Notes under the pieces: model-generated
Databases searched by the model: none
Told to the model about the DNA's origin: nothing
The model's input: only the letters and a program-made list of their open reading frames with translations
Program-made: the position numbers and the translations under genes
Shown: positions 1 to 64,000 of the stretch, piece after piece
Numbering within the stretch: position 1 is the stretch's first letter
How the letters are laid out: every line of letters begins with the position of its first letter
Source of the DNA: a virus
Taxonomy: Duplodnaviria; Caudoviricetes
Length of the DNA stretch: 64,000 nucleotides
IMG/VR virus record: IMGVR_UViG_3300022677_000027
Coordinates: 32,001 to 96,000 of that record
Direction: 5' to 3' (one strand)

Positions 1-675
1 AGACGTACCAAAGCCGTCATCCCCACAGTCGTGGCATGAAACATTTATGAAAACAGTATAGTCAACGCCACTGCTTGAGTAGCCATCCTTTATTGAATCG
101 TCTACTTCTATATTCTCATACCACTGATAGTTCGCAGCAGGGCCAGGGGCTATCAGCCCACCAACGCCACCGCCAGACCCAGCGACACCTCCGCCATCCA
201 AAGTAGCAAACGTGCCGTCAACGGACCAACTGCCATTTACACCAATCCACTTGATCATGTTGGCCGAGGTTCCGGCAGTTATCGGGTTAAACGATTGATA
301 ATGTGGTGCAGAGCTAATGTTAGCCGATGCCCCAGAGCTGACACCATTAAGGCTGTCACCACTCTGCAAGGTGCCGGTTATCTCTTCGATTGTTACGGCT
401 AGGCCAGAATCCTCCGCTACAATGCCGCTGGAAGAACCACCGTCCCACGTAACAGACTCGCCAGGCGTAAAGGTGCCAGTCTTACTGGTAACAGGACAAT
501 ACTTGAGCTGAGTATAATCCCCCGTTCCCTTTATGTAGGTGATGTCTCCAGCGGCAACAGATTCCGCTGCATGGTGAAGCCCCGCACACCCTAGCCATTC
601 CTGACCAGAAGAGTTAAGGCCAGTTCTGGTATTAAAAGTACCTGGGTTGTCTAAGTCTACATACCTTGTGGTCAT
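1..675 (-). CDS. Partial tail spike/fibre-like protein, probably a right-handed beta-helix; runs off the window start
   Basis: Not in the ORF track. ATG at 675 overlaps the TGA of the upstream gene (ATGA) and the frame is open to base 1: MTTRYVDLDNPGTF...HAAESVAAGDITYIKGTG...YTVFINVSCHDCGDDGFGTS. The 'AAGDxxYIK' and 'xCHDCGDDGF' segments resemble pectin-lyase-like folds. Confidence 0.6.
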   Translation of the reverse strand, partial: MTTRYVDLDNPGTFNTRTGLNSSGQEWLGCAGLHHAAESVAAGDITYIKGTGDYTQLKYCPVTSKTGTFTPGESVTWDGGSSSGIVAEDSGLAVTIEEITGTLQSGDSLNGVSSGASANISSAPHYQSFNPITAGTSANMIKWIGVNGSWSVDGTFATLDGGGVAGSGGGVGGLIAPGPAANYQWYENIEVDDSIKDGYSSSGVDYTVFINVSCHDCGDDGFGTS

Positions 676-1037
676 GATACCACCTCGTCCTTATAGTAGT
701 AAACAGTGTCAACCAACACGCCGTCAACATATATCTCATCAATTACGTCTACGTGGTCACACTCCTCCTCGCATTCTGGCAACCATGCGGCCAGACCAGG
801 GTGTAGGTGAGAACATTTGCTCTTCTGAATAGTGTTGCACTTCTCAATAACTGAATCGCCAGGCACATCGCAATTGACCAAATTGCACCTTATAAACGTC
901 AGGCCGGTAAGCCCCTCGCATATAGCGGTGTGCGGAACGGCCTGCGCAAAATTGCAATCCACAAAGATGTCGCCATTGCTTGCATCAATTTCATTGCGCC
1001 GATCATATGAGAAGTTATATGCTTTTATCGTAGCCAT
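672..1037 (-). CDS. Small Cys-rich hypothetical protein in the tail fibre module
   Basis: ORF 672..1073. Start moved to ATG 1037, which has a GGAGG SD (MATIKAYNFSY...). Confidence 0.7.
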   Translation of the reverse strand: MATIKAYNFSYDRRNEIDASNGDIFVDCNFAQAVPHTAICEGLTGLTFIRCNLVNCDVPGDSVIEKCNTIQKSKCSHLHPGLAAWLPECEEECDHVDVIDEIYVDGVLVDTVYYYKDEVVS

Positions 1038-1254
1038 GTTTGCCTCCAAAAAAGTTCTTGTCCAAATATTCATATATTTGGAATGCCAAGGCCATTATCG
1101 GATCTTTTCCAGACTTAACCCACTGCCTCTTCTTTTTTATGGGACACTTTTGCCACAGCTCCTTGCGCAACTCCATCTGGTTGCGAAATTGTGTAAGCTT
1201 TGGCTTTATCTGCGATACCGCCTGTGCCTGGTTTTCCAAATTTAACCTAGCCAT
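1015..1254 (-). CDS. Hypothetical protein, 79 aa
   Basis: Fills the operon gap, has a GGGGG/AGG SD and overlaps the next gene. Confidence 0.65.
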   Translation of the reverse strand: MARLNLENQAQAVSQIKPKLTQFRNQMELRKELWQKCPIKKKRQWVKSGKDPIMALAFQIYEYLDKNFFGGKHGYDKSI

Positions 1255-1263
1255 AGTCGCCCC

Positions 1264-2019
1264 CTAACCTGCCAACACCTGTACCACAACCAGTGTTGGT
1301 TTAAAATATACAATCTGTGTATCCCAAGCTTCTCCTATTATTTGCACCTGGTCTCCTTCTGTAGACGGCCTAGTCTCAGTAAACTCGCCATCTGTTTTGC
1401 TTGTAAACAACAACTTTCCTTTCTGAAGAGTCCAACTATTGTTCCTTATAAATCCCTCTAATAGAACTTTTTTGCTTGCACCAACTTCTGTTCCCAACGA
1501 CATGGCGCTACAAGGCAATTCGCTAGGGCTATTAGCATTAGCTTTTTTAAAGCGACCAGTGGAGTGCATATGCAACAAGTCACCGAACGCTATACTTGAT
1601 TCATCAATATAGGCTTCTGTCCACTTGCCACTCCACTTCCCATTCGATATGGAGTTATTGAAATAGACTCTGTGCAGAAGTTCGTCCAGCATATTGACAA
1701 GCCTCGCCAGATTCTTGCCGACTCTTTTATCCCCCTGGTGAAAGATAGGCAGTCCGTAATTTGTTGTAAAGTCTCTGCTTATTATAAATGGCTCATCCTC
1801 TAAGGTCTCGCCTCCCCAGGGAGTAGTGAGCGTTATCTGGGGAGGACTTACTTGCACTGTCTTAATTTCATAAGTCCCAGTATCATCGTCATCCAGAGTG
1901 AACCAATCACCAACTCGGACATTGTTATTTCCAAATTCAGTATATTCACTGAACTCAACTACATCACTACCGTTCGTTACATTGCAAGTATGTGTTGTAC
2001 CAGGTCCATATTGTGACAT
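1264..2019 (-). CDS. Tail fibre/adaptor-like structural protein
   Basis: N-terminus (CNVTNGSDVV...YEIKTV...ITLTTPWGG...FIISRDFT) is typical of phage fibre anchors. The C-terminus is a cement-like beta domain. GAGGAG SD. Confidence 0.55.
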   Translation of the reverse strand: MSQYGPGTTHTCNVTNGSDVVEFSEYTEFGNNNVRVGDWFTLDDDDTGTYEIKTVQVSPPQITLTTPWGGETLEDEPFIISRDFTTNYGLPIFHQGDKRVGKNLARLVNMLDELLHRVYFNNSISNGKWSGKWTEAYIDESSIAFGDLLHMHSTGRFKKANANSPSELPCSAMSLGTEVGASKKVLLEGFIRNNSWTLQKGKLLFTSKTDGEFTETRPSTEGDQVQIIGEAWDTQIVYFKPTLVVVQVLAG

Positions 2020-2020
2020 T

Positions 2021-3064
2021 TTATTTGTCCTCCTCTAGCATTTTTATGAACTCATCAACGACCTGGTCAGGGTCAAAGTCCATGCAAGCTTCATCATGTA
2101 TGCAATTCCACACATATCCATCTCTGTTATCAAAGAAAAAACTATTCGGTCTGTGGCAGAACGGCGTAGGGCAACAAGGCTCCATGTAATAATTCACGTT
2201 GTGGCTATAGCCCAAACACGCTGGACTGGTGCCGCCCCACAATACAAGGCCTTTTTTGCGCCTTATAGCCGAGGCATGTTGCAAAAAACTATCAACACCA
2301 ATGAAGCTCCTCACATGTGGCAACATTGCAATTATAGGTCTTAAAGGGGAAGCTATGCTCTCATGACCTTCGAGCCTGGGAAAATTCCTCCCCTCCACTG
2401 TGAGCACGGTAAAGCCCTTGTCTTTTAGCTTATCTGCAATAGCTTGAGCTATTTCTTTACGTAGAGAGGTCTTGTAACCCCTTACTCTGCCAACATTAAA
2501 TCTGGTTTCGTAATCTTCCTCCTTACAGTTGCATATCTGTGGCGGAGCCATGTGACCACCAAACCACTGGAACATCACTGCGCGATTTTCGGAATCATCT
2601 ACAGCCCCTATTTTTCTTAGGTACTTTTTTGCTGCTTCAATTTCTCTCTTTATGAAAAAAATCGATGGTTTTAAATCATTAGCATCTAAACCCCACAATT
2701 CAGCAAACCCTTCAACCAGATGACCCTTCTTCTTGGTATAGGTGTAAGTAAGATATGGCTCACCGGAAAGTATTAAGGATTCATCAAAATAATCCTCATA
2801 GACATTTAGAGGGTTATTAAAATTGTAAATTCTATATACATCTTGGTTATATAGCCATACATCTGGATGACTGACTATACAAACCAATTTGGTTCCAGGG
2901 TATTTCCTCTTTATTGCCGGAACCAAGGCCGTCGCAGCTATGTTTTTGCCAATACCTCCCTGCACAATCATAACGACGTATTTAAAATCCAGATCCCTAT
3001 TTCTGCTCAATCTTTCTTCCTCCACGTCCAAATTTGTCTCTACTAATTTTGCGACATCTGCCAT
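2021..3064 (-). CDS. Glycosyltransferase, GT9 (heptosyltransferase)-like
   Basis: N-terminal GGIGKNIAATALVPAIKRKYP and FIGVDSFLQHASA...GLVLWGGTSP...GY motifs, plus a C-terminal Cys cluster (PCCPTPFC...C...CM). Confidence 0.8.
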   Translation of the reverse strand: MADVAKLVETNLDVEEERLSRNRDLDFKYVVMIVQGGIGKNIAATALVPAIKRKYPGTKLVCIVSHPDVWLYNQDVYRIYNFNNPLNVYEDYFDESLILSGEPYLTYTYTKKKGHLVEGFAELWGLDANDLKPSIFFIKREIEAAKKYLRKIGAVDDSENRAVMFQWFGGHMAPPQICNCKEEDYETRFNVGRVRGYKTSLRKEIAQAIADKLKDKGFTVLTVEGRNFPRLEGHESIASPLRPIIAMLPHVRSFIGVDSFLQHASAIRRKKGLVLWGGTSPACLGYSHNVNYYMEPCCPTPFCHRPNSFFFDNRDGYVWNCIHDEACMDFDPDQVVDEFIKMLEEDK

Positions 3065-3086
3065 TTTAGCCCTCCTCCTATAGCTT

Positions 3087-6000
3087 TTACCTAGCTGCTA
3101 AAGCCATCCAATTAACACAAGCATCTTTATCAAGGCTTGCTTGAGCAGATAAGCAATTTTGAAGTCCACAAAAATATATATGCGTACAGTCCCAAGCTTC
3201 TTCATAGCAATAATAAGTAGATATTCTTTCAACATCGTTTAAGCAATGTATACTTTTCATATAATGAGGAGCGCCGTTTAGTTCTATGCTACCGCATATA
3301 GTAGATACAGGAAAAGAAAATTCCTCAGTCGTTAAACACTCCGAATACCAGTGCCAATGACCACTATCATAATGTGTATCAAAATCATAAGTACAAATCG
3401 GAGAACCTGGTAAACTATCCTGAAACATTATTTTGCCGCAGCGGTATCCATGCCAAGTATATTCAGAACACCACCCATCACATCTTTCATACTCATAGCG
3501 GTTACTTTTCAAGGTTGTATTGGGAGGAATCAAATCTGGAATATTCTCACAACAGGTCCAAAATAATTTAACAAACTTCCCAAGCCTTTCGTAATGTTCG
3601 TAGCAAGCCCGAACAATACTAGATCCTATTACGAAGCAAACCAATAAGTCAAATCCACAATATCTGGCCTCATCAGTTTCTGGCTCTCTCTCGCCGCCTT
3701 CTGCCCAATATCCGGTATCTATAACATCTATGTACATATACCAACATCCGGCCACTGGAAACTGTATATCTATATCTACCGGAGCTTTTTCACTAATACA
3801 CTCTGGATTTGTAGATTGTTGGTATTCAAAAGGCCCTTCGTAGCCAGAACAAGAATTGTCACACAACGTATAGCATATTCCAAAACAAATACAACCAGCA
3901 CACCATGGATGCGGCTTATTGCACGCACCATATCCATACTTCAGCAAATCAAGTCTTACTGTAACTCCTTCTGTGTTAGCATTTGGCTGTGTCCATACAC
4001 AGTTGCAATTTCCTTCAGCATCTAGATAATTGATACATTTTTCAGGACCCCTACCTGCAACATAATGGCCTTCGGCATTCTCATAGAATCCCCACATCGG
4101 CAAAATACCTTCAGCTACCATCATATAGCCATAGACCGTAAACATTTTGCCATAAAAACACTCTATAACATATTCATCATAAGTATCCCAATAATTGTCA
4201 TTACCGCCACACAAATCTACACAGATACATTGGTCATTGTTGCAGTATATGATTCCTTTGCTTTCATCTGTTATATTACAAATCCTATGGCCGACATGCT
4301 CATCGATTTCCCACGACTTAGCGGTATCTTTAAGAAATGGACTCTGAACAGGATTATCTCCTCTCCCAACTTCTAACACCTCATAGCTATCAAAACTAGG
4401 CATTGGGCCATATATACAATAACAATTCCCAATATACCAATTATCATCTGGAACACCATCGTACATGGAAGCAGTTATACATGTACCAGTGTTTGCTCTT
4501 ATAACACCATGGGCTCCGGTTGTTACATTGCATAGGTTTCTACCGACGAAAGTATCATGTACCCAATTCTTACTACTATCTATCAGTGTGTGATAACCGT
4601 CAACTGTGCTGTGTTGACCTTCATCTACATAACGATTTTTTGGTAGTCCAGGATTAAAGCATGCTCCTATTACATATTCTATGCTGGGGTCTCCTGCCGC
4701 ATATGTTTTTACCTGATTGATACCTACAGCTACAGAAGGATCCTCATGCCAACCTTCCAATATTATTGTTGTGCATGTTTTTGCAGTGCCAGCACATATC
4801 TTATTAAGATACGGAAAATCTTTATTAAACCCACCATCGTGATAAACAATACGACCCTTTTCCATATATGTATAATCACAATTTTGCAAACTAACGGGTT
4901 TAGGTTGCTGTTCGTCAAGAATGCAATACCTATCATCTAAGTCCCACTTATTTTCATCACCACCTGCCAATGAAGCAATTATGCAACAGGCATTGTTACT
5001 TGTTATTTCCCCTTTGCTACAATCATCAATATTGCAGATCGTAAGCCCCTCCCATTGGTCATCTTGCCATGTCTTTGTAGGGTCTTCTAGATAATCAGAA
5101 TCATCTCCACCTCCATGCAGTCCGCGCTCATCTATTTCCCACTTACCTGCTGTACCGAAAGCGTAAAAATCCTGAGCGAGAACGTGTCCGTTACATATGA
5201 AAAGTCTCCATTGGTCATATTTATCATAACTTTGAATACCAAGAGAATTCATTTCAGTTCTAGCAACATTACTCGTATTCCTGATTTGCACTCCATCAGT
5301 ATTTATATGAGTTATCTGCCTAGTGGCAAGGTTTACAACAACTCCAGAGCTTTCTGGATCTTCAGAATGTGGTTGTACAGCTTCGTTTGCTCTTCTCTCC
5401 ACATTCTCGGTACTCGTTTCTCCTATAGTAGTGCCTCGGCCAAGCGTGCCAATGGTGACTTCGCCTAAATTCGTTGTTATCGCAGACAAACAATGAGCAA
5501 TGACTTCATCTGCCAAAACCAACGTATTGGGTTTATATTCTAAGACCTGTACAGCTTGGTTTGATTTTATATATACTCTAACTCTTCTGGCCTGTCTATG
5601 TGGTTCCCATAGGAATTTATTCCCTTCAGGACCATCATATAGACTAACTGGATTGTCACGAGCTTGCTGCCTAGTTTCTGCCTCTATGAGCTTCGGTACT
5701 TCTTCTCCGCTGCTTTTCAGGAATTTCCACCCAGTTCCATCTGTTTTTCTAGAATAAGCTACATATGCCTGCGCAACATCTGTGTTTATTCCAACAGAAC
5801 TAATTCTTCCAGTAAAGTCTGTGCCACTTGTGCCATCGTTGTAAGAGCTACCCAAGGTGATATATCTCCAAGCAACCATGGAATCTAGAGTTATCTCAGC
5901 ATAGTCTAGCTTTACATCCGCTTCCTCTTCTTCATATATTTCCAACCTAAGAACCCCAGGCGAATCTTGGGTTCCAGTTCTAACTAAGTGTAGCCAATAA

Positions 6001-9000
6001 TCTTCATTTGTAGATATGCTTACAAAAAGATATTGTTCCCTCAAAAAACCCATTTCCCGATACACTAGCTTGACGACGCCCGAATCCCAATCTGGTATAT
6101 CCTCATAAAACACTTGGATACAATCATCGCCATCATCATCAATGGTCTTGGGGTCTTTCAGATCTTTTGAAAACATTGCAAGAACACAATATGCAGCATT
6201 TGGCGAAGAAACCGGAGAATCTCTTTCAACTTTGATTATATATCTGAAAGAACTATTAAATTTATCGTTTCCATAATCCTTATATAGCCTAGCATCCTCC
6301 TCCCTGGTCATGCCACTTATTTCCATGCTGTCTATGTCTGGAGTAATTCTATTATTATCATCCTCCTCATTCCAGAGGGTAAGGTCTACAGTAGGGCTAT
6401 TATCAACCCACAGTATTACTCCAGAAAACACATGTTCCACTGGATATAAATAGTCTATCCATCGTTCCTGTTCTTCAGGTATTGCATCGTAAACAATCCC
6501 CTTAAAGTCACCCATTTCCACATATCTTCCATCATACAATTCAATTATATCGTAACCACCAACAACTGGATTGTTCTCACTATTCCTTTCCTCGACTTCT
6601 TCTCCTGTTGCTATGTTAATATACCCGTCACTGGCTATGAATTTAAATATCTCACCAGCAAATTGTTGTTCATCTATGCTTAAGGCATCATCTGATTCCG
6701 TAGTAATCGCACTTAACTGATAAAATATATCCTTAGCCCTTACCTGTAGATGTATAGTGGCGTCTACAGAATACTTTTCCCTCATCTCCGAAGATAGAGC
6801 TATGGTTACATTTGTGTTAGTTATTAGCACCCAAGGCTCCCACGACTCATTTTCTATTTTATATCTATATAGATAAGCATCAACATCGTCCTCAAGGCTT
6901 TTGGGCCATACAAAGTTCACCGAATTTGTCATCGGCGTTGCAAATATTTCAGTAGGGGCCGCTGGAGGATTATTAACAGCAGTAATCTCTGTTGGTGTTT
7001 CTGATCTTTGCCAATAAACATCGACATCTACAATCGATATATTTATAGTGGGATCAGGATAACCCCCTATTTGATATCTCTCCCCAGCATCTGGGTTTTC
7101 AAATAGGTTTATTTGCCCCTCTTCTATTTGGTCATTAGCCCCCTTATAATAATAGGTAAGCTCTAATTCGTGGTCAGAAACGACAGTTTTTATATCTGCC
7201 CACCCTATACTGTCTTTGTTCCCGATTCTCATGCCAGCAGTAACGTTAAGGTCATTAAAATTCTTCGTAGAATCTACAAGATGAAAATCCTTCTGCTCTG
7301 TATTTGTTCCCTCCACCACAAGGCGATTATCTGAAACATTTTGTTCCCACGGGTAGGTATAAGTAAGGGCGGTTTCGGACTGCACCAAATCGACAAGTAC
7401 ACCATTAATCGAAAGTTCATAACGGAGATGGTCACAAGGATTATGCGTAGCTACCCACCCAATAATAAGATTTCTGCCATCAAAGTTATAGTGCAATCCA
7501 GTTATTGATGGAGGAGGAGCATTGTTTACTGTCAATTCGGCAGGATATGGTGATCTGTTACCTATTTCATCTATAGCCCACACTTTTATGGTAAACTCAG
7601 GCTGAGGTACGCCATTATTATCAGAAACATTCATCTCGTAGGTATATTCAAACCTAGTGTCTGCTATATCTTTATATACGCCAACCTCCTCTTCGTTGAC
7701 ATACATCTTAACTTCATATCTTATAACGGTTGAAGATCTATCATCTAACCTTTCATCGCCAAGGTCTTCTAACCCATGCCATGGAGAAACTTCATTCCAC
7801 ACAAAAACAACGTCCCTACAAAGGAAAGTTGTATTGTTGCCCTGACCCTCTATTTCAAGCCCGGTGACGACCCCCGGAGGTACGCTATCTTCTCGCAAAG
7901 TTATCTGATCTGTAACCGGATCTCCACTAGCTCCATACTTATTTTCAGCCCATATCTTTACATAATAAGTCTCATGGGGTGTTAGATTACACCATCTTAC
8001 AGAATATTGCGAAGGACCGCGTTTCAACGGCGGCTCTGTCATCCAATTATTTTGGTCGGTACTGCGCTGAACTACTGCTTGGTAAAAAGCAGGGTCTATC
8101 ATTCCGCCCACTGTTGGCGGACTAAAGCTCACGGTGAAACCAACACAATCAGTTTCTTCTATGAGCTGCAGATTTTCAACCGGCCCAGGCAGAGCATGCA
8201 CGTCTGGCAGTTCATCTGGTATTTCAACTCGGCCAGCAGCACTAAAGTGCCCATATATCGTAGGATTGTATTCTAAAGCACTTATAGATACTTCGTTGAT
8301 ATTCTTCCTAGTGATGCTTGTTATTCTAAAAAGCTTACCCTCTCCGCCTTTTTCCCCACAAAGCCAAATTTCGTATCCTACTGGTTGCGCATCCCATGGA
8401 GAATCAACATTTAATTCAGTATATGTGCCAGGAGAATTTGTTATGTTTCTCGTCTCCATATCTCCATTTCTATGTAGGATGATTATGCCATAGCTTTTTC
8501 CAGACTTTAGTTCTTTGGGGTTATCTATTACAACACTTTGGTTTGTGGCTCGTACAACGCGGCCACCCTTACCCCACCCAGCCATATCTTCCTGAACCAA
8601 AACCACGTTGCCTGGAGCACAATGCACGGCATTTATAGCCGAATCAAAAGAAATGGTTTTTGATCTATACATGGCTCCTAATAGTACGAACCAACCGTCT
8701 CTTATGACTTGGCTATACCTAGTTATTCCATTAAACTGAACAGAATCTAACTTTTGTGGTTTACCCTTTTCTCTTTCTGAGTCGCTAATGAGTTTTATTC
8801 TATCCAGAGTATAGTTAGCTTGAGGATTATCCCATGATACCTCAAGTGCATTAGGCAGTTCACTACGCGGTATAAACGCAACCTTAAAGCTTCCTTCTTT
8901 GATATTGCTACTGTTAAAAACAAAAGTATAATCCTCTGGCTTGTCTATTAATAATCTGATAGAGTCTTCTACCTCAAAAGCCATACCACGGCAAGCGCTC

Positions 9001-11747
9001 AATATCATCCCAATGGCTTCTCTTCCATTTTGAGGCTTACTTATTTGTATATCAGATAAAAACCTAGTTTCCCAAACACCATATGAGTTCTGAACAAGCT
9101 CTTTGCAATATCTAGCTTGCTCAAGTGCCTCGTTTCTGTCTACATTCTCAACACTTATATGCCTACCAAGCCCATATTCCTTACCTAACAACATATCATG
9201 TGCTTGCCATATGGGACATCGCGTCCATTGTGTTACATATTCGTATTCTCCCCCGTCAATACTATGTGTTACTTCTTCTCTTATTTCTGGGTCACCTACA
9301 ATACCATATCGCCACTTCTCATTATTAGGATCCCAAAAACAATCATCATAGCTTTGTATGTTACCATCTCCGTCCAGTAATTTAGGCACAAGTACTTTCT
9401 TACCACGTATTTTTGGAATTATTCTAGGCGTTCCGCCGGATAGTTGGTCAGTAGCCATAGCTCTTATTCCAAGAAGAGCCACACCACGGTAGGCAATTTC
9501 GTCATATTGTACAAGGGTAAACCCTTCAACCCTAAGATCAGAGAATTTCCTAAACCCAGCATCGTGGCTTTTTGTTACTCTTTCTATGGTTATTTTATAT
9601 CTATTCTCCTCTAACGCACCAATCCTTATGATTTTTCTTATGGGATTCTTACTTGCTTTGTGTACAACGAACTCTTCTTTAGCCAAAGCCTCAAACCCAG
9701 ATGGAGGATCATCAAAATCAGGTCCAAAATCCCCTGTTATGGACCCATAATCATATATAGATACTGCTGGTGCCCAAGAACCAACCAGCCCTGTATAATT
9801 AGCTCCAGAGCCAGTGTCTGGGTTGCCACCACCTAACCAAGCTCCGTTTTTCCTAAACCAAAGCTTGCCACTATCTGAATCATAGCAGATACCTATAATA
9901 TCCCCAGAAGTATAAGTATAATCATCCCCTATAAATGTAGATGTGCCATTATGGTATATATAACCATTACTTCTGTAACCAAAACTTTCTCCTTCAAAAC
10001 CACTACCATTACCAACAAAGTCACTGACACTTATCCCACGTCTACCAATGCCAACAGAAATACTGTTTGGGTCAGTTAAATCTATATTATTGATTCCAAG
10101 TTCCCAATAATACTTACCACTGCCTTGCGCTATTTGTTGGCTTCCGCCTGATGTCTGCCAACCTACACTCACGCCTTTTATATAGACTTGCAGATTATCT
10201 ATATATACATTGACAGGATGATCAGCCACGGAATCTTTAAGCGTTATTCCCACTATGATTGACTTAGTGTTATTTGCATAGTCTTGACTAAGATCCTCTA
10301 TGTAATTATCCCATATATCCGAGCACTCATACAAATCTCTTTCTGCAACAAGAGTGCCACCAACGAATAGTTGTATAAAGTGCTTACCCGATTCTGTGGC
10401 CTTGCCCCTGAAGTTAAGACGTATCCCTTTTACATCTGAACCAAATCTGAGAGAATTACCAATTTTACCATATTCACCAGAAACTCCAAAAGTAGATGCA
10501 GGAAATGATATTTTATAAGAATGATTATAGCTTACATAGTCTTCAGTGGAATAATTAATAGAATAGTTTCCAGAAACATCTTTACCCCATACATCGCCAT
10601 CTTCAAATTCATCCTTTATGTTCTCATCCCAACGGTCCCCAGAAATTTTGCCTTTTACTGTGGCACCACCCTCTATAACTACCATATTTATATTTGTATA
10701 ATCTTTGTCCCATGTACAGTAGTCATACCACAAATTCATAGTTGGATCCCAATCATTCAACCCCTCATCCCACTCCTGATAATATACTTTCCATGTCAAT
10801 TTAAGAGGTACAGGATCAGCCTCACCAGTTTTTATCTGATATAAATATGGGATTAATAAATGAACCCAAACTTCTTCAACTTCTTGCGTCTGTGGAGTCT
10901 CATATGTGAAAAAATCATCGCCAGACTCTTGATACACAATCCTGGCCCCCCAGGTTTCGTAAAGATATACTTTGTCAAAGTAATCCATTACAGTTTGTGT
11001 ATATGTGCCCGGCCTCCAGTCCCACTCAATAGACCTAAAATTGCCTAACGGTTGGTCATTTATGAGAATATCGGGAATATCACCAAGGCTTTCACAAACG
11101 CCAGTACCATCTTGTTTCATTATGCCTTCTATCTCTCCCCATCCAAGGCATAACAACATGTTTAAGTATGATTTTTCACCATCTGTATCTATATATTGAA
11201 CTATAACCTGCGGAGAAACACGTGTTTCGCCATACACCACAGGGATTCTGCCACCAGTTCCGTATTGTATTTGCCTACCATCCCACCTATATACAGGATC
11301 CTCTGAAGCAGTACCATCGCTAGTTGTGGAAGGAATAGCTATATTGGGCGGCCCCATAATTAAAGACATAGCACCGCTCATCATCATTCCAACACCTATG
11401 GGCACCAAGAACGATAAAACTGTTACTTTCGCCCCAACAGCAGTAATGATTGCACCCACAGCAATAAGTTCAGCACCTGTGCCAATGGCAGTTACAATCT
11501 GCAGATAGTCACCGGGTTCTAATACTGCCAGATGCCATTTCTCCGGAGGGATTCTATCGCCATTTACATATATCTCAATCTTCTTTAGCAGTAAGTCTCT
11601 CTTGATTTTTGGATATAATTTTCCAAATTCACGAACCGCATCCAGTAAAGACATTGGCTTTACCACAGCACGTTCGCGCTCGCCTTGCTCTAGAGATATA
11701 GGATAATATTTAACCTCTACGTTCTTCTTTTGGTCTAAAGTATCCAT
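3087..11747 (-). CDS. Central tail tip/host specificity protein (lambda gpI+gpJ-like), 2886 aa, with SPRY and FN3 domains and a Cys-rich C-terminus
   Basis: Contains GGRIPVVYGETRVSP, LCLGWGEIEG, IAYRGVALLGIR, RGKKV and PNALEVSWDNP. The N-terminus is ubiquitin-like (IYVNG...LEPGD). SPRY segment GKYYWE...GDIIGICYD...WFRKNG. Lies after gpL/gpK-like genes. Confidence 0.9.
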   Translation of the reverse strand: MDTLDQKKNVEVKYYPISLEQGERERAVVKPMSLLDAVREFGKLYPKIKRDLLLKKIEIYVNGDRIPPEKWHLAVLEPGDYLQIVTAIGTGAELIAVGAIITAVGAKVTVLSFLVPIGVGMMMSGAMSLIMGPPNIAIPSTTSDGTASEDPVYRWDGRQIQYGTGGRIPVVYGETRVSPQVIVQYIDTDGEKSYLNMLLCLGWGEIEGIMKQDGTGVCESLGDIPDILINDQPLGNFRSIEWDWRPGTYTQTVMDYFDKVYLYETWGARIVYQESGDDFFTYETPQTQEVEEVWVHLLIPYLYQIKTGEADPVPLKLTWKVYYQEWDEGLNDWDPTMNLWYDYCTWDKDYTNINMVVIEGGATVKGKISGDRWDENIKDEFEDGDVWGKDVSGNYSINYSTEDYVSYNHSYKISFPASTFGVSGEYGKIGNSLRFGSDVKGIRLNFRGKATESGKHFIQLFVGGTLVAERDLYECSDIWDNYIEDLSQDYANNTKSIIVGITLKDSVADHPVNVYIDNLQVYIKGVSVGWQTSGGSQQIAQGSGKYYWELGINNIDLTDPNSISVGIGRRGISVSDFVGNGSGFEGESFGYRSNGYIYHNGTSTFIGDDYTYTSGDIIGICYDSDSGKLWFRKNGAWLGGGNPDTGSGANYTGLVGSWAPAVSIYDYGSITGDFGPDFDDPPSGFEALAKEEFVVHKASKNPIRKIIRIGALEENRYKITIERVTKSHDAGFRKFSDLRVEGFTLVQYDEIAYRGVALLGIRAMATDQLSGGTPRIIPKIRGKKVLVPKLLDGDGNIQSYDDCFWDPNNEKWRYGIVGDPEIREEVTHSIDGGEYEYVTQWTRCPIWQAHDMLLGKEYGLGRHISVENVDRNEALEQARYCKELVQNSYGVWETRFLSDIQISKPQNGREAIGMILSACRGMAFEVEDSIRLLIDKPEDYTFVFNSSNIKEGSFKVAFIPRSELPNALEVSWDNPQANYTLDRIKLISDSEREKGKPQKLDSVQFNGITRYSQVIRDGWFVLLGAMYRSKTISFDSAINAVHCAPGNVVLVQEDMAGWGKGGRVVRATNQSVVIDNPKELKSGKSYGIIILHRNGDMETRNITNSPGTYTELNVDSPWDAQPVGYEIWLCGEKGGEGKLFRITSITRKNINEVSISALEYNPTIYGHFSAAGRVEIPDELPDVHALPGPVENLQLIEETDCVGFTVSFSPPTVGGMIDPAFYQAVVQRSTDQNNWMTEPPLKRGPSQYSVRWCNLTPHETYYVKIWAENKYGASGDPVTDQITLREDSVPPGVVTGLEIEGQGNNTTFLCRDVVFVWNEVSPWHGLEDLGDERLDDRSSTVIRYEVKMYVNEEEVGVYKDIADTRFEYTYEMNVSDNNGVPQPEFTIKVWAIDEIGNRSPYPAELTVNNAPPPSITGLHYNFDGRNLIIGWVATHNPCDHLRYELSINGVLVDLVQSETALTYTYPWEQNVSDNRLVVEGTNTEQKDFHLVDSTKNFNDLNVTAGMRIGNKDSIGWADIKTVVSDHELELTYYYKGANDQIEEGQINLFENPDAGERYQIGGYPDPTINISIVDVDVYWQRSETPTEITAVNNPPAAPTEIFATPMTNSVNFVWPKSLEDDVDAYLYRYKIENESWEPWVLITNTNVTIALSSEMREKYSVDATIHLQVRAKDIFYQLSAITTESDDALSIDEQQFAGEIFKFIASDGYINIATGEEVEERNSENNPVVGGYDIIELYDGRYVEMGDFKGIVYDAIPEEQERWIDYLYPVEHVFSGVILWVDNSPTVDLTLWNEEDDNNRITPDIDSMEISGMTREEDARLYKDYGNDKFNSSFRYIIKVERDSPVSSPNAAYCVLAMFSKDLKDPKTIDDDGDDCIQVFYEDIPDWDSGVVKLVYREMGFLREQYLFVSISTNEDYWLHLVRTGTQDSPGVLRLEIYEEEEADVKLDYAEITLDSMVAWRYITLGSSYNDGTSGTDFTGRISSVGINTDVAQAYVAYSRKTDGTGWKFLKSSGEEVPKLIEAETRQQARDNPVSLYDGPEGNKFLWEPHRQARRVRVYIKSNQAVQVLEYKPNTLVLADEVIAHCLSAITTNLGEVTIGTLGRGTTIGETSTENVERRANEAVQPHSEDPESSGVVVNLATRQITHINTDGVQIRNTSNVARTEMNSLGIQSYDKYDQWRLFICNGHVLAQDFYAFGTAGKWEIDERGLHGGGDDSDYLEDPTKTWQDDQWEGLTICNIDDCSKGEITSNNACCIIASLAGGDENKWDLDDRYCILDEQQPKPVSLQNCDYTYMEKGRIVYHDGGFNKDFPYLNKICAGTAKTCTTIILEGWHEDPSVAVGINQVKTYAAGDPSIEYVIGACFNPGLPKNRYVDEGQHSTVDGYHTLIDSSKNWVHDTFVGRNLCNVTTGAHGVIRANTGTCITASMYDGVPDDNWYIGNCYCIYGPMPSFDSYEVLEVGRGDNPVQSPFLKDTAKSWEIDEHVGHRICNITDESKGIIYCNNDQCICVDLCGGNDNYWDTYDEYVIECFYGKMFTVYGYMMVAEGILPMWGFYENAEGHYVAGRGPEKCINYLDAEGNCNCVWTQPNANTEGVTVRLDLLKYGYGACNKPHPWCAGCICFGICYTLCDNSCSGYEGPFEYQQSTNPECISEKAPVDIDIQFPVAGCWYMYIDVIDTGYWAEGGEREPETDEARYCGFDLLVCFVIGSSIVRACYEHYERLGKFVKLFWTCCENIPDLIPPNTTLKSNRYEYERCDGWCSEYTWHGYRCGKIMFQDSLPGSPICTYDFDTHYDSGHWHWYSECLTTEEFSFPVSTICGSIELNGAPHYMKSIHCLNDVERISTYYCYEEAWDCTHIYFCGLQNCLSAQASLDKDACVNWMALAAR

Positions 11748-12174
11748 ATTGAGCTCTTCTCCAAAAGCCTGTCAGTTTTGATATAATTACTGATTTTCCC
11801 TCCAGAGGATGGATAAATGCATTTCCACCAATATATATCCCAACGTGATTTGGTATTCTGCTATTAGTTCTAAACATTATAGTGTCCAAAAACTTCAGAT
11901 CGCCAACTCTATCGAAATGACTGCCAAAGTGCTCTAGATACAAATTCTTTCTGCTTCTGTACCATCGTTGCTTATAATCTATCCCCCAGACATAATCAGG
12001 TATGATAAAACCATCTGATTGATAGATTATAAGCAACAAACCAAGGCAATCAAGGCCTTTGCCTTGCCTATTAATTTCAGCGACTTCTGAGGGAGTCTGA
12101 GGGATCCTCAGCAGCCTCCCAAGGTGCTTATATTGCACACCACGTAACTTTATTATAGACGACTTAGCCAACAT
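11710..12174 (-). CDS. NlpC/P60 tail assembly protein (lambda gpK-like)
   Basis: GLDCLGLL, NHVGIYIG and FIH catalytic motifs. Start uncertain (ORF 11710..12210). Confidence 0.85.
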   Translation of the reverse strand: MLAKSSIIKLRGVQYKHLGRLLRIPQTPSEVAEINRQGKGLDCLGLLLIIYQSDGFIIPDYVWGIDYKQRWYRSRKNLYLEHFGSHFDRVGDLKFLDTIMFRTNSRIPNHVGIYIGGNAFIHPLEGKSVIISKLTGFWRRAQYGYFRPKEERRG

Positions 12175-13318
12175 AGACTCTGCCCATAGGAATTCCTGGA
12201 AATGCTCCAAAATTTATTGTATTTTCATGAGCCTGGCAACCATTAATGCCATCCTTGGTTTTGTCACAGCTTCCCAACACAGTCCCATCAGCATTCTGTT
12301 GGTAAGCACACTCTTCACCCTTATAGGTGTGTCTACAGAAATCCCTATCAAAGGGCTCAATGGGAATCATTATCTTATGCACAGCATATCTTGGCTTTAA
12401 AACAAAATTCATTGATCCCTTGCTTTCGTCAACAGTAACAGAATCCACAACAAATTGGCATTTCTGAAAGCCATCATAGTTCTCAGAAGGACCACCACGC
12501 CTAAACTCATAAAAGGTGTTTATTATTGTGACAACATACTCAAGGACCTGTTGCTCAGCAACCATGCCCAATATTATCCTATTTCCAATGGGAATGGTTA
12601 TCTGTACACCTTCTATCCTACCATCAGTGCTACTGCGTAAATCAGAAACTTTCATTGGAAATGCAGTATAAACAACTTCTCTGCCTCCAGAAGGGCCTCC
12701 GCTGCCCATGACATAATCAGAAACATCCCAATAAGGAATGTCTTCACTAAAATCTGTAAAATATAAATCCTGATCCTTCACCCATTCCTCTACGTCATCA
12801 ACGTAAACTTCAATTGGCTGATGATCTATATCTCTCTTCAACTCTATCCTAAATTGTACTGTTGCCTTACCAGTGGCCGCACTTATTGGGAGAAAGCTTT
12901 CCAGATAATTACCCCACACATCCCTACAATGAGCCAGATCTCTTTCTACTCTAAGGTCAGAATTAATGTACAACCTAGCATAGCACTGACCTTCGCGATC
13001 ATGGCTACCTTTAAAGTTTATCCGTATACCATTAACAGTGGAATCGATACTAATGGCTTTGGATATATACGCATATGATCCAGCAGACCCAGCCTTATCT
13101 CCATCAAAGGTTATCTTGTACGCCCCATTATATGAAACATAATCATCTGTAGTATGAACCACATTAAAATGACTATTCATCTGCTTAGTCCAATTATCAT
13201 AGTCCATGTCGTCCAAATTGCTCCAATAATAACCAGTCTCAACTTTCAGTAAAGTCACTGGGGTGTTTTCCTCTTTAGATATTTCTTCTTTGTATTCGTC
13301 AGAAACGTAGTACATCAC
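12164..13318 (-). CDS. Minor tail protein (lambda gpL-like) with an inserted beta-sandwich domain
   Basis: YTAFPMKVSD...GRIEGVQITI, and a C-terminal four-Cys motif CRHTYKGEEC...CDKT...GCQAHENTINFGAFPGIP. Confidence 0.85.
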   Translation of the reverse strand: MMYYVSDEYKEEISKEENTPVTLLKVETGYYWSNLDDMDYDNWTKQMNSHFNVVHTTDDYVSYNGAYKITFDGDKAGSAGSYAYISKAISIDSTVNGIRINFKGSHDREGQCYARLYINSDLRVERDLAHCRDVWGNYLESFLPISAATGKATVQFRIELKRDIDHQPIEVYVDDVEEWVKDQDLYFTDFSEDIPYWDVSDYVMGSGGPSGGREVVYTAFPMKVSDLRSSTDGRIEGVQITIPIGNRIILGMVAEQQVLEYVVTIINTFYEFRRGGPSENYDGFQKCQFVVDSVTVDESKGSMNFVLKPRYAVHKIMIPIEPFDRDFCRHTYKGEECAYQQNADGTVLGSCDKTKDGINGCQAHENTINFGAFPGIPMGRVYVG

Positions 13319-13323
13319 ACCTC

Positions 13324-14475
13324 CTATTCAAACCACGATATATGGAGTTCCGGCATGTCTCTCGACACATGTTCATAAGCAGCAGCGAGTCTAGGTTTCC
13401 AAACCTCTCCACCTCCAATAAGTATAATTTGCAAAGCATTACCGGAAGACCATCCTGATCGATTCACTATTTCCTGCACTACATCTGTAATGTCTGGAGA
13501 ATTATAATAATGATCCATTGTCCAGCCTGGCAAATTATTCCAATCTATTTTATTGGAGGTAAGCACAAGATTATCAAACTCCGTTGAATCGGTAGGCGCT
13601 ACAGCATCGTCTACATCATTACCATAGATATCCACATTAACTGTAGTCTGCGTAAAGGTCTGGTGACTTTGAAAACGCAAAATTGCACTTGTAATGGAAG
13701 CTCCCTGGGGGATTGTTACATTTGGAAATCTTATAAACGTCCTCTGGTTTGGATAATATTCACAGATATAGAGTATCTGCTGAGATGCCTCAAAACCACA
13801 GCCGTCTCCATCATACCCATCATCACTACCAGATAATGGCTTAAAGAAGCTGGTCACCAAGGAACCAGCACTCACGGTGGAAGCATGCAATTCTTTAAGA
13901 CTAAGACCAGTTCGATAAACAGTGTATTCGAACAGATCTTTGCTCATCTTGTCTTCTAGAAATCTGACTAGATAATAGAATTCATATGTAGCCGTTATTT
14001 TATCCGACGCTAACGGGCCTACTGTAAATTCAATAGTTCCAGAAGAATAGTCTAAAACATAATCGGCCCCCTCAACGAGCAATATTCCATTCTTATATAT
14101 TTCAACATCTCTAGATGGAGGTGAAAAATCAGCATCCGTTGGTTTTACGATCAATTTTTTGCTAAGAGAGAAGGTAGTATTAAGACCGTTCTTAACACCG
14201 CTTGGCTCTTCGTTCTCTATAAGATAATCATTAAGAAAATCCCTATACAGAAACGGATCGTACTTGCCAGCTCTTTCAATAAAGAACTCCCAGATATCAT
14301 CTGCCTCATCCTGATCTAATAAATTATAATTGAGCTTGAAAGTTCTCAGACCATTAGCCATTTCCTTGCGACGTTGCTCCACACCACTTTCAAAGACAGT
14401 GATCTCTGTACTAAACCCTATAGACTCCACCATACTGTAGTCAGGATTCCAATTAAATACAGGATAGCTAGGCAT
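13324..14475 (-). CDS. Distal tail/DUF2460-like protein 2 with a C-terminal DNRLRE/CBM-like domain
   Basis: TVFESGVEQRR, FFIERAGKYDPFLYRD and YYLVRF. C-terminus FIRFPNVTIPQGASITSAILRF...SPDITDVVQEIVNR...PELHISW. Confidence 0.75.
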   Translation of the reverse strand: MPSYPVFNWNPDYSMVESIGFSTEITVFESGVEQRRKEMANGLRTFKLNYNLLDQDEADDIWEFFIERAGKYDPFLYRDFLNDYLIENEEPSGVKNGLNTTFSLSKKLIVKPTDADFSPPSRDVEIYKNGILLVEGADYVLDYSSGTIEFTVGPLASDKITATYEFYYLVRFLEDKMSKDLFEYTVYRTGLSLKELHASTVSAGSLVTSFFKPLSGSDDGYDGDGCGFEASQQILYICEYYPNQRTFIRFPNVTIPQGASITSAILRFQSHQTFTQTTVNVDIYGNDVDDAVAPTDSTEFDNLVLTSNKIDWNNLPGWTMDHYYNSPDITDVVQEIVNRSGWSSGNALQIILIGGGEVWKPRLAAAYEHVSRDMPELHISWFE

Positions 14476-14477
14476 CT

Positions 14478-15677
14478 TTACCCGCCAGCTCCACCAGCAT
14501 AGGCCGAAAACCCAAATGGCGGAGGGTAAACGAAAGAACCAGAAAATAAGCTAACAGTAGCTTTGCCAATATTGGAAGAATCTTTTGAAAAATGACTAAT
14601 GGCTGGCATGATCGACCCCGTTATACCGCTACATTCGGAAACTGCGTCTCCGGGGTTTCCGGCTCCAAGCCACGTGCCGTTTTTGCCGAACCAAATTCTC
14701 CCGACATCAAGATCAACAGCGACCATTACTACATCTCCAACATCGATGCTGCTGAAGTAAAACAAAACAGACCCATTGCACGCAACAGCTCCACTACTGG
14801 CTCTTATTGAATATTCCCCAGAGCCATTTAGCGCAGAGGAAAGAGATGCTCCTCCATTTGATATGCCAAAATAGTCAAGCTTCATATAGCTTGACTGTTC
14901 ATACTTATACTCCCAATACCACTTCCCAGAATCCCTAGCCATAACACATTTAGATTTGCCATGTGTTCCAGAACCTCCTGGGCTGGTCCCTGTAGTTGTC
15001 AAATTGAAATTTGTTAAGATTATAGATGAGTGAGTATCTGTGGGATCCCACCCTAGTCCTCCTAAATAAAATGGCAGACCAATGCTCAACAATTCTTTAA
15101 TCGCCATATCGCATTTATACATTGTGCCACCAAATAAATCTTTTGTGAGCGTGTCAATATCAAATCTCACCTTATAATAGTATTCATAATCGGCAGTTAT
15201 TGTATCAGTTATAATTGGAGGTGTAATTATATAAAACTCTCCAGTCGCATAGTTCAAATAATAATCAGTACCCTCGGTTAAAAGGCTTCCATTCTTATAC
15301 AGCCTATGATCAGAAACAGGAGGGCTAAAATCACCATCTGCTGGATCAATTATGAATGGTCTTGATGTATAAAAACTATTATTTGAACCATTTTTCGTTC
15401 CAGATAACTCTTCACCCACCACCTTATAATCGTTCAAATAATCTCTATACAAAAAGGCTCCAAACCTACCACATCTTGCTATAAAAAAATCCCATATGGC
15501 ATCCATAACTTCTTTTTCTAATATAGAAAAGCTTATCTTAAAAGTACGTATAAGCCTTTCACGTCTTTTCCTACGACTCTCTACACCGCTCTCAAAGACA
15601 GTCACTTCCGTAGAGGCTTCTATGTCCTCGACAAAACTATATTCAGGAGTCCAGTAAAATACCGGCAAGTAAGCCAT
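14478..15677 (-). CDS. Distal tail/DUF2460-like protein 1 with a C-terminal SPRY domain
   Basis: Directly after the tape measure gene. The N-terminal 200 aa are paralogous to 13324..14475. SPRY segment SGKWYWE...GDVVMVAVDLDVGRIWFGKNG. Confidence 0.75.
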   Translation of the reverse strand: MAYLPVFYWTPEYSFVEDIEASTEVTVFESGVESRRKRRERLIRTFKISFSILEKEVMDAIWDFFIARCGRFGAFLYRDYLNDYKVVGEELSGTKNGSNNSFYTSRPFIIDPADGDFSPPVSDHRLYKNGSLLTEGTDYYLNYATGEFYIITPPIITDTITADYEYYYKVRFDIDTLTKDLFGGTMYKCDMAIKELLSIGLPFYLGGLGWDPTDTHSSIILTNFNLTTTGTSPGGSGTHGKSKCVMARDSGKWYWEYKYEQSSYMKLDYFGISNGGASLSSALNGSGEYSIRASSGAVACNGSVLFYFSSIDVGDVVMVAVDLDVGRIWFGKNGTWLGAGNPGDAVSECSGITGSIMPAISHFSKDSSNIGKATVSLFSGSFVYPPPFGFSAYAGGAGG

Positions 15678-18600
15678 TAACGCCTTCTTTCTAACTTTCT
15701 AGTTACTATTCCGTTTTCCTCTGAGTCTTGATATATGGCACCAAGCGCTATGTCGCTTACAGTTTCGCCATTGGCTTCAAGCAACCGCCTAAAGCTATCA
15801 ACATCATTAGTCTGTATGAAAAAATAATTGTCGCCTCCCCTTTCGCCTTCATCACTTCTTGCTCGGTCACCAGCAGGAACATAATTGACTTGTGGCTTTT
15901 GTTGCACAAAGCCACCATATTGCATCTTGCCCACTTCCTTTTGTTCAAGAGATTTAAAGAAATTCAAACCATAGTGGCGCACAAGGTCCTTGCGAACAAA
16001 ATACTCACCAGGCATTGCCATAATAGGTACAGAATCTACTCCAGGAGTGCCTCCTCTGATTAGACCACTCATCCTAAATGCTTTCGTGGCAGGAACAACA
16101 CCACCCTTTTGCATCTTAGCAAACTTAACCAATTCCTTCTGTACAAAACCACCTTTAGCAGCGCCAACTCCACCAATAGTGCCTTCGCCAAAAGATAACC
16201 CAGAGCCGCCACCTTTCGGAGCAAAATCTCTACTGGCAACTCCAGAAAATGAACTGTCTCCTGATCCAAATAACCCGGTAAGTTTCTGCCATATAAATAG
16301 TACGATTAACCTTGCAACCATCTTGTTTATTTGCTTAACAACCTCATCAGCCAGGTTCCTCCAGGCTTTCTTAGCACGCTCCATTGGACTCTTCATCTTA
16401 TCGAGCTCTCTGTTGTGCTGACGCAATTCTTTATTAAGAGCTTGATATTGATTAATTTCTTGCTCTGTAAGTCCGACTTCTCTCCGTTTTTTACTAAGTT
16501 CGGATAATTCTGACCTAATTCTTCTTATTTCTGATCTAGTCTGAGCTATCTCTTGGTCTGGCCTCTGTATTACGGCCAAAGCCACATCTTCCATTCCGCT
16601 TGCTATTGTTGCACCAATCTTTTGTGCTTCTGCTCCTAGATCTTGAAGACTAAGAACGTTACTCCATACGCCATCAGTTATAGATTTAAACAACCCCTCC
16701 GCAACAGCCTTAGCCTTACCAAAACCCTTTTCTGCCTTAATGCCTAGTTCTAAAATTGCTTGACCCTCATCTCCAAGATCTTTTATCATGCGGTCCCTCA
16801 TAGCCTTAGAATCGGCAACCCTGGCGGCTGCAAGGGCTTTACTCTCCCTCTCCGCTAACTTTGCCCTTAGTTCGTGCGCACGAGCTTCTGTTATCAAATT
16901 TTCGCTTATGGCAGAAGAAATCATTCTCTCCAACTTAATGCGCTTTTGCGCATATTCTGCCTGTGTTCTCATAAAATTCAAAGTAGATATTTCTCCAGCA
17001 GTTTCCAATATTATTGACTTCTCTTCCAGCTTAAGTTGTCTCTCTTTTAACTCTGCTTCTTGTTTAGTTAGCTCTAAGCTATCTTCCCTTGCATCGATAA
17101 TAATCTTATAAAGATCTATAAACGCCTCCAGTCTGTTTTTCTCTATCTCCTGTCTTTCAAGCACTTCTTTGAGCATTTTAAGATTTTTCTCTTTAGTCAA
17201 TATTTCTTTTTCTGTTTCCTTGTTCCCTTCTATTTGATTTTTCTTCAACATTTCTATCGTTTTTGTATATTCAGCAACCAACTCTATGCCAGCTCTTGTC
17301 TCTCTTTCTAGTTCGACTAATCGCTGGCGCTTTTCTTCAACAGCTCTTTCGGCTTCCAAGAGCTCCTTCCTGGCTTCTCTCTCTATCTCTGCCAACTCTT
17401 CATTCGCTGATATGTAATTATCTATATCTGCCGTAACCCCTTCTATAGTCATAGAGATATCTTCAATTTCTCTCCGCCTCTCTATTTCAGCCTCCTCTAC
17501 GAGCGCCTCCCTTTGTGCCTTTGCTCTTTCCTTGGTTATTTCTATTATCTTAGTGTATAGAGACTCTATTTGTTCTTTTCTCTTCTTAACTATATCAACA
17601 TTTTCATAACCCATTGTCTTTTCGCTATCCGTTAAATCCTTGAGAGCTCGATGTCTTTTCTGCATGGCTTGGGTTATACTTTCAGATTCATCTTGATACG
17701 AGCTAGCAATATCCCTAAGTCCGCCAACATCGGGCAATGCAGCTATCCACATATCTCTCAAATCATCCGCAAGTTGACTCATTACAATCTCATGCTTTCT
17801 TGCCAATTCTAGCCTCTCTTCTTCTATATCTCCAATCTTTACCGACGTTTCAAACCACTCTTTAAATGCCTCTACCCTTTTTCTGGCAGAAGAAGAAAGA
17901 CCTTCTTCTATCTCTCCTGTCTTTATATAGGTCATCAATTGTTTTCTTAATTGCTTTACGCCCTCTTCACCAAGTTGCTGTCTCAACTCCTCAAGCGTCA
18001 TAACATCAGAACTAACACTCAAAATAGCATTTAGTTGTTGCAATCTAACTTTTGCTGCAAACATGGCATCTTCATTTATTCTTGTTTGCCTTTTGGCATA
18101 TTCATCCATCACATCCTCTGGAATAAAAGCTTCCTCCATAGCGGCCTTTAATCCTTCAATACCATCTTTCCAGCCATCTATGGCAGCCTCTATTATGTCC
18201 AATATGGCAGCTTTTTGTTCTCCAGTCATTTCTTCAGGATCGCCAAAAAATGGCAATGGGCCTTTTTCTCTAAGAATATCTTCTGCTGTCTCATAAAGCC
18301 CGAGTATATTTTCAGGCAACATAGTAAATGGCTTAGCCTCCATTCTGGTCTCAACAACCATTTCTCTATACTTACTAAGCATACTTGTCATGACTTCTTC
18401 TAGATTAGTAATATCGGCATCCTTACCTATAGATCGCAAATATGCTGTAACATCCTCTGCTAATGTGCGGAACCCTCCGAGCACTTTCTTTGCTTCACCC
18501 CTAGACTTCTCTGCCACTCTTAGATAGGGAGATTCCTTTTCTAGAACTTCTGAGGCCTCTATAATAAAGTTTTTAAGAGCTAACAAATTTTCCTGCAACT

Positions 18601-21600
18601 GTTCATATGTGATCATACTCCCTATGTCATCGCCCATTTGGTTTCTGTATAGTTCTATCGAATCACGAAGTTGTTCATACACCTCAATTGAGTTAGTGCG
18701 CCATTTGTCCAAATTCCTTATATCTTCTTCTCTCTCTTCTTCGGTTTCTTCCCTAGATTTCCTAAGAGCTTTAAAATTTTCCTCCATAGTTTTAGAAGGG
18801 CGCATTTCCCAGTACCATTCTTCAGGAACTAAATACTCCTTCGTACTTTTGCGATACTCCTTCATAGCTTCTGTAGCATCACTTAAAGTTATTCTAAGTG
18901 TTTTCAGCTCATCCGGCATAGTTTCTGCAAACCTAGCCTTCGCGAGCTCTCTCGTGGCTTTCTCAGCTTCTTTCACTTCATCAACATATTTTTGTAATTC
19001 TTCAGTGGTTTTTAATATCGCTTCGCCTTCTTCATCATATCTTTCTATTAGTTGCGTATGGCTGGCCGCTAGATCTTTGGAAGCTTCTGAATCTAATCTC
19101 TTTGCTTCATAATTATCTTCTAACACTCTGGTTAACCTAGCAGCTTCGGTCTCATAAGATGAAGCCTCTGTCAATAGATTGCGATATTCTTGTCTAGCTT
19201 TAGCAAGCTCCGCTCTGTGTTTTTCTAACTGTCTATCAGTGGCTTTTAATTTTTCAACTAAAACAACGAGCGCCGTAGTTGCAACTGTCAATATAAAAAA
19301 CCATTTGCTAATGCCACCTATAGCAAAATTGATTCCTTTAGTTATAAACCTGATCGCTGCAAGAAGCACTGTTATAGCTATGGTGGCATTGACAGCGGCA
19401 CTGGTAACGTCCATCAAAAAACCAGCAACCTCTCTATTCTCCTTAGACCATTCATTAGTAGCCTGAGTTGTATCTGCTATAACTCTAGCCAAATCTCGAT
19501 ACAGTATGACGTATATATCAAAAATCTCCCTACCAAGCTTCTGAAAAGCCTGCGTAAGCCTCATGATGTCTCTTTCTGGCGTAGCCATCATTATCTTAGC
19601 CATTTCTCTGGCTGCATCGCGAGATTCGTTTTCAAGAATACCAATATTTTCTAACAATTCTTCTACATTCTCTGCTAGTTGAATAAATGCTTTGGCACCA
19701 CGTAAACCAAGTCTTTCAAAAATTTGACCAACTTCATCAGAAGTTAAAGCACCAAACTCCAACTGTTCATTAACTTGCTTTAATATATCTATAAAATCTA
19801 ATGGCTTATCATAAGCTATCTCTATATCGAAAGCTTTAGCAAATTCATAAGATTGTCTAGTAATTCTGCTCAGAACAGACTGCACACTACGCCCTGCAAT
19901 GCCAGATTTAATCATATGGTCGTTAAGGGTGCCAAGAATAGCAGCTATTTGGTGAAACTGTAAATTTGAAGCCTTGCCAGCCGCAGTAAGATGTTTCAAT
20001 CCTTCTCTGAGCTCATTCATCTCCACTTGGTGGTCTCTAAATGTCGCCACCATTACATCATTTATGTACTGAAAAGATTCCTGTAATGATACAACATGCT
20101 CGATCTGATCAGCAAAATTATTATAAACTCCAGCAACAGCTTTGGTGTATTCTGTGACATCTTCTTCAACGCCCACTATCGCATCCATAGTAGACTTAAG
20201 AGCAGCCAATGATTCTTCAGCAGATAAGCCAGCACTGCCTAACTGATAAAGCATCTCGCCAGCCTCCTCGGAGCTAACTCCCATTCTTATCATGGTGGCT
20301 TCCATGGCTTCTATGTAATCACGCTGCACATGGGCAGTGGCCATCATTTCAGAACGAGATGTCCTCATGGCTCTGGCGACTTGTGTTTGCAAATCTATAA
20401 CACTACTCAACATTTCTTGAAATTGTCTAAGAACGCCAAACATCACAGCATAGCCAGCAATCCAAGCCATCTGTGATTTTAACATATTCTTAAAACCAAG
20501 TAATGTTGAACGCAAATCACCTCGCATCTGTTCAGAGTTTCCTGAAAATAGCTTCATTTGCTCATTGACATCTTGATATCTTTTCTGCGTATCAGCAAGA
20601 TCCTTCGCGACTCTTCTTTGCTGCCTGGCAGTTTCTTTGGCTGCCGATGATTGCCCCTTCCCTTCTCGTATATAGTTTCTCTGTACTTCATTTAGGCCAG
20701 CTAGTTGGTTTTGCAAAGTCTTAACCTGTTTTGTCAAATTCTCGTGCAATGGCTGTATTTTTTCAAGTTGTAAAGAACTAAAAATCCTACCCTTTGTCAG
20801 TGCTGTTTCTTCCCTCCTGAGCTCTCTTATGGTCTTTGTATATTTCCTCTGCACATCTTCCCCAAGCGCAACATCTTTATGCAGTGCCGCCCCTCTTCTA
20901 GTAAGAACCTGCATTGCCTCGCTTACATCCTTAACCTGTCTGGTTCCTATGCCCATTTCGTCAAAATAATCACGAAATCTTCCAGCCAATCCACCAAGTT
21001 GTTCCCCAGTCCCCTGCGTAGAGTTCATAGCCGTTACCATTGCCGTATTGTACTCATCTATGGCTTCATTAGTAACCAACATAGACTTCTGATATTCTTT
21101 TACCTTACGATCTGCTTTTTCAAGTGGCTTGAGTTCTTCTTTTTCAGCTTCGGTCAAAGAAGTCATTCTTTTTAATTGCCGAAGCCTTTGTACGTCCGCC
21201 TGAGTCTGTGTTCTTTTAAGTTTTTCCAGCTTTGCTTCTGCCGCTTGTGCTTGTTTTTGTAATTTAACATATTCTGCCATCTCCATATTAATCTTTTCTT
21301 GTGCTTCTATGGCTTTAAAATGTTTAGAGGTACGCACACTCTCTATATTGACAACCTGAGACATCCACTTAGCCATTTTTTGAACTTCTTGGTTTGCCCT
21401 TTGGACCCTATGTTGTGTAACATCTATCTCCTTATTAAAAGCTATAGCCTCCAACACAATTTGATTCATTGATTGTTCATAACCAGTCATAACGCCTTTC
21501 CACTCAGTAGGTACTGCTATTTGGCCTCTAACCATCCCTCCTGAAGGAAATTCAGGTCCTCCTCGCCCTCCGCCACCGACGCCTCCGCCACCAACACCTC

Positions 21601-23674
21601 CTCCGGCAGCCACAGCAGATCTTACTGCATTGGCTGTTCTTTCCGACGCAGAAGCAGAAGCTTGCCTGGCTTCTCGCTCCCTGCTAGCTTGCTCTGTAAG
21701 CGTTGTTTGCGCCTTTACTTGTCTTTTCTGTGAAGCTTCTTGTTTAAGTTCTTCATTCGCTATTTTCTTAGCAGACTCCAATTCCTGCTGCATATAAGTC
21801 GCAGTCACTTTTTCCTTTGCTGCTCTTTGTTCCGGTGTGCGAGTTGGCATTTCTGCGGTTCTTGCTCCGGCGACTTGGCCAGCCAATCTATCTCTTATTT
21901 CTTTCATACTGGCTAAGTCACCTTCTATGTTCATTCTATAGCCCTCTACGGTCTCAACTCCTGGGAATACACCTTTTAATCCTTCAGCATAAAACTTTTG
22001 AACTTGAATGAGTATAGATCTCATAGATTCCAAAGTCTCTTTTCCTGTCTTGAGATCTATAACAAATCCTTTCGTACCTATCTTACCCGTAATATCAGCA
22101 ATGCCCTGAACAGTCAACCCCCATTGGTCTACAGCTCGTTTGAAATAGGCAGCATCTTCTGATGTGCCAAGTCTTTCAATGTTTTTAACAATATTTTGCA
22201 CCATGGCCCTGTGCTGCTCAGGAATTCGTTTTTCAAACGCTAGACCCGTAGTGCCTTTGGGAGCCATAACTTCTACAGGCGCTATTGGCTTCTCTACCTG
22301 TAAGCGTATCTCCTTTAACCCTCTTCTGTATGACAAGCCCTGCTCCCTTATTTTGGCTCTCATGAATTCTATAGCAGAACGTATATTCTTCTCAACACCA
22401 GTATATATCTTATCTGCCATGTTGCGAACCCACGGTTCGTCAGCTATTTGGGCTTTTGCTGCCACTTCCATAAATTCTCTGCGTGCAAATTCAGCCTGGG
22501 GTTTTATAGCAGCTAATAGTTTTTTCTCTGCTTCCGGGCTACCATATTTTCTGAACATTTCTTGAAAGGATCGCTTAAGTTCTCCCCCTCTAGTTGCTAT
22601 ACTTTGTTGAAAAAATTTAGCCATCGATTCGTGCATAAGCGTCCCTCTGAACGCGCCCATAGCTGCTTGTGGACCCATTGCCCCTCCTATAGCTGGGAAA
22701 CCACCTCCTGTTCCCCATTTAGCCATAGCTGTAGCACTGAGGGGTCTGATCCCGCCCATTGCTTCTACAGATTGCTCATATTTTCCCCTCATTCTATTGA
22801 TATATGTTTGCAAATCTTCATGGCCTTTTTGGGTATCATTCTTCATCATGCCAAAGAATTTCAATGCTCCTTCAGCTTGCTCAGGTACTTTGCTTAGCGG
22901 ATCTATCATTTGCATTAAAAAGCGATCAACCTCTTTTTGCGCATTCTCTATAGTTGGTTTATCTAATATTTCCGCAACAGCCGATTGCCCTGCTGCCCGT
23001 ATTTCTGGCGTTCTAAAAGTGTGCGCTTTAGGTTCCGCCATGGGAGTTGCCACTGCTACACCAGCACCTCCCCCACCACCGGGCGGATACATGCCACGTA
23101 TATCTAGTTTGAGTTTCGAAATTCGCTCAAGAGCCCTCGAAATCGTCAATATATCACTTTTGACGTCACACAGAGATATTATCTGGCCTATTACGCCATA
23201 AGACCTTGGCTCTGTATGTACTACTTTATTTATCTGTGTTAGATGTTCCGCAACAGTCCTGAGGCACTTGCCAGTCTCGCAAAGTTCTTTAAAGCTCTTA
23301 GCCCATGATTTCACAGCAGCTTGGCCTTTTTGCATCTCTGAACTCTGACTCTTACTGGCTTCTCCAATACTACGCAATTCTGTAGAAAACCGCTTCAGCT
23401 CACCACTTATTCCAACAGTTGCTTCGGAAGCCCACGCCATATTAGCCATAGCACGACCAACTCTTTGGAGATTGCCTATAGTTGGACCTCCAAGCTGGTT
23501 TATGCTGGTGGCAAAATTTCGAACATTCCTAACAGCTCTTTGCAAACCACCAGAACTTCTCGAAATCTGATTGACCTCAGTTACAATTTGCTTTATAGAC
23601 TTCAAATCACGAGAAAAGCTTCTGAGCTCTTTTGGCAGATATTCAGTTTTTATCCTGAAAATGGCTTCAGTCAT
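15677..23674 (-). CDS. Tape measure protein, 2665 aa
   Basis: Long helical protein with a TP901-type core (AGEMLYQLGSAGLSAEES, IKSGIAGRSVQSVL), a hydrophobic segment, and C-terminal DSVPIMAMPGEYFV. Confidence 0.95.
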   Translation of the reverse strand: MTEAIFRIKTEYLPKELRSFSRDLKSIKQIVTEVNQISRSSGGLQRAVRNVRNFATSINQLGGPTIGNLQRVGRAMANMAWASEATVGISGELKRFSTELRSIGEASKSQSSEMQKGQAAVKSWAKSFKELCETGKCLRTVAEHLTQINKVVHTEPRSYGVIGQIISLCDVKSDILTISRALERISKLKLDIRGMYPPGGGGGAGVAVATPMAEPKAHTFRTPEIRAAGQSAVAEILDKPTIENAQKEVDRFLMQMIDPLSKVPEQAEGALKFFGMMKNDTQKGHEDLQTYINRMRGKYEQSVEAMGGIRPLSATAMAKWGTGGGFPAIGGAMGPQAAMGAFRGTLMHESMAKFFQQSIATRGGELKRSFQEMFRKYGSPEAEKKLLAAIKPQAEFARREFMEVAAKAQIADEPWVRNMADKIYTGVEKNIRSAIEFMRAKIREQGLSYRRGLKEIRLQVEKPIAPVEVMAPKGTTGLAFEKRIPEQHRAMVQNIVKNIERLGTSEDAAYFKRAVDQWGLTVQGIADITGKIGTKGFVIDLKTGKETLESMRSILIQVQKFYAEGLKGVFPGVETVEGYRMNIEGDLASMKEIRDRLAGQVAGARTAEMPTRTPEQRAAKEKVTATYMQQELESAKKIANEELKQEASQKRQVKAQTTLTEQASREREARQASASASERTANAVRSAVAAGGGVGGGGVGGGGRGGPEFPSGGMVRGQIAVPTEWKGVMTGYEQSMNQIVLEAIAFNKEIDVTQHRVQRANQEVQKMAKWMSQVVNIESVRTSKHFKAIEAQEKINMEMAEYVKLQKQAQAAEAKLEKLKRTQTQADVQRLRQLKRMTSLTEAEKEELKPLEKADRKVKEYQKSMLVTNEAIDEYNTAMVTAMNSTQGTGEQLGGLAGRFRDYFDEMGIGTRQVKDVSEAMQVLTRRGAALHKDVALGEDVQRKYTKTIRELRREETALTKGRIFSSLQLEKIQPLHENLTKQVKTLQNQLAGLNEVQRNYIREGKGQSSAAKETARQQRRVAKDLADTQKRYQDVNEQMKLFSGNSEQMRGDLRSTLLGFKNMLKSQMAWIAGYAVMFGVLRQFQEMLSSVIDLQTQVARAMRTSRSEMMATAHVQRDYIEAMEATMIRMGVSSEEAGEMLYQLGSAGLSAEESLAALKSTMDAIVGVEEDVTEYTKAVAGVYNNFADQIEHVVSLQESFQYINDVMVATFRDHQVEMNELREGLKHLTAAGKASNLQFHQIAAILGTLNDHMIKSGIAGRSVQSVLSRITRQSYEFAKAFDIEIAYDKPLDFIDILKQVNEQLEFGALTSDEVGQIFERLGLRGAKAFIQLAENVEELLENIGILENESRDAAREMAKIMMATPERDIMRLTQAFQKLGREIFDIYVILYRDLARVIADTTQATNEWSKENREVAGFLMDVTSAAVNATIAITVLLAAIRFITKGINFAIGGISKWFFILTVATTALVVLVEKLKATDRQLEKHRAELAKARQEYRNLLTEASSYETEAARLTRVLEDNYEAKRLDSEASKDLAASHTQLIERYDEEGEAILKTTEELQKYVDEVKEAEKATRELAKARFAETMPDELKTLRITLSDATEAMKEYRKSTKEYLVPEEWYWEMRPSKTMEENFKALRKSREETEEEREEDIRNLDKWRTNSIEVYEQLRDSIELYRNQMGDDIGSMITYEQLQENLLALKNFIIEASEVLEKESPYLRVAEKSRGEAKKVLGGFRTLAEDVTAYLRSIGKDADITNLEEVMTSMLSKYREMVVETRMEAKPFTMLPENILGLYETAEDILREKGPLPFFGDPEEMTGEQKAAILDIIEAAIDGWKDGIEGLKAAMEEAFIPEDVMDEYAKRQTRINEDAMFAAKVRLQQLNAILSVSSDVMTLEELRQQLGEEGVKQLRKQLMTYIKTGEIEEGLSSSARKRVEAFKEWFETSVKIGDIEEERLELARKHEIVMSQLADDLRDMWIAALPDVGGLRDIASSYQDESESITQAMQKRHRALKDLTDSEKTMGYENVDIVKKRKEQIESLYTKIIEITKERAKAQREALVEEAEIERRREIEDISMTIEGVTADIDNYISANEELAEIEREARKELLEAERAVEEKRQRLVELERETRAGIELVAEYTKTIEMLKKNQIEGNKETEKEILTKEKNLKMLKEVLERQEIEKNRLEAFIDLYKIIIDAREDSLELTKQEAELKERQLKLEEKSIILETAGEISTLNFMRTQAEYAQKRIKLERMISSAISENLITEARAHELRAKLAERESKALAAARVADSKAMRDRMIKDLGDEGQAILELGIKAEKGFGKAKAVAEGLFKSITDGVWSNVLSLQDLGAEAQKIGATIASGMEDVALAVIQRPDQEIAQTRSEIRRIRSELSELSKKRREVGLTEQEINQYQALNKELRQHNRELDKMKSPMERAKKAWRNLADEVVKQINKMVARLIVLFIWQKLTGLFGSGDSSFSGVASRDFAPKGGGSGLSFGEGTIGGVGAAKGGFVQKELVKFAKMQKGGVVPATKAFRMSGLIRGGTPGVDSVPIMAMPGEYFVRKDLVRHYGLNFFKSLEQKEVGKMQYGGFVQQKPQVNYVPAGDRARSDEGERGGDNYFFIQTNDVDSFRRLLEANGETVSDIALGAIYQDSEENGIVTRKLERRR

Positions 23675-24564
23675 TTTTTCTTCCTATGCTTTTGAAATGC
23701 TGAAAAGTCAGGCTTTCCACCACTGTTCTTGCTACCTGGCGTATTGTCCTGTTCATCTAATATGGCATTACGCTCAGACAATATGGCCTGCTTTACACTA
23801 AAGAAGAAATTACTCTGCTCTAGAGCAGCCCCTTCCACTGGCAAGCTCTTAGCATCATTTATAAATGCAACAGCATTCATAACAGCTATAATCTTAGAAT
23901 CCAAAAGCCTTATGGGACATCTGGTAACAATATCAACACCCTCTACTGCCTGCTTAACTGGTTTGTTGGTGAGCTTTAGAGAAAAATGAGGAGTGGTGGC
24001 GATGCCACATTTAGGACAGGTCTTTTCATGTGTTTGCTTACGACACCTCCGACATGTTCTAGGAGATGTACCATCACAATTACGAACTTTCATTTGCGTG
24101 CTAGAGCATGTTTCGCAACTCCATTGCGCAGCAGTGTGTGATTTGGCTTGATACTCAGTCCATCTTATGGCCAATCTTATCTTGGACCTCATATCATCGT
24201 CAATATTGGAAATATCAGCTATTGCATGAGACAATTCCTCTCTAGCTTCTTGTGGCAAAGCGCTAAAATTTTTTTCAGAAAACTCTATTGGGCTATTATT
24301 ATCTTCGTAGCAGAAGTTTCGCCATCCCACCAGCCCATATCTTAATAACTGTAAATGATAAGAACCTATTTTAATAGAGCTCTCATTTTCATCTCCATCG
24401 CCGGAAACAAGATCTTTGCAGGTAATGTTTTGGAGTATGGACAAAGGCTTGATGCTAAAAATAGTTTTATCTTTCTCAGGCAACATGGCTTCCTCATCCA
24501 AAACATAATCGAACCTATGATTAACATCAAGCCTTAATACCAACGAAGGATTGCCAACAAACAC
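23671..24564 (-). CDS. Tail assembly chaperone 2 with a Zn-finger-like C-terminal extension
   Basis: Precedes the tape measure gene. The N-terminal half is paralogous to 24564..24920 (LRYGLVGWRNF). Contains CETC, CRRC, CPKC and LPVEGAALEQ. Confidence 0.7.
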   Translation of the reverse strand: MFVGNPSLVLRLDVNHRFDYVLDEEAMLPEKDKTIFSIKPLSILQNITCKDLVSGDGDENESSIKIGSYHLQLLRYGLVGWRNFCYEDNNSPIEFSEKNFSALPQEAREELSHAIADISNIDDDMRSKIRLAIRWTEYQAKSHTAAQWSCETCSSTQMKVRNCDGTSPRTCRRCRKQTHEKTCPKCGIATTPHFSLKLTNKPVKQAVEGVDIVTRCPIRLLDSKIIAVMNAVAFINDAKSLPVEGAALEQSNFFFSVKQAILSERNAILDEQDNTPGSKNSGGKPDFSAFQKHRKKK

Positions 24565-24920
24565 TACGCACCTTCTTCTTCGGGCACTCCGCGAATATAA
24601 TTGGCTATCTCGTCTCTTTCAGACGGTGGGATACAACTAAAATTATCCACGTTGAAGGGAATTGGCTCTCCATCTTCAAAAGTAAAGTTCTCCCATCCTT
24701 TTAGACCAATTTTCAAAGCCTCCAAAGCAATAGTCCCGGAAAGAAATCTCTCATTTCTCTTGTCGCCAAAGCCCTGCACATTGTAAATCATATCTCTCAG
24801 CTCAGCCTGCTCTGGCGCTGTCAGGAATCTAACCTTGAATTTGGTCTGTTCTTCCTCTGGTTTTTTCAGATCACATTTACATACGTAAGTGTGGGGTTTG
24901 TCATATCTAATACCTTTCAT
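24564..24920 (-). CDS. Tail assembly chaperone 1
   Basis: ATG 24920 with a GAGGAGG SD (MKGIRYDK). Contains LKIGLKGWENF. Lies between the tail tube and tape measure genes. Confidence 0.75.
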   Translation of the reverse strand: MKGIRYDKPHTYVCKCDLKKPEEEQTKFKVRFLTAPEQAELRDMIYNVQGFGDKRNERFLSGTIALEALKIGLKGWENFTFEDGEPIPFNVDNFSCIPPSERDEIANYIRGVPEEEGA

Positions 24921-25168
24921 TGGTTCTTCCTCCTCTAGTCTTTTTGTCACATAACAACTGATTTTAGTGGCTAATTTCAGCCCATAACCAAGCTTCCAGT
25001 CTTCTATTGCCCGATCACTGAGGCTCTTACCTAAGCAAATAAGGACTTTAAGCCACATAAAGTACATAAATCTTGCAGACGTAATGGGCAAAAAGAAGAC
25101 AACTGCCAATAAATAAAGAAAGGCACCACCTCCTTTACTAAAGAGAATTATGAATAACACTAGACCAC

Positions 25169-27232
25169 CTATACGTATGGCATATGATTCCTTAATGTCA
25201 TTCTACAGTTAGGAATAACATCTTCGTCATCATATAGCGCAACAAAAGGAAAGTCCGTCTGTATTATTTCTGGCCCACCCGCCACAGGGGTAGTGCCAGT
25301 ATATTTGATTTTGGGGAAGAGTATGCTAACGGTATATTGCAAATCGCTTAGATCGCCATCGTCAGCTTTGATGTACTCATCAGAATTGAATTGGAACTCC
25401 AGCTCTGCGGCAATTCCGTTAACAAATTTTCTATATAAATCAAGGTTGTCAAACTCTACGCTAATAGAGCCTTCAACCGCTAGCTGTTGTTCCACTAAAC
25501 CCATGCGCTGTCTGTCACCCAATTCGTATTTATCACCGAACAGGTTATTATTCAGCGTAAAGGAGAGACCCATAACGGGGTGGCGGGAATTGTCCATATA
25601 CACCATGCCTCTCCCACACAAAAAATTGTTCAAGAGAGTGTATGATGCACTAGGATTCTCATCTTTAAAAGAATCTACCTTCCATTTGTCTCCAGCGGTA
25701 AAATTACCTGTTGGGATGTATGGAAACATGACATCAAAGCCAGTATCTACCCTATTCTGGTCATACATGTCATACCATATCCCTTCTTCTATAGTTGTTG
25801 AAGGCCCCCATGAAGAATCATCATTGGAGCATTCAAACCCTGTCCCGGCGGCATTTATCCTTACATAAAATGCCACACTAGCTCCTTGGTCTTGACCCCT
25901 ATAATCTCCTCTAAAACAGGGGCATGAATCCAGATCCAAAGAAGAATCCATTTCAAACGTAGCACTGCCAGTACCACTTATAGTTGTGGCACCAAGGTTT
26001 TCAATATCCGTCGTGGCTCCTGCGTAATTAACAACAGGCTTGTTTACCCAGTCAAATTCCCCACAACATGCCAAAAAAGCAACAAAACCACCAATTACAG
26101 GAACATGGTAGTAATATCCATCGTGCGTGTTGTAGCCACGCTCAGTAGAAAATGCATAGTAATTGTTGCCTCCATCGGTCATATAGAAAACATCTGTAGT
26201 GTCATTATAAGACACCTGTATAGTGTTTGTCGAAGTGCCTGCATAGCTCACGGTCAACACAGGATAAGACCACCCTGTATTACCACTATCAGCTACAGGA
26301 TCACCTACAGTGGTGGCTCCCTTTGACATAAAATTAACGGTGCCAGTGACAAATTCACCAGGAGTTGCATTCATAGTGATTGTATTTACCTTTGATCCAT
26401 AGTAATCAAAAGCCGCAACATCACGACCAACTTCCAGGCTCATGCCCTTGGGAACTTCTGGCACTCTCTCATGGGTCTCAAAAGTGTGGTCAAAAATACC
26501 CCACTTATAGTAAATTGGGAAAAACACCACATGGTCCGCATAGTTATTATTAGGACAAGGAATTGTGCTACAATTCTCTAGTAACCCAGTATGAGAAGCA
26601 TCGCAAACATCTCTGGTTGTACCATCAGTATTGTTTCCGTAATCCTCACTACCGAGCGTAGAACTAGCACTAGATTTATTGCCGACGCTCCTTGCAAAAT
26701 AACCTCCACTAGCGGTATCTGTACCATCTCCCCATGGAGCATAGCAATGCCAATTCGCATCCGTCGCAGCCAGAGCAGTGATTAGTGCCTGACAGTCATG
26801 TGTAGGTAAACCAGCAAAAGTTGTGGCTAGGTCAGTATCTCCGGCCCCAGCACACCCGGCTGAGGTTATACCACTAGAATCTATAGACACTGTTACGTTA
26901 GTTGCGGTCCCTGTGTAGACAAGCACACAAGCAATATCTACACGCTTCGTCCTCACCTTACCAAAGCCATGCTTAAACAAAGCTCCCAAGCCTTCTGGGG
27001 CAAACTCAAAACCTATGTCTCCGCCGGCAGCTTCTGTGCCAATCGTACACTTATGAACAGAACGATCTCTGCGCAGAGCTGCGCTCACAAGGCTTGTGAA
27101 TTCGCTCACTATGCCCTCGGACGTGAATTCGAAGAAGTTAGTAGGCGGGACCTTTGGAAATCCCCACGTGCTTTCCTCAGCATATGCTAGCTGAGACTTT
27201 GCTCCTACGGCTGGTCCAATTGTTCTTACCAT
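25169..27232 (-). CDS. Major tail tube protein, paralogue 2, with large inserted domains
   Basis: QLAYAEESTWG, AAGGDIGFE, YYGSKVNTITMN, LSFTLNNNL, VEGSISVEFD and P+IKYTGTTP. ATG 27232, alternative GTG 27238. Confidence 0.85.
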   Translation of the reverse strand: MVRTIGPAVGAKSQLAYAEESTWGFPKVPPTNFFEFTSEGIVSEFTSLVSAALRRDRSVHKCTIGTEAAGGDIGFEFAPEGLGALFKHGFGKVRTKRVDIACVLVYTGTATNVTVSIDSSGITSAGCAGAGDTDLATTFAGLPTHDCQALITALAATDANWHCYAPWGDGTDTASGGYFARSVGNKSSASSTLGSEDYGNNTDGTTRDVCDASHTGLLENCSTIPCPNNNYADHVVFFPIYYKWGIFDHTFETHERVPEVPKGMSLEVGRDVAAFDYYGSKVNTITMNATPGEFVTGTVNFMSKGATTVGDPVADSGNTGWSYPVLTVSYAGTSTNTIQVSYNDTTDVFYMTDGGNNYYAFSTERGYNTHDGYYYHVPVIGGFVAFLACCGEFDWVNKPVVNYAGATTDIENLGATTISGTGSATFEMDSSLDLDSCPCFRGDYRGQDQGASVAFYVRINAAGTGFECSNDDSSWGPSTTIEEGIWYDMYDQNRVDTGFDVMFPYIPTGNFTAGDKWKVDSFKDENPSASYTLLNNFLCGRGMVYMDNSRHPVMGLSFTLNNNLFGDKYELGDRQRMGLVEQQLAVEGSISVEFDNLDLYRKFVNGIAAELEFQFNSDEYIKADDGDLSDLQYTVSILFPKIKYTGTTPVAGGPEIIQTDFPFVALYDDEDVIPNCRMTLRNHMPYV

Positions 27233-27249
27233 GGTCACTTCTCCTTATA

Positions 27250-27288
27250 AATGTGTGCTGCTTCTGGTTATTAGAAGCAGCACACATT
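27250..27288 (-). terminator. Perfect 16-bp hairpin between the two tail tube genes (weak terminator or processing site)
   Basis: AATGTGTGCTGCTTCT-7nt-AGAAGCAGCACACATT, directly upstream of the AAGGAG SD of paralogue 2. Confidence 0.6.
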
Positions 27289-27323
27289 CTATATTCTAGA
27301 TTATTCTATATCTCCGAGAGCAC

Positions 27324-29408
27324 CTATATGTATGGAACGTGATTGGTTAGTGTAATTCGGCAATTCGGAACACCGTCCTCATCATCGTACAAGGCAATAA
27401 AGGGAAAGTCCGTCGTTATGATTTCCGGACCACCTGCAACTGGCGTTGTGCCGCTATATTTCAAATTCGGAAAATAGAGCTCTAAACAATACTTCTGATC
27501 ACTTGCTACCCCATCATCTGAGGTTATGTATTCGTCTGAAGTAAAGCAAAACTCCATTTCTGCAGCAACGCCATTTACAAACCTCCGATACAAATCAAGA
27601 TCGTCGAACTCAACTGTTATACTACCCTCCACCGCCATCTGCTGTTCTTTAAGGGCTTTGCGCTGTTTGTCTCCAAGTTCATATTTGTCGCCAAACAGAT
27701 TATTATTGATGGTAAAAGACAAACCCATAACAGGATGAGTGACACCATCCAGCGTAACCGATCCTTGCGCACCCACAAATTGATCCAAGGTAGAATAGGT
27801 TGCACTAGCGTTTTCGTCCTTAAAACTGTCAATGTACCAAATATCTCCGGCGTTGAGTGTAGATCCAACCGGGAACATCACTTCAAATCCAGTATCGATA
27901 TCTGTCGAACCATCATTGTACAGGAGATTGTGCCACTCGCCTTTAGTAATAGTCACTTCAGTACTAGGGTTTGTGAACGCAGAATCATTAGCGCCCTCAA
28001 ACCCAGTACCACCGGCTGCAATTCGAACCCAGAATCTAGTACTAACTCCTGCGTCTTGGCCGATGTAATCGCCCCGAAACAATGGAACAGCATCGGCATC
28101 CAGAGTGGTATCCCAATCAAATGTGTAACTTGTACTGCCGTCAATGGTTTGCGCACCGCCAGAATCGGCAATATCGCTGGAAGACCCTGCGTAGTTCGCA
28201 GCAGGCTTATGAACTATAGTGAACAGATCATTCGATTCCGTTGTCAAAAAGTCCACAAAACCACCTATAGTACTAACGTGGTGATAATAACCAGCATGAT
28301 CACATGTTCCTCTGGTTAAAACAAATTGGTAAAAATTACCATTATTGTCAGACAGAGTAAATAGACCAGTTGCAGAAGCAAAAGTAACCTGCACAGTTCC
28401 TGTGAGAATGGCACCGCTATAAAAAACTTCTATAATTGGAGCTTGCCATCCTGTATTACCACTATCAGCTACAGGATCACCTACAGTCGATGCTCCCTTT
28501 GACATAAAATTAACAGTACCAGTGACAAATTCACCAGGAGTTGCGGTAAGTCCAAGCGTATTGACTTTGGACCCATAATAATTGAAGGCCGCAACATCGC
28601 GCCCAACCTCAAGAGTGAGGCCTTCGGTGACTTCTGGCAAGTGGTCAAATGTTTCAATAGCGTGTTCGTAAACCCCATACTTATAAAAGATAGGAAAGAT
28701 TACAGTACTATTCCCAGCGTCGTCTTGGCCTATCTCCACAGTACTTAGCGCTTCTAGTCTATGGTTTGAGCCATCATAGATCGGATGGTTATTACTGGAG
28801 TGGCCATAATCATAGGTCCCAAGTGTATCCGTTGCACTGGTCTTGTTGGCATAATCATAACAAAAATACCCACTGCTAGCACCAGGAGAACTATCATTGA
28901 ACACACCATTACCATCTCCCCATGGAGCATAAGCAGTCCATCCTTCGGCAGCAGCAGCATTGATTGTGTCAATCAAGTCTTGGGCATTATTGCCATCTAC
29001 TCCCCAGGTGTGTGTCCAATCACCAGCCGCACCTCCGTCGGCTCGGATACTGGTCCCATCACACGTTATGGTATCGCCTGAAGCAGCATCATAAACAACA
29101 ATGCAAGCAATGTCCAATCGCCTCGTTCTTACTTTTCCAAGGCCATGTTTGAACATGGTTCCATAACCTTCTGGAGCCAGTTCAAATGCGATATCACCTC
29201 CGGCGGCTTCTGTGCCAATACGCTGCTTATGCACAGAACGATCGGTTCTTAGAGCCGCACTCACAAGATTGGTAAATTCGCTTACTATGCCCTCGGACGT
29301 GAATTCAAAAAAGTTAGCAGGAGGACTTTTCGGGTATCCCCATTTACTTTCTTCGGAATATCCGAGCTGTGCTTTCGCTCCTACGGCTGGTCCGATTGTA
29401 GTTACCAT
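27324..29408 (-). CDS. Major tail tube protein, paralogue 1, with large inserted domains
   Basis: Same tube motifs as 25169..27232 and collinear with it over the full length. Confidence 0.85.
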   Translation of the reverse strand: MVTTIGPAVGAKAQLGYSEESKWGYPKSPPANFFEFTSEGIVSEFTNLVSAALRTDRSVHKQRIGTEAAGGDIAFELAPEGYGTMFKHGLGKVRTRRLDIACIVVYDAASGDTITCDGTSIRADGGAAGDWTHTWGVDGNNAQDLIDTINAAAAEGWTAYAPWGDGNGVFNDSSPGASSGYFCYDYANKTSATDTLGTYDYGHSSNNHPIYDGSNHRLEALSTVEIGQDDAGNSTVIFPIFYKYGVYEHAIETFDHLPEVTEGLTLEVGRDVAAFNYYGSKVNTLGLTATPGEFVTGTVNFMSKGASTVGDPVADSGNTGWQAPIIEVFYSGAILTGTVQVTFASATGLFTLSDNNGNFYQFVLTRGTCDHAGYYHHVSTIGGFVDFLTTESNDLFTIVHKPAANYAGSSSDIADSGGAQTIDGSTSYTFDWDTTLDADAVPLFRGDYIGQDAGVSTRFWVRIAAGGTGFEGANDSAFTNPSTEVTITKGEWHNLLYNDGSTDIDTGFEVMFPVGSTLNAGDIWYIDSFKDENASATYSTLDQFVGAQGSVTLDGVTHPVMGLSFTINNNLFGDKYELGDKQRKALKEQQMAVEGSITVEFDDLDLYRRFVNGVAAEMEFCFTSDEYITSDDGVASDQKYCLELYFPNLKYSGTTPVAGGPEIITTDFPFIALYDDEDGVPNCRITLTNHVPYI

Positions 29409-29432
29409 AGTAAACCCCCTTACATATCAATG

Positions 29433-29798
29433 TTACTCTGTATGTTCTTTCTTGTCCTTGCCAAAAGTACTCTTCAAGAGGCCTTTTTTGCCAACACCGT
29501 CTTTTATTGTTTCGATTTTGTCCTCGACTGGCTTATCTTTTTTATCTTTTTCCGCCTCTTCTTTCTTTGGTTCGTCTAATTTTGGTTCTTGTTTCTCAGG
29601 TTCCTTCTTTTTCGCCTCCTCCTTTTTCGGAGCTGGCTTCTGTTTAGGAACTTCCTCCTGCTTAAAGCTATATATACTGCTAGCAGCCTTAAGCCTAATA
29701 GCCAGCCCGTCAGGAACACGTACCCATTCGGAACTACCAATATTCCTACCAACTAGCTGTACAAAAGTCGGAGGTCCATAGTTCTTTTTGACTAACAT
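29433..29798 (-). CDS. Lys/Glu-rich hypothetical protein
   Basis: GAGGTG SD. Typical small gene ahead of a tail tube gene. Confidence 0.7.
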   Translation of the reverse strand: MLVKKNYGPPTFVQLVGRNIGSSEWVRVPDGLAIRLKAASSIYSFKQEEVPKQKPAPKKEEAKKKEPEKQEPKLDEPKKEEAEKDKKDKPVEDKIETIKDGVGKKGLLKSTFGKDKKEHTE

Positions 29799-29856
29799 AA
29801 GCTCACCTCTCAGTGAAAGTTATAGTTGCTTTTCTTGTGGCTACCGAGACCTTTTA

Positions 29857-30339
29857 CTATGGGCAAGGGCTAGTTCCCTCTGTCTTACAGGTAATAACTG
29901 TTTGCTGGCGACCTACCACTATTAACCTAGCGCTCGCCAGCAAAAGATTAGCATTACGCCTTAGAGACCACGTGCAAGCACGTATATAGGCTCTAGTTGC
30001 CTTAAGCCAAGAATTCACAGATGCATTTTCCTGCATAACCTTGGTTAAATTCCAAGCAGCCCTCATAACATCGTTCCTTCGGGTGCCTGCTGTCATTTCT
30101 TCGTGATAATACCAAACCTCAGCCATAACGTCTACTTCAAACCTAGCAGTATTTCCAAGCGTTCTCCGTTGAAGCGTGGTGTTCATAATTCCAATAGCTA
30201 CACTAGGCATAGTGTCTATTAGCTGAACATCATCATCATAAACTTTCTTTATTCCCATTTCTCTGCGATTTTCATTGAACACAACCGCTAAATTGGCAAT
30301 AAAGTCTCCAACTAGATTATCTGTCTTAACTTCTGGCAT
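29857..30339 (-). CDS. Tail terminator/completion protein
   Basis: Position, size and the 'DTMPSVAIG' motif. ATG 30339 has a GGAGG SD and a TAATG overlap. Confidence 0.6.
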   Translation of the reverse strand: MPEVKTDNLVGDFIANLAVVFNENRREMGIKKVYDDDVQLIDTMPSVAIGIMNTTLQRRTLGNTARFEVDVMAEVWYYHEEMTAGTRRNDVMRAAWNLTKVMQENASVNSWLKATRAYIRACTWSLRRNANLLLASARLIVVGRQQTVITCKTEGTSPCP

Positions 30340-31847
30340 TAAGGCCTCCCAGCCCAATTAGCGAAGTGATCACTAACATATCCTTGCCAAGCTTTTTCGG
30401 CTCTTTCGCTGGCAGAGGCAAATATCTTTTTTTCTGCTTCTTCAAATTCACCCCATAATTCTGGGCTATACATACCGATTTCTTTTAATCTTGATTTCAC
30501 AGCCTCGCCAAAGCCATAAACTTCATACGTGGTCTCAGGCATTCCTTCTGCTGTGCTGCTATGCTTAATACGTATATCCCAGAAATCACTACGCAATCTC
30601 TCCACACTACCACTGGCAGCTTCTCTGGCTCTAGATTCCCGCCTTTCTGTGATATACATCTGCATTTCGCGCGAAGAAGGCGTATGTGGCATAAAATTAC
30701 GCATCTCGTCAACGGCTCGTTGGACAAGGTTTATTGAAGTAGTCAAAGAACCATAAAAACCGCGAATCTTATCAGCAGTCTGAGTTACGCTAATACCATA
30801 TTCAATGCGTCTTCCAGTGATATCTTCCTCGGTGTGTATAGCCGCTGGAGCAGCCGCTATGGTAGAAGCCCTTCTATACAAGCTGTCGGCAATTTGTCTT
30901 GCCTCCTTTAGATCGTTGGCATACTGGTCTAAAAAAGCTAGTATCTCAGAAGAACTCTCGGCTTGTTCTACTTGGGCAAGGTCAGATCTAATCATATACT
31001 GCATAGACTTCAATATTGAGCCAAGGCTGTCCAATTCCCTATGCTCTACCTCCAGCAACCCGCTCATTTCGGGGATAGCCTTAAAAGTTCCAACCAACTT
31101 TTCTATTGTTGGCAATTTATTCAATATCGCTGAGGCCACATTTCTGTACTGAACAATAGGGAGAGGAAGTGGTTTCGTAGAATCTTCTTCTTCAGATTTC
31201 GATGCTAATGATACCAACAGGTCTTGCATATGGGTGAGAATTAATTGCTCTTCAAAAATAGCGTCTGTAACTCTACTCCACAATTCTCTGTCTCCAAAAC
31301 ATCGAGCCACGAGTTTTTCAAAATCATTGATTGACTTTGAAAATTTCGTATCGTCAAACTCTACAGAGAATAGTGGCCCAATAGCACCAATACCTCTTGA
31401 TACCATGGCTTCGCGTACAGCCGCTTTATAAGGCTCATATTTAACTTCTGGCATTCTTTCTAATGCAGTTATGACGGCTCTTTCGGGAGAAGCTTGAGCA
31501 GCATTTATAAATTCTTGCAGCTCATCCATGACCATCTCTAAGCTCATTGGTTCTGTAATGCCTTCTCCTAAAAATTCCTTAATATCTATCCTTGCACCGG
31601 TCGGGCTAGTACTGTAAGTGCCTTTTTCCTTCGATATGGTCTGCCACGCCTGTTCTGCCTGATAGTAAGCGCCCATGCGCTGCTGCCAGGTTGCGATATC
31701 CAGAGCAATGGCATACCAATTCTCATGATCGGTAGGCTCGTAACCATACCTTCTAAATATCTCCTCCAAATCATCTACATGATCTAGAGCATCAAGAGAA
31801 GGAAGGTTTACACCTCTAGCACTTAATTCGTCACCGATACTTGGCAT
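30339..31847 (-). CDS. Hypothetical 502-aa helical protein in the neck module
   Basis: Long ORF, translationally coupled on both sides. No motif recognised. Confidence 0.75.
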   Translation of the reverse strand: MPSIGDELSARGVNLPSLDALDHVDDLEEIFRRYGYEPTDHENWYAIALDIATWQQRMGAYYQAEQAWQTISKEKGTYSTSPTGARIDIKEFLGEGITEPMSLEMVMDELQEFINAAQASPERAVITALERMPEVKYEPYKAAVREAMVSRGIGAIGPLFSVEFDDTKFSKSINDFEKLVARCFGDRELWSRVTDAIFEEQLILTHMQDLLVSLASKSEEEDSTKPLPLPIVQYRNVASAILNKLPTIEKLVGTFKAIPEMSGLLEVEHRELDSLGSILKSMQYMIRSDLAQVEQAESSSEILAFLDQYANDLKEARQIADSLYRRASTIAAAPAAIHTEEDITGRRIEYGISVTQTADKIRGFYGSLTTSINLVQRAVDEMRNFMPHTPSSREMQMYITERRESRAREAASGSVERLRSDFWDIRIKHSSTAEGMPETTYEVYGFGEAVKSRLKEIGMYSPELWGEFEEAEKKIFASASERAEKAWQGYVSDHFANWAGRP

Positions 31848-32674
31848 TAACTCCCACCCTCCAAGTTGTTTTGGAAAACGTCATATTCAACATCCTGAGT
31901 ATCTACTTCGCCATGTTCATCACCCACAGCAAGACCAATCCCTTCGGCTTCCTTAACGCCAGCATGGTCAAACAATGGCTTTCTAGCAACAAACCTAGGA
32001 ATATGGATAGCACCATATGTAAGTCGGCCTGGTATGGTTTCCAGATAAGCACTTATCAAATTGGAGCCTATCCTATACCAGCGATTTACAAACTCCGGTA
32101 TATCAGATTGATTAGTAGGCGTGTATACGCTAGACCAAATCAAAAAGGCAGCAATGTAAGCAGTACCAGTGTTGACCTTTTCAGGTATGGACTGAGTATA
32201 TGGAGTATAATCACTGCCAATCAATTCCTGAACTATGCTATTGGCAATTTCCTCAGCATCTGATATAAAGGCTTCTCCATCTTCATTGCTAATATTAGAT
32301 TCAGTTTCAAAAGAAAAATAATCACTAGCTGCAAAAGTACCGACCCAATGCGATGACTTAATGGTAATGATGCCAGAACTAGATATAAAGGTAGAACCAA
32401 CAACACCACTTCCATCAACCGTCAGTTCATCCTCTCCTCTATATAAAGTAAATGCTGTAGAAGAAGTAAACTGCACTTTCCATCTTTCATAACCAACATA
32501 ATTGTCAGCTATGTCTACACCTAATAACATGCCAGTACCCGTGTTATCTCTAAATTTCTTTGGCAAAGTATGCGATTCAGAGAATTTTATTTTCTGTTGC
32601 ACAGACGGGTCAGTACTGACACTGCGCATAACACGCTTCACTTTATCTAGCGATGTGTAGTCATATCTTGACAT
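31847..32674 (-). CDS. Head-tail adaptor (Mu gp36-like) with an inserted beta domain
   Basis: YTSLDKVK N-terminus and FISDAEEIANSIV...YTPY...IP...TAYIAAF. Lies after the capsid gene. Confidence 0.6.
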   Translation of the reverse strand: MSRYDYTSLDKVKRVMRSVSTDPSVQQKIKFSESHTLPKKFRDNTGTGMLLGVDIADNYVGYERWKVQFTSSTAFTLYRGEDELTVDGSGVVGSTFISSSGIITIKSSHWVGTFAASDYFSFETESNISNEDGEAFISDAEEIANSIVQELIGSDYTPYTQSIPEKVNTGTAYIAAFLIWSSVYTPTNQSDIPEFVNRWYRIGSNLISAYLETIPGRLTYGAIHIPRFVARKPLFDHAGVKEAEGIGLAVGDEHGEVDTQDVEYDVFQNNLEGGS

Positions 32675-32677
32675 AGG

Positions 32678-33061
32678 CTATGTTTGGAGCTTATACAAAT
32701 AATCCTCCAACCTTTCACGCGGAAAAGACGAAGCGGCTTTTCTACTAAAACCATGGTCGTAAACGAGTTTTTTGATTATCTCAAAATCACTCATTTTTTC
32801 GATATCTTCGAGCTCGAGTTTCGTTTTGCCGCCATTATCGCCGGTCGGCATTGGAACAAATTTGCAGCAGATAATGTGTCTCTTTTTCTCTCTGTGATAA
32901 TATTTCGTACGATTTTCAGCCAACTCAATCAGGTGGGGCGTGGGGTCTTTTTCAATATCGCCCTCCCGGTAGATTTTAGCAGCATGTGTTAAGCCATCAT
33001 AGAGAATTTGTACAGCTCTTTTTGGCTTTTCTGCCACCTTATTGCTGTCTTTCTTTGCCAT
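32678..33061 (-). CDS. Hypothetical protein after the major capsid gene
   Basis: GAGGAG SD, 127 aa. Confidence 0.7.
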   Translation of the reverse strand: MAKKDSNKVAEKPKRAVQILYDGLTHAAKIYREGDIEKDPTPHLIELAENRTKYYHREKKRHIICCKFVPMPTGDNGGKTKLELEDIEKMSDFEIIKKLVYDHGFSRKAASSFPRERLEDYLYKLQT

Positions 33062-33130
33062 TTTAAACTCCTCTCTTTTATCAGTTTGTAAAAAGCCTCA
33101 TTAGCCACAAGAAAAGCGAACAATTACAGA

Positions 33131-34369
33131 TTAGGCGACCGTAGCAACGATCCAACCGCGACGCCTATAGACCACGCCAAGAGCATTGACACCAGTGATG
33201 ATCTCTATCTGCTTCGGGTCTTTCTGGATAAACATGGTCTCAGCAAACTTGCCCGGTCTCGGATTGGTCAAGCTACCAAGCCCATATACAGAATCAACAC
33301 TCACAATCTCGCCCTTATTGCCGCTACCAGCCGGAAACTGCAATTCAATAATAAACACATTGTCCGGCAGGAAAGTTTTGTAAGAGCGAACCATAGAATT
33401 GGCAGAAAAAGATGCCAAGGTCTTTGAGTCAATTGTGATGGTGGTCCCAGAAGGAGCACCGTTGATTGTTGCATTGTCTTCATTAGTTTCATCGGCATTG
33501 GTGATGACAATTTCATCATTGTCCTCAAATCCTGTGGTGTCCTCAACGGTCAGTGTCGTTGTGGCTCCACCACCGGCTGCCGCCGTAAGCCAGGTAACTA
33601 CGTTGTATCCTTCATCGTACATCTCCATGGGATAGCTGCCAATATACGTCTTCATGATCTGCTCAAGCACGCTCTTGCTCATGAGACCAACATTGCCACC
33701 GCCAAACACACGGTCAATGAGAGAAAGAATACGAGCATTTTGGAAAAGATACATTTCTACCTTGCTATTATACCAGAATCTATATGGCTTGCCGCCAGTA
33801 CCGCGAGCCAGGCGAAGCCATGTCTGGATGTTTGTGATTGGATCCGCTGTAGCTGTATTGCTCCAAAGCGGAGATGCTGTGACCCGCATATGAGTCGGCA
33901 TATTGTACTGAACAGTATACTGGACTTTGTTGTTGTTGATAGTTACAGAGTCATTGACAACAGGTTGCCAACGTAACCACTCCATTCTGGTTTCGAGCCG
34001 AGTATTGAGATCCGCAACAATTTCGGCAATGAGCTCAGCAGCAGTGGCTCTCTGCTCAAGAGTTCCAAGTTTTCGCAGGGTTGTGACATCGGATTCACCT
34101 AGGACTGTTTTCTCACGAAAATGCCCAGGCTCAAACCTTTGCTGTCCTACGCCCCTACGATGCACCAACGGAGATTCTGCACCACGAGCAACGGCCTGTG
34201 TCATTCCACCAAGAGGCTTCTTGATATCCCACTCAATAACGGGACCAGGCTGCGTTACCAGCGGAAACATCTCAGCACCACGAAAAGTATCCGTGTCGGC
34301 GGGTATATCGTCAAGAACCTTCATCAGATACCGTGGTTGGAGTATAGAGCTGTTAACGAGTGCGTCCAT
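33131..34369 (-). CDS. Major capsid protein (lambda gpE-like family) with an inserted domain
   Basis: MTQAVARGAESP, RLETRMEWLRWQ, WSNTATADPITNIQ, YDEGY, FLPDNVFII, PGKF and QKDPKQ. GGAGGT SD. Confidence 0.9.
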   Translation of the reverse strand: MDALVNSSILQPRYLMKVLDDIPADTDTFRGAEMFPLVTQPGPVIEWDIKKPLGGMTQAVARGAESPLVHRRGVGQQRFEPGHFREKTVLGESDVTTLRKLGTLEQRATAAELIAEIVADLNTRLETRMEWLRWQPVVNDSVTINNNKVQYTVQYNMPTHMRVTASPLWSNTATADPITNIQTWLRLARGTGGKPYRFWYNSKVEMYLFQNARILSLIDRVFGGGNVGLMSKSVLEQIMKTYIGSYPMEMYDEGYNVVTWLTAAAGGGATTTLTVEDTTGFEDNDEIVITNADETNEDNATINGAPSGTTITIDSKTLASFSANSMVRSYKTFLPDNVFIIELQFPAGSGNKGEIVSVDSVYGLGSLTNPRPGKFAETMFIQKDPKQIEIITGVNALGVVYRRRGWIVATVA

Positions 34370-34478
34370 GTTTACCTCCTAAGATTGTTTAGTTTAAACC
34401 AGTCATAGGTTAATACAAAGTTATTGGTTTCTTAAATTCCATATCTTCTAAAAAAAATCATGCCGCCAATATCAATGT

Positions 34479-34910
34479 CTAGGCAAATTCCACATCTACA
34501 ACTTCAATGCGCCCAAGGGCCAATTCCCACTCAGCCTGGGAAATCTTTGCATTGTCCATATTGTTCCATTTCAACTTGCCATAATCAATGGAACAATCCT
34601 GGTATGCCTTAACAGGCTGATCCAAAAGGCTAGCATCTACAATGGTCTCTGCAAGCACCACCGCGTCCTTCATGCTTTGCTTAGTCCCAAGCTCACCGCC
34701 TGCGGTATTGACGGGCTCATAAGTCCCGTCGGATAGGTCGGTGCTAAGGGTCATAAGCAAACCCTTGGGAAGCTTAACTTCGCCGCTACCGTCGCCGTCG
34801 GAATCCCAGATAGACGTTGCGTCTACTGTAATGGAGATCAGCCGAAAGTCAGAACTTCTCAGAATCTCGCGATCCCATTCGGCGTTAGTCGTTGTGTATC
34901 CGGTTTGCAT
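34479..34910 (-). CDS. Head decoration-like protein 2
   Basis: Directly before the capsid gene. Contains ISITVD...LPKGLLM...GTYEP...VVLAE. Confidence 0.65.
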   Translation of the reverse strand: MQTGYTTTNAEWDREILRSSDFRLISITVDATSIWDSDGDGSGEVKLPKGLLMTLSTDLSDGTYEPVNTAGGELGTKQSMKDAVVLAETIVDASLLDQPVKAYQDCSIDYGKLKWNNMDNAKISQAEWELALGRIEVVDVEFA

Positions 34911-34935
34911 CTCATACCTCCTAGAATAGATTTAG

Positions 34936-35472
34936 TTATATCGTTGCTATGTTTAGCACACTACGAACATTGCGCAATTCGCCACTGTCCTTATAGTGTA
35001 TCTCCATGAAAGAAGGAATAAGAGTAATCCTATAAGACAACATTTTTAGCTGATCTTCGGTTAATTCCACGTTAGACTTGTTATTGTAAAAACAAAAAAC
35101 CTCTTTCAAATTACAAGTCCAATAGGCAGGAAGAATTTGGTCTATGGCATCTTGATATTTCTTCACGCCTTTGGTCTCGACCGTCGTGATCAACACCTCT
35201 CGTGCAAGAACAACTACGTCTTTCATAAATTGAGTTGGCATAGCCCCATTTAAGCAACCGTCAGCCGTACTCAGAGGCTCGTATTTGCCATCAATGCGCT
35301 TGGCTAATAATAACCCCTTACGTAGCGTAGTGGAGGGGCTATTCTCGCTATCACGGGAATCCTTATCTAAGGTAATACTAATTACCTTATAAGTTCCATC
35401 GAAAAGAATATCACTATCGTAATAGCGAGACTGGACCCCAAAGCCACTGGCTACTCTATTTTGCTGAGCCAT
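34936..35472 (-). CDS. Head decoration-like protein 1
   Basis: ISITLD...TLRKGLLLAK...GKYEP...MKDVVVLARE. Paralogous to 34479..34910. Confidence 0.65.
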   Translation of the reverse strand: MAQQNRVASGFGVQSRYYDSDILFDGTYKVISITLDKDSRDSENSPSTTLRKGLLLAKRIDGKYEPLSTADGCLNGAMPTQFMKDVVVLAREVLITTVETKGVKKYQDAIDQILPAYWTCNLKEVFCFYNNKSNVELTEDQLKMLSYRITLIPSFMEIHYKDSGELRNVRSVLNIATI

Positions 35473-35482
35473 TTACCAACTC

Positions 35483-36643
35483 CTAGGCGCTAGCTGTCTT
35501 CCGCCGACGTTGTTCCTCTAAGCTCTTCCTTTTGAGATTCATTTTTTCGAATGCTCGAGTAATACCCTCTTCCTCGGCTTCCTCGTCCAGTTCACCAGAC
35601 CTCTTTGTCCTTGTCACTTCGGTGAAATCCGCACGTTGCTCCTCCGGAATAGCTTCGAGCAATCTCCTGACAGCTTCGTCCATAGTGCATTCGACTTTAA
35701 TGGTCTTAGCTTTGTCGCCCTCACCATGCGTCTCAGTGAGCGCGATAACTTTCTTATCCGGCACGCTGGCAAGCATGATCTCTTTGGCTACCTCGACAAC
35801 GCCTCTATGATGACCATGCTCGGTCATGTATTCATTACACATGGACTCAACTTTTAACCTACGAGCTTCAGAAGCTGCCTTGACGTTGTCATCCTTGAGA
35901 GCTTTTACTTCGCCAGTAAGAGCCTTAATGGTTTCTTTCTGATTGGATAAAAGCTCACGCAATTCGTCAAGATCATCATCTTCCTCGTCGCGACCAAGCT
36001 TTCCCTCAAGAGCTTTGATCTTGCTCTGCAAGTCCTTGATAGTGCCCCGGGACTTACCTAGCTCTTCCTTGAGTTTATCCTCAGTCAAAGCTGGTTGTCT
36101 TTTCTTTGTGGGAGTGGGTTTCTTTTTCTTCTCCTTCTCCGGCTTCATTGTAAAAAGCTTGATTGAGTCGTCGTCAGGCATCTCAAACTCAATTTTCCTT
36201 AGACCATTGATAAACGGCCTATTCGTAAGAGCTCCACCCATCAGGACAGGGCCATGGGTTTCTCCTGATTCTGGATCCTCATAATCCTCATCATACTCTA
36301 CGCTGAAGTACCCATATTCGCCACCTTCAACGCTTTCCTTTCCTTTCTTGGTGAACTCCACCGAACCGACCAGGACGTCATCAATTATCGATAACCCTCT
36401 CAGCCAAGCAGAGGCTTCCTTACGGTCGTGATTCCAATCAAAGCTCACGTCCCTATTGAGAGTATTGTTCTCAAAATTGTCAACGAGGCTTTGCAGAAAA
36501 TCAAGAGAAATGTCAAGATCGCCATATTTGGGATGGTCGAACTTGCCGACTCTCAACATCTCAATTTCGACGAGATTTTCATCGCCGACATCGGTGAGTT
36601 CAGTGTCAAACGGAACAAAACTGAAAAACTTTTTTGGGTCCAC
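35483..36643 (-). CDS. Prohead protease/scaffold (Mu gp32/I-like)
   Basis: FDWNH, ASAWL, VEFTKKG...GEYGYFSVEY and GPVLMGGALTNRPF, with a coiled-coil C-terminus. GTG start with an AAGGAGG SD. Confidence 0.9.
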   Translation of the reverse strand: MDPKKFFSFVPFDTELTDVGDENLVEIEMLRVGKFDHPKYGDLDISLDFLQSLVDNFENNTLNRDVSFDWNHDRKEASAWLRGLSIIDDVLVGSVEFTKKGKESVEGGEYGYFSVEYDEDYEDPESGETHGPVLMGGALTNRPFINGLRKIEFEMPDDDSIKLFTMKPEKEKKKKPTPTKKRQPALTEDKLKEELGKSRGTIKDLQSKIKALEGKLGRDEEDDDLDELRELLSNQKETIKALTGEVKALKDDNVKAASEARRLKVESMCNEYMTEHGHHRGVVEVAKEIMLASVPDKKVIALTETHGEGDKAKTIKVECTMDEAVRRLLEAIPEEQRADFTEVTRTKRSGELDEEAEEEGITRAFEKMNLKRKSLEEQRRRKTASA

Positions 36644-36667
36644 GACACTACCTCCTTGTCTAGTTGT

Positions 36668-37303
36668 TTATTGTTTTTCTTTCTTTTCGCCCTTTGTCTT
36701 TTTTCTACATTGGGCTTCCCATACACGATCGATCTTAGCTCGCAAAGACGGCGAAGCTTTCTTACCACTTCGTGCTCCAGCAGCCATTCGCTTTGCTGCC
36801 AAAACTCCACCACAGTTTATAGACCCATCAGGGTTTTTGTAGGGATATTTTTTGTTCTTGGGATCAAAGAAATGACTGGCAGGAACATCTTTACGTTTGG
36901 TAGGTGCGCTCCAAGATTCAACACCTTTCGCCAAGACATAAGCCTCGCGTTCTGCGAGATCTTCATCGGTTAGTCGCAACAACCCTCCACCACCCGGAGG
37001 ATCATACCCATCCGAAGCAAGTTTAAGCTCTTCAGGCAAACTCTCATCAAGAGCAGATTCAAAAATATCAAAGTAATGACCCCTTCCTTTGGCTACCATA
37101 TCAGCAACAATATCCTTATGTAGTTCTATGATATCATTTTCTGACGTCTTATAAACAGAATGGTCATCACTACCGTCCGACAAGAGGAAAGAAAGACCCT
37201 TACGTAAACGCCAAAGAAAGTGGATATCCTGATGAGCCTGACGAGAATCCATAGTGCCTATCGAGAGCTTCATCTCACCAAATGTTTTTGCACCATCTAA
37301 CAT
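36668..37303 (-). CDS. Hypothetical head-module protein
   Basis: GAGGAGG SD. The C-terminal KRKDVPASHFFDPKNKKYPY...DGSINCGGVLAA segment is of a type seen next to phage protease genes. Confidence 0.7.
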   Translation of the reverse strand: MLDGAKTFGEMKLSIGTMDSRQAHQDIHFLWRLRKGLSFLLSDGSDDHSVYKTSENDIIELHKDIVADMVAKGRGHYFDIFESALDESLPEELKLASDGYDPPGGGGLLRLTDEDLAEREAYVLAKGVESWSAPTKRKDVPASHFFDPKNKKYPYKNPDGSINCGGVLAAKRMAAGARSGKKASPSLRAKIDRVWEAQCRKKTKGEKKEKQ

Positions 37304-37331
37304 GCCGCCTCCTCAGTCGACCCCACTTCCA

Positions 37332-37676
37332 CTAAGGCGTACTGGAGCTAGAGCTGCTAGAAGACGAAGACCACAAACCCTCATGTTGATAGAGGATAAT
37401 GACTGCCTCATAGGATGACAAATCTACATTATACGTAAGCGTTCTTCCACTTACTGTATAATCTGTGTCTTCGATGCAATTCTTAATATTTCCTCCAGAC
37501 GTATCTATGGCAATCACAGCAACAACGCCTGTATTGCCATCCAAGGGCCTCCGCTTAAGATTAACATAGCTCGCCACATTTGCACCAGGATGAACTTCCA
37601 TCTCAAAGAGATTAGACAGTGGCATCCTCTGCAAATCCCTCAACAATGGATAATTTATTAGGTTAACATCAGTCAC
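37332..37676 (-). CDS. Small beta protein ending in poly-Ser
   Basis: AAGGAGG SD, GTG start. Contains EDTDYTVSGRTLTY and ends in S10-TP. Confidence 0.7.
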   Translation of the reverse strand: MTDVNLINYPLLRDLQRMPLSNLFEMEVHPGANVASYVNLKRRPLDGNTGVVAVIAIDTSGGNIKNCIEDTDYTVSGRTLTYNVDLSSYEAVIILYQHEGLWSSSSSSSSSSTP

Positions 37677-37835
37677 ATCAAGTCCTCCTTTCCTATGTAT
37701 TGGTAGATTAAGCTAAGGTATTACACAAACTATGTTCTAAATACATTTTTTCTTGAAACTACACAACTCCAAACATTCATAGCAGTAATTATTTCAGACA
37801 GAAAAAACCTAGAGAAGCCTGCATGATAAAGTTTT

Positions 37836-39509
37836 TTAGACCACCATGCAATTTCCAGACACAACCACTGGTTCCCTCTTTACAGAAGACGCTTTCTTTT
37901 TAGTCTTTTTGGTGAGTGGTTTTTTCTTAGTTTTATTACTTTTTATCTGAATAACCTTTTCACCATCATTCAAATTCTCTGGCAAGTCATTTCCTCTACT
38001 AGGAGGATTATTTCTCTCTCCACCATTACCTCCTGAATAATCCATAGGCAGAGACAAATATTCTTCATCAAAATTAGCTGTAGGTATTTTCAATATATCC
38101 GCCATTTCCTTCAAACTGGGCAACACATTAGGAACTTTGCCAGCCCTAGCAAGTGTTGTTAGATTTCTCATAAGTTCCACATATACTTCTTTCAGGAGTC
38201 GCTTTCTATCGTGTTGCACCTCCTCTATATGCACAGCGCAGGAAACACGCGATTTTGGCTTAAAATTAAACTGAACCAAAGACGGAATTATTTGCTCATT
38301 TATAGCCGCTTCTATGGATTGCACCAATCCAGCTTGTTCTAACAAGAAAGCTTCTGCATGCGTAGCAGCCATGCTATAGCTGCCTGTGGAAATATCCTGC
38401 GTCACTGTTCTTTCAGGAACGAGCAAACCACGTAAAATCTGCACCTCTAAATGATTAATACACTCTACAAACATAGGACCACGACGATCATCCTGCAGGT
38501 ATTCAACCTTCCACATTGTATCGCGACCATCTTTGGTTTCCTCATAAGGAACGGTAACTACGCTGTTCTCCACTAAGCTTTGCCCTATGCGCAGAGCAAC
38601 TTCGGCATTATCGACCTCGTTTCCATCTGCATCCCGATTCACTCCTGGTGGAAAAGTAACTTGAGTAGGAGGTGTTCCTCGTCGCTCAAAATAACGCAAC
38701 ATAAATTGATACATTACTTCCTTCCAATACCATGGCTTATATGCTTGCTTCAATCTACTGCCACCATAATAATTACCAAAATCATCCTCCAGTGCAAAGA
38801 AAAAACACTTATTTTTATTTAAGATTTGTGGCGGCTCACCTCCCCCCACGTCCTGGACAATACCAATAAAGTCGCCGGTATCCTTATCTACTCTAATCCT
38901 AACAGTGTCTGGATAATGAGCTTTGATCTTTTTGTAAACCTCCCCCAATCCACTAAAATGTGTTTTCCTGCGACCAGTGCCCGAGGTGCTATAGATTTCA
39001 AGAGGGTATCGCCACCACACCTTTTCATGGCTAGCAAAACCATATTCTATGGCCGTCAACATAGATTTTATCATTTTATTCCACACCATACCTAGGGCTT
39101 CATCCACAAACATCGCTATATCACTATCTTCACACTCAATACTCCTCGAAAGAGAAAGCAATGGAAGCTTTATTACAGCCAGCCCAAGCGCCACTTGTGA
39201 ATCAGTTTTCATCTTACTATAAGTACTCACAGGTATTTCATCAGGATTATAGACTCCTATCGTCTCCATGCCAAATTGCCCCATAAAAGTAGGATGACCA
39301 GTTTTAGTGAGCTCTTTGAACATGCCCTTTCTGTTTGCCCTCATATTGTGCTCGGCATTAGCCAAATGAACTCGCATCTTGTCGCGCTCATTTTTGTCAA
39401 TACCAGAGCGACGCATCATGCTTATGAGTTTACGACCATCATCTCTAAACCGGCCAACATCGGAATCGGGATAAGAAAAATCAGGATTCCTAAGCATTAC
39501 TTGTCTCAT
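37836..39509 (-). CDS. Portal protein (Mu gp29/DUF935-like)
   Basis: MLTAIEYGFASHEKVW, NYYGGSRLKQAYKPW, YFERRGTP, GSYSMAATH and INEQIIPSLVQFNF. Confidence 0.9.
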   Translation of the reverse strand: MRQVMLRNPDFSYPDSDVGRFRDDGRKLISMMRRSGIDKNERDKMRVHLANAEHNMRANRKGMFKELTKTGHPTFMGQFGMETIGVYNPDEIPVSTYSKMKTDSQVALGLAVIKLPLLSLSRSIECEDSDIAMFVDEALGMVWNKMIKSMLTAIEYGFASHEKVWWRYPLEIYSTSGTGRRKTHFSGLGEVYKKIKAHYPDTVRIRVDKDTGDFIGIVQDVGGGEPPQILNKNKCFFFALEDDFGNYYGGSRLKQAYKPWYWKEVMYQFMLRYFERRGTPPTQVTFPPGVNRDADGNEVDNAEVALRIGQSLVENSVVTVPYEETKDGRDTMWKVEYLQDDRRGPMFVECINHLEVQILRGLLVPERTVTQDISTGSYSMAATHAEAFLLEQAGLVQSIEAAINEQIIPSLVQFNFKPKSRVSCAVHIEEVQHDRKRLLKEVYVELMRNLTTLARAGKVPNVLPSLKEMADILKIPTANFDEEYLSLPMDYSGGNGGERNNPPSRGNDLPENLNDGEKVIQIKSNKTKKKPLTKKTKKKASSVKREPVVVSGNCMVV

Positions 39510-41359
39510 TATCTACCTCCAGCACTTACAAGCAAACCTTCATGAAATGGTGGTTTTTCTATACCCGATGGTAAAACAAATTCATCACTCTTTTTGGTGA
39601 ATTTGCGTTTAGAACTCATTGGTATTACTTTTGTAGTTTTAGGAACAGCAGATGTTTGGATTCTAAAATGTGTCTTCAGTATCTTTATAGGCGTACCACC
39701 GCTAGAGGCCAAAGCCAATGCCCAAAATTTATCTCCATGATCACTTCCAATTTCTTCTGCAACAAACTTCACTTGATTGGCAGCGGAAATTTCGCGCTTT
39801 ATTGAATGTATTTGCTTAAGTAATGTTTTTTCAAATGGGAAACCAATCAGTTGTTCTTCAAGTCTAATCTTGAACTCTATAGCCATGTCTTGTTTATTAG
39901 CCATATTAAAATCAACACACTCAATGCGACTCCGATAGCGTTTCTTCATGTACTCACCTAACTGATTCCCTATGCCAGTAGTGTCTATGCGCAGCTTTCT
40001 TATTGGCAACACATTCATGGTTTTTTCTAATAAAGCCTGCTGGCTCTCGAAATCCATTCCCCTATGGCCCGAAGAAAGTCGAACCATCTGGAAATCATTA
40101 TAATCTCTAATTTCCTCCAGAATAATAAGTTCACTGGCATTTTCGTATCTGCCAACATCATAACCAGCAAGCAATACCCTACCCACATGGCCTCTTTTGA
40201 TTGCCGTAGCAAGAGCCTCTATTGAGTCGTAAGATTTATATTTTAAACCAGGATAAACAGGGCTAGTTATAACAGGTGTTTCTCCATAAATATCTTCTTT
40301 ATCTACTTCTGATTGTCCAGACAGATACTCAAACGTGCAAGTCTGAATTAGGTCCATAGGATAATAAGATTCTCTCTCATCATATGGCCTAAGCTCATAT
40401 TCCTGCCAAAACTCTTCTATGAGGGAACTAGCAAACGCCGACACAATGGCTTCGTTACCAAACTCCCAAACCCTATCCTCAGTATGCATTTTAGGTGCCA
40501 GCTTTTGTACTTTCTCATAGTTCTCCTGAGCTTTTATATTCAGAAAAGCTTCGCACGCCCACCATGGGACGGTCTGCCTAGAATACATGGGATAATTCTT
40601 ACGGTCCTCACCGATTTGCCAATGCAAACCAGTTCTACCAAGTGGAGAACTTCCAATCGTTAACTGGCCGAACCCGCGAGTGATAACAGGAACAGCAGCC
40701 ACATATATCTTATTAGCCCAGACATAATGAGCAAACTCATCAAGTACAACATCTACGTTGCCGCCCTTACCACGAACAGCTCTTTGTGGATGAGATATTA
40801 GTCTAGTTCTATTTCTACGACCACCTGTGCGCTTCTCAAATTCGAGTGCAGTAACTCTATCAATCGTCATTTTCCTCTGGTACTTAAGAGGAATGCTTTC
40901 ATACATTGCTCTGGAATAGTTTATTTTTTCGTTGGCCTCTTCTTGGTTTAGGGAAACAAAAATACATGTAAAGTAATTCATCAGATGAGTCTTGGCTAAG
41001 CCTTCAGCGCTCAGCCCATAACTAAATCCGACCTGCCTACTTTTGTTTAACCAACGATACTTGCTATGGTTATTCATGTGGACTTTTTGGTAAGGATATA
41101 GCTTGGTAGGCCCAAAACCAGTTGTAGAGGCAGTCTCTGTGAGGTTCTCAATCCAACCGGCTTCTCTAGATATTTCCTCTAAAAAATCATCCTTACAATC
41201 CTTAAGCGATTTTCTAAACCCTTCAGGATCGTCAGAAGGGTCTTTGTAAGAAACGATAAGCGGCCCTGTAACCGGATATCGTTTTGTCTTCTTTCTGCCA
41301 ACAATAGCCGGTTCTCTAACAATCGCAGGGTAGCGATTTATTTTCTTATCCTTAGGCAT
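39509..41359 (-). CDS. Terminase large subunit (Mu gp28-like)
   Basis: Walker A NKSRQVGFS, Walker B VVLDEFA, SSPLG, and nuclease motifs GYDVG, IDTTGIG and HGDKFWALALA. Confidence 0.95.
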   Translation of the reverse strand: MPKDKKINRYPAIVREPAIVGRKKTKRYPVTGPLIVSYKDPSDDPEGFRKSLKDCKDDFLEEISREAGWIENLTETASTTGFGPTKLYPYQKVHMNNHSKYRWLNKSRQVGFSYGLSAEGLAKTHLMNYFTCIFVSLNQEEANEKINYSRAMYESIPLKYQRKMTIDRVTALEFEKRTGGRRNRTRLISHPQRAVRGKGGNVDVVLDEFAHYVWANKIYVAAVPVITRGFGQLTIGSSPLGRTGLHWQIGEDRKNYPMYSRQTVPWWACEAFLNIKAQENYEKVQKLAPKMHTEDRVWEFGNEAIVSAFASSLIEEFWQEYELRPYDERESYYPMDLIQTCTFEYLSGQSEVDKEDIYGETPVITSPVYPGLKYKSYDSIEALATAIKRGHVGRVLLAGYDVGRYENASELIILEEIRDYNDFQMVRLSSGHRGMDFESQQALLEKTMNVLPIRKLRIDTTGIGNQLGEYMKKRYRSRIECVDFNMANKQDMAIEFKIRLEEQLIGFPFEKTLLKQIHSIKREISAANQVKFVAEEIGSDHGDKFWALALASSGGTPIKILKTHFRIQTSAVPKTTKVIPMSSKRKFTKKSDEFVLPSGIEKPPFHEGLLVSAGGR

Positions 41360-41362
41360 TAG

Positions 41363-41914
41363 CTACTTTGAAGCAGATTTCTTCTTTCTTTTAGCACTGC
41401 CAATTTCGCGAACCTTGCTTTCCGACTCTTCCTGTTCTCGTTGTCTACGTTTCAAATATCGCTCTTCTACACTATCTAACTCTTCTTCCTCTTCACCAAG
41501 TGCATCGGGATCGCGACCGGTATATTCGGCCAACATCTCCAATAATTTCCTACTTTTTGTAAACTGCACATTATCGGTTCTAACCTCGTTATGCAGTTTT
41601 ATTGCCATGTTAATAAGTTCCTTCAATGAGTAGTCTTCGTCAAGGTCCTTAAATTCTTTATCTATGCTTGAATAGAGCTTATCAAGCCAATTTCTTATCT
41701 TCCCAAGCCTCTGTCCTCTGAGCTCTGACATATTATCCTCAAATTTCTTGAGGACAGCCAATTTAAACTTAGGATTTCCAATCCATTTTTTTACCGTAGA
41801 CGTCTTTACACCACATTCCTTGGCAATCTTCTCAGGCTTTATTTTCCTGCCCAAAGCCAACAATTCAGCAGCTTTCCATTGCTCCAAGCTTAGCCCTTGT
41901 TTGTCAATTGGCAT
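41363..41914 (-). CDS. Terminase small subunit (HTH)
   Basis: QWKAAELLALG...IAKECGVKTSTVKKW HTH, directly upstream of the large subunit. Confidence 0.8.
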   Translation of the reverse strand: MPIDKQGLSLEQWKAAELLALGRKIKPEKIAKECGVKTSTVKKWIGNPKFKLAVLKKFEDNMSELRGQRLGKIRNWLDKLYSSIDKEFKDLDEDYSLKELINMAIKLHNEVRTDNVQFTKSRKLLEMLAEYTGRDPDALGEEEEELDSVEERYLKRRQREQEESESKVREIGSAKRKKKSASK

Positions 41915-42131
41915 CTCATCCTCCTAATCCATGTTGTTTTAGCTTCTTTTACCACAACGAATGAAATAACACAAACTCATAAATAGGAATGATGCTCTAT
42001 CTCCCAAAGAAAAAATATATAAAACATATAGCATAAAAATAAAAAATGTTAGACTTTCTCTTAGAAAAAACCTGCAAAGCTATTACGTTTTTTATTTCCG
42101 CGCCTTACTTGTATATAAAAGGGCAAACACA
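41915..42131. promoter_or_regulatory. AT-rich divergent intergenic region (late operon leftward, exonuclease/lysin operon rightward)
   Basis: Coding strand switches here; A-tracts; no credible ORF. Confidence 0.55.
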
Positions 42132-43049
42132 ATGCATATTTTGATCATAGACGGACAATTTCTGATATACAAAAGCATGTTCAGCCACCAGAAATTAACA
42201 GCAAATTTTGGCGATATTGCCATAATTTCAGGTATCCCGTTTGGCTTCTTGAAGGCGGTAATTGACATGAAAATAGAATTCATGCCGGATTTTATATTTG
42301 TCACATTCGAAGGCCATCCACTTCTCAAGAAAGCCATTTATCCTGAATACAAGGCAAAAGGACGAAAATTAGAAATTGACATATCTACAGAAAGTAATTT
42401 GGTCAAGTCCATATTGAGATCTATGAACATCCCAGCACTATTTAGCTCAGGCTACGAAGGCGAAGAAGTATCAAAGTATATATATAGCAATGGCGTTAAG
42501 AAAGATGATTTTGCACGGTTCTATACTAATGACGAAGACGCATTTGCTCTGATACGAAGAAACTTTATACTAATAAACAATATTGACGGCCAATACTACG
42601 AAATAGGCAAAGAAGAATTATTCAGAGAACACGGTATTACACCAAAACAAGCAAGAGAAATAAAAATACTAGCTGGTTGTAGCTCCGACAATGTCCCTGG
42701 GTTTGAGGGAATAGGTAAGGGATTTGCAAAATACCTAGTGAAGAAGTATGGGTCAGCAAAAAAGGTTGTCCAAAACATAGAAGAAAAAGAAAAGAGATAT
42801 GTACGTCTGAACGAAATAGTTGCCAACAATTCCACCAAGCTGAACCTCATGACACAATTAACAAGAATAGAAACGCCTGGAACTGTTAACTTGTCTAAAG
42901 GCTCAATAGAGATGGATCATATTGAAACCTTAAGAGCCCTAGAGTGCAGAACACTGCTAAAAGGAGCAAACAGAAGAATATTAAATCTAATAGTAAAAGA
43001 CCAAAACAAGTGGTACAGAAAAATGACAAAGAGGATGGGTTTGATATGA
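42132..43049 (+). CDS. 5'-3' exonuclease/flap endonuclease (Pol I N-terminal/T4 RNase H family)
   Basis: LIIDG, YPEYKA, GYEGEE, NDED and the H3TH motif LAGCSSDNVPGFEGIG...LVKKYGS. Confidence 0.85.
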   Translation: MHILIIDGQFLIYKSMFSHQKLTANFGDIAIISGIPFGFLKAVIDMKIEFMPDFIFVTFEGHPLLKKAIYPEYKAKGRKLEIDISTESNLVKSILRSMNIPALFSSGYEGEEVSKYIYSNGVKKDDFARFYTNDEDAFALIRRNFILINNIDGQYYEIGKEELFREHGITPKQAREIKILAGCSSDNVPGFEGIGKGFAKYLVKKYGSAKKVVQNIEEKEKRYVRLNEIVANNSTKLNLMTQLTRIETPGTVNLSKGSIEMDHIETLRALECRTLLKGANRRILNLIVKDQNKWYRKMTKRMGLI

Positions 43050-43786
43050 TGAAAACAAAAGAAATCCAAGAATGGTTATGCCTACACGGAATTCCAACAA
43101 GAATTGATGACATATATGGCCCAAAAACAAAAAGAGCTTTAGACATGTTCGCCGAAACCAGATATGAACTCTTCTATGCTACTGGAGCATCGATAATCCT
43201 TATGTTAGATGAACCACTTAGAAAAGTCACAGAAATACCAGATACCTTATACCAACGATCCGTCAATACTATTAGCGTCTTGGTTAGGAACATAGCGGCT
43301 CTCCATCTAAAAGCCAAACCAAGAGAAGTTGGCGGTCAAAACATGGGGCCATGGGTACGATATTACACAAGAGGCCAAGAAGGTAAACCATGGAAGTGGT
43401 GTTCTGGTTTCGTATGCACAATTCTAGACCAAGCCTACTACATACGCAACAGAAAAGCCACAAAAAACTTCAAAACTTCTCCTTTTATATTCACGCTCAG
43501 TTGCGACAACTTAGCGAGGCAAGCAGTAACCAATAACCTATTAACCAATCCCTTAATAAGCCCGAACAGACAGCATAAAGTCAAAAAAGGACAAATATTT
43601 TTAATACCAGGCAATGCAGAGGGGGACTGGATACACACTGGCATAGTGAACAAAGTATACAAAACCTGCTTTGAAACCATAGAAGGCAATGCAACCGATA
43701 TGATAAATGATGAAGCAGACAGAGTATGTAAGCGCATCAGAAATATTACAGATTGCCATTTTATTAGATACCCAAGAGGACACTAG
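43046..43786 (+). CDS. Endolysin: peptidoglycan-binding domain plus CHAP amidase
   Basis: IQEWL...IDDIYGPKTKRAL, then WCSGFV, HTGIV and TIEGN. ATGA overlap at 43046. Confidence 0.85.
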   Translation: MMKTKEIQEWLCLHGIPTRIDDIYGPKTKRALDMFAETRYELFYATGASIILMLDEPLRKVTEIPDTLYQRSVNTISVLVRNIAALHLKAKPREVGGQNMGPWVRYYTRGQEGKPWKWCSGFVCTILDQAYYIRNRKATKNFKTSPFIFTLSCDNLARQAVTNNLLTNPLISPNRQHKVKKGQIFLIPGNAEGDWIHTGIVNKVYKTCFETIEGNATDMINDEADRVCKRIRNITDCHFIRYPRGH

Positions 43787-44160
43787 TGATAGTAGAAAAT
43801 AAAATAAAACTTATGCAAAGAAAAAACTCTAAAGATTGCATGGCAGCGGTGGCAGCAATGATCACTGGAGACCCACTCAGCCAGGACAAATTCAAAGAAT
43901 TCGCGTTCAATTTATTTGGAAATGACGGACAAGAAGGATATAGGGTATCAGAACTAGAAGCTTTCTTAGAGACGGCAGGATATAAACTGTATGACAATTT
44001 ATTATGCCATTCAGCAATACTTATTGCCAAGCTGAATGATGAAACCCAACACGCAATATTCTGGACTGGGGAGGAGATTTGGGATCCAGATAGAGAAGAA
44101 CCGGCATCACTTACAGATTATGATACCATACTTTACTGGTTGCCCATTATGTCCTTATAG
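43786..44160 (+). CDS. C39-like papain-fold peptidase
   Basis: QxxxxDCMAAVAAM, HAIFW and IWDP give a Cys-His-Asp triad. Confidence 0.7.
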   Translation: MIVENKIKLMQRKNSKDCMAAVAAMITGDPLSQDKFKEFAFNLFGNDGQEGYRVSELEAFLETAGYKLYDNLLCHSAILIAKLNDETQHAIFWTGEEIWDPDREEPASLTDYDTILYWLPIMSL

Positions 44161-44186
44161 TGTTAACCTGAAGGCGGAGGTAAGGC

Positions 44187-44462
44187 GTGAAAACAGTTGA
44201 TAAGCTAATTAACTATATCATAAAAGAAATAGAGCGTGGAACAGAACATTATGACTCAAATGGCAATTTATTATCCACACCTAGCGAAATACTGCACACC
44301 ATTGTCGATGAGGGTGGTGTGTATTTCAGAACCCCCTCCTTGGGGCTATCTCATAGCTTAGGAGGTGGAACAATTGAAACAGCCACACGAAAAAGTTCTA
44401 GATACCATCTGCATGGTGTTCCAAGCATTTGGTTACGAAGAAGGGAACCACTACCAGATTGA
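44187..44462 (+). CDS. Hypothetical protein
   Basis: GGAGGT SD, GTG start. The 3' end overlaps the next ORF. Confidence 0.55.
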   Translation: MKTVDKLINYIIKEIERGTEHYDSNGNLLSTPSEILHTIVDEGGVYFRTPSLGLSHSLGGGTIETATRKSSRYHLHGVPSIWLRRREPLPD

Positions 44463-44598
44463 CAAAAATCGTGGCGTGATCTATTTTAATGATCCAACAA
44501 TAAGCGAAGAAGAAAGAGTAAGGCTGAGTTTTGCTTTGGATAATGCAGTAAAAGAAACCGAAAGAAAACTATCTTCTAAGAAATATTTCATGCAGTAA
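44374..44598 (+). CDS. Hypothetical protein
   Basis: AGGAGGT SD before TTG 44374 (ORF 44365..44598). Confidence 0.6.
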   Translation: MKQPHEKVLDTICMVFQAFGYEEGNHYQIDKNRGVIYFNDPTISEEERVRLSFALDNAVKETERKLSSKKYFMQ

Positions 44599-44610
44599 GA
44601 AAAAAAAACC

Positions 44611-45084
44611 ATGGCTTCTAACTGTAACAGATGCGGCAAACCAATAATGGGAAGCCGCAATAAATACTTTTGCCCAGAATGTATGGAGTGGCGCAGAAAC
44701 AAAGGCATATATTCGTACAAAAGAGAATGTCCTGTATGCGGCAACACATTCTACACCAACTACCGAGTACAAGACACATGCGGAGATCCATCATGCAAGT
44801 GTAAATACAGAAAATCTGTACAACTCGCAAGAATATACCAAACAGCAGAACAGAACAAAAAAGAAAAAAGGGAAAGAGAAAGAAAGCGTGGCGTACCTGG
44901 TGACCACATAGCTCCGAATGGCGGCATAGCAAATAAAGAAATAAGAAGTGCAAGAAAATGTCAATTCAAAATCAATACAGAAGGTAAGATTTGCGGAAAA
45001 CCCGTTGCACCCGGTAATAAATTTTTGTGCAGACAACATTTTGAGATGGCTGGCAATTATGATTCCATGTCAGAAGTGGCTTAG
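44611..45084 (+). CDS. Multi-Zn-finger protein
   Basis: CNRC...CPEC, CPVC...CGDPSC and C...C...CRQH. Confidence 0.75.
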   Translation: MASNCNRCGKPIMGSRNKYFCPECMEWRRNKGIYSYKRECPVCGNTFYTNYRVQDTCGDPSCKCKYRKSVQLARIYQTAEQNKKEKRERERKRGVPGDHIAPNGGIANKEIRSARKCQFKINTEGKICGKPVAPGNKFLCRQHFEMAGNYDSMSEVA

Positions 45085-45175
45085 CCAGGAGACTGCCTGC
45101 TCCTGGCCCATTGGGGAGCGAAAGGGTGTTCCTCTCCTTGCACCCGACCCCCCGTTCCTCAGCCACAACGCGGGA

Positions 45176-45679
45176 GTGGCTTCCCCTGGCCTTCCACTCC
45201 CGCGTTCTTTTTTCCTGGCGGCATGTGTCCTCCTTATCGTAGCCTGCGCCAGGCCAAAACCAGAGCCTCCCGGACCATACGGGTGGACTCCGCAGCCACC
45301 ACCAGCCCGTCGTGTACCGGGAGCTCTGGTTAAAAAACCTACCATGGCATTTACGTGTAGCCCACCAGACCGTCCAGTACAATGGTATGTGTTGGAGCTA
45401 TTTAGAGAACAATCTGGATTTGCCATAGAATACATAACCGACATAAAGCCGGACTATAGTATAGATTGTAAAATACAAAACCAAGAACCAGGGTGCTATA
45501 AAGCAAGAGCAAAACCATGTGAATATTCCTACCATGGAGAAGAGCAATGTGCTCCGTGGTGTGATTATATATATTTTTCATGGCCTTTGCCAAAAAAGAA
45601 AAGATACATAGTGCCATGTATACTCTATCCATTACTATTGATGAAAAAAGGAGAAAAACAACATGAACAACACAAATAA
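45176..45679 (+). CDS. Putative lipoprotein with a Pro-rich linker, an FN3-like domain and a hydrophobic C-terminal tail (start uncertain)
   Basis: Lipobox-like LLIVAC and C-terminal YIVPCILYPLLL. The ORF track start 44948 overlaps the upstream gene. Confidence 0.5.
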   Translation: MASPGLPLPRSFFLAACVLLIVACARPKPEPPGPYGWTPQPPPARRVPGALVKKPTMAFTCSPPDRPVQWYVLELFREQSGFAIEYITDIKPDYSIDCKIQNQEPGCYKARAKPCEYSYHGEEQCAPWCDYIYFSWPLPKKKRYIVPCILYPLLLMKKGEKQHEQHK

Positions 45680-46010
45680 AACAACACTACTAACCCTCAG
45701 TTTCCTGTTGGTCCTAAGTAATTTTGCACTAGCTGACACCGTTACTTTGCAGTGGAATGATAACACAGAACCAGATCTTGCTGGTTACAGGCTATTTTTT
45801 GCGCCACTCGGCGGAGATTACGATAGAAACAACCCTATATATGACGGTATAGAATCAGAAGCAGTTGTGGTTGTGCCAGGTGATGGATCTTTCGTGGTCG
45901 TTGCATATGATCAAGCCAATAATGTAAGTAACGACTCAAACGAAGTAATACACGACCTAGCACCAGATGTAATTGATAATCTTGAAATCACAAACCAGAC
46001 AAAAAATTAG
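45663..46010 (+). CDS. Secreted fibronectin type III domain protein
   Basis: Signal peptide ending ALA, then VTLQWNDNTEPDLAGYRLF...FVVVAYD...SNEV. Confidence 0.8.
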   Translation: MNNTNKTTLLTLSFLLVLSNFALADTVTLQWNDNTEPDLAGYRLFFAPLGGDYDRNNPIYDGIESEAVVVVPGDGSFVVVAYDQANNVSNDSNEVIHDLAPDVIDNLEITNQTKN

Positions 46011-46184
46011 CCCGTTATATTTAATTGTCCTGATTGTAAAATATCCATAGATAGAGATTTGAATGCATCTATAAATATCAGAAATATAGGATTGAATACC
46101 GTAGGGCATACGGAAATAAACGCTTGTGGAGATGGTTCGTTGGAACTGTCGTTGAAGCAAGAAAAAGAATGCTTAGTAAACTAA
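46011..46184 (+). pseudogene. tnpB: tnpB 3' remnant (Zn ribbon plus RuvC-III)
   Basis: Translates as PVIFNCPDCKISIDRDLNASINIRNIGLNTVGHTEINACGDGSLELSLKQEKECLVN*. No start codon. Confidence 0.9.
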
Positions 46185-46219
46185 GCAGAAGCCACGGGGC
46201 TTGCCCCGTGGAGTGTCAC
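46011..46219 (+). mobile_element. IS200/IS605-family right-end remnant including the omega/reRNA scaffold
   Basis: tnpB tail, subterminal hairpin CCACGGGG-CTTG-CCCCGTGG and terminal TCAC (46216-46219). Confidence 0.85.
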
Positions 46220-46272
46220 AACAAGTTAACTCAGGCGATTCGTTTCACTCACGCCTGATCAACACGTTAGCT
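46216..46272 (+). mobile_element. attC-like site 1 (R'' interrupted by the IS right end)
   Basis: AAC AA GTTAA[C]TCAGGCG...CGCCTGATCAAC AC GTTAGCT, an imperfect palindrome with an extrahelical base. Confidence 0.75.
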
Positions 46273-46289
46273 TCTTGGGTATGGTGGGT

Positions 46290-46580
46290 ATGAGAAAAAA
46301 GATTATTGAAGGTATTCACTTAGTAGTTGAACCAGCAACATATTGGGGAGAGACCACGGACTCTATTTTTAAGACCTGTGAACGAATCAAGAGAGACATA
46401 AATCGTCATGTTGATAATGTGGATTGCGTCTCTGTTCAATACGAAAGTCGCTATGTCTGCTCTTTTTGTGGTCAAAACTGGGAAGAGTGCGAAGACCCAA
46501 ATAATCCTGATTGGATAGTTGGTCAGCCTTTGTGTTGTGATAAGGCGATTGAGGAGTGGGACAAAAAAAAGGGAGAATGA
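46290..46580 (+). CDS. Cassette gene: hypothetical protein with CSFC...CC
   Basis: ORF 46275..46580, directly after attC 1. Start approximate. Confidence 0.7.
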   Translation: MRKKIIEGIHLVVEPATYWGETTDSIFKTCERIKRDINRHVDNVDCVSVQYESRYVCSFCGQNWEECEDPNNPDWIVGQPLCCDKAIEEWDKKKGE

Positions 46581-46785
46581 AAATAAAAGCCGCTTGTCCG
46601 CTTAATTCGTCGCTATCTTGGGAAAGGAGCAGAGTGCCGCTGATTTCCGCGTTTGAGCAACTTGCGGGGGGAAAGACGCAGGCGGCGAAGCCCTGAAAAA
46701 ACATGTGGCAGGGATGTCACAAGGAATGATGGGACAAAGCAAGCATTCTCCCCCGCAACTGCTCATCAACCTGTTATAATTTGAG

Positions 46786-47076
46786 GTGAACATGAAATAT
46801 GAGTTTACGGATCGTTACCAAGCATTAGGAATCCCATACCCCAAGTGTGAATGTAATGGTCAGTGCGAAGGAACAGGATTTGTTCCTGTTACTAAAGATG
46901 ATACGGAAGAACCGTTTAGAACATTGTGGCTAGAAGCCGAGGCAAAAGAACCATCAGATGATGGATGGCATTTTGTTAAATGTCCAGATTGCAATGGAAC
47001 TGGAAAGCGTAAAATAACAAGCGAATTAATTCGGACGACTAAAAGCGCCGCCGGTTATCAGCACGTTATATCATGA
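46786..47076 (+). CDS. Cassette gene: DnaJ-type CxxCxGxG Zn-finger protein
   Basis: QCEGTG and CPDCNGTG. Reads through attC 2. Confidence 0.75.
   Translation: MNMKYEFTDRYQALGIPYPKCECNGQCEGTGFVPVTKDDTEEPFRTLWLEAEAKEPSDDGWHFVKCPDCNGTGKRKITSELIRTTKSAAGYQHVIS
47012..47071 (+). mobile_element. attC-like site 2
   Basis: AAATAAC...TAATTCGGACG...CGCCGGTTATC...GTTATAT, 60 bp. Confidence 0.75.
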
Positions 47077-47357
47077 CAATACAGAAACCTATGCGTGAGC
47101 TTTTATGTCAAAAATGCGGACAGGATTATCCAATTTGGTACTGCGATCATTTTTTATGGAATCCCGTAATTGAGTATGTTGAAAAACAAACAAATGTGCA
47201 AGTTAGTTTTCTCTGTATGAACTGCTTTGCCTTTTACTGTGAAAAAGTTGTGCTAACCGGAGAAAGTTCCGATTGTAAAATTATTTGGAAATTAGAAATT
47301 GGAACACATAATGACGCTGCCATATCCTTACAGCGATTAGATAAGATAGAGACATAA
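47073..47357 (+). CDS. Cassette gene: Zn-binding hypothetical protein
   Basis: CQKC...LCMNC. The TAA stop lies in ACATAAC, the R'' of a collapsed attC. Confidence 0.7.
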   Translation: MTIQKPMRELLCQKCGQDYPIWYCDHFLWNPVIEYVEKQTNVQVSFLCMNCFAFYCEKVVLTGESSDCKIIWKLEIGTHNDAAISLQRLDKIET

Positions 47358-47377
47358 CAATTATATGGAGGGACCAA

Positions 47378-47572
47378 GTGGCCTGCGAATTTACTTGTGA
47401 TGAGTGCGGACGAAAGTCTCCTGCCGAGTTCAATTCTAAGGGAGAATGGCTGAAACCACGTTTGTGGTTTCAGCGGTCAGACGATGATGGTATCCAGGTC
47501 GCCTGCTGTCGAGAGTGTATTGACAAGATAGCAGAGAAAACAGGCAAAACGAAAATGATTCTGCCTATATAA
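47378..47572 (+). CDS. Cassette gene: small Zn-finger protein
   Basis: CDEC...CCREC, GGAGG SD. The stop lies in the R'' of attC 3. Confidence 0.75.
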   Translation: MACEFTCDECGRKSPAEFNSKGEWLKPRLWFQRSDDDGIQVACCRECIDKIAEKTGKTKMILPI

Positions 47573-47626
47573 CAAGCGGATGGAGCGGACGCGAAAAAAC
47601 AGCGCCGCCCATCCTTCACGTTAGGA
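47567..47626 (+). mobile_element. attC-like site 3 (best conserved)
   Basis: ATATAAC AAGC GGATGG[A]GCGG[A]CGC-loop-GCG CCGC CCATCC TTCAC GTTAGGA, 60 bp with two extrahelical bases. Confidence 0.85.
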
Positions 47627-47637
47627 GGCTTATGTAA

Positions 47638-47832
47638 ATGAAATATATTGGTGATTTCGTAGAAAAGTGGTGCCCATTACCAAGAGGAATTTATGATTAT
47701 CAGCACGACGCAAGAAGGAGAGCAAAAGAACAAATGGAAAAGGAGCTGCGTGAAGTAATGGAGGCAAATAAAAATGGTGATTTACCAACTTCTAGACTTT
47801 ATGAAGTGCCAGAATGTGCTGGATATAGGTAA
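47638..47832 (+). CDS. Cassette gene: hypothetical protein
   Basis: The AGGAGG SD overlaps the R' of attC 3. Confidence 0.65.
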   Translation: MKYIGDFVEKWCPLPRGIYDYQHDARRRAKEQMEKELREVMEANKNGDLPTSRLYEVPECAGYR

Positions 47833-47902
47833 TGCCACCTAATCAATCGGTGGATAGACTATTGGTAACGAGATTGTGAAACTGGTTCGAGATTCAATTA
47901 AC

Positions 47903-47962
47903 GCATAACAACAGATTTCAGTTCGAATTCGCTACGTTCACTGCTGAGTCTACACGTTATCA
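47903..47962 (+). mobile_element. attC-like site 4
   Basis: GCATAAC AAC AGATTTCAG...CTGAGTCT ACAC GTTATCA, 60 bp. Confidence 0.75.
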
Positions 47963-47976
47963 CTTGGAGATAAAGT

Positions 47977-48270
47977 ATGCATTATAAGTTTGAAGATGGA
48001 TGTATGTGGGAGGGTGGATATTGGGAAGTGGAGATTAATCGCAGGTGTAATGAATTTGGTGGCGGTGTTCCCTGCAAGCATTGTCATAGCGAATGCTTTG
48101 ATGTGAGAAAAAGATATGATGGATCAAAATATAAAGTTAAACAATGGATTTGTCCTCGTGTGGTAATTGCTACTAACGAGGGAGGATATAATTCAACAGG
48201 CGTTTGCCTTGATTGCATTTTAGAAGCAGAAAATATAATTGCTAACAAATTAATTCACAGAGATGGCTAA
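47977..48270 (+). CDS. Cassette gene: Cys-rich hypothetical protein
   Basis: CKHC, CLDC. Ends in a half attC (TGCTAACAAATTAATTCAC, from 48240). Confidence 0.7.
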   Translation: MHYKFEDGCMWEGGYWEVEINRRCNEFGGGVPCKHCHSECFDVRKRYDGSKYKVKQWICPRVVIATNEGGYNSTGVCLDCILEAENIIANKLIHRDG

Positions 48271-48566
48271 TGAACAAGTATAAAATAGCAGTCTATGAAG
48301 AAGCGCTAAAGACGATAGCCGAGCTGGACGGCCCACTAGTTGGTGAAGATGCGCTTTGTTTTAGGAAATGGGCACAAGAAGCTCTTGGCGCATGTGCCTC
48401 CCAACCATCCCTTAAAGGCAAACAGGGGGAAAAACCACCTACAGTAATAGTAGATGAGTTTCCAGAATGGGGAAACGCAGAAGAACAAATGGAGGAAGAA
48501 GATGAGCAAACTGACAGTAGAGCAAGTAAAGATGATGAAAAACCAGATGGAAGAGACAATCTTTGA
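48270..48566 (+). CDS. Hypothetical protein
   Basis: TAATG coupling to the upstream gene. Confidence 0.55.
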   Translation: MNKYKIAVYEEALKTIAELDGPLVGEDALCFRKWAQEALGACASQPSLKGKQGEKPPTVIVDEFPEWGNAEEQMEEEDEQTDSRASKDDEKPDGRDNL

Positions 48567-48690
48567 GACCGTGTGGAAATTTGAACAAGCCACTGGCCTT
48601 GAGGTGTCCGACATTGACTTGATGCATACACAAAATATCGGCAGCGAGACAAGGCAAACCAGAGGCATAAAGATAACCTGTCGGCTATAG
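48502..48690 (+). CDS. Hypothetical protein (MSKLTVEQVK...)
   Basis: GGAGG SD before ATG 48502. Confidence 0.65.
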   Translation: MSKLTVEQVKMMKNQMEETIFETVWKFEQATGLEVSDIDLMHTQNIGSETRQTRGIKITCRL

Positions 48691-48774
48691 CAGCGCGCCC
48701 CTGTCCTAAAAAAAACAGTATGCCCCGGCATGCTACAAGATGTGTGGGCATCAACACAAAACAAGGAGGACGGT

Positions 48775-49029
48775 ATGAAAAAACATACGATAGAACCAGC
48801 AGAGCAAGGGATGGCAGTAGCTGAATTGCAAGCAAGAGAAGTCTTAAGTGGGTTAGACATTGCAGTAGGGATGATTATCGCCGCACATCGTCCGGTTTCT
48901 TCTACTAAGACAGAAATATTAGTAGAAAAGGCTGTGGATTATCTAATGGCAAGACTCGAAGAAGAGACTCCAGAAAATCAGCCAAAGGAAATCCAAGAAC
49001 CTGAAAATGTACCCCAAAAGGAGGGCTAA
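48775..49029 (+). CDS. Hypothetical protein
   Basis: AAGGAGG SD before ATG 48775. Confidence 0.7.
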   Translation: MKKHTIEPAEQGMAVAELQAREVLSGLDIAVGMIIAAHRPVSSTKTEILVEKAVDYLMARLEEETPENQPKEIQEPENVPQKEG

Positions 49030-49030
49030 G

Positions 49031-49231
49031 ATGCATTGCATTGTATGTGGCACCACGAAGAACCTGCGCCATGCTCCTCTAATGACAGGTGGCAAGCTCA
49101 CCGATAAAGAGACCACAAGACCAGTGTGTGTAGAGTGCCTTACAGCTTGGTATGACAGTGGTTGCACCACCAAAGAAGAAATACTAAAGGAAAGAAAACT
49201 CCCACCCCAAAAATCCCGCAATCTCCCCTAG
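49031..49231 (+). CDS. Small Zn-finger protein
   Basis: CIVC...CVEC, AAGGAGG SD. Confidence 0.7.
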   Translation: MHCIVCGTTKNLRHAPLMTGGKLTDKETTRPVCVECLTAWYDSGCTTKEEILKERKLPPQKSRNLP

Positions 49232-49273
49232 CGGCCCAAGATCAGAGCTATAAATACAAAATCAGGAGGCAAA

Positions 49274-49570
49274 ATGACAGAAATAAAAGCAATACCAGTA
49301 AACATAGATCCAGTTGAGTTCCACAAAGATCAAGTGACAGCGTGTGCAAGGCGTCTGGTGGCATTTTGGCAAATAAATCAGGAAGGCGTGGACCAATTGG
49401 ACCTCACAGAGGACTTTCTTCACTTGGAAGAAGCCTTGCGCATGCTAGAGGAGGCAATAACCACAGAACGACTAACCCCCAAACCGAAGGTGCCGGTGCC
49501 TCCACCGCCAAGCGGTTGTGCCTTCTGCAGCATTGCCTCATCTACAGAAAAGAAAGGAGAGAAACCATGA
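49274..49570 (+). CDS. Hypothetical protein
   Basis: AGGAGG SD. Confidence 0.7.
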   Translation: MTEIKAIPVNIDPVEFHKDQVTACARRLVAFWQINQEGVDQLDLTEDFLHLEEALRMLEEAITTERLTPKPKVPVPPPPSGCAFCSIASSTEKKGEKP

Positions 49571-49896
49571 TTAAAAGACTCCCAGCAGACATCGATCCGG
49601 AACAGCACCCAATCCCGTTTTTTGTGCCAATGTACGAATATTTAAAGGTAGGTATAGTAAAAGATGGGCTAGGGGCCAGAATAGTCGGCTACGCATTGCA
49701 TCCGGCCTACAGGGAATTTGAGCCAATCCTCACAGCATACGCAGACCTTGTAAACAGTGGTCACAAAATCCAGATACACACCAACAGAGTCAAGTGGTCG
49801 GCAATGGACATAGCGTGGCTCCCAACAGCTACAATGGTCCTACTCCCAGGCATAGCCACATTGCTAATGGGTCTCGAGATCTTTGGAGTGATATAA
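49567..49896 (+). CDS. Hypothetical protein with a C-terminal TM segment
   Basis: AAGGAG SD, ATGA overlap. Confidence 0.65.
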   Translation: MIKRLPADIDPEQHPIPFFVPMYEYLKVGIVKDGLGARIVGYALHPAYREFEPILTAYADLVNSGHKIQIHTNRVKWSAMDIAWLPTATMVLLPGIATLLMGLEIFGVI

Positions 49897-50325
49897 TGCA
49901 AAAACCACCAAAGCCCCCCCCCCAAGGGGAGGCACAGGGGAAAGCAAAGTGAAACACGCACACAACCCTCTTGCTCTGGTAGAGGCTCAGCAGCAGGAAG
50001 TCCTCAGAACTCTCACAGACCTCCACATCGGCTTTTGCACAATAACCATCACAACAACACAAAAAGAAAAGCAATAGTCAGAGAACCCTCACAGATACGA
50101 ATGGGCCAACCCTAAAGCAGAACGTCCATACGAGAGAAAAAGGCACCCCCCCCCTGCCGCTCAGACTGGACAAAATACGGCTAGGTGCTCTTGGTATAAA
50201 AGAGCACTGGCCCCGTTGGGTAGCTCTCGCCTAAGAAACCCGTCTAATTTAATCCTACATGTATATCTCTCCAGAAATTCCCTCTAATTTTACCCCGTAG
50301 TTTTTTGTAGATGGGGCAAACCCAT

Positions 50326-50376
50326 CAGATACCTTACCCAGATACCTTACCCAGATACCTTACCCAGATACCTTAC
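50326..50376. repeat. Tandem repeat, 13 bp x 4 (CAGATACCTTACC)
   Basis: Read directly from the sequence; the last copy lacks its final base. Confidence 0.95.
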
Positions 50377-50401
50377 TAGTTTTTTGTGATCTCACCTTAT
50401 C

Positions 50402-50461
50402 AAAAAATCTTAAAAACTTACCTCTGAATCAAAAAAATCTTAAAAACTTACCTCTGAATCA
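50402..50461. repeat. Tandem repeat, 30 bp x 2 (AAAAAATCTTAAAAACTTACCTCTGAATCA)
   Basis: Read directly from the sequence. Confidence 0.95.
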
Positions 50462-50595
50462 AAAGGGGGGCTAAGGTATATATAACAAACAATGTGCCAA
50501 AACAAAGGGGGGTACGGTATGGGGGCACAAACAGCAAGTACGGTATGTTTGTGCATTGCAATTAACCTAAAAACAACAAAGGAGGTGGTGGCAGC

Positions 50596-50673
50596 ATGGC
50601 CTTAATACAGGGTATTGCAACAGCCCTTATTGTTGCAACCGTTTGGTTTGTTTACCTTGCAACCCGCAAATAA
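50596..50673 (+). CDS. 25-aa single-pass membrane peptide (MALIQGIATALIVATVWFVYLATRK)
   Basis: AAAGGAGGTG SD, which keeps one of the few GA dinucleotides in the block. Hydrophobic helix. Confidence 0.65.
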   Translation: MALIQGIATALIVATVWFVYLATRK

Positions 50674-50699
50674 CCCTTAACCAAAAAGGCAGGTGCATT

Positions 50700-51314
50700 A
50701 TGCAAAAAACAAGTAAGGGGGCCGTGGCCCTAAGTATGCGATTACGCGGTAACAACGCCCATGTGCTTAAACACATTAGCCAATACTTTGCCAATGTACC
50801 AAAAGTGCGTGGCCTTAATACATATGCAGGTATGTATAGCCGCACCACCACCAACTTACAAGCCGTATTGCCACAACTTAAAGCCCTGTATAAGGCCACA
50901 GGCAAACCAGTGTACATTGTTGGCACCATAAGCACCGCAAGGGTAAATGGCAAGGCGGTAAAGCTGCCTACCGCAAGGCACGCCTTTAACCGTAGGCCAT
51001 TTGCCCTGGTGCAAAAAGCGCTATTAGCCATTGGCGTTAACGCCATTAACCCTGCTTGCCTAAAGGCATTTGCTAGGGCAATACACGGCAAATACACGCC
51101 TGGCACCAATGGCCCTGCAATGTTTAATGCAGTGGCAAGCAAAAGCGGGGCTAAATTTACAGTTAAGCGCCTACAGCGCACTAACAAGCGTAGCGTAAGG
51201 GGGTGTTGCGCTATTGTTGTTGTTAACCCAATGCGTAGTTTTACAAGCCTGGGTGTACAACAGGAATTAGCACACGCCATAAAGTTTAACCCTGTGCCCA
51301 TTTACAGGGTATAA
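50700..51314 (+). CDS. 204-aa basic protein with no Asp and a single Glu
   Basis: AAGGCAGGTG SD before ATG 50700. C-terminal IVVVNP...QELAHAI. Confidence 0.75.
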   Translation: MQKTSKGAVALSMRLRGNNAHVLKHISQYFANVPKVRGLNTYAGMYSRTTTNLQAVLPQLKALYKATGKPVYIVGTISTARVNGKAVKLPTARHAFNRRPFALVQKALLAIGVNAINPACLKAFARAIHGKYTPGTNGPAMFNAVASKSGAKFTVKRLQRTNKRSVRGCCAIVVVNPMRSFTSLGVQQELAHAIKFNPVPIYRV

Positions 51315-51374
51315 CAGGGGGCAACCCTGTGTGCGGTTAACCCTAACCGCCCCAATGGGGCAAGGAGGTGCGGC

Positions 51375-51965
51375 ATGCAAACACGAAGCGCACTATTCGC
51401 CAACCAGCTAGCAGTGCTTAGTCCGGCATATCGCCGGTTTACGGAACACTGCCTGCAATGTGCCCCGGAATACGTGTTTACCAACTGTCCTAGTAGCAGC
51501 AGTGGCAAATATCACCCAGTTGACGAACTGGGTCCCGATGGCACAGTGAAACACACACGCAAAGTCTTTGCCGTTGCCAATGCACTGGTGACAGCTATGG
51601 GCTTGCAGCACTACAGAGATGTAATCCTCACTGCCGCATTGGTGCATGATCTGTGCAAACAGGGCATCACTCGTATGGGTCGTACGGTAAGTAATCATCC
51701 TGCGCTGGCCGCGTACCTCGTTAACTTTGTTGCTGGCCATTACAGTGGCCTCATTCCTACCCGTTGCGCACGCCTTATTGCCCATTGTGTAGGGTATCAC
51801 TATGGAGCATGGGGAACAGGCAACTATGCCATTGACCATCTGGCAGACGTGGCCCCTGCTAACAAGCTTGCTCACCTTCGGGCATCTGACCTCAGCGCTC
51901 CTGCTCTTGTCGTGTTTGCAGCCGACTACATCGCTTCTCGCAGGTACGTTAACATTCTAACCTAG
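51375..51965 (+). CDS. HD-domain phosphohydrolase
   Basis: PSSSSGKYHP, KHT, AALVHDLCKQG, NHP, HYGAW and AADYIASR. Confidence 0.9.
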   Translation: MQTRSALFANQLAVLSPAYRRFTEHCLQCAPEYVFTNCPSSSSGKYHPVDELGPDGTVKHTRKVFAVANALVTAMGLQHYRDVILTAALVHDLCKQGITRMGRTVSNHPALAAYLVNFVAGHYSGLIPTRCARLIAHCVGYHYGAWGTGNYAIDHLADVAPANKLAHLRASDLSAPALVVFAADYIASRRYVNILT

Positions 51966-52026
51966 CTGCCCTTGGTTGTTTCATATATAGGCGTTAACCC
52001 ATAACACCAGGAAGGAGGTGGTGAGC

Positions 52027-52269
52027 ATGGACTGGACGTGGCTGATAACCGCAGCCACAACTGTGGGGGTCATTTTGAATGCACGCCAGCGTATAGAGTG
52101 TTTCTATATATGGCTAGTGACCAATGCAGCTTGGTTTGTGGTTGACATGAAGGCTGGCCTCTATGGTCAGGCTGCGATGTTTGCTCTGTACTTCTTCATT
52201 ACCATTTATGCCATAGTCACGTGGAAGCGCAAAGCTAAGGAAGCGGCCAATGGTCAACTTGCCTCATAA
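52027..52269 (+). CDS. PnuC-like small membrane protein
   Basis: Three TM helices: GVILNA...CFYIWLVTN...GLYGQA...W. Confidence 0.7.
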   Translation: MDWTWLITAATTVGVILNARQRIECFYIWLVTNAAWFVVDMKAGLYGQAAMFALYFFITIYAIVTWKRKAKEAANGQLAS

Positions 52270-52296
52270 CCAACTTCGCAGGAAGGAGGTGATACC

Positions 52297-52419
52297 ATGA
52301 TTACAATACTAGAACCATTGCTGTTCGACCCATTCTTGGGAACCATCGTCGGCCTTGCAATAGCTATTGCTTGTATTGGCTATGTGTTTAATGGCAATGA
52401 CGATGACGGAGAAAGCTAA
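52297..52419 (+). CDS. 40-aa membrane peptide
   Basis: AAGGAGGTGAT SD. MITILEPLLFDPFLGTIVGLAIAIACIGYVF... Confidence 0.6.
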   Translation: MITILEPLLFDPFLGTIVGLAIAIACIGYVFNGNDDDGES

Positions 52420-52563
52420 TAACCCCAAACCCCTCCCCCTATTTGCTAGGGGGAGGGCAACAAAAAAATTTAACTCAGCCTGGCCATGGGGTGCCAGGCT
52501 GAGTGCCTACTGACGGTCAATGGCCGTGTAACCAACCCCCCTCTCGCGAAAGGAGGTGATCCT

Positions 52564-52842
52564 ATGCGAGAACTGCACGTCAGCTACGGCCCAGGTTCCG
52601 GGGTCAGTAGGATGCGGTGGATCCAGATCGCCGCATTTGGCGTGTCAGTAGACGTAATTTGGGGAGCAAAAATGCTGCTCTCCAGATGCGTCCTGATACG
52701 CATTTGGCCTTGGAATCATGAGGTTGTGGTCAGCAGGCACCTCGGTATAGAGGTGTTTCTGTCCGCACCCTTTGAGCCTGGGACCGAGAGGCGATTGCGG
52801 TTGAGGCGCAGAGCCAGAAGGCTTGCGCAGAAAATCGCTTAA
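52564..52842 (+). CDS. Hypothetical protein
   Basis: AAAGGAGGTGAT SD before ATG 52564. Confidence 0.65.
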   Translation: MRELHVSYGPGSGVSRMRWIQIAAFGVSVDVIWGAKMLLSRCVLIRIWPWNHEVVVSRHLGIEVFLSAPFEPGTERRLRLRRRARRLAQKIA

Positions 52843-52887
52843 TCGCTGGCTGACTAAGCCTCGGAGCTTAGGGCGTGCTTGGCAACA

Positions 52888-53323
52888 GAAACGCCCAAAC
52901 CCCTCCCCCTATTTGCTAGGGGGAGGGCAACAAAAAAATTTAACCCAAAAACAATGCTACCTTTGGTGGTTTTATATATAGACGTTAACCCATAACAGTA
53001 GGAAGGCGGTGGTGTTGGCAATTATAATTAGATGATCCAAAGAAAAGGAGGTGATTAGATGGATACCGAAAAGGTAAGAAAGGCTTGGTATACTGACATA
53101 CTGCCATTGTTAGAAACGCTAGCCTTTATTGCACAGGCAGATAATACTGACGCTGATGTAATTGAAAAGGCAATGGCATTTGATGAGCTCATGTCGGAAT
53201 AAACGCCTAAACCCCTCCTCCTATTGCTAGGAGGAGGGCAACAAAAAAATTTAACTAAAAAAATAACACTACCTTTGGTGGTTTTATATATAGACGTTAA
53301 CCCATAACAGTAGGAAGGAGGTG
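52888..53323 (+). repeat. About 125-bp direct repeats (52888-53011 and 53201-53323) flanking one small gene
   Basis: Hairpin, A-tract, CTACCTTTGGTGGTTTTATATATAGACGTTAACCCATAACAGTAGGAAGG. Partial third copy at 51972-52020. Confidence 0.9.
53059..53202 (+). CDS. 47-aa acidic protein
   Basis: AAAGGAGGTGAT SD. MDTEKVRKAWYTDILPLL... Confidence 0.6.
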   Translation: MDTEKVRKAWYTDILPLLETLAFIAQADNTDADVIEKAMAFDELMSE

Positions 53324-53328
53324 ATATA

Positions 53329-53559
53329 ATGGGCAATCCATATGAGGAGATCTACTGCTGCGTACTACGCAGGGGCCTCAGTGGGGAGCTGTACGTCCAT
53401 GTATGGGACTTTGACGGGTATTCAATCTGGCCAGATTGGACCGTTAAGGGAATGTACAGGACCTACGGTCCGGCGAGCCTATGCCCGTACAAGAATGCTG
53501 TACGGTCTAGCCTTTGCAGGGCGAAGCTCCCTATCAAGGTCAAGGTAGAGCTCCCATAG
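53329..53559 (+). CDS. Hypothetical protein
   Basis: AAGGAGGTGAT SD. Confidence 0.65.
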   Translation: MGNPYEEIYCCVLRRGLSGELYVHVWDFDGYSIWPDWTVKGMYRTYGPASLCPYKNAVRSSLCRAKLPIKVKVELP

Positions 53560-53707
53560 TCATGGCGCTAATACGCCATGACCCGCCTGTGTCTGGGCGG
53601 TCAGAAGACAGGCAACCTCGTAGTGGAGGTCCTGGGACAAATACAGACAAAACTACTGCCGCCGTTAAGGTGAGGCGTGTAATAACCGGAGAAAGGAGGT
53701 GATATTT

Positions 53708-53926
53708 ATGTTGAAAGCGAGCGTTGGGCTGAAGCGCGACGGCGTTTACTTTGGCGTTATGGACACCGACACTAGTTGGCTCTATGGCGTTGAGGTGACA
53801 CTCCAGCACTTGTCAAAGGTCTTTTGCCTTTGGCTTCAGTGGGGAGCTTCAGCCCTGGAGGTGTACTGCTCAAAACGCGAGCGCAGCGTGCGCATCATTC
53901 GTGGTGTGTATGATGGCGTGTGCTGA
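53708..53926 (+). CDS. Hypothetical protein
   Basis: AAAGGAGGTGAT SD before ATG 53708. Confidence 0.65.
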   Translation: MLKASVGLKRDGVYFGVMDTDTSWLYGVEVTLQHLSKVFCLWLQWGASALEVYCSKRERSVRIIRGVYDGVC

Positions 53927-54085
53927 TCAGTACACCACCTTGACTAAGCCTCGGGGAGTGGCTTACCTGGCAACAGAACAAGCTTCTAAGGAGGGGGAGG
54001 TATAACCACAAAAAAAAAAGAGGAGGCGGTAAGCACTGAATGTTGAATGTCCGACAGACCATCTAACTAGGAAGGAGGTGATATA

Positions 54086-54325
54086 ATGAAAACCCATAAT
54101 GTGTACGGTGCTCACTACGTACAGGCAGAAGCCTTTGCCGAGCACGTAGGGGTTGACGCTCTGATCCGTGCCCTTATAGCCGAAGAGGTAAGCAGCCTCA
54201 CGGTAATTAGAGCCATCAGAACCGCCTACAGGACCACACAGGGCAGGAAGATGGACATTGGCGCTGCTGTAGCTGTTTCTCGCATGGCTATGGGCAACGG
54301 CGCAACCGTCTTCAAGGCTGACTAA
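54086..54325 (+). CDS. Hypothetical protein
   Basis: Strong SD. The stop codon is the TAA of the GACTAAG motif. Confidence 0.7.
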   Translation: MKTHNVYGAHYVQAEAFAEHVGVDALIRALIAEEVSSLTVIRAIRTAYRTTQGRKMDIGAAVAVSRMAMGNGATVFKAD

Positions 54326-54435
54326 GAGTCGGGGCTTGGGGCTGAGCCTGGCAACCGAATCAGCCATCGTTGCGTTTACCAACCCTGACCTCTCCCCCTA
54401 GTTAGGGGGAGAGCAAAAGAAAGGAGGTTGCTACC

Positions 54436-54600
54436 TTGGAAAAAGTAATCATGTCCATGCTGGATGAGAAAGGCAACATGGCAAAGCTGACCAGACGAGA
54501 CATTGAAGTACTGGAAAGCAACGCCAACAAGACAGTAAGGGATGATCCTGCTAACGATGCAGCGGTCAAGGAATTGTACAAAATCTTTAACGAGCTATAG
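54436..54600 (+). CDS. 54-aa hypothetical protein
   Basis: AAGGAGGT SD, TTG start. Confidence 0.55.
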   Translation: MEKVIMSMLDEKGNMAKLTRRDIEVLESNANKTVRDDPANDAAVKELYKIFNEL

Positions 54601-54611
54601 GGGGTGATGTG

Positions 54612-54782
54612 ATGGAAGAGTACATTAACGAGAAACTTAAGAGACTCCTTGATGAATTCGAAGAGGAAGAACGCAGAAGGGAAAAGGCAGAGGCGAAGAA
54701 GGCAGGATCAAGAATTGCCCACAGCGTGAGAATAACCCAAACCACGGTCAGATACAGAACTAACCGTAAGAAATGGAAGTAG
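54612..54782 (+). CDS. 56-aa charged protein
   Basis: GGGGGTGAT SD. MEEYINEKLKRLLDEF... Confidence 0.55.
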   Translation: MEEYINEKLKRLLDEFEEEERRREKAEAKKAGSRIAHSVRITQTTVRYRTNRKKWK

Positions 54783-55005
54783 AGGAGGTGATACTAAAAA
54801 ACCCATAGCAAAGGAGGTGGTGCGCTATGGCTAACACACTCTTTCTAGCCTATGGGCTCGGGCTTCGCGCTGCCTGGAACTGAATAGCGCAAAGGGCGGT
54901 GGCCCAGATAAATTCTAAAAAGAAACAGAGCACTTTAGCCATTTCAATGTCGCGTTGGCCGTAAATGGTGAAAATACAGCTTTCATGAGGGAAGGAGGTG
55001 ATATC

Positions 55006-55239
55006 ATGAAGCTAGACGCTGAGGTTATCTGCCAGTGTGGGAGCGTAGTAGCTATTGACTGCCCCATTGGAGCCGCCCCCAACTGCGTCGACGCCTACCA
55101 CGGAGTCAGGTGTGAGCACTGCGTAGAGGTGCTGTATGAAGACAGCGCTGCTACTGTCGAGTGTTCGCACGAACTGGCTGGCTCAGTTCCTTGTTGGGAC
55201 TGCGTGATAGGCCCGTTCCGCACTCTGGCGACTGACTAA
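55006..55239 (+). CDS. Cys-rich small protein
   Basis: Strong SD. CQC, CEHC, CWDC. The stop lies in the GACTAAG motif. Confidence 0.65.
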   Translation: MKLDAEVICQCGSVVAIDCPIGAAPNCVDAYHGVRCEHCVEVLYEDSAATVECSHELAGSVPCWDCVIGPFRTLATD

Positions 55240-55371
55240 GAGTCCGGGCTTGCCGGTGCCTGGGAACAGAAACCGGCTACAAATACAGCTTGTATGAGGG
55301 GAGGAGGTGATATCAGTAGGCCAAGAATCCTAACTGTAAAGTGGATACAATTACATTGAAAGGAGACAAAA

Positions 55372-56058
55372 ATGCAAGAAGAAAGAGAAATTAAGGGCAA
55401 TGTAGAAACTAAGGACGTCGAAGTAGGGGCAAATGAGACCGAAACGACAAAAGTCGAGGAAAAAACCCAAAATGTGTCCGATTCTGTGCAAAAAACGGAA
55501 GAAAAGGAGACAAACGAGATGGAAAAACCTACAAAAAGAACAAAAACACCAAAGAAAAAGGAGGTGAAAGTGATGGAAAGTGAATACGAGAAGAGCAAGA
55601 AAATCTTGGGGCAAGTGTGCAATAAGTTTAAAGACTGCACACTCAGCCCCACCAAGACCGGACTGAGGATCAAGAGGGGTGGTGATATTATTTGCACTGC
55701 TAATTTGCATGAATGCAAAATCACCATTCCAGTCCAGGGTGATGGGTTAAAGGTATGGCATGACAATCAGCACATGACTCGCATCCCCCATGGGCATAAG
55801 GATCTCGCCAAGCTGTTTGAAATGCGCTGCAAGGACAAGCGCACTAACCGCGAGGTGATTGATGATGTCTATGGCAAGGGTGCCGTTACCCCAGGACACG
55901 CAAGGCTGAGAGGTAAAGCTGCCCCTACAGCAGAAGAGCTCGAAGCCAAGGCAAAGGAGCTCAAGGCTCAGGCAGCAACCTTGAGGAAGGCTGAGCGCAA
56001 AGACAAGGCCACCGAGAAGGCTCGCAAGGCCAAAAAGGTAGCCAAGGCCACGGCCTAG
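55372..56058 (+). CDS. Protein with a Lys/Ala-rich tail, paralogue of 61239..61757
   Basis: AAGGAG SD. A second strong internal SD/ATG lies at 55573. Confidence 0.75.
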   Translation: MQEEREIKGNVETKDVEVGANETETTKVEEKTQNVSDSVQKTEEKETNEMEKPTKRTKTPKKKEVKVMESEYEKSKKILGQVCNKFKDCTLSPTKTGLRIKRGGDIICTANLHECKITIPVQGDGLKVWHDNQHMTRIPHGHKDLAKLFEMRCKDKRTNREVIDDVYGKGAVTPGHARLRGKAAPTAEELEAKAKELKAQAATLRKAERKDKATEKARKAKKVAKATA

Positions 56059-56098
56059 CAGTTAACAGGACGCTGACGGGATCCTGACGCGTCCACAG

Positions 56099-56553
56099 AC
56101 AGATAGCTGGGGGCCAGCAATGGCCCCCTAGCCATCAAACAAAAGGAGGTACACAAATGAAGAACAAAGAAGAGCGTAGAAAGTTCTTTGCAAAGAAGCA
56201 CCTTCCGCCTGAGTCAGAGCGTGGCAAGTGTCCTGGCAAAGACTGCGACCCATCTTATGAGCCAACTCGCAAAGATGCTTGGCTCATAGGGCTGGACAGC
56301 TCCTATTGTCCGTGTTGCGGAACGATAGGGAATGTAATCTGCGAGAGCAGCTCGCTCCAAAGCGTACCTGAAACCACTGACGGTGAGCATAAGTACAGAC
56401 TTGTTGCTGAAGATAGCCACTGTACTTGCTGCGGTTATGAATTTCACATCAGGTATTGGGTTCAACTTTATGATGTGAAAGTAGGGTTTATTAACAAGTA
56501 GCCAACAGATAGCTGGGGGCCAACAATGGCCCCTAGCTATCAAACAAAAGGAG
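56099..56553 (+). repeat. Two ~50-bp hairpin+SD direct repeats flanking gene 56157..56501
   Basis: ACAGATAGCTGGGGGCCA(G/A)CAATGGCCCC(C)TAGC(C/T)ATCAAACAAAAGGAG at about 56099 and 56505. Confidence 0.9.
56157..56501 (+). CDS. Zn-ribbon protein
   Basis: CPCCG...CTCCG. Confidence 0.7.
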   Translation: MKNKEERRKFFAKKHLPPESERGKCPGKDCDPSYEPTRKDAWLIGLDSSYCPCCGTIGNVICESSSLQSVPETTDGEHKYRLVAEDSHCTCCGYEFHIRYWVQLYDVKVGFINK

Positions 56554-56559
56554 ATTGCC

Positions 56560-56961
56560 ATGATTAGACATGCAAATGACCCCAAAGCGTTGCCGCCGAG
56601 GTTCTATGTGGAGAAGCGTGCGCTGTCCATTGCACAGACCATAATTGCAGACATTGCCAATAAGCCAGACATTGAGCACAAAGGGTGCGTGCTCAACATT
56701 GATTGTGGTCACTATGCAATGCTCTTGGTTGAGACCAACGAAACTGTTGGCTGCCACCTTTGCGGAGGTAGCGGTTTGTTGATATGGGTTGGCGGCAACG
56801 GACTTCTGTATGGATGTGTTAGCTGCAATGACTGTGAGAACCTCGTGTTTGATCGCGTTGAAGGTAAAGCAAAGGAAATTGTAAGACTGCACCTTCCTGA
56901 GGTGGTCGAACTTATGGACGTTGCATTTGAGGCCATTACAGATGAGCTGTCCGACAATTAA
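56560..56961 (+). CDS. Zn-ribbon protein
   Basis: CHLCGG...CNDC. Confidence 0.7.
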   Translation: MIRHANDPKALPPRFYVEKRALSIAQTIIADIANKPDIEHKGCVLNIDCGHYAMLLVETNETVGCHLCGGSGLLIWVGGNGLLYGCVSCNDCENLVFDRVEGKAKEIVRLHLPEVVELMDVAFEAITDELSDN

Positions 56962-57010
56962 CCCCCAAAGACCTGGGTCATGTCATTAAACTGACCCTAA
57001 GGAGGCACAC

Positions 57011-57334
57011 ATGGAAAAGCCAAAACTGGAAAACATTGAGTGGTTCTGGCGAGCGGACTGCAAAGAGGCAGGCTTGACTGTTTGCATGTTCACTGGTGAT
57101 GCAATCGAGCAGGAATTAGAAAGGCTGCTCATAGACGGGGACAACGAGGAGGTGGTTAGCCGCATTAGGGAGCTTGGCGAGCTAAAGGCTATTGTGATGA
57201 CAATGCCAATAGAGTACGAAGAACCGCTTAGTGGGGTGATATACCACACTACTAAAGGCGGATATGCAGAGCTGACCAGATTTGAAATGCGCATTAACGG
57301 TCAGTTTGGCTTTTGTTTAACCCTTAAGGAATAG
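57011..57334 (+). CDS. Hypothetical protein
   Basis: TAAGGAGG SD. Confidence 0.7.
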   Translation: MEKPKLENIEWFWRADCKEAGLTVCMFTGDAIEQELERLLIDGDNEEVVSRIRELGELKAIVMTMPIEYEEPLSGVIYHTTKGGYAELTRFEMRINGQFGFCLTLKE

Positions 57335-57414
57335 GAGGTACACAAGCTGGCAAAAATTGGTGGTTAACACCTAACCGTGGGGGCCTCGTGCCCCCACAAA
57401 GAAAGGAGATAGTC

Positions 57415-58425
57415 ATGTTTGAAAAAGTGAAGACATCTATGTGTACAGTAAAGGACATCCATGAGATCATTGAACAGTGCCATGCTACTGAGAACACCCC
57501 AATCTTCGTTGGCGACAGTGGCATTGGCAAGACCTACAACATACTAGAGTATGCCGCCATGAGGAAAATGCACTCAGAAGTCCTAAACTGCTCAGACCTG
57601 TTTGTTGAGGACTTTGGTGCCATAAGAGATGAGAATGGATATGTAAGGTTTGTGCTAAATGAGATATTCAACGTGCCCAAGGAAGGCACCGCCCTGTTCT
57701 TTATAGATGAGTTCAGCAGGGCGAGAGGAGACCTGCGCAACCTCATCGCTGGCATGGTCAACGAGCGCAAGGTGTATGGCAGACCGATCCCAGATAACAT
57801 CCGATTTGCAATAGCAATGAACCCACCAACAGAGGATTACGGTGACACAGACGATCCGTTTGTTGACATGGCTACTGCCAGACGCTACGCCATCTTCAAT
57901 GTGGTTGCAGATGCTCAACAATGGTTGGCCTGGGGCAGGCGCAACGGTGTAAGTGAAAAGACCAGAGCCTTCATAGCACAGCATCCAAGTTATCTGATAG
58001 GAGGCCAGGCTTGCCCGAGGCAATGGGTAAAGCTTGACAATCTGATCAAGAAATACGGCGAGAACGCTGCCACACGGTATGCGCTTGGGACGGTCGGGTC
58101 AGCAGGCATTGAATTCATAGCCTTCCTTACAAACAAGAAAATCGTAACCACAGAAGACATCATTGAAAACTATGCCGCAGTAAGGAAGGGTGTCATGGAG
58201 AGTAAAGAATTGCAGTTGGGGTTAGGATTGCAGCTCTGCAACAGAAAGCTTAAGGCAAAGGACAAAAGAAATATAACCATGTTCTTTCTTGATCTCAATG
58301 AAGAGATCAAGTATAAAGTGATACTCGACCTATCGGAAAGTAAACTGAACAGCAAATTAGTTATGGATTGGGTCGATAACAATCAATCGCTGAGAGAATT
58401 CATGGAAGAGCAGAGCTCTTACTAA
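57415..58425 (+). CDS. MoxR-like AAA+ ATPase
   Basis: Walker A GDSGIGKT, Walker B LFFIDEFSR, AIAMNP, DxAxxRR and CPRQW. Confidence 0.9.
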   Translation: MFEKVKTSMCTVKDIHEIIEQCHATENTPIFVGDSGIGKTYNILEYAAMRKMHSEVLNCSDLFVEDFGAIRDENGYVRFVLNEIFNVPKEGTALFFIDEFSRARGDLRNLIAGMVNERKVYGRPIPDNIRFAIAMNPPTEDYGDTDDPFVDMATARRYAIFNVVADAQQWLAWGRRNGVSEKTRAFIAQHPSYLIGGQACPRQWVKLDNLIKKYGENAATRYALGTVGSAGIEFIAFLTNKKIVTTEDIIENYAAVRKGVMESKELQLGLGLQLCNRKLKAKDKRNITMFFLDLNEEIKYKVILDLSESKLNSKLVMDWVDNNQSLREFMEEQSSY

Positions 58426-58440
58426 CAAAGGAGGTGCAAC

Positions 58441-59541
58441 ATGAATAAGACAAATCTGTTATCAAGAGTAAAAGCCATCCTAGCGGACAAAAGCGGCATC
58501 GAAGCGAACTGGATGTTAACGGCTATTGATTCAATGAACTTGACCATAGTGCCGAGGATAAATGCACCGTTCGGCACTACAGAAGCAGCAGTCTACTATA
58601 AGAACAAAAAATTCAACATATTGATGTCCGAAAATGCTGCCTCTGCGTCTCCGGCCTTAGTGACCTTCTATGCAAAACACGAAGCCATGCATGTTCTGCT
58701 AGGCCATCTGACAAATAGATGGATGTTTGAACTCAACAATGACCGTGAACGAACCAATATAGCAATGGATGTTGCGATACATGAAATAATACCAATGCCG
58801 AAACCAGCAAAGGGATGTAAGGTTGAAACCGTATTCCACAACCATGAGAGCATAAGAAGAAACGCAACAGCAGACTATTACCTAGACCAATTGAAAGAAA
58901 GCCCCAATGCAGAGCTACACGCAGGTTGTGACATTCTAAAAGGAGACCCGTGCGATGGGATAGCAGTGGAGAGCTTTATAAATGAAGTTAGCAGAATCGC
59001 AGGGAGCATGCCTGGCTATCTTGAGCGAGCTGTAACAGCAGCTCGTGGCATAAGAGTTGACCAATTCATAAGCTCTCTTACGCAAATAGTAGACGCCACG
59101 GGTGGCAAGGGAATTAAGAAAACATGGTCAAGAGCAAACAGAAGGAACCCATCATTTAGAGGCAAGATAAGACAGCAAAAATTCAAGCTAGCCTTCCTGT
59201 ATGATGTATCTGGCTCCATCACACAGGCTGAACTAAACAAAATAGGCGGTGCCCTATGTAAGATGAATGACTATTGCGACATATTTGTCATGCCCACAGA
59301 CACAGAAGTACATAACCCCTACTGGTTTAAGGGTAAAATACCACACATGGGAGGAGGGGGAGGAACAGAATTCTACAAAGCGTTTGACCTTGCAGAAAGC
59401 ATGAGGTTCAACACACTGGCTATATTCACAGATGGGTGGTGTGAATATCCAGAAAGCACAACAATAAAGAATGTTATTTGGGGCATAATTGTTGACAGGT
59501 CTTCTTTCAAACCACTATTCGGAAAGGTAATCTATCTATAG
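58441..59541 (+). CDS. Metallopeptidase-like plus VWA domain protein (DUF2201-type)
   Basis: HEAMH, NIAMDVAI, MIDAS DVSGS, GGGTEF and FTDG. Confidence 0.9.
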   Translation: MNKTNLLSRVKAILADKSGIEANWMLTAIDSMNLTIVPRINAPFGTTEAAVYYKNKKFNILMSENAASASPALVTFYAKHEAMHVLLGHLTNRWMFELNNDRERTNIAMDVAIHEIIPMPKPAKGCKVETVFHNHESIRRNATADYYLDQLKESPNAELHAGCDILKGDPCDGIAVESFINEVSRIAGSMPGYLERAVTAARGIRVDQFISSLTQIVDATGGKGIKKTWSRANRRNPSFRGKIRQQKFKLAFLYDVSGSITQAELNKIGGALCKMNDYCDIFVMPTDTEVHNPYWFKGKIPHMGGGGGTEFYKAFDLAESMRFNTLAIFTDGWCEYPESTTIKNVIWGIIVDRSSFKPLFGKVIYL

Positions 59542-59551
59542 GAGGTGCAAC

Positions 59552-60592
59552 ATGAATAAGTTCAAGATGCTAAAGGTTATTAGAGATTCAAAAGACCCCT
59601 TTACTAACTATGAAGAAGTGCGTGAATTTATGGCCCACTACGAAAATTGCAAAACTATTAAAGAACCCTCTCACTCGGACGCTTATAACAAGGTGTGCAA
59701 GAATGTATTTAACGCCATCAAGAAAAAGCCTTATCTAGTCTCTGGAAAAACAAAGTTTTATCTAGCCTCAGGGACTAATTTTTCCGATCGCCCGGTATGC
59801 CAAACAAGAAAATACGCCAAACAGCACTATGGCGAAGCGAACCCAATTCTGATAACGCCGGAAATTGCAAAGGAGATAGCAACTTTTATTACAAAAGGAC
59901 CAATCAGATTTATTGAGTGGGGTCTCTTAGGAGAACTGCTCCACACTGGGAAATACTATGAAATAAAAGACATGGCGGAAAATGGAGAGTTGGAAAAAGC
60001 CTTAAAGGTGTTAAACAATGCAAATATTAACAGCGCCTTAAAGGTGTTAAATAATGCAAATATTAACAGCGCCTACGAAATTTCAAATTATGACTCGGTC
60101 CACTATCTAAGGAGAACAAAAGCAAACGCACCACTGATAAGAAAACTAGAAGCAAGCAGAATAAGGAAAAAGATGGAAAAAAGCATTGGTGATCTTAAAA
60201 ACATAAAAGAAGGAGATCTTTACAAGGTAAAATTCTCTTATGATTATTATCCCAAGCCTTCTCAATCAATCAAAGAACTAAAGCATAGTATCTCAGGCGC
60301 AGCGCTGAAACTTATAGAGCTAGAAGCCATGGACAACTGGACCCCTGTTTTTAAAGTAAGACCACTTAAGGAAAACACAGTAGTATTCAAAGAGTACGAA
60401 AAGAACATGGACGAAGAAGGCTGGTGTGAATACAGGAAGATCGCAAAGGGCGATGGCCTGCGCTGTGGAGGAAGAATAGCAAATCTGATATACACCAAGC
60501 AGATAGAAAGCAGATTGGTCAAGAGAGGTGGCCGCATGGTTAGAGAGATCAGGGTTCTTGAGACTGCCGAAAACGTCTACACATACGATTAA
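59552..60592 (+). CDS. Hypothetical protein, 346 aa
   Basis: AGGAGGTG SD. Contains an internal 36-bp tandem duplication. Confidence 0.75.
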   Translation: MNKFKMLKVIRDSKDPFTNYEEVREFMAHYENCKTIKEPSHSDAYNKVCKNVFNAIKKKPYLVSGKTKFYLASGTNFSDRPVCQTRKYAKQHYGEANPILITPEIAKEIATFITKGPIRFIEWGLLGELLHTGKYYEIKDMAENGELEKALKVLNNANINSALKVLNNANINSAYEISNYDSVHYLRRTKANAPLIRKLEASRIRKKMEKSIGDLKNIKEGDLYKVKFSYDYYPKPSQSIKELKHSISGAALKLIELEAMDNWTPVFKVRPLKENTVVFKEYEKNMDEEGWCEYRKIAKGDGLRCGGRIANLIYTKQIESRLVKRGGRMVREIRVLETAENVYTYD

Positions 60593-60801
60593 TAATATCT
60601 GGTAGCTAAGAGACAGTACAGACCTCTGAAGCCAATATCTCTTTGGGGGCATAATAGTGTCCCTTGGTTAAATAAAGAAAAAAATTTCTTTAAAAATGTG
60701 TCCGTAGCTGATTTACACGGTGTAGTGTGCTCCGCTCATAGGGTACAAATCGGTCTTCTCTTCGCTCGCGCAGACTTAGCGTGAAAAGCCATTTTTCAAT
60801 T

Positions 60802-60837
60802 TCATACACGTCATACACGTCATACACGTCATACACG
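60802..60837. repeat. Tandem repeat, 9 bp x 4 (TCATACACG)
   Basis: Read directly from the sequence. Confidence 0.95.
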
Positions 60838-60920
60838 AACATAGCAGTTGAAGCCGATTCACACGATGTGGTGTGTCTTTATCGGATGTTCATTTGCTTC
60901 GCATTGCCCATACCTATATC

Positions 60921-61060
60921 ACATATATCATGCAAAAATTAGTCCCGTGGCACAAAAAAAAAGACTCCTACATATATCATGCAAAAATTAGTCCCGTGGC
61001 ACAAAAAAAAGACTCCTACATATATCATGCAAAAATTAGTCCCGTGGCACAAAAAAAAGA
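60921..61060. repeat. Tandem repeat, ~48 bp x 3 (ACATATATCATGCAAAAATTAGTCCCGTGGCACAAAAAAAAGACTCCT)
   Basis: Read directly from the sequence. The third copy is truncated. Confidence 0.95.
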
Positions 61061-61083
61061 TAGTGATGCTATGCGTTTTTTGC

Positions 61084-61112
61084 TTGCATCATATATATAT
61101 GTGGTATATAAT
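61084..61112 (+). promoter_or_regulatory. Sigma70-type promoter
   Basis: TTGCAT-17 bp-TATAAT. Confidence 0.75.
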
Positions 61113-61238
61113 AAGACTAGCAAAAATGGCAATGGACTATTGGACCTAAATAAGCTACGCAAGGAGGTGACACCATAGGTGGCTGGCAAGGTTGACCATG
61201 CTACATCAAAAACCCTAATAACGCAAAGGAGGCAGCCA

Positions 61239-61757
61239 ATGCGACCAAAGGAAATGGACAACGACTTTGTGAAGCGAGCTGAAGCATTCAGAAAAATGCT
61301 AAGCAAGCCAAAAGTGACCAAGGCTGGTGACTTCACGGTCGGCGTGACCAAGACCGGATGCATCCAGGTCAGGCGGAAAGGCGAGGTCATTATAGCTCTC
61401 ACGAGACATGCTGGCAAGGTCGTGCTCCCACCCTCGGACATCAAGGAACTTGCCCCTCACGCCACAGCTCCTGGTGACAACAAACACATGAGCTGGGTTC
61501 CTTGGAATGAGATGAGTGAAGACCTCATCATCCGGCGACTGAGGGACAAGCGGTCTAATGCTCAGGTGATGGAGGACGTCTATGGGAAAGGGAAAATGTC
61601 CAGCTCTCAAGAGAGATACAGGGAGTTGAAGACTGAAGCAACCAAGGAAACAGAGAAGACCAAGAAAGCCAAAGGAACTCAGAAAAGGACGACTAAGGCC
61701 AAGACAAAGAAAAAAGGAGCACCAAAGGCTCTGAAGGCCAAAGCTGCTCAGGCCTAG
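61239..61757 (+). CDS. Protein with a Lys/Ala-rich tail, paralogue of 55372..56058
   Basis: AAAGGAGG SD. Shares TKTG, DNxHM and DKRxN...DVYGKG with the paralogue. Confidence 0.8.
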   Translation: MRPKEMDNDFVKRAEAFRKMLSKPKVTKAGDFTVGVTKTGCIQVRRKGEVIIALTRHAGKVVLPPSDIKELAPHATAPGDNKHMSWVPWNEMSEDLIIRRLRDKRSNAQVMEDVYGKGKMSSSQERYRELKTEATKETEKTKKAKGTQKRTTKAKTKKKGAPKALKAKAAQA

Positions 61758-61774
61758 AGATGCCCATGACCACC

Positions 61775-61812
61775 AAAAAAGGAACCCGCTTCCACAGGGG
61801 TTTCTTTTTTTT
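61775..61812 (+). terminator. Intrinsic terminator, possibly bidirectional
   Basis: AAAAAAGGAACCC...GGGTTTCTTTTTTTT. Confidence 0.75.
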
Positions 61813-62049
61813 GTCCCAGAGAACACCTTTTTTCCACTCCTGCAGAACAACAAGATGTTCTGTTCAGATCGTTCGAGTGGGGTTGGCACCCTTATGGGTG
61901 TGTAGTGGGGAGGGTGCATTGAGAGACCACAGATACAAGAAGAACAATTCCCTTTGTGATGTTCTCACAGAACGACAGGAGGGCATTCAGAACGCATCAT
62001 GCAGAGAAATCTATGATGCGTTTTCTGAGAGGGTCTCACCCCTCTCGCC

Positions 62050-62223
62050 CCTTATGAGCATTCTGACCCCGACTCTTATGAGCATTTTGACAAAGAAATC
62101 TTCTCCCCTTATAGGCATTTTGACAAAGAATCTGTACAGAATAAGAGAAAAATACACATCACAAGAACGTGATTGTGCATTCGCTTTGCCCTATGGCACA
62201 AGGCGCTCCTATGGCACAAGGCC
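62050..62223. repeat. Short imperfect direct repeats (CTTATGAGCATTYTGAC-like x 3; CCTATGGCACAAGGC x 2)
   Basis: Read directly from the intergenic sequence. Confidence 0.75.
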
Positions 62224-62308
62224 TAACAATACACTGCCTAAGACGCCATAAGATGCTAGGATTGGAAAGAGGTTCTTTTGAAGAGAATAGAATAGAAAGG
62301 AGAATGTG

Positions 62309-62755
62309 ATGAGTGAGAGACTTAAGGATGTTCTGAAGGAAAATGACCTTGTTGACCTGTTTGTCAACAAGATGAGAATGTTCTCTGTGTCTTCCTCCAG
62401 TGGGACGCATGACTCTGTTGACCCAACCCATCTTGAGGAGTGGAAGTGTGAAGTGTGGCTCGAATATGGATATTCCACTGCAGAGTCAGAATTCCTTGAG
62501 GAGGAGGGAGGAGGCGAGTTTCCTGAGTCTGAGACTGTGACTGTCCACATGCTCGACTGCACATGGGGAGTGGAATTTGAGTTGGAGACGTCTGTGGGGA
62601 TCGAGAAGGGATTTTTCGGACGAGAGATGCGTGGAGAAGGAGAATGGCATCGAGTGACTCCGAGATTCTTTGAGATCATGGCTGACCTGCTGCTCAATGG
62701 AGACGCGGAACCTGCTGAGCAAGATGATCGAGAGAACCCGTGTGCTGAGATGTGA
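62309..62755 (+). CDS. Highly acidic hypothetical protein
   Basis: AAAGGAG SD. Glu/Asp-rich. Confidence 0.75.
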   Translation: MSERLKDVLKENDLVDLFVNKMRMFSVSSSSGTHDSVDPTHLEEWKCEVWLEYGYSTAESEFLEEEGGGEFPESETVTVHMLDCTWGVEFELETSVGIEKGFFGREMRGEGEWHRVTPRFFEIMADLLLNGDAEPAEQDDRENPCAEM

Positions 62756-62788
62756 GATTGTGTGCCAGAGAGGAAGGAGGTGAGAAAT

Positions 62789-62887
62789 GTGAAGCTGACA
62801 AAACTTGCCCTGGAATTTGCAGTGGCTCTCGGTGTCTGCATGATCCTGTTTGTTGCATTCGCAAAGGCGATCATGGCTGTCTGGTGA
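62789..62887 (+). CDS. 32-aa membrane peptide
   Basis: AAGGAGGTGA SD, GTG start. MKLTKLALEFAVALGVCMILFVAFAKAIMAVW. Confidence 0.6.
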   Translation: MKLTKLALEFAVALGVCMILFVAFAKAIMAVW

Positions 62888-62904
62888 GAAAGGAGGTGGA
62901 CAAA

Positions 62905-63180
62905 ATGGTTAGAAAGAACCTGTGCATCGTGTTCAAATGTAAGGATCCGGGACCAGTGGTCACCGAGCATCTGCGATATGCGGGGCTCGTGAGCGTGGGA
63001 GACCGAGATAGAGGTGTGAGCATGCCTTATGATGCTGCCAAGGCAATGGGACCCCTGAAAGAAGGAGAGATCATCGTCAAGATGAAGTGTCCTCCAGAAC
63101 AAAGAGCCGAAGTCTGGCAGGAACAAAACCTGGAGAGACTGAGAAGCTTTGGCGTGAAGGCCGAGGCATTTATGTACTAA
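62905..63180 (+). CDS. Hypothetical protein
   Basis: AAAGGAGGTG SD before ATG 62905. Confidence 0.7.
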   Translation: MVRKNLCIVFKCKDPGPVVTEHLRYAGLVSVGDRDRGVSMPYDAAKAMGPLKEGEIIVKMKCPPEQRAEVWQEQNLERLRSFGVKAEAFMY

Positions 63181-63194
63181 GGAGGTGGACAAAT

Positions 63195-63455
63195 ATGAAT
63201 ATGAACAGATATGAAGGAGAAAACGCTAGAGACATCTGCCAAGACGCAATTTTGGTCCAAGACGCCTGCAATTTGTCAGGCGTGGCCCATTCTCTGGCAG
63301 AAATGTGCTCCTTTCTGTGGAAACAGGGCTTGGAAACAGAGGCCATAAAGAAACATCCGGCTGTGATCCTTGTGGTGGACAAGATGAATGATCTGGTGGG
63401 CAGACCAGATTTTGACGCCTATGCAGAAGCATATAAAGCATGTAGAGGGGAATGA
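63195..63455 (+). CDS. Hypothetical phage protein (DAILVQDACNLSGVAHS...HPAV)
   Basis: TAAGGAGGTG SD. Confidence 0.7.
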   Translation: MNMNRYEGENARDICQDAILVQDACNLSGVAHSLAEMCSFLWKQGLETEAIKKHPAVILVVDKMNDLVGRPDFDAYAEAYKACRGE

Positions 63456-63670
63456 TGAGCAAGGGACATAGAGACAACCATAAGGCTAGAAAAAAAAGAG
63501 GGAGTGTGGCTTTTGAAAAGAAAAAGAAAAGAAGAACTGTCAAAAAACCAAAGTGCCAGATCTGTGGAGAGCCCACGAGACCAAGAGTTTTGTTTAGTGG
63601 GTTGTGTCCAAGGTGCGTGAAGCTGATATTAAAAAGAGAAGAGGTGACGAATCAGAGCCGTGTGACCTGA
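63452..63670 (+). CDS. Basic Zn-finger protein
   Basis: CQIC...CPRC, ATGA overlap. Confidence 0.65.
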   Translation: MMSKGHRDNHKARKKRGSVAFEKKKKRRTVKKPKCQICGEPTRPRVLFSGLCPRCVKLILKREEVTNQSRVT

Positions 63671-63782
63671 ATTCGGGAGTGTTTGTATTAAGAAAGTATT
63701 TTTGTTCTTCAGAAGGGACGTCAGGTGTTCTGAAAGTGATAAAATATGGTTAAAAAGGCACCAGAAAAAGTGTAAATAATGC

Positions 63783-63811
63783 TTGTGTCTCCTATATAGC
63801 TGGTATATAGT
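63783..63811 (+). promoter_or_regulatory. Sigma70-type promoter
   Basis: TTGTGT-17 bp-TATAGT. Shares TGGTATATA with the 61084 promoter. Confidence 0.6.
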
Positions 63812-63838
63812 AAAATGTAAGCCATAGGAGGGCCACAT

Positions 63839-64000
63839 ATGAACTGGAAGCGCACCAAGGAAGAGGGTGAGCTGTGGGGCACATACTATCCAGTATCGCG
63901 GGAGACACTGGATAGAGAGAGGATAATCGCCAGGGAGGGCGAACCCCACTTTCCGCCAGAATACAAACAAGCCGTGATAGAGGAAATGCAACGAGAGGAA
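63839..64000 (+). CDS. Partial hypothetical protein
   Basis: AGGAGG SD. MNWKRTKEEGELWG..., open to the window end. Confidence 0.6.
   Translation, partial: MNWKRTKEEGELWGTYYPVSRETLDRERIIAREGEPHFPPEYKQAVIEEMQREE

Follow-up and report, generated by a model that had tools for sequence, protein, structure and literature searches.

What keeps two dinucleotides, TC and GA, out of a whole protein-coding block of a phage genome? The question is raised by a locus within a window of 64,000 nucleotides (the whole stretch of DNA that was analysed), which is part of the 140,126-bp genome of an uncultured phage. The following features are involved:

50461..51384, + strand: TC/GA-purged block (924 bp; the TC-free span is 50461-51396).
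50700..51314, + strand: 204-aa gene; the predicted structure of its product has a nucleoside 2-deoxyribosyltransferase (NDT)/DNPH1/MilB-like fold.
51375..51965, + strand: HD-domain phosphohydrolase gene (Pfam HD, E 1.3e-6; phrog_5889, E 1.5e-30).
52018..52269, + strand: 83-aa PnuC-like membrane protein (Pfam NMN_transporter, E 2.6e-8; TIGR01528, E 1.6e-5).

GA and TC are the sole dinucleotides missing from the block: GA occurs four times (68.5 expected from base composition) and TC not at all (47.1 expected). These counts agree with the first-pass annotation of the locus, and the depletion is stronger than was stated there. From the GA+TC frequency across the whole window (0.1196), about 110 occurrences are expected (Poisson P(<=4) = 7e-42), and the minimum reached in 20,000 shuffles of the block was 78. 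When all strand-symmetric words of 1-4 bases were ranked over the complete 140,126-bp genome, the block was the top outlier; its 524-bp GA/TC-free gap was the strongest signal (log10 expected number of about -23), and ranks 2-4 among the largest GA/TC gaps are all adjacent to it. The palindromes GGCC, GTAC, TTAA, GCGC and TGCA, previously reported to remain common, are 2-3.5 times more frequent in the block than on average in the window. Enrichment of GC (o/e 1.7-2.2) was considered as a second signal and dropped, because it follows arithmetically from the ban on both GA and TC.

The left edge is as sharp as had been claimed, with the final TC at 50459-60, within copy 2 of a 30-bp tandem repeat; on the right, the first TC returns at 51397. 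The four GAs are found in the GGAGG ribosome sites at 50582 and 51365, in the single Glu codon of the 204-aa gene (51264) and in a CGA Arg codon (50740), the last of which had been left out of an otherwise correct list. A relaxation of the effect through the HD gene had also been described. That gene is indeed low, but only mildly so (TC o/e 0.74, GA o/e 0.53); the gene after it gives 0.68 and 0.73, and all remaining genes tested have TC and GA o/e values of 0.7-1.2.

The left boundary and the leader contain the following elements:

50326..50376, + strand: tandem repeat, 13-bp unit x3.9 (TRF, 100% matches), upstream of the block.
50402..50464, + strand: tandem repeat, 30-bp unit x2.1, ending where the ban starts.
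50464..50486, + strand: left-boundary motif consisting of a G-run (GGGGGGCT) and, after it, a -10-like element of the TATAT type.
50519..50605, + strand: leader mini-ORF of 28 aa (37 aa if the start is at 50492) with a GGGGGG ribosome site.
50596..50673, + strand: hydrophobic leader mini-ORF of 25 aa, preceded by one of the two GGAGG sites still present.

The 30-bp repeat carries the last GA/TC words, in a -35-like CTGAAT region. The succession of a G-run, CT and TATAT is also present at the left edge in two relatives (L005 and L017), and the layout of L005 matches that of this phage, with tandem repeats followed by the G-run and TATAT. The motif probably represents a promoter or the start of a transcription unit; a scan with the sigma-70 consensus found no canonical promoter at the left boundary of the block. 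Neither the 13-bp-unit repeat nor the left-boundary sequence has further copies elsewhere in this genome, and the idea that contig breaks there are due to dispersed repeats was rejected for this genome on that account. No family match was found for the 28-aa mini-ORF; a hydrophobic mini-ORF similar to the second one lies upstream of the family gene in relative L003. No RNA family was detected with Rfam at 50000-52400, and hairpins 3' of the stop were no better than those of shuffles (z -1.0). In the purged blocks, ribosome sites read GGGGG or GGCAGG in place of GGAGG; that of the 204-aa gene reads AAGGCAGGTG, with its GA broken as the first-pass annotation had it.

Fourteen relatives of the 204-aa gene were identified, at 33-76% identity, and in all eight family members with DNA available, this phage included, the gene lies in a TC/GA-purged block, so that the same depletion recurs in eight diverged phages. 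The sense-strand TC counts in the eight genes are 0, 0, 0, 0, 0, 0, 1 and 0, and the GA counts 2, 22, 1, 7, 1, 1, 1 and 1; in six of the eight blocks the Glu codon is the only GA left, with one or two ribosome sites besides in this phage. Six family genes use TCN for none of 56 Ser residues (46 of 87 in neighbouring genes), TTC for none of 42 Phe and ATC for none of 69 Ile, and none of their 370 codon junctions places T before C; the ban is independent of reading frame. Because eight blocks at 33-76% protein identity all retain it, the comparison argues that the ban is kept by selection, not by chance or drift, and that it overrides the choice of codons, ribosome sites and amino acids. It is a property of the gene family, not of this genome. 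An assembly artefact was ruled out because independently assembled homologues share the ban; a 3.5-kb contig with the same gene order was also found.

Each block begins at the promoter-like boundary and finishes 46-83 nt beyond the stop codon, level with the start of the next gene or within it; the genes downstream have normal TC and GA. The span differs among relatives (0.8-1.7 kb). The block of L017 (1.72 kb) also holds a 90-aa ORF and an acid-free 245-aa ORF, and the ban is therefore not tied to one gene. For the 245-aa ORF neither a Pfam match nor a homologue was found, its structure prediction was of very low confidence (pLDDT 29), and what is left are weak leads resembling thymidylate synthase (TS).

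Two explanations in terms of general composition can be weighed at this point. The words could have been eroded by mutation, with no selection for their absence, if the transcribed region was exposed to a TC-specific cytosine deaminase; TT (o/e 1.39) and AA (o/e 1.32) are somewhat raised in the block, and the effect is limited to one transcription unit. This is highly improbable, as the G+C content of the block (48%) exceeds that of the genome (43%), the protein is intact and conserved in 15 lineages, and the ribosome sites have been rebuilt as GGGGG, not as AAGG-type decay products. Furthermore, the GA sites of L003 read GC (7), AA (6), GG (3), TA (2), CA (2) and GT (1) in this phage; these differences are mostly transversions, which is not a deamination pattern. 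Avoidance of Rho, by which a message without YC words would let an early, poorly translated transcript escape termination, is scarcely credible either: CC is not depleted but mostly enriched in the six genes tested (o/e 1.19, 1.23, 0.93, 1.29, 1.72 and 1.71), the block contains 220 C and 226 G, and the GA ban lowers purine words, the opposite of a purine bias. Its precedent is the shaping of coding-strand composition by Rho avoidance in Bacillota (PMC13323073).

The two bans do not always occur together. L003, whose protein is 76% identical, has 22 GA in the gene, 12 of them outside Asp and Glu codons, and no TC over 865 bp; L005 has seven GA and no TC. Because GA has returned in L003 while TC has stayed at zero, the pattern fits two separable, strand-specific constraints on the sense strand. 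According to an earlier proposal, the stretch lacks sites for a GA/TC-directed agent, which would let its product be made. The logic of this proposal is supported, but its duplex reading is not: an agent recognising duplex dinucleotides is disfavoured because it would not predict the strand asymmetry of L003 (22 GA, 0 TC).

This asymmetry, together with that of L005, also bears on the proposal that the block is a first-injected leader which offers no sites to a duplex-DNA defence before its product is active, since relaxation on one strand is not expected for a duplex dinucleotide. To our knowledge, no restriction system, nor any other that reads the duplex, is specific for a dinucleotide, and palindromes of other kinds are enriched in the block. 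The block lies inside a rightward gene arm, 8.3 kb away from both the terminase genes and the strand switch near 42 kb, and in every relative the ban stops at a gene boundary, over spans of 0.8-1.7 kb. The target-free stretch has its edges at the promoter-like boundary and the gene end, which is not the pattern expected if it followed DNA entry, and in L003 and L005 only one strand stays clean. T7 first admits about 850 bp of DNA, which the usual block size of 0.8-1.0 kb resembles, and a repeat array lies upstream of the block. Four contigs (2.6-7.4 kb) start no more than about 220 bp from the left edge or inside the block (three judged by DNA, the fourth by gene position), and the independent assemblies L014 and L015 begin at the identical base; the boundary sequence is, moreover, single-copy in this genome. 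Such contig breaks have other causes, however, namely k=31 unitigs at tandem repeats and cassette polymorphism, and the boundary is crossed without a break in the complete genome and in the 37.6-kb contig of L005, which reaches 10 kb further upstream. The 50-bp terminal repeat of the record is an assembly overlap. A motif-free first-injected region is an established concept in the Autographiviridae, which escape Type I restriction when that region lacks the motif (PMC12455610); for the present block we consider it doubtful, at a low level of probability.

The fold of the 204-aa product was examined with an AlphaFold model (pLDDT 88.9, pTM 0.86). VIA gave 1t1j at Z 9.5 (114 aligned, rmsd 3.1), six deoxyribosyltransferase entries at Z 6.3-7.5 and MilB at Z 6.8. 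Structure matches in the Atlas comprised DUF1937/DUF4406 clusters (TM 0.45-0.56 by query and 0.55-0.80 by row, the values up to 0.80 being normalised by the model of the matched cluster) and a DNPH1 cluster (TM 0.43 by query, 0.57 by row); Foldseek alone returned no match below E 0.04. The protein had no sequence-profile match in Pfam, PHROG or NCBIfam, a profile built from 15 family sequences found no PDB sequence, and PF14359 and PF09152 were not detected in the genome at E<=1. Membership in the NDT/DNPH1/MilB superfamily is assigned from the predicted fold, relative to which the N-terminal helical region (residues 1-65) is extra. The protein contains no Asp and one Glu (E189, codon 51264-51266), which is invariant in 15 of 15 aligned sequences and the only acidic residue in 13 of them. 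In the model, E189 starts the helix after strand 171-174, in the motif SxG(V/T)xxE(L/I/V) of the last helix; this Glu would correspond in position to the nucleophile of DNPH1. A reading of QELAH as an HExxH metalloprotease motif was rejected because its His varies across the family. The product is proposed to be an N-glycosidase or transferase with one catalytic-type Glu. A literature search found no study of the function of DUF4406 or DUF1937.

An enzyme of this type might itself be the agent: the encoded N-glycosidase would attack TC (and GA) in single-stranded DNA or RNA, and its own gene or message would be target-free. The fold is that of enzymes acting on N-glycosidic bonds with a Glu nucleophile, and the gene is present in every block, although the blocks were found through the gene. 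T4 endonuclease IV, which serves a phage as a weapon and is specific for 5'-TC in single-stranded dC-DNA, would be a precedent for the specificity. The remaining genome could be shielded by a likely content of hydroxymethyl-pyrimidines, but such modification would protect the DNA of this gene as well, and an attack on RNA only would leave the GA ban unexplained. The ban reaches more than 1.1 kb upstream in L017 and less than 85 nt downstream everywhere, which is not a proximity effect, and known members of the fold act on free nucleosides or nucleotides. Six members keep the GA ban despite its cost in acidic residues; L003 lost it entirely at 76% identity, as though the surroundings of the enzyme had changed and the enzyme itself had not. 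We regard self-protection of this kind as distinctly unlikely.

The HD gene is a conserved neighbour of the family gene, and L003 keeps the same order; for the HD protein, searches of PDB and NCBIfam added nothing to the HD domain. An Atlas cluster, of whose members 56% carry DUF7768, 52% HD and 44% DUF4406, points to DUF4406-HD fusions in Bacillota, and Atlas clusters pair DUF4406 with HD or with dNMP kinase. The 83-aa protein matches only the last third of the nicotinamide-riboside transporter PnuC; PnuC-like genes for 71-74 aa adjoin three other family members. The fold and the DUF4406-HD and dNMP-kinase clusters suggest ordinary nucleotide metabolism, which offers no reason of its own for special protection of a gene.

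Searches for annotated relatives gave little. Blastn and megablast with the block and 25 kb of the window found no annotated phage relative, and tblastn of the 204-aa protein gave only chance matches, among which one to a Nodularia phage was rejected (normal GA/TC, no homology). The best terminase match was to Brevibacillus phage Emery (32% identity). An IMG/VR pattern search with the 204-aa protein found none, and one with the HD protein a single distant locus.

Elsewhere the genome encodes a thymidylate-synthase homologue closest to the CMP 5-hydroxymethylase MilA (E 7.6e-28, versus 2.8e-13 for true thymidylate synthases), SHMT (E 2e-159), a GT9-like and a second, weak glycosyltransferase, a radical-SAM protein, a PfkB kinase, a UDG-superfamily protein and a YfbR-like 5'-deoxynucleotidase. 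These genes speak for modification by the phage itself, which would mark TC and GA steps genome-wide and spare this unit since the mark would hamper its earliest expression. The weakly TS-like, acid-free protein inside the purged block of L017, next to the family gene, agrees with this, as does the apparent extension of the ban over the promoter spacer and -10 region. Phage CAjan reportedly carries a dinucleotide-level DNA modification in GA, with GGC as a second motif. A GA-context mark of the CAjan type, as suggested in the first-pass annotation, found no gene support: TGT/DpdA and QueC (PF01702, PF06508) had no match in the genome at E<=0.01 (14 of 14 control genomes were positive), D12, C5 and N6/N4 methyltransferases were not found either, and GGC is enriched in the block. 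Hydroxymethyl-pyrimidines made at the nucleotide level enter DNA whatever the context. Other genes of the early arm, which also need transcription, have normal TC and GA. The stricter TC ban applies to the sense strand, which for a pyrimidine mark is the non-template strand and least important for reading, and L003 has only one clean strand. Marking by the phage is therefore judged unlikely, albeit worth retaining.

The ban points to an enzyme that reads TC and GA words on single-stranded RNA or DNA in infected cells. Tentatively, and with rather less than even confidence, we favour a message hardened against one or more enzymes reading UC/TC and GA on single strands, most likely mRNA. The block would be one early transcription unit, comprising a promoter-proximal leader, two mini-ORFs and the 204-aa enzyme gene. 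Selection would purge UC/TC and GA as the targets of one or two enzymes acting on single-stranded nucleic acid, and the message, target-free from its 5' end to just past the stop, could still be read and translated while others are marked or cut. The agent might be an abortive-infection enzyme of the host or a shut-off enzyme of the phage; for GA, CmdT provides a documented precedent. The 204-aa product would probably act with the HD phosphohydrolase and the mini-PnuC on a nucleotide or nucleotide-like adduct, candidate substrates being canonical pyrimidine nucleotides, NAD-related compounds and ribosyl-base adducts on nucleic acid; like the agent and the RNA level, the substrate is something we infer. 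The operon-like shape of the ban counts for protection of the message because only lesions or cuts 5' of or within a cistron threaten its expression. A more specific version, which we think improbable as a whole, has an undescribed enzyme marking or cutting UC on single-stranded RNA next to CmdT-like GA enzymes, bacterial or phage, met by a toxin-proof operon, whose 204-aa enzyme with the HD protein and mini-PnuC would strip ribosyl-base adducts or their cofactor.

Several observations count against the message reading. The sequence of the mRNA is also that of the displaced coding strand and of the sense strand of the DNA, so that the ban does not by itself single out the RNA. In four members the ban covers the spacer of about 17 bp and the -10 region, which are untranscribed if the promoter assignment is right. 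UC, subject to the stricter ban, has no matching agent, as we know of no UC/TC-specific RNA enzyme. CmdT fires late in E. coli, where the capsid protein is the trigger, and is not an obvious threat to an early message. Finally, the genes for pyrimidine hydroxymethylation and glycosylation leave room for modification by the phage itself.

A ban on two dinucleotides that persists down to 33% protein identity represents very strong nucleotide-level selection on a coding gene, under which an enzyme is made to work with a single acidic residue; the family illustrates the extent to which the sequence of a Rossmann-fold enzyme can change while doing without Asp or Glu. It also provides a compact experimental handle, a 0.9-kb unit with a natural control in L003 (GA ban lifted, TC ban kept), and this contrast could allow the reader to be identified by recoding. 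Motif-free tracts could flag counter-defence or first-needed genes in uncultured phages from sequence alone. If the toxin-proof-operon reading is true, the defence that this counter-defence gene disarms would have moulded the gene's own sequence, including the set of amino acids it uses, and no earlier case of this would be known.

Among known systems, the NDT/DNPH1 (Rcl)/MilB enzymes, together with DUF4406, DUF1937 and DUF7768, share the Rossmann-like fold, and relatives have HD and dNMP-kinase partners; the 204-aa protein differs in having no sequence-level match and no acidic residue except Glu. T7-like leading regions, and classical restriction-site avoidance, likewise involve a local lack of targets where expression must precede counter-defence, but the motifs are duplex sites of 4-8 bp, avoided at no protein cost, and the leading end has been mapped; in the present case the ban concerns two dinucleotides, changes the encoded proteins and is strand-separable. 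Rho avoidance is also a sense-strand composition rule that guards transcripts from premature loss, whereas Rho reads YC in C-rich, G-poor RNA, and here CC is up, C is about equal to G and the purine word GA is banned. ACA-less mRNAs escape MazF by missing a short recognition word; those words have 3-7 nt and their absence is engineered or statistical, in contrast to two dinucleotides in a natural phage gene family.

DarT2 of DarTG is described as ADP-ribosylating thymidine in TNTC on single-stranded DNA (PMC5179494; summarised in PMC12945103). [quoted passage not shown] The ban here takes every TC, however, so that TNTC is absent trivially; the template strand, which is the one that would block RNA polymerase, is less protected in L003; and the known reversers are macrodomain or NADAR proteins, a fold other than that of the 204-aa protein. 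CmdT of CmdTAC, a GA reader discovered only in 2024, modifies single-stranded mRNA at GA dinucleotides, where it attaches ADP-ribose to N6 of the adenine, and blocks translation; the presence of GA in ribosome-binding sites is noted in the same paper (PMC11618068). No CmdT-proof phage gene was described in the papers that were searched. The stricter UC/TC ban lies outside the known specificity of CmdT; GA, which CmdT reads on single-stranded RNA, is purged here from the message and from most ribosome sites, and a message without GA, ribosome site included, is found in six of the eight blocks apart from the Glu codon and, in this phage, one or two ribosome sites, L003 and L005 being relaxed.

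GA and TC were counted in the block at window positions 50461-51384 (924 bp), which contains 4 GA and no TC, against 68 and 47 predicted from base composition. Approximately 110 GA plus TC would be expected there at the window-average frequency (Poisson P(<=4) ~7e-42), and in 20,000 shuffled versions of the block the count was always 78 or more. Across the IMG/VR phage record (140,126 bp, with a 50-bp overlap at its ends; the window spans its bases 32001-96000), a 524-bp GA/TC-free gap was the top outlier among all strand-symmetric words of 1-4 bases, and the GA/TC gaps ranked 2-4 by size adjoin it. The depletion described in the first-pass annotation was thus confirmed and extended to the strongest genome-wide outlier, and so was its sharp left edge after tandem repeats, which lies within the last copy of a 30-bp repeat. 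The surviving GAs are, as described, in two GGAGG ribosome sites and the sole Glu codon; the fourth is in a CGA codon. On the 3' side TC first reappears at 51397, which lies in the following gene. The reported downstream relaxation was found in the two genes that directly follow (TC and GA mildly low, 0.53-0.74 of expectation), with every other gene tested at 0.7-1.2.

Small genes make up a rightward arm of 35 kb, and the block lies 8.3 kb inside it; the remaining genome (replication, nucleotide metabolism, structure) is leftward. The surrounding features, from 5' to 3', are:
~50185-50212, terminator-like hairpin (seen by eye), upstream of the repeats
two tandem-repeat arrays, between the hairpin and a G-run
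the G-run, then a TATAT element
28/37-aa ORF, then 25-aa hydrophobic ORF
50700-51314, 204-aa gene
HD-domain gene (Pfam E 1.3e-6; phrog_5889 E 1.5e-30)
52018-52269, 83-aa protein that matches PnuC, the nicotinamide-riboside transporter, over the transporter's last third
Such "mini-PnuC" proteins (71-83 aa) recur at window 52018-52269 and beside the family members P0002, P0005 and P0010; they match the PnuC C-terminal third only and are possibly half-transporters working as oligomers.

Relatives of the 204-aa protein were sought by exhaustive HMMER and word-indexed searches, which gave 14 (33-76% identity), all metagenomic; DNA-level counts take in seven of these plus the window gene. All seven are depleted: sense-strand TC is zero in every family gene with DNA except that of contig L017 (1 TC). 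The single GA in the genes of five of the seven relatives is the codon of a Glu invariant in 15/15 proteins; the window gene carries this GA plus its CGA codon. In six family genes, TCN serine codons number 0/56 (46/87 in neighbouring window genes), TTC 0/42, ATC 0/69, CTC 0/105, GTC 0/104, and T-ending codons followed by C 0/370. In 13 of the 15 proteins the invariant Glu is the sole acidic residue, and in-block ribosome sites read GGGGG or GGCAGG, not GGAGG. From these family-wide counts, the constraint acts on nucleic acid, being independent of frame and covering the non-coding leader, and it overrides codon, ribosome-site and amino-acid preferences. The ban is the product of selection rather than chance or assembly artefact; the latter, which the first-pass annotation had allowed for, is ruled out by conservation in independent relatives. 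Avoidance of Rho is very improbable as the cause, CC being enriched in the family genes.

Every block starts at or near a conserved boundary, which in the window, L005 and L017 consists of a GA-containing -35-like stretch, GGGGG(G)CT and TATAT, and which has no second copy elsewhere in this genome. The 3' ends fall 46-83 nt past the stop codon, at or slightly within the next gene. Block lengths are 0.82-0.99 kb, except in L017 (1.72 kb), where the block additionally holds a 90-aa ORF and the following:
L017:351-1088, + strand, 245-aa ORF without Asp or Glu, adjoining the family gene
Weak leads, namely a BLASTP match to the phage's thymidylate-synthase homologue (E 0.002 over the Cys motif, PC..QF region) and an Atlas feature score of 0.93, suggest that this ORF may be thymidylate-synthase-like; structure prediction gave no usable fold, and no homologue was found among 5.8 billion proteins. 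Because the edges sit at the boundary and the gene end, and the longer L017 block includes extra ORFs, the purged unit is "promoter to end of family gene", neither the gene alone nor a fixed DNA length. Four contigs start at or just inside the left edge (L014:1, L015:1, L017:1-37, L003:1); they stem from different samples and assemblers, and two share an identical start base. A physical end, cassette polymorphism or a coverage step is possible. These starts speak for first-injected leader DNA, which is nevertheless unlikely given that the edges are gene-shaped and strand-asymmetric.

Other composition-biased stretches were also recorded:
window 61200-63400, second constrained block (2 kb), TA-poor and GA-rich
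It includes 439 bp without TA (62473-62909; log10 expected number ~-9), is preceded by a second repeat array (9-mer x4, 48-mer x2.9; 60802-61060) and a strong promoter-like TATAAT. Its products are a basic protein (192 aa), an acidic one (149 aa) and a membrane peptide of 41 aa. The sole homologue of the acidic protein (L019 8001-8483, 59% identity) is TA-depleted (7 TA, o/e ~0.3), not TA-free. Just left of the window, G000:C1:30100-31300 of the whole genome lacks AT over 336 bp and CC/GG over 233 bp; both gaps are explained by composition, since the region is a low-complexity coiled-coil-type repeat (GAGCTAGAGCAGCT-like).

The two bans are separable. L003, the closest relative (76% protein identity), matches the window in gene order (gene, HD gene, mini-PnuC) and is a natural lineage in which only the GA ban is lifted: its gene has regained 22 GA (10 Asp/Glu codons, 8 codon junctions, 4 Arg/Gly codons), and TC is zero over 865 bp. 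L005 has 7 GA and 0 TC. Such asymmetry cannot be yielded by a reader of duplex dinucleotides; it can be produced by two sense-strand constraints, or by one agent seeing mainly the sense or displaced strand. The window words at the L003 GA sites are GC 7, AA 6, GG 3, TA 2, CA 2 and GT 1, differences with no deamination signature, and erosion by a deaminase is given next to no credence.

Sequence-profile searches with the 204-aa protein and its family gave no match, and Foldseek alone gave no significant structural match. An AlphaFold model (15-sequence alignment) was confident (pLDDT 88.9), and exhaustive structural search with it ranked 1t1j first (Z 9.5), ahead of six nucleoside 2-deoxyribosyltransferases (6.3-7.5), the CMP N-glycosidase MilB (6.8) and TIR domains (~6). 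ESM Atlas structure matches were phage-rich DUF1937/DUF4406/DUF7768 clusters and DNPH1; in one Bacillota cluster DUF7768, HD and DUF4406 each occur on about half of the members, which points to DUF4406-HD fusions, and in one viral cluster DUF4406 occurs together with dNMP kinase. The invariant Glu lies within SxG(V/T)xxE(L/I/V), where the last helix starts, presumably the place of the DNPH1 nucleophile. An HExxH reading of this motif fails because the neighbouring His is not conserved. On the model, the protein is read as a putative N-glycosidase or transferase whose substrate would be a phosphate-bearing (deoxy)ribosyl compound. The depletion, a form of target-motif avoidance, sits on a defined enzyme family; self-immunity to the gene product is a rather doubtful explanation for it.

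No close annotated relative of the phage was found. Its thymidylate-synthase homologue is closest to the CMP hydroxymethylase MilA, and SHMT, a GT9-like and a second, weak glycosyltransferase, a radical-SAM protein, a PfkB kinase, a phosphoribosyltransferase, a UDG-superfamily protein and a YfbR-like 5'-deoxynucleotidase are also encoded. The candidate gene set for hypermodified pyrimidine DNA (MilA-like hydroxymethylase, SHMT, GT9-like, second glycosyltransferase-like, YfbR-like and UDG-superfamily) and the polymerase are:
L012:15652-16824, L011:16157-17413, L009:1538-2491, - strand, gene set (1)
L013:396-1637, L012:8446-9102, L009:3852-4478, - strand, gene set (2)
L012:9190-13770, - strand, DNA polymerase (1527 aa) with an HNH-endonuclease-like insertion at residues ~240-440 (N-terminal third)
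The MilA-like, SHMT, glycosyltransferase and allied genes suggest DNA with hydroxymethyl-pyrimidine, perhaps glycosylated. The first-pass annotation had proposed a search for dpdA, queC and methyltransferase genes; TGT/DpdA, QueC and D12, C5 and N6/N4 methyltransferases were not found in the genome. Its interpretation is partly supported: avoidance of sites for a GA/TC-directed agent fits the data, and an agent reading the duplex dinucleotide does not. The phage's own DNA modification fits the hydroxymethylation and glycosyltransferase genes, but the strand asymmetry makes it a fairly improbable cause, as does the fact that every other early gene is normal in composition. It heads the rivals, followed by self-immunity, the first-injected leader and, equal last, Rho avoidance and deaminase erosion.

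The explanation that we tentatively favour is a message hardened against dinucleotide-specific enzymes on single-stranded nucleic acid: if such enzymes read UC and GA, selection would clear both words from the message. It is favoured because the ban is sense-strand based and splits into UC and GA, coincides exactly with the stretch in which damage would halt synthesis of the protein (the upstream region and the gene itself, almost nothing downstream), includes ribosome sites and is not confined to a single gene. Its weaknesses are that sequence cannot tell RNA from a displaced DNA strand and that promoter DNA outside the transcript may fall within the ban; that we know of no UC-specific agent also counts against it. 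The system is compact enough for direct experiments. For GA, a direct precedent that further favours the hardened message is CmdT, which ADP-ribosylates the A of GA in single-stranded mRNA and blocks translation (PMC11618068); GA is likewise the banned word here. The single-stranded DNA target of DarT (PMC5179494; PMC12945103) contains TC, which is likewise banned in the block.

Follow-up and report, generated by a model that had tools for sequence, protein, structure and literature searches.

The enzymes of the nucleoside 2-deoxyribosyltransferase (NDT)-like superfamily break the bond between a base and its ribose or deoxyribose, and they use for this one glutamate, located at the start of the helix that follows strand beta-4, in a motif S/D-x-G-x3-E. 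In NDT, DNPH1, MilB and the TIR NADases, the glutamate at this place, which is equivalent to Glu189 of the protein described below, acts as the catalytic nucleophile or base. Proteins of the same fold class are found in phages under the domain names DUF4406 (PF14359), DUF7768 (PF24963) and DUF1937 (PF09152). Examples are ORF42 of the Hafnia phage Enc34, which is annotated as 'nucleoside 2-deoxyribosyltransferase', and the structure 1t1j, which we take to be that of a DUF1937 protein. Such proteins are the products of small accessory genes in the early regions of phages, with no demonstrated function, and nothing relevant on DUF4406 or DUF1937 in phages was present in the literature searched. 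According to a 2025 preprint, NDT and DatZ, a dATPase of the HD type, co-occur in aquatic phages with base substitution, and the depletion of a canonical nucleoside is proposed there (10.1101/2025.10.22.683976).

Two further enzymes are relevant here for their specificity towards the dinucleotide GA. DpdA of phage iggy marks the G in GA (PMC10484667), and CmdT ADP-ribosylates the A in GA of single-stranded RNA (PMC11618068). This two-letter specificity has the scale of the constraint that is described below for a phage cassette, in which the dinucleotides GA and TC are almost completely avoided. No description of such a ban in dinucleotide-free early genes was found in the literature searched.

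The protein considered here, P0001, belongs to the fold class of the phage DUF4406, DUF7768 and DUF1937 proteins, and like them it is encoded by a small accessory gene of an early region. It differs from them in an additional N-terminal part, helical and about 65 residues long, in reaching no Pfam model, in the absence of acidic residues other than one Glu, in the location of its gene within a TC/GA-free cassette, and in its great rarity. It is a very divergent branch of a known enzyme superfamily, extreme in its composition and outside the existing Pfam families.

The gene comes from a complete IMG/VR virus record of a tailed phage (140,126 bp, with terminal repeats). The window, which is the whole stretch of 64,000 nucleotides that was analysed, covers positions 32,001 to 96,000 of the record IMGVR_UViG_3300022677_000027, and all coordinates refer to it. 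The portal, terminase, major head and tail genes lie on the minus strand of the window, and a plus-strand block of small genes runs from 42 kb, with an exonuclease as its first member. In this rightward-transcribed part, the gene of P0001 is the first of appreciable size to follow a non-coding region that carries repeats (Table 1). The same order of portal, 631-aa gene and exonuclease is found in a related locus, L014, where the acid-poor gene lies a few kilobases downstream and a similar repeat pair is placed ahead of the cassette. In the window, the last copy of the 30-bp repeat carries the final GA (50456) and the final TC (50459) before the purged stretch begins. The conserved box that opens this stretch looks like a promoter in its letters, and a scan with the sigma-70 consensus flagged no promoter at this point. 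The cassette runs from this box, about 240 bp upstream of the gene, until some 80 bp beyond the stop codon, and the ban covers the gene and a short tail.

Table 1. Features of the purged cassette and its surroundings (window coordinates).
Feature	Position	Strand	Remark
Tandem repeat, 13 bp x 3.9 (CAGATACCTTACC)	50326..50376	+	within the 0.5-kb upstream non-coding region
Tandem repeat, 30 bp x 2.1	50402..50464	+	directly before the purged stretch
Purged cassette, 937 bp, 0 TC and 4 GA	50460..51396	.	sequence count
Conserved GGGGGGCT and TATA-rich box	50465..50486	+	start of the purged stretch; also in L014 and L016
Hydrophobic mini-ORF, 26 aa	50597..50677	+	read from the sequence; strong Shine-Dalgarno site (GA at 50582)
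Acid-poor gene (P0001), 204 aa	50700..51314	+	divergent member of the nucleoside 2-deoxyribosyltransferase-like superfamily
Glu189 codon GAA	51264..51266	+	invariant, probably catalytic; motif S-x-G-x3-E-x3-A
HD-domain phosphohydrolase (phrog_5889), next gene	51375..51965	+	
PnuC-like mini-protein, 83 aa	52018..52269	+	PF04973, last third of the model only

The stretch from 50700 to 51314 is a real gene, and its product is under purifying selection. Its frame on the plus strand is the sole open frame common to the window and the related loci L001 and L002, and its start codon is consistent with the N-termini of the homologues. In the comparison of P0001 with a homologue of 76% identity, dN is 0.15 and dS is 1.15, which gives a dN/dS ratio of 0.13. 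A 224-aa ORF on the antisense strand (50627-51301) is open in the window only, out of the same three loci. The opening of this frame is a side effect, since TGA and TCA are both banned.

The composition of the product is unusual. The initial annotation had described a strongly basic protein of 204 residues with no Asp and a single Glu, in which Ser is encoded only by AGY and Phe only by TTT, and had proposed that a constraint on the DNA shaped the protein and that the Glu is kept because it is essential. All of these statements agree with the results given in this and the following paragraphs. The translated frame, which is free of stops, contains 0 Asp, 1 Glu (E189), 17 Lys and 15 Arg, with a pI of 11.5 and a net charge of about +31. 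Serine is encoded by AGY in 10 of 10 codons and phenylalanine by TTT in 8 of 8, and the codons ATC, GTC, CTC, GGA and AGA do not occur. Asp and Glu together make up 14.0% of the residues in reference genes of the same phage, and at this frequency the chance of finding at most one acid in 204 residues is about 1e-12. The avoidance therefore goes beyond chance, and it is common to the family.

The absence of acids is one part of a nucleotide-level ban on GA and TC that acts on the whole cassette. GA or TC is found on average every 8 bp across the 140,126-bp genome, and the cassette is by far the longest stretch purged of them, with the three longest GA/TC-free gaps of the genome all inside it. 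Its four GA sites are located in two Shine-Dalgarno sites (50582 and 51365), in a CGA codon for Arg (50740) and in the codon of Glu189 (51264). When the codons of P0001 were resampled synonymously with the protein kept fixed, a mean of 24 GA and 25 TC was obtained, and none of 20,000 trials had a sum of GA and TC below 31, the smallest obtained, whereas the actual gene has 2 GA and 0 TC. The ban also reaches the codon junctions, which carry no GA or TC where about 24 are expected, and the non-coding flanks of the gene are likewise purged. The depleted dinucleotides are GA and TC only, and CC, GG, AG and CT are undepleted. The banned unit is the dinucleotide and not a longer site. The Shine-Dalgarno site follows the same rule, as it reads AAAGGGGGT in the strict loci and AAAGGAGGTG in the GA-tolerant locus L001. 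The predicted RNA fold of the 3' flank was no better than that of shuffled sequences (z -1.4) and gives no reason to propose a protective structure there.

The same pattern is present in related loci. The sense strand of the cassette contains no TC in eight of the nine loci for which DNA is available, and a single TC in the ninth, L016. The Glu codon is the only GA of the cassette in seven of them (L002, L003, L004, L005, L006, L015 and L016). In the two others, GA is tolerated to some degree: L001 has 29 GA and 0 TC and encodes a protein with 9 Glu and 1 Asp, and L014 has 7 GA and 0 TC and encodes a protein with 2 Glu and 1 Asp. The GA sites of these two relaxed loci showed no extra context such as GANA, the complement of TNTC. 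In no locus does the purged stretch run on for more than about 105 bp beyond the stop codon, with about 15 bp in L016, and in all loci the acid-poor gene is its constant occupant. In the window, the stretch also takes in the Shine-Dalgarno site and the first 21 nt of the HD gene.

These observations explain the composition of the protein. The acids are almost absent because the cassette is kept free of GA and the codons of Asp and Glu are all of the form GAN. Where the ban on GA is relaxed, in L001 and L014, the acids return. The protein thus has no need to be acid-free, and its composition came about as a by-product of selection at the nucleotide level. Lys and Arg together stay close to the phage norm (11.3%) with a family mean of about 12%, and the sum of Asn and Gln is raised to a family mean of about 15%, against a phage norm of 8.1%. 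It was thus mainly the corresponding amides that took the place of the acids, and the high pI, computed for three members as 10.2-11.5, arose passively. As the single Glu survives the ban in every lineage, it must be indispensable.

The family of P0001 is rare. Three homologues were obtained by a word-based search and 11 more by an exhaustive profile search of 1.84 billion representatives, which returned nothing else credible. The 14 homologues come from independent metagenomes, and the resulting 15 sequences stand among about 1.8 billion representatives, with a single member in each of the clusters that were looked up. The identity within the family to P0001 ranges from 33% to 76%. In the alignment, a check that the initial annotation had proposed, E189 is invariant in 15 of 15 members, and 13 of 15 have exactly 0 Asp and 1 Glu, with the Glu always in the E189 column. 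Seventeen columns are invariant in total, namely R16, Y72, G75, I77, S78, G84, R98, F101, N117, P118, A119, F124, L158, N162, S183, G185 and E189. No match was found when the DNA of the 4-kb region was searched against 50,697 phage records, tblastn of P0001 against phages gave chance matches only, and the search for related loci in viral and metagenome contigs found no relatives. One of the tblastn matches, in a Nodularia phage at a similar map position, was rejected as spurious, as the Asp and Glu content is normal there and no purged stretch is present.

The fold was predicted with AlphaFold2 from the 15-sequence alignment, and the model is confident (pLDDT 88, pTM 0.86). It shows an N-terminal helical part, followed from about residue 65 by an alpha/beta domain with a parallel sheet. 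In a comparison with 48,161 chains by VIA-align, the top match was 1t1j (Z 9.4, rmsd 3.1, 114 residues aligned). The nucleoside 2-deoxyribosyltransferases 6evs, 7o62, 1f8x, 1s2d, 6qai and 8rh3 came next at Z 6.2-7.4, together with 7m5h and MilB (4ohr), and the TIR domains of SARM1, ThsB and SpbK were found at Z 5.8-6.4; all of these values below 9.4 (5.8-7.4) are in a range that may reflect a common arrangement. Other searches led to the same group of proteins. The ESM Atlas shape search was headed by viral DUF1937/DUF4406 clusters (TM 0.56/0.68), the ESM Atlas feature search by viral DUF1937, DUF4406 and DUF7768 clusters, and the BFVD list by phage N-deoxyribosyltransferases with a probability of 0.97-1.0. 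Foldseek against the PDB gave nothing clear. Taken from the model, the fold class is that of the Rossmann-like N-(deoxy)ribosyltransferase/TIR-type proteins.

The sequence similarity to this class is much weaker. Profile and single-sequence searches of the PDB sequences gave no match, and none of the matches to Pfam, PHROG or PDB sequences was significant. The best Pfam matches were obtained with one member only, to TIR_2 (E 0.006; 17.5 bits against a cut-off of 28) and to Nuc_deoxyrib_tr, PF05014 (E 0.09; 13.3 bits against 28.8), and both are below the curated cut-offs. As PF05014 stays below its cut-off, the protein was filed as a distant relative within the superfamily, and outside any of its member Pfam families. 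A more informative comparison was made by hhalign with a seven-sequence family of the Enc34 NDT, which carries PF24963/PF14359; the single Enc34 sequence was too weak for this purpose, and the result needed the family alignment. The match to this DUF7768 family has an E-value of 1.6e-4 with a probability of only 51% over 115 columns, and it begins at strand 1, where PVYIVG is paired with LLYIAGP, and reaches the C-terminus. The invariant S, G, E and A of the Enc34 family are aligned with S183, G185, E189 and A193 of P0001 at identical spacing. The two share the strand-1 motif Y-I-x-G and the pattern S-x-G-x3-E-x3-A...P-x-Y. The Asp of the RCDG motif, invariant in the DUF7768 relatives, is Cys in P0001. 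This means an altered active site, and P0001 may be a binding protein and not an enzyme.

Judged from its conservation and its place in these alignments, E189 is probably the catalytic residue. Counted from the aligned C-termini, it lies within one residue of what we take to be the catalytic Glu of 1f8x, 1s2d and 4ohr. The invariant G75-x-I77-S78 after strand 1 resembles the phosphate-binding Ser/Arg loop that DNPH1/Rcl, a dNMP N-hydrolase specific for 5'-monophosphates, has at this place, and it is treated as a lead only. Going by the model, DNPH1/Rcl, MilB/BlsM and the class I and II NDTs are what P0001 would most likely work like. P0001 shows no significant sequence similarity to the NDT-type enzymes, and their auxiliary Asp residues are impossible in it. 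The TIR NAD+ hydrolases SARM1, ThsB and SpbK share a related fold, with one catalytic Glu at the corresponding position, but they rank below the NDT-type structural matches, and TIR_2 stays below the Pfam cut-off.

The explanation that we favour, at a probability of about 0.6, is that P0001 is an acid-poor enzyme of the N-(deoxy)ribosyltransferase type, with Glu189 as its catalytic residue, that its acids were lost through the nucleotide ban, and that it has an early role in the nucleotide pool. It would be a nucleotide N-glycosidase or transferase that breaks the base-(deoxy)ribose bond by means of Glu189, and we infer that it acts early in infection and on free nucleotides. Most likely, P0001 and the HD phosphohydrolase encoded next to it would clear or remodel a (deoxy)nucleotide pool. 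The cassette itself is under selection as nucleic acid, and GAN codons are tolerated only where they are irreplaceable.

The neighbouring genes are consistent with such a role. The HD gene is the next gene in L001 as well, and its product had no sequence match in the PDB. A PnuC-like protein of 71-83 aa is encoded within 0.1-2 kb downstream in four loci, the window and three others. There are Atlas clusters with DUF4406/DUF7768 together with an HD domain in around half of their members, and there are others with a dNMP-kinase domain together with DUF4406 in about 90%. The phage also encodes a 391-aa protein of the thymidylate-synthase family, a full SHMT, a radical SAM protein and a glycosyltransferase-like protein. 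The families PurZ, DpdA/TGT, QueC, FolE, Dam and the N6/N4 methyltransferases were looked for in the genome and are absent.

Several other explanations have to be weighed against a pool enzyme. The initial annotation had compared the stretch from CAIVVVNP to QELAH with the signature of the ImmA/IrrE-type zinc metalloproteases (M78, HExxH), with Gln in place of the first His. Both parts of this motif are present, at residues 170-177 and 188-192, and the spacer between them has 10 residues and not the 9 that had been given. The likeness itself did not hold. It concerns five residues (QELAH against HExxH) in P0001 only, with the local look of a hydrophobic strand before them in one sequence, and across the 15 homologues the first position of HExxH is Gln, Met or Leu and the last is His, Ala, Tyr, Phe, Trp or Met. 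Since the metal ligands are not conserved, this reading is refuted, and its residual probability is close to nil. Peptidase_M78 (PF06114) was unmatched by P0001 at E-values up to 1 and by the 15 members at up to 10, none of the 15 matched any other peptidase family up to the same limit of 10, and NDT and TIR proteins are the matches to the Rossmann-like alpha/beta fold of the model. Zincins were also missing from the structural match lists, which taken alone would not exclude them. A different view, and a very improbable one, would be that the polycationic, acid-free composition was itself selected, for example for the coating or condensing of nucleic acids, and that the depletion of GA and TC is its shadow. 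The pI values of 10.2-11.5 would suit such a protein. However, TC has no relation to Asp and Glu and is banned more strictly than GA, the ban reaches codon junctions, synonymous sites, Shine-Dalgarno sites and non-coding flanks, and the lineages that allow GA regain their acids.

The main rival is an action against host defence, directed at NAD-derived or nucleotide signals. In this case, P0001 would be an enzyme or a sponge with a TIR/NDT fold which destroys or sequesters an immune signal of this kind, or which rebuilds or redirects NAD. We consider this unlikely overall while taking it seriously, and the same holds for its more detailed form, in which the targets would be, e.g., ADPR isomers of the Thoeris type and the PnuC-like protein would handle a molecule of the nicotinamide riboside type. 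The TIR domains among the structural matches (Z 5.8-6.4), the weak match to TIR_2, the recurrence of the NMN-transporter-like mini-gene nearby and the place of the gene at the head of an early cassette under special protection, as expected for counter-defence, all speak for it. Yet NDT, DUF1937 and DUF4406 were placed above TIR in four of four structure or feature searches, the domains that co-occur with the nearest family (HD and dNMP kinase) point to deoxynucleotide metabolism, and no defence-related family was matched in the Pfam and PHROG searches. The proposal of the initial annotation that the protein is a good candidate for a new anti-defence or host-takeover factor may still hold, in the form of a nucleotide-cleaving enzyme. 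It is also conceivable, at rather poor odds, that P0001 acts on polymeric DNA or RNA, as a glycosylase which exchanges or removes bases at GA/TC, a writer or an eraser whose own cassette is kept free of targets. The net charge of about +31 is in line with this, the genome has no DpdA/TGT, QueC, FolE, Dam or N6/N4 methyltransferase that could otherwise mark GA, and the gene is found in the purged cassette in all loci. The chemistry of NDT-type enzymes, a base exchange through a glycosyl-enzyme intermediate, would also be suitable for such a task. Against this, the positive charge follows passively from the loss of acids, with Lys and Arg near normal family-wide, and there is no evident need for a target-free writer gene while the rest of the genome keeps its targets. 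No member of the superfamily is known to act on polymers. The associated idea that the cassette alone stays unmarked in virion DNA, and can thus be read by the host polymerase at first infection, is similarly doubtful; if true, one mechanism would join the dinucleotide ban with the constant presence of the gene within the cassette.

As to what enforces the ban, the most economical idea is that there is some mark or some reader behind it. On the sense strand, TC is avoided in all nine loci, with the one exception in L016, while two loci tolerate GA, from which it follows that the constraint depends at least in part on the strand. An attack of the CmdT type predicts that the ban is strictest for GA in the message, whereas here the ban on TC in the sense strand is universal and GA is relaxed in two of nine loci. 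A GA mark of the DpdA type would fit an effect on the template strand, but such a deazaguanine mark was rejected, as TGT/DpdA, QueC and FolE are absent from the genome. Other candidates were discarded as well. The evasion of Rho (YC sites) does not agree with CC, which is undepleted (observed/expected 1.0-1.7), and a codon-level cause based on tRNA does not agree with a ban that also acts out of frame and in non-coding DNA. A Z-genome phage is not favoured, as PurZ is absent, with only a chance-level match of 12.7 bits, and no sequence in the PDB matched the HD protein. For adenine methylation, the genome has no Dam or N6/N4 methyltransferase family.

The family can be seen as a natural experiment in enzyme composition, in which a conserved and presumably active group of proteins was brought down to one acidic residue. 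Under a constraint on nucleic acid, these proteins lost two of the twenty amino acids except for the one residue that the chemistry could not do without, and evolution thereby in effect marked the residue that is probably catalytic. The family also illustrates the extent to which Asn and Gln can stand in for Asp and Glu in a nucleotide enzyme of Rossmann-like fold. The TC/GA-free cassette of this phage lineage gains a named constant occupant, a predicted nucleotide-bond-cleaving enzyme, and a biochemical handle on one gene of the cassette would help to explain the ban. The HD, PnuC-like, thymidylate-synthase-like, SHMT and radical SAM genes offer a testable link between the ban and the metabolism of nucleotides and bases.

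A final observation concerns L016, in which the purged stretch is 1.7 kb long and contains two additional ORFs of 90 and 245 aa, both with 0 Asp and Glu.

The avoidance of sense-strand TC, and mostly of GA, in the cassette of the acid-free gene extends to its ribosome-binding site, which takes the GA-free form AAAGGGGGT (AAGGCAGGTG in the window), and the canonical AAAGGAGGTG is used in the GA-tolerant relative L001. The antisense ORF overlapping the gene is a side product of this ban, as it remains open because few stops occur when TGA and TCA are absent. In one relative, L016, the TC/GA-free stretch reaches 1.7 kb and includes two further ORFs, the longer of which encodes a product without a Pfam match. 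A second composition-constrained block, besides the TC/GA-free cassette, is the TA-free stretch, the longest gap without this dinucleotide in the genome.

Coordinates of the features in the phage genome and in the relatives' loci
Feature	Position	Strand	Remarks
Ribosome-binding site of acid-free gene	window 50672-50699; equivalents in L003, L005, L014, L015, L016		GA-free variant
Antisense ORF, 224 aa	window 50627-51301	(-)	closed in L001 and L002
Two further ORFs in L016	32-304 (90 aa); 351-1088 (245 aa)		0 Asp, 0 Glu in both
TA-free stretch, 439 bp	window 62471-62910 = genome 94471-94910		zero TA
PnuC-like mini-protein, 71-83 aa	window 52018-52269; L001 2715-2936; contigs of P0007 and P0012	(+) in window	NMN_transporter match
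Genes for serine hydroxymethyltransferase, thymidylate-synthase-family, radical SAM and glycosyltransferase-like proteins	genome 112154-113413, 131649-132824, 138050-139222, 136393-137637 (loci L009, L010, L011)	all (-)	
DNA polymerase, 1527 aa	genome 125187-129770 = L010 9187-13770	(-)	phrog_405

The contigs of several relatives end close to the acid-free gene. Those of L002, L004, L005, L006, P0007 and P0016 start 19-128 bp upstream of it, three of these independent metagenome contigs at exactly 128 bp, and that of L014 ends 127 bp past it. The assembly may have broken at the repeats flanking the gene, or the ends may mark a boundary, either physical or in coverage.

Elsewhere in the phage genome, four minus-strand genes encode proteins that could jointly produce a modified pyrimidine: a full-length serine hydroxymethyltransferase, a thymidylate-synthase-family protein of 391 aa, a radical SAM protein and one resembling glycosyltransferases. 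DpdA, QueC, FolE, PurZ, Dam and N6/N4 methyltransferases were looked for in this genome and not found. The DNA polymerase carries HNH endonuclease matches at residues ~237-437, N-terminal to the polymerase part, and this portion could be an inserted homing-type domain.

Just 3′ of the acid-free gene, the PnuC-like mini-protein recurs in four loci. Its match to the NMN_transporter model, 175 positions long, is confined to positions 113-175, and it may be a one-repeat mini-transporter acting as an oligomer.
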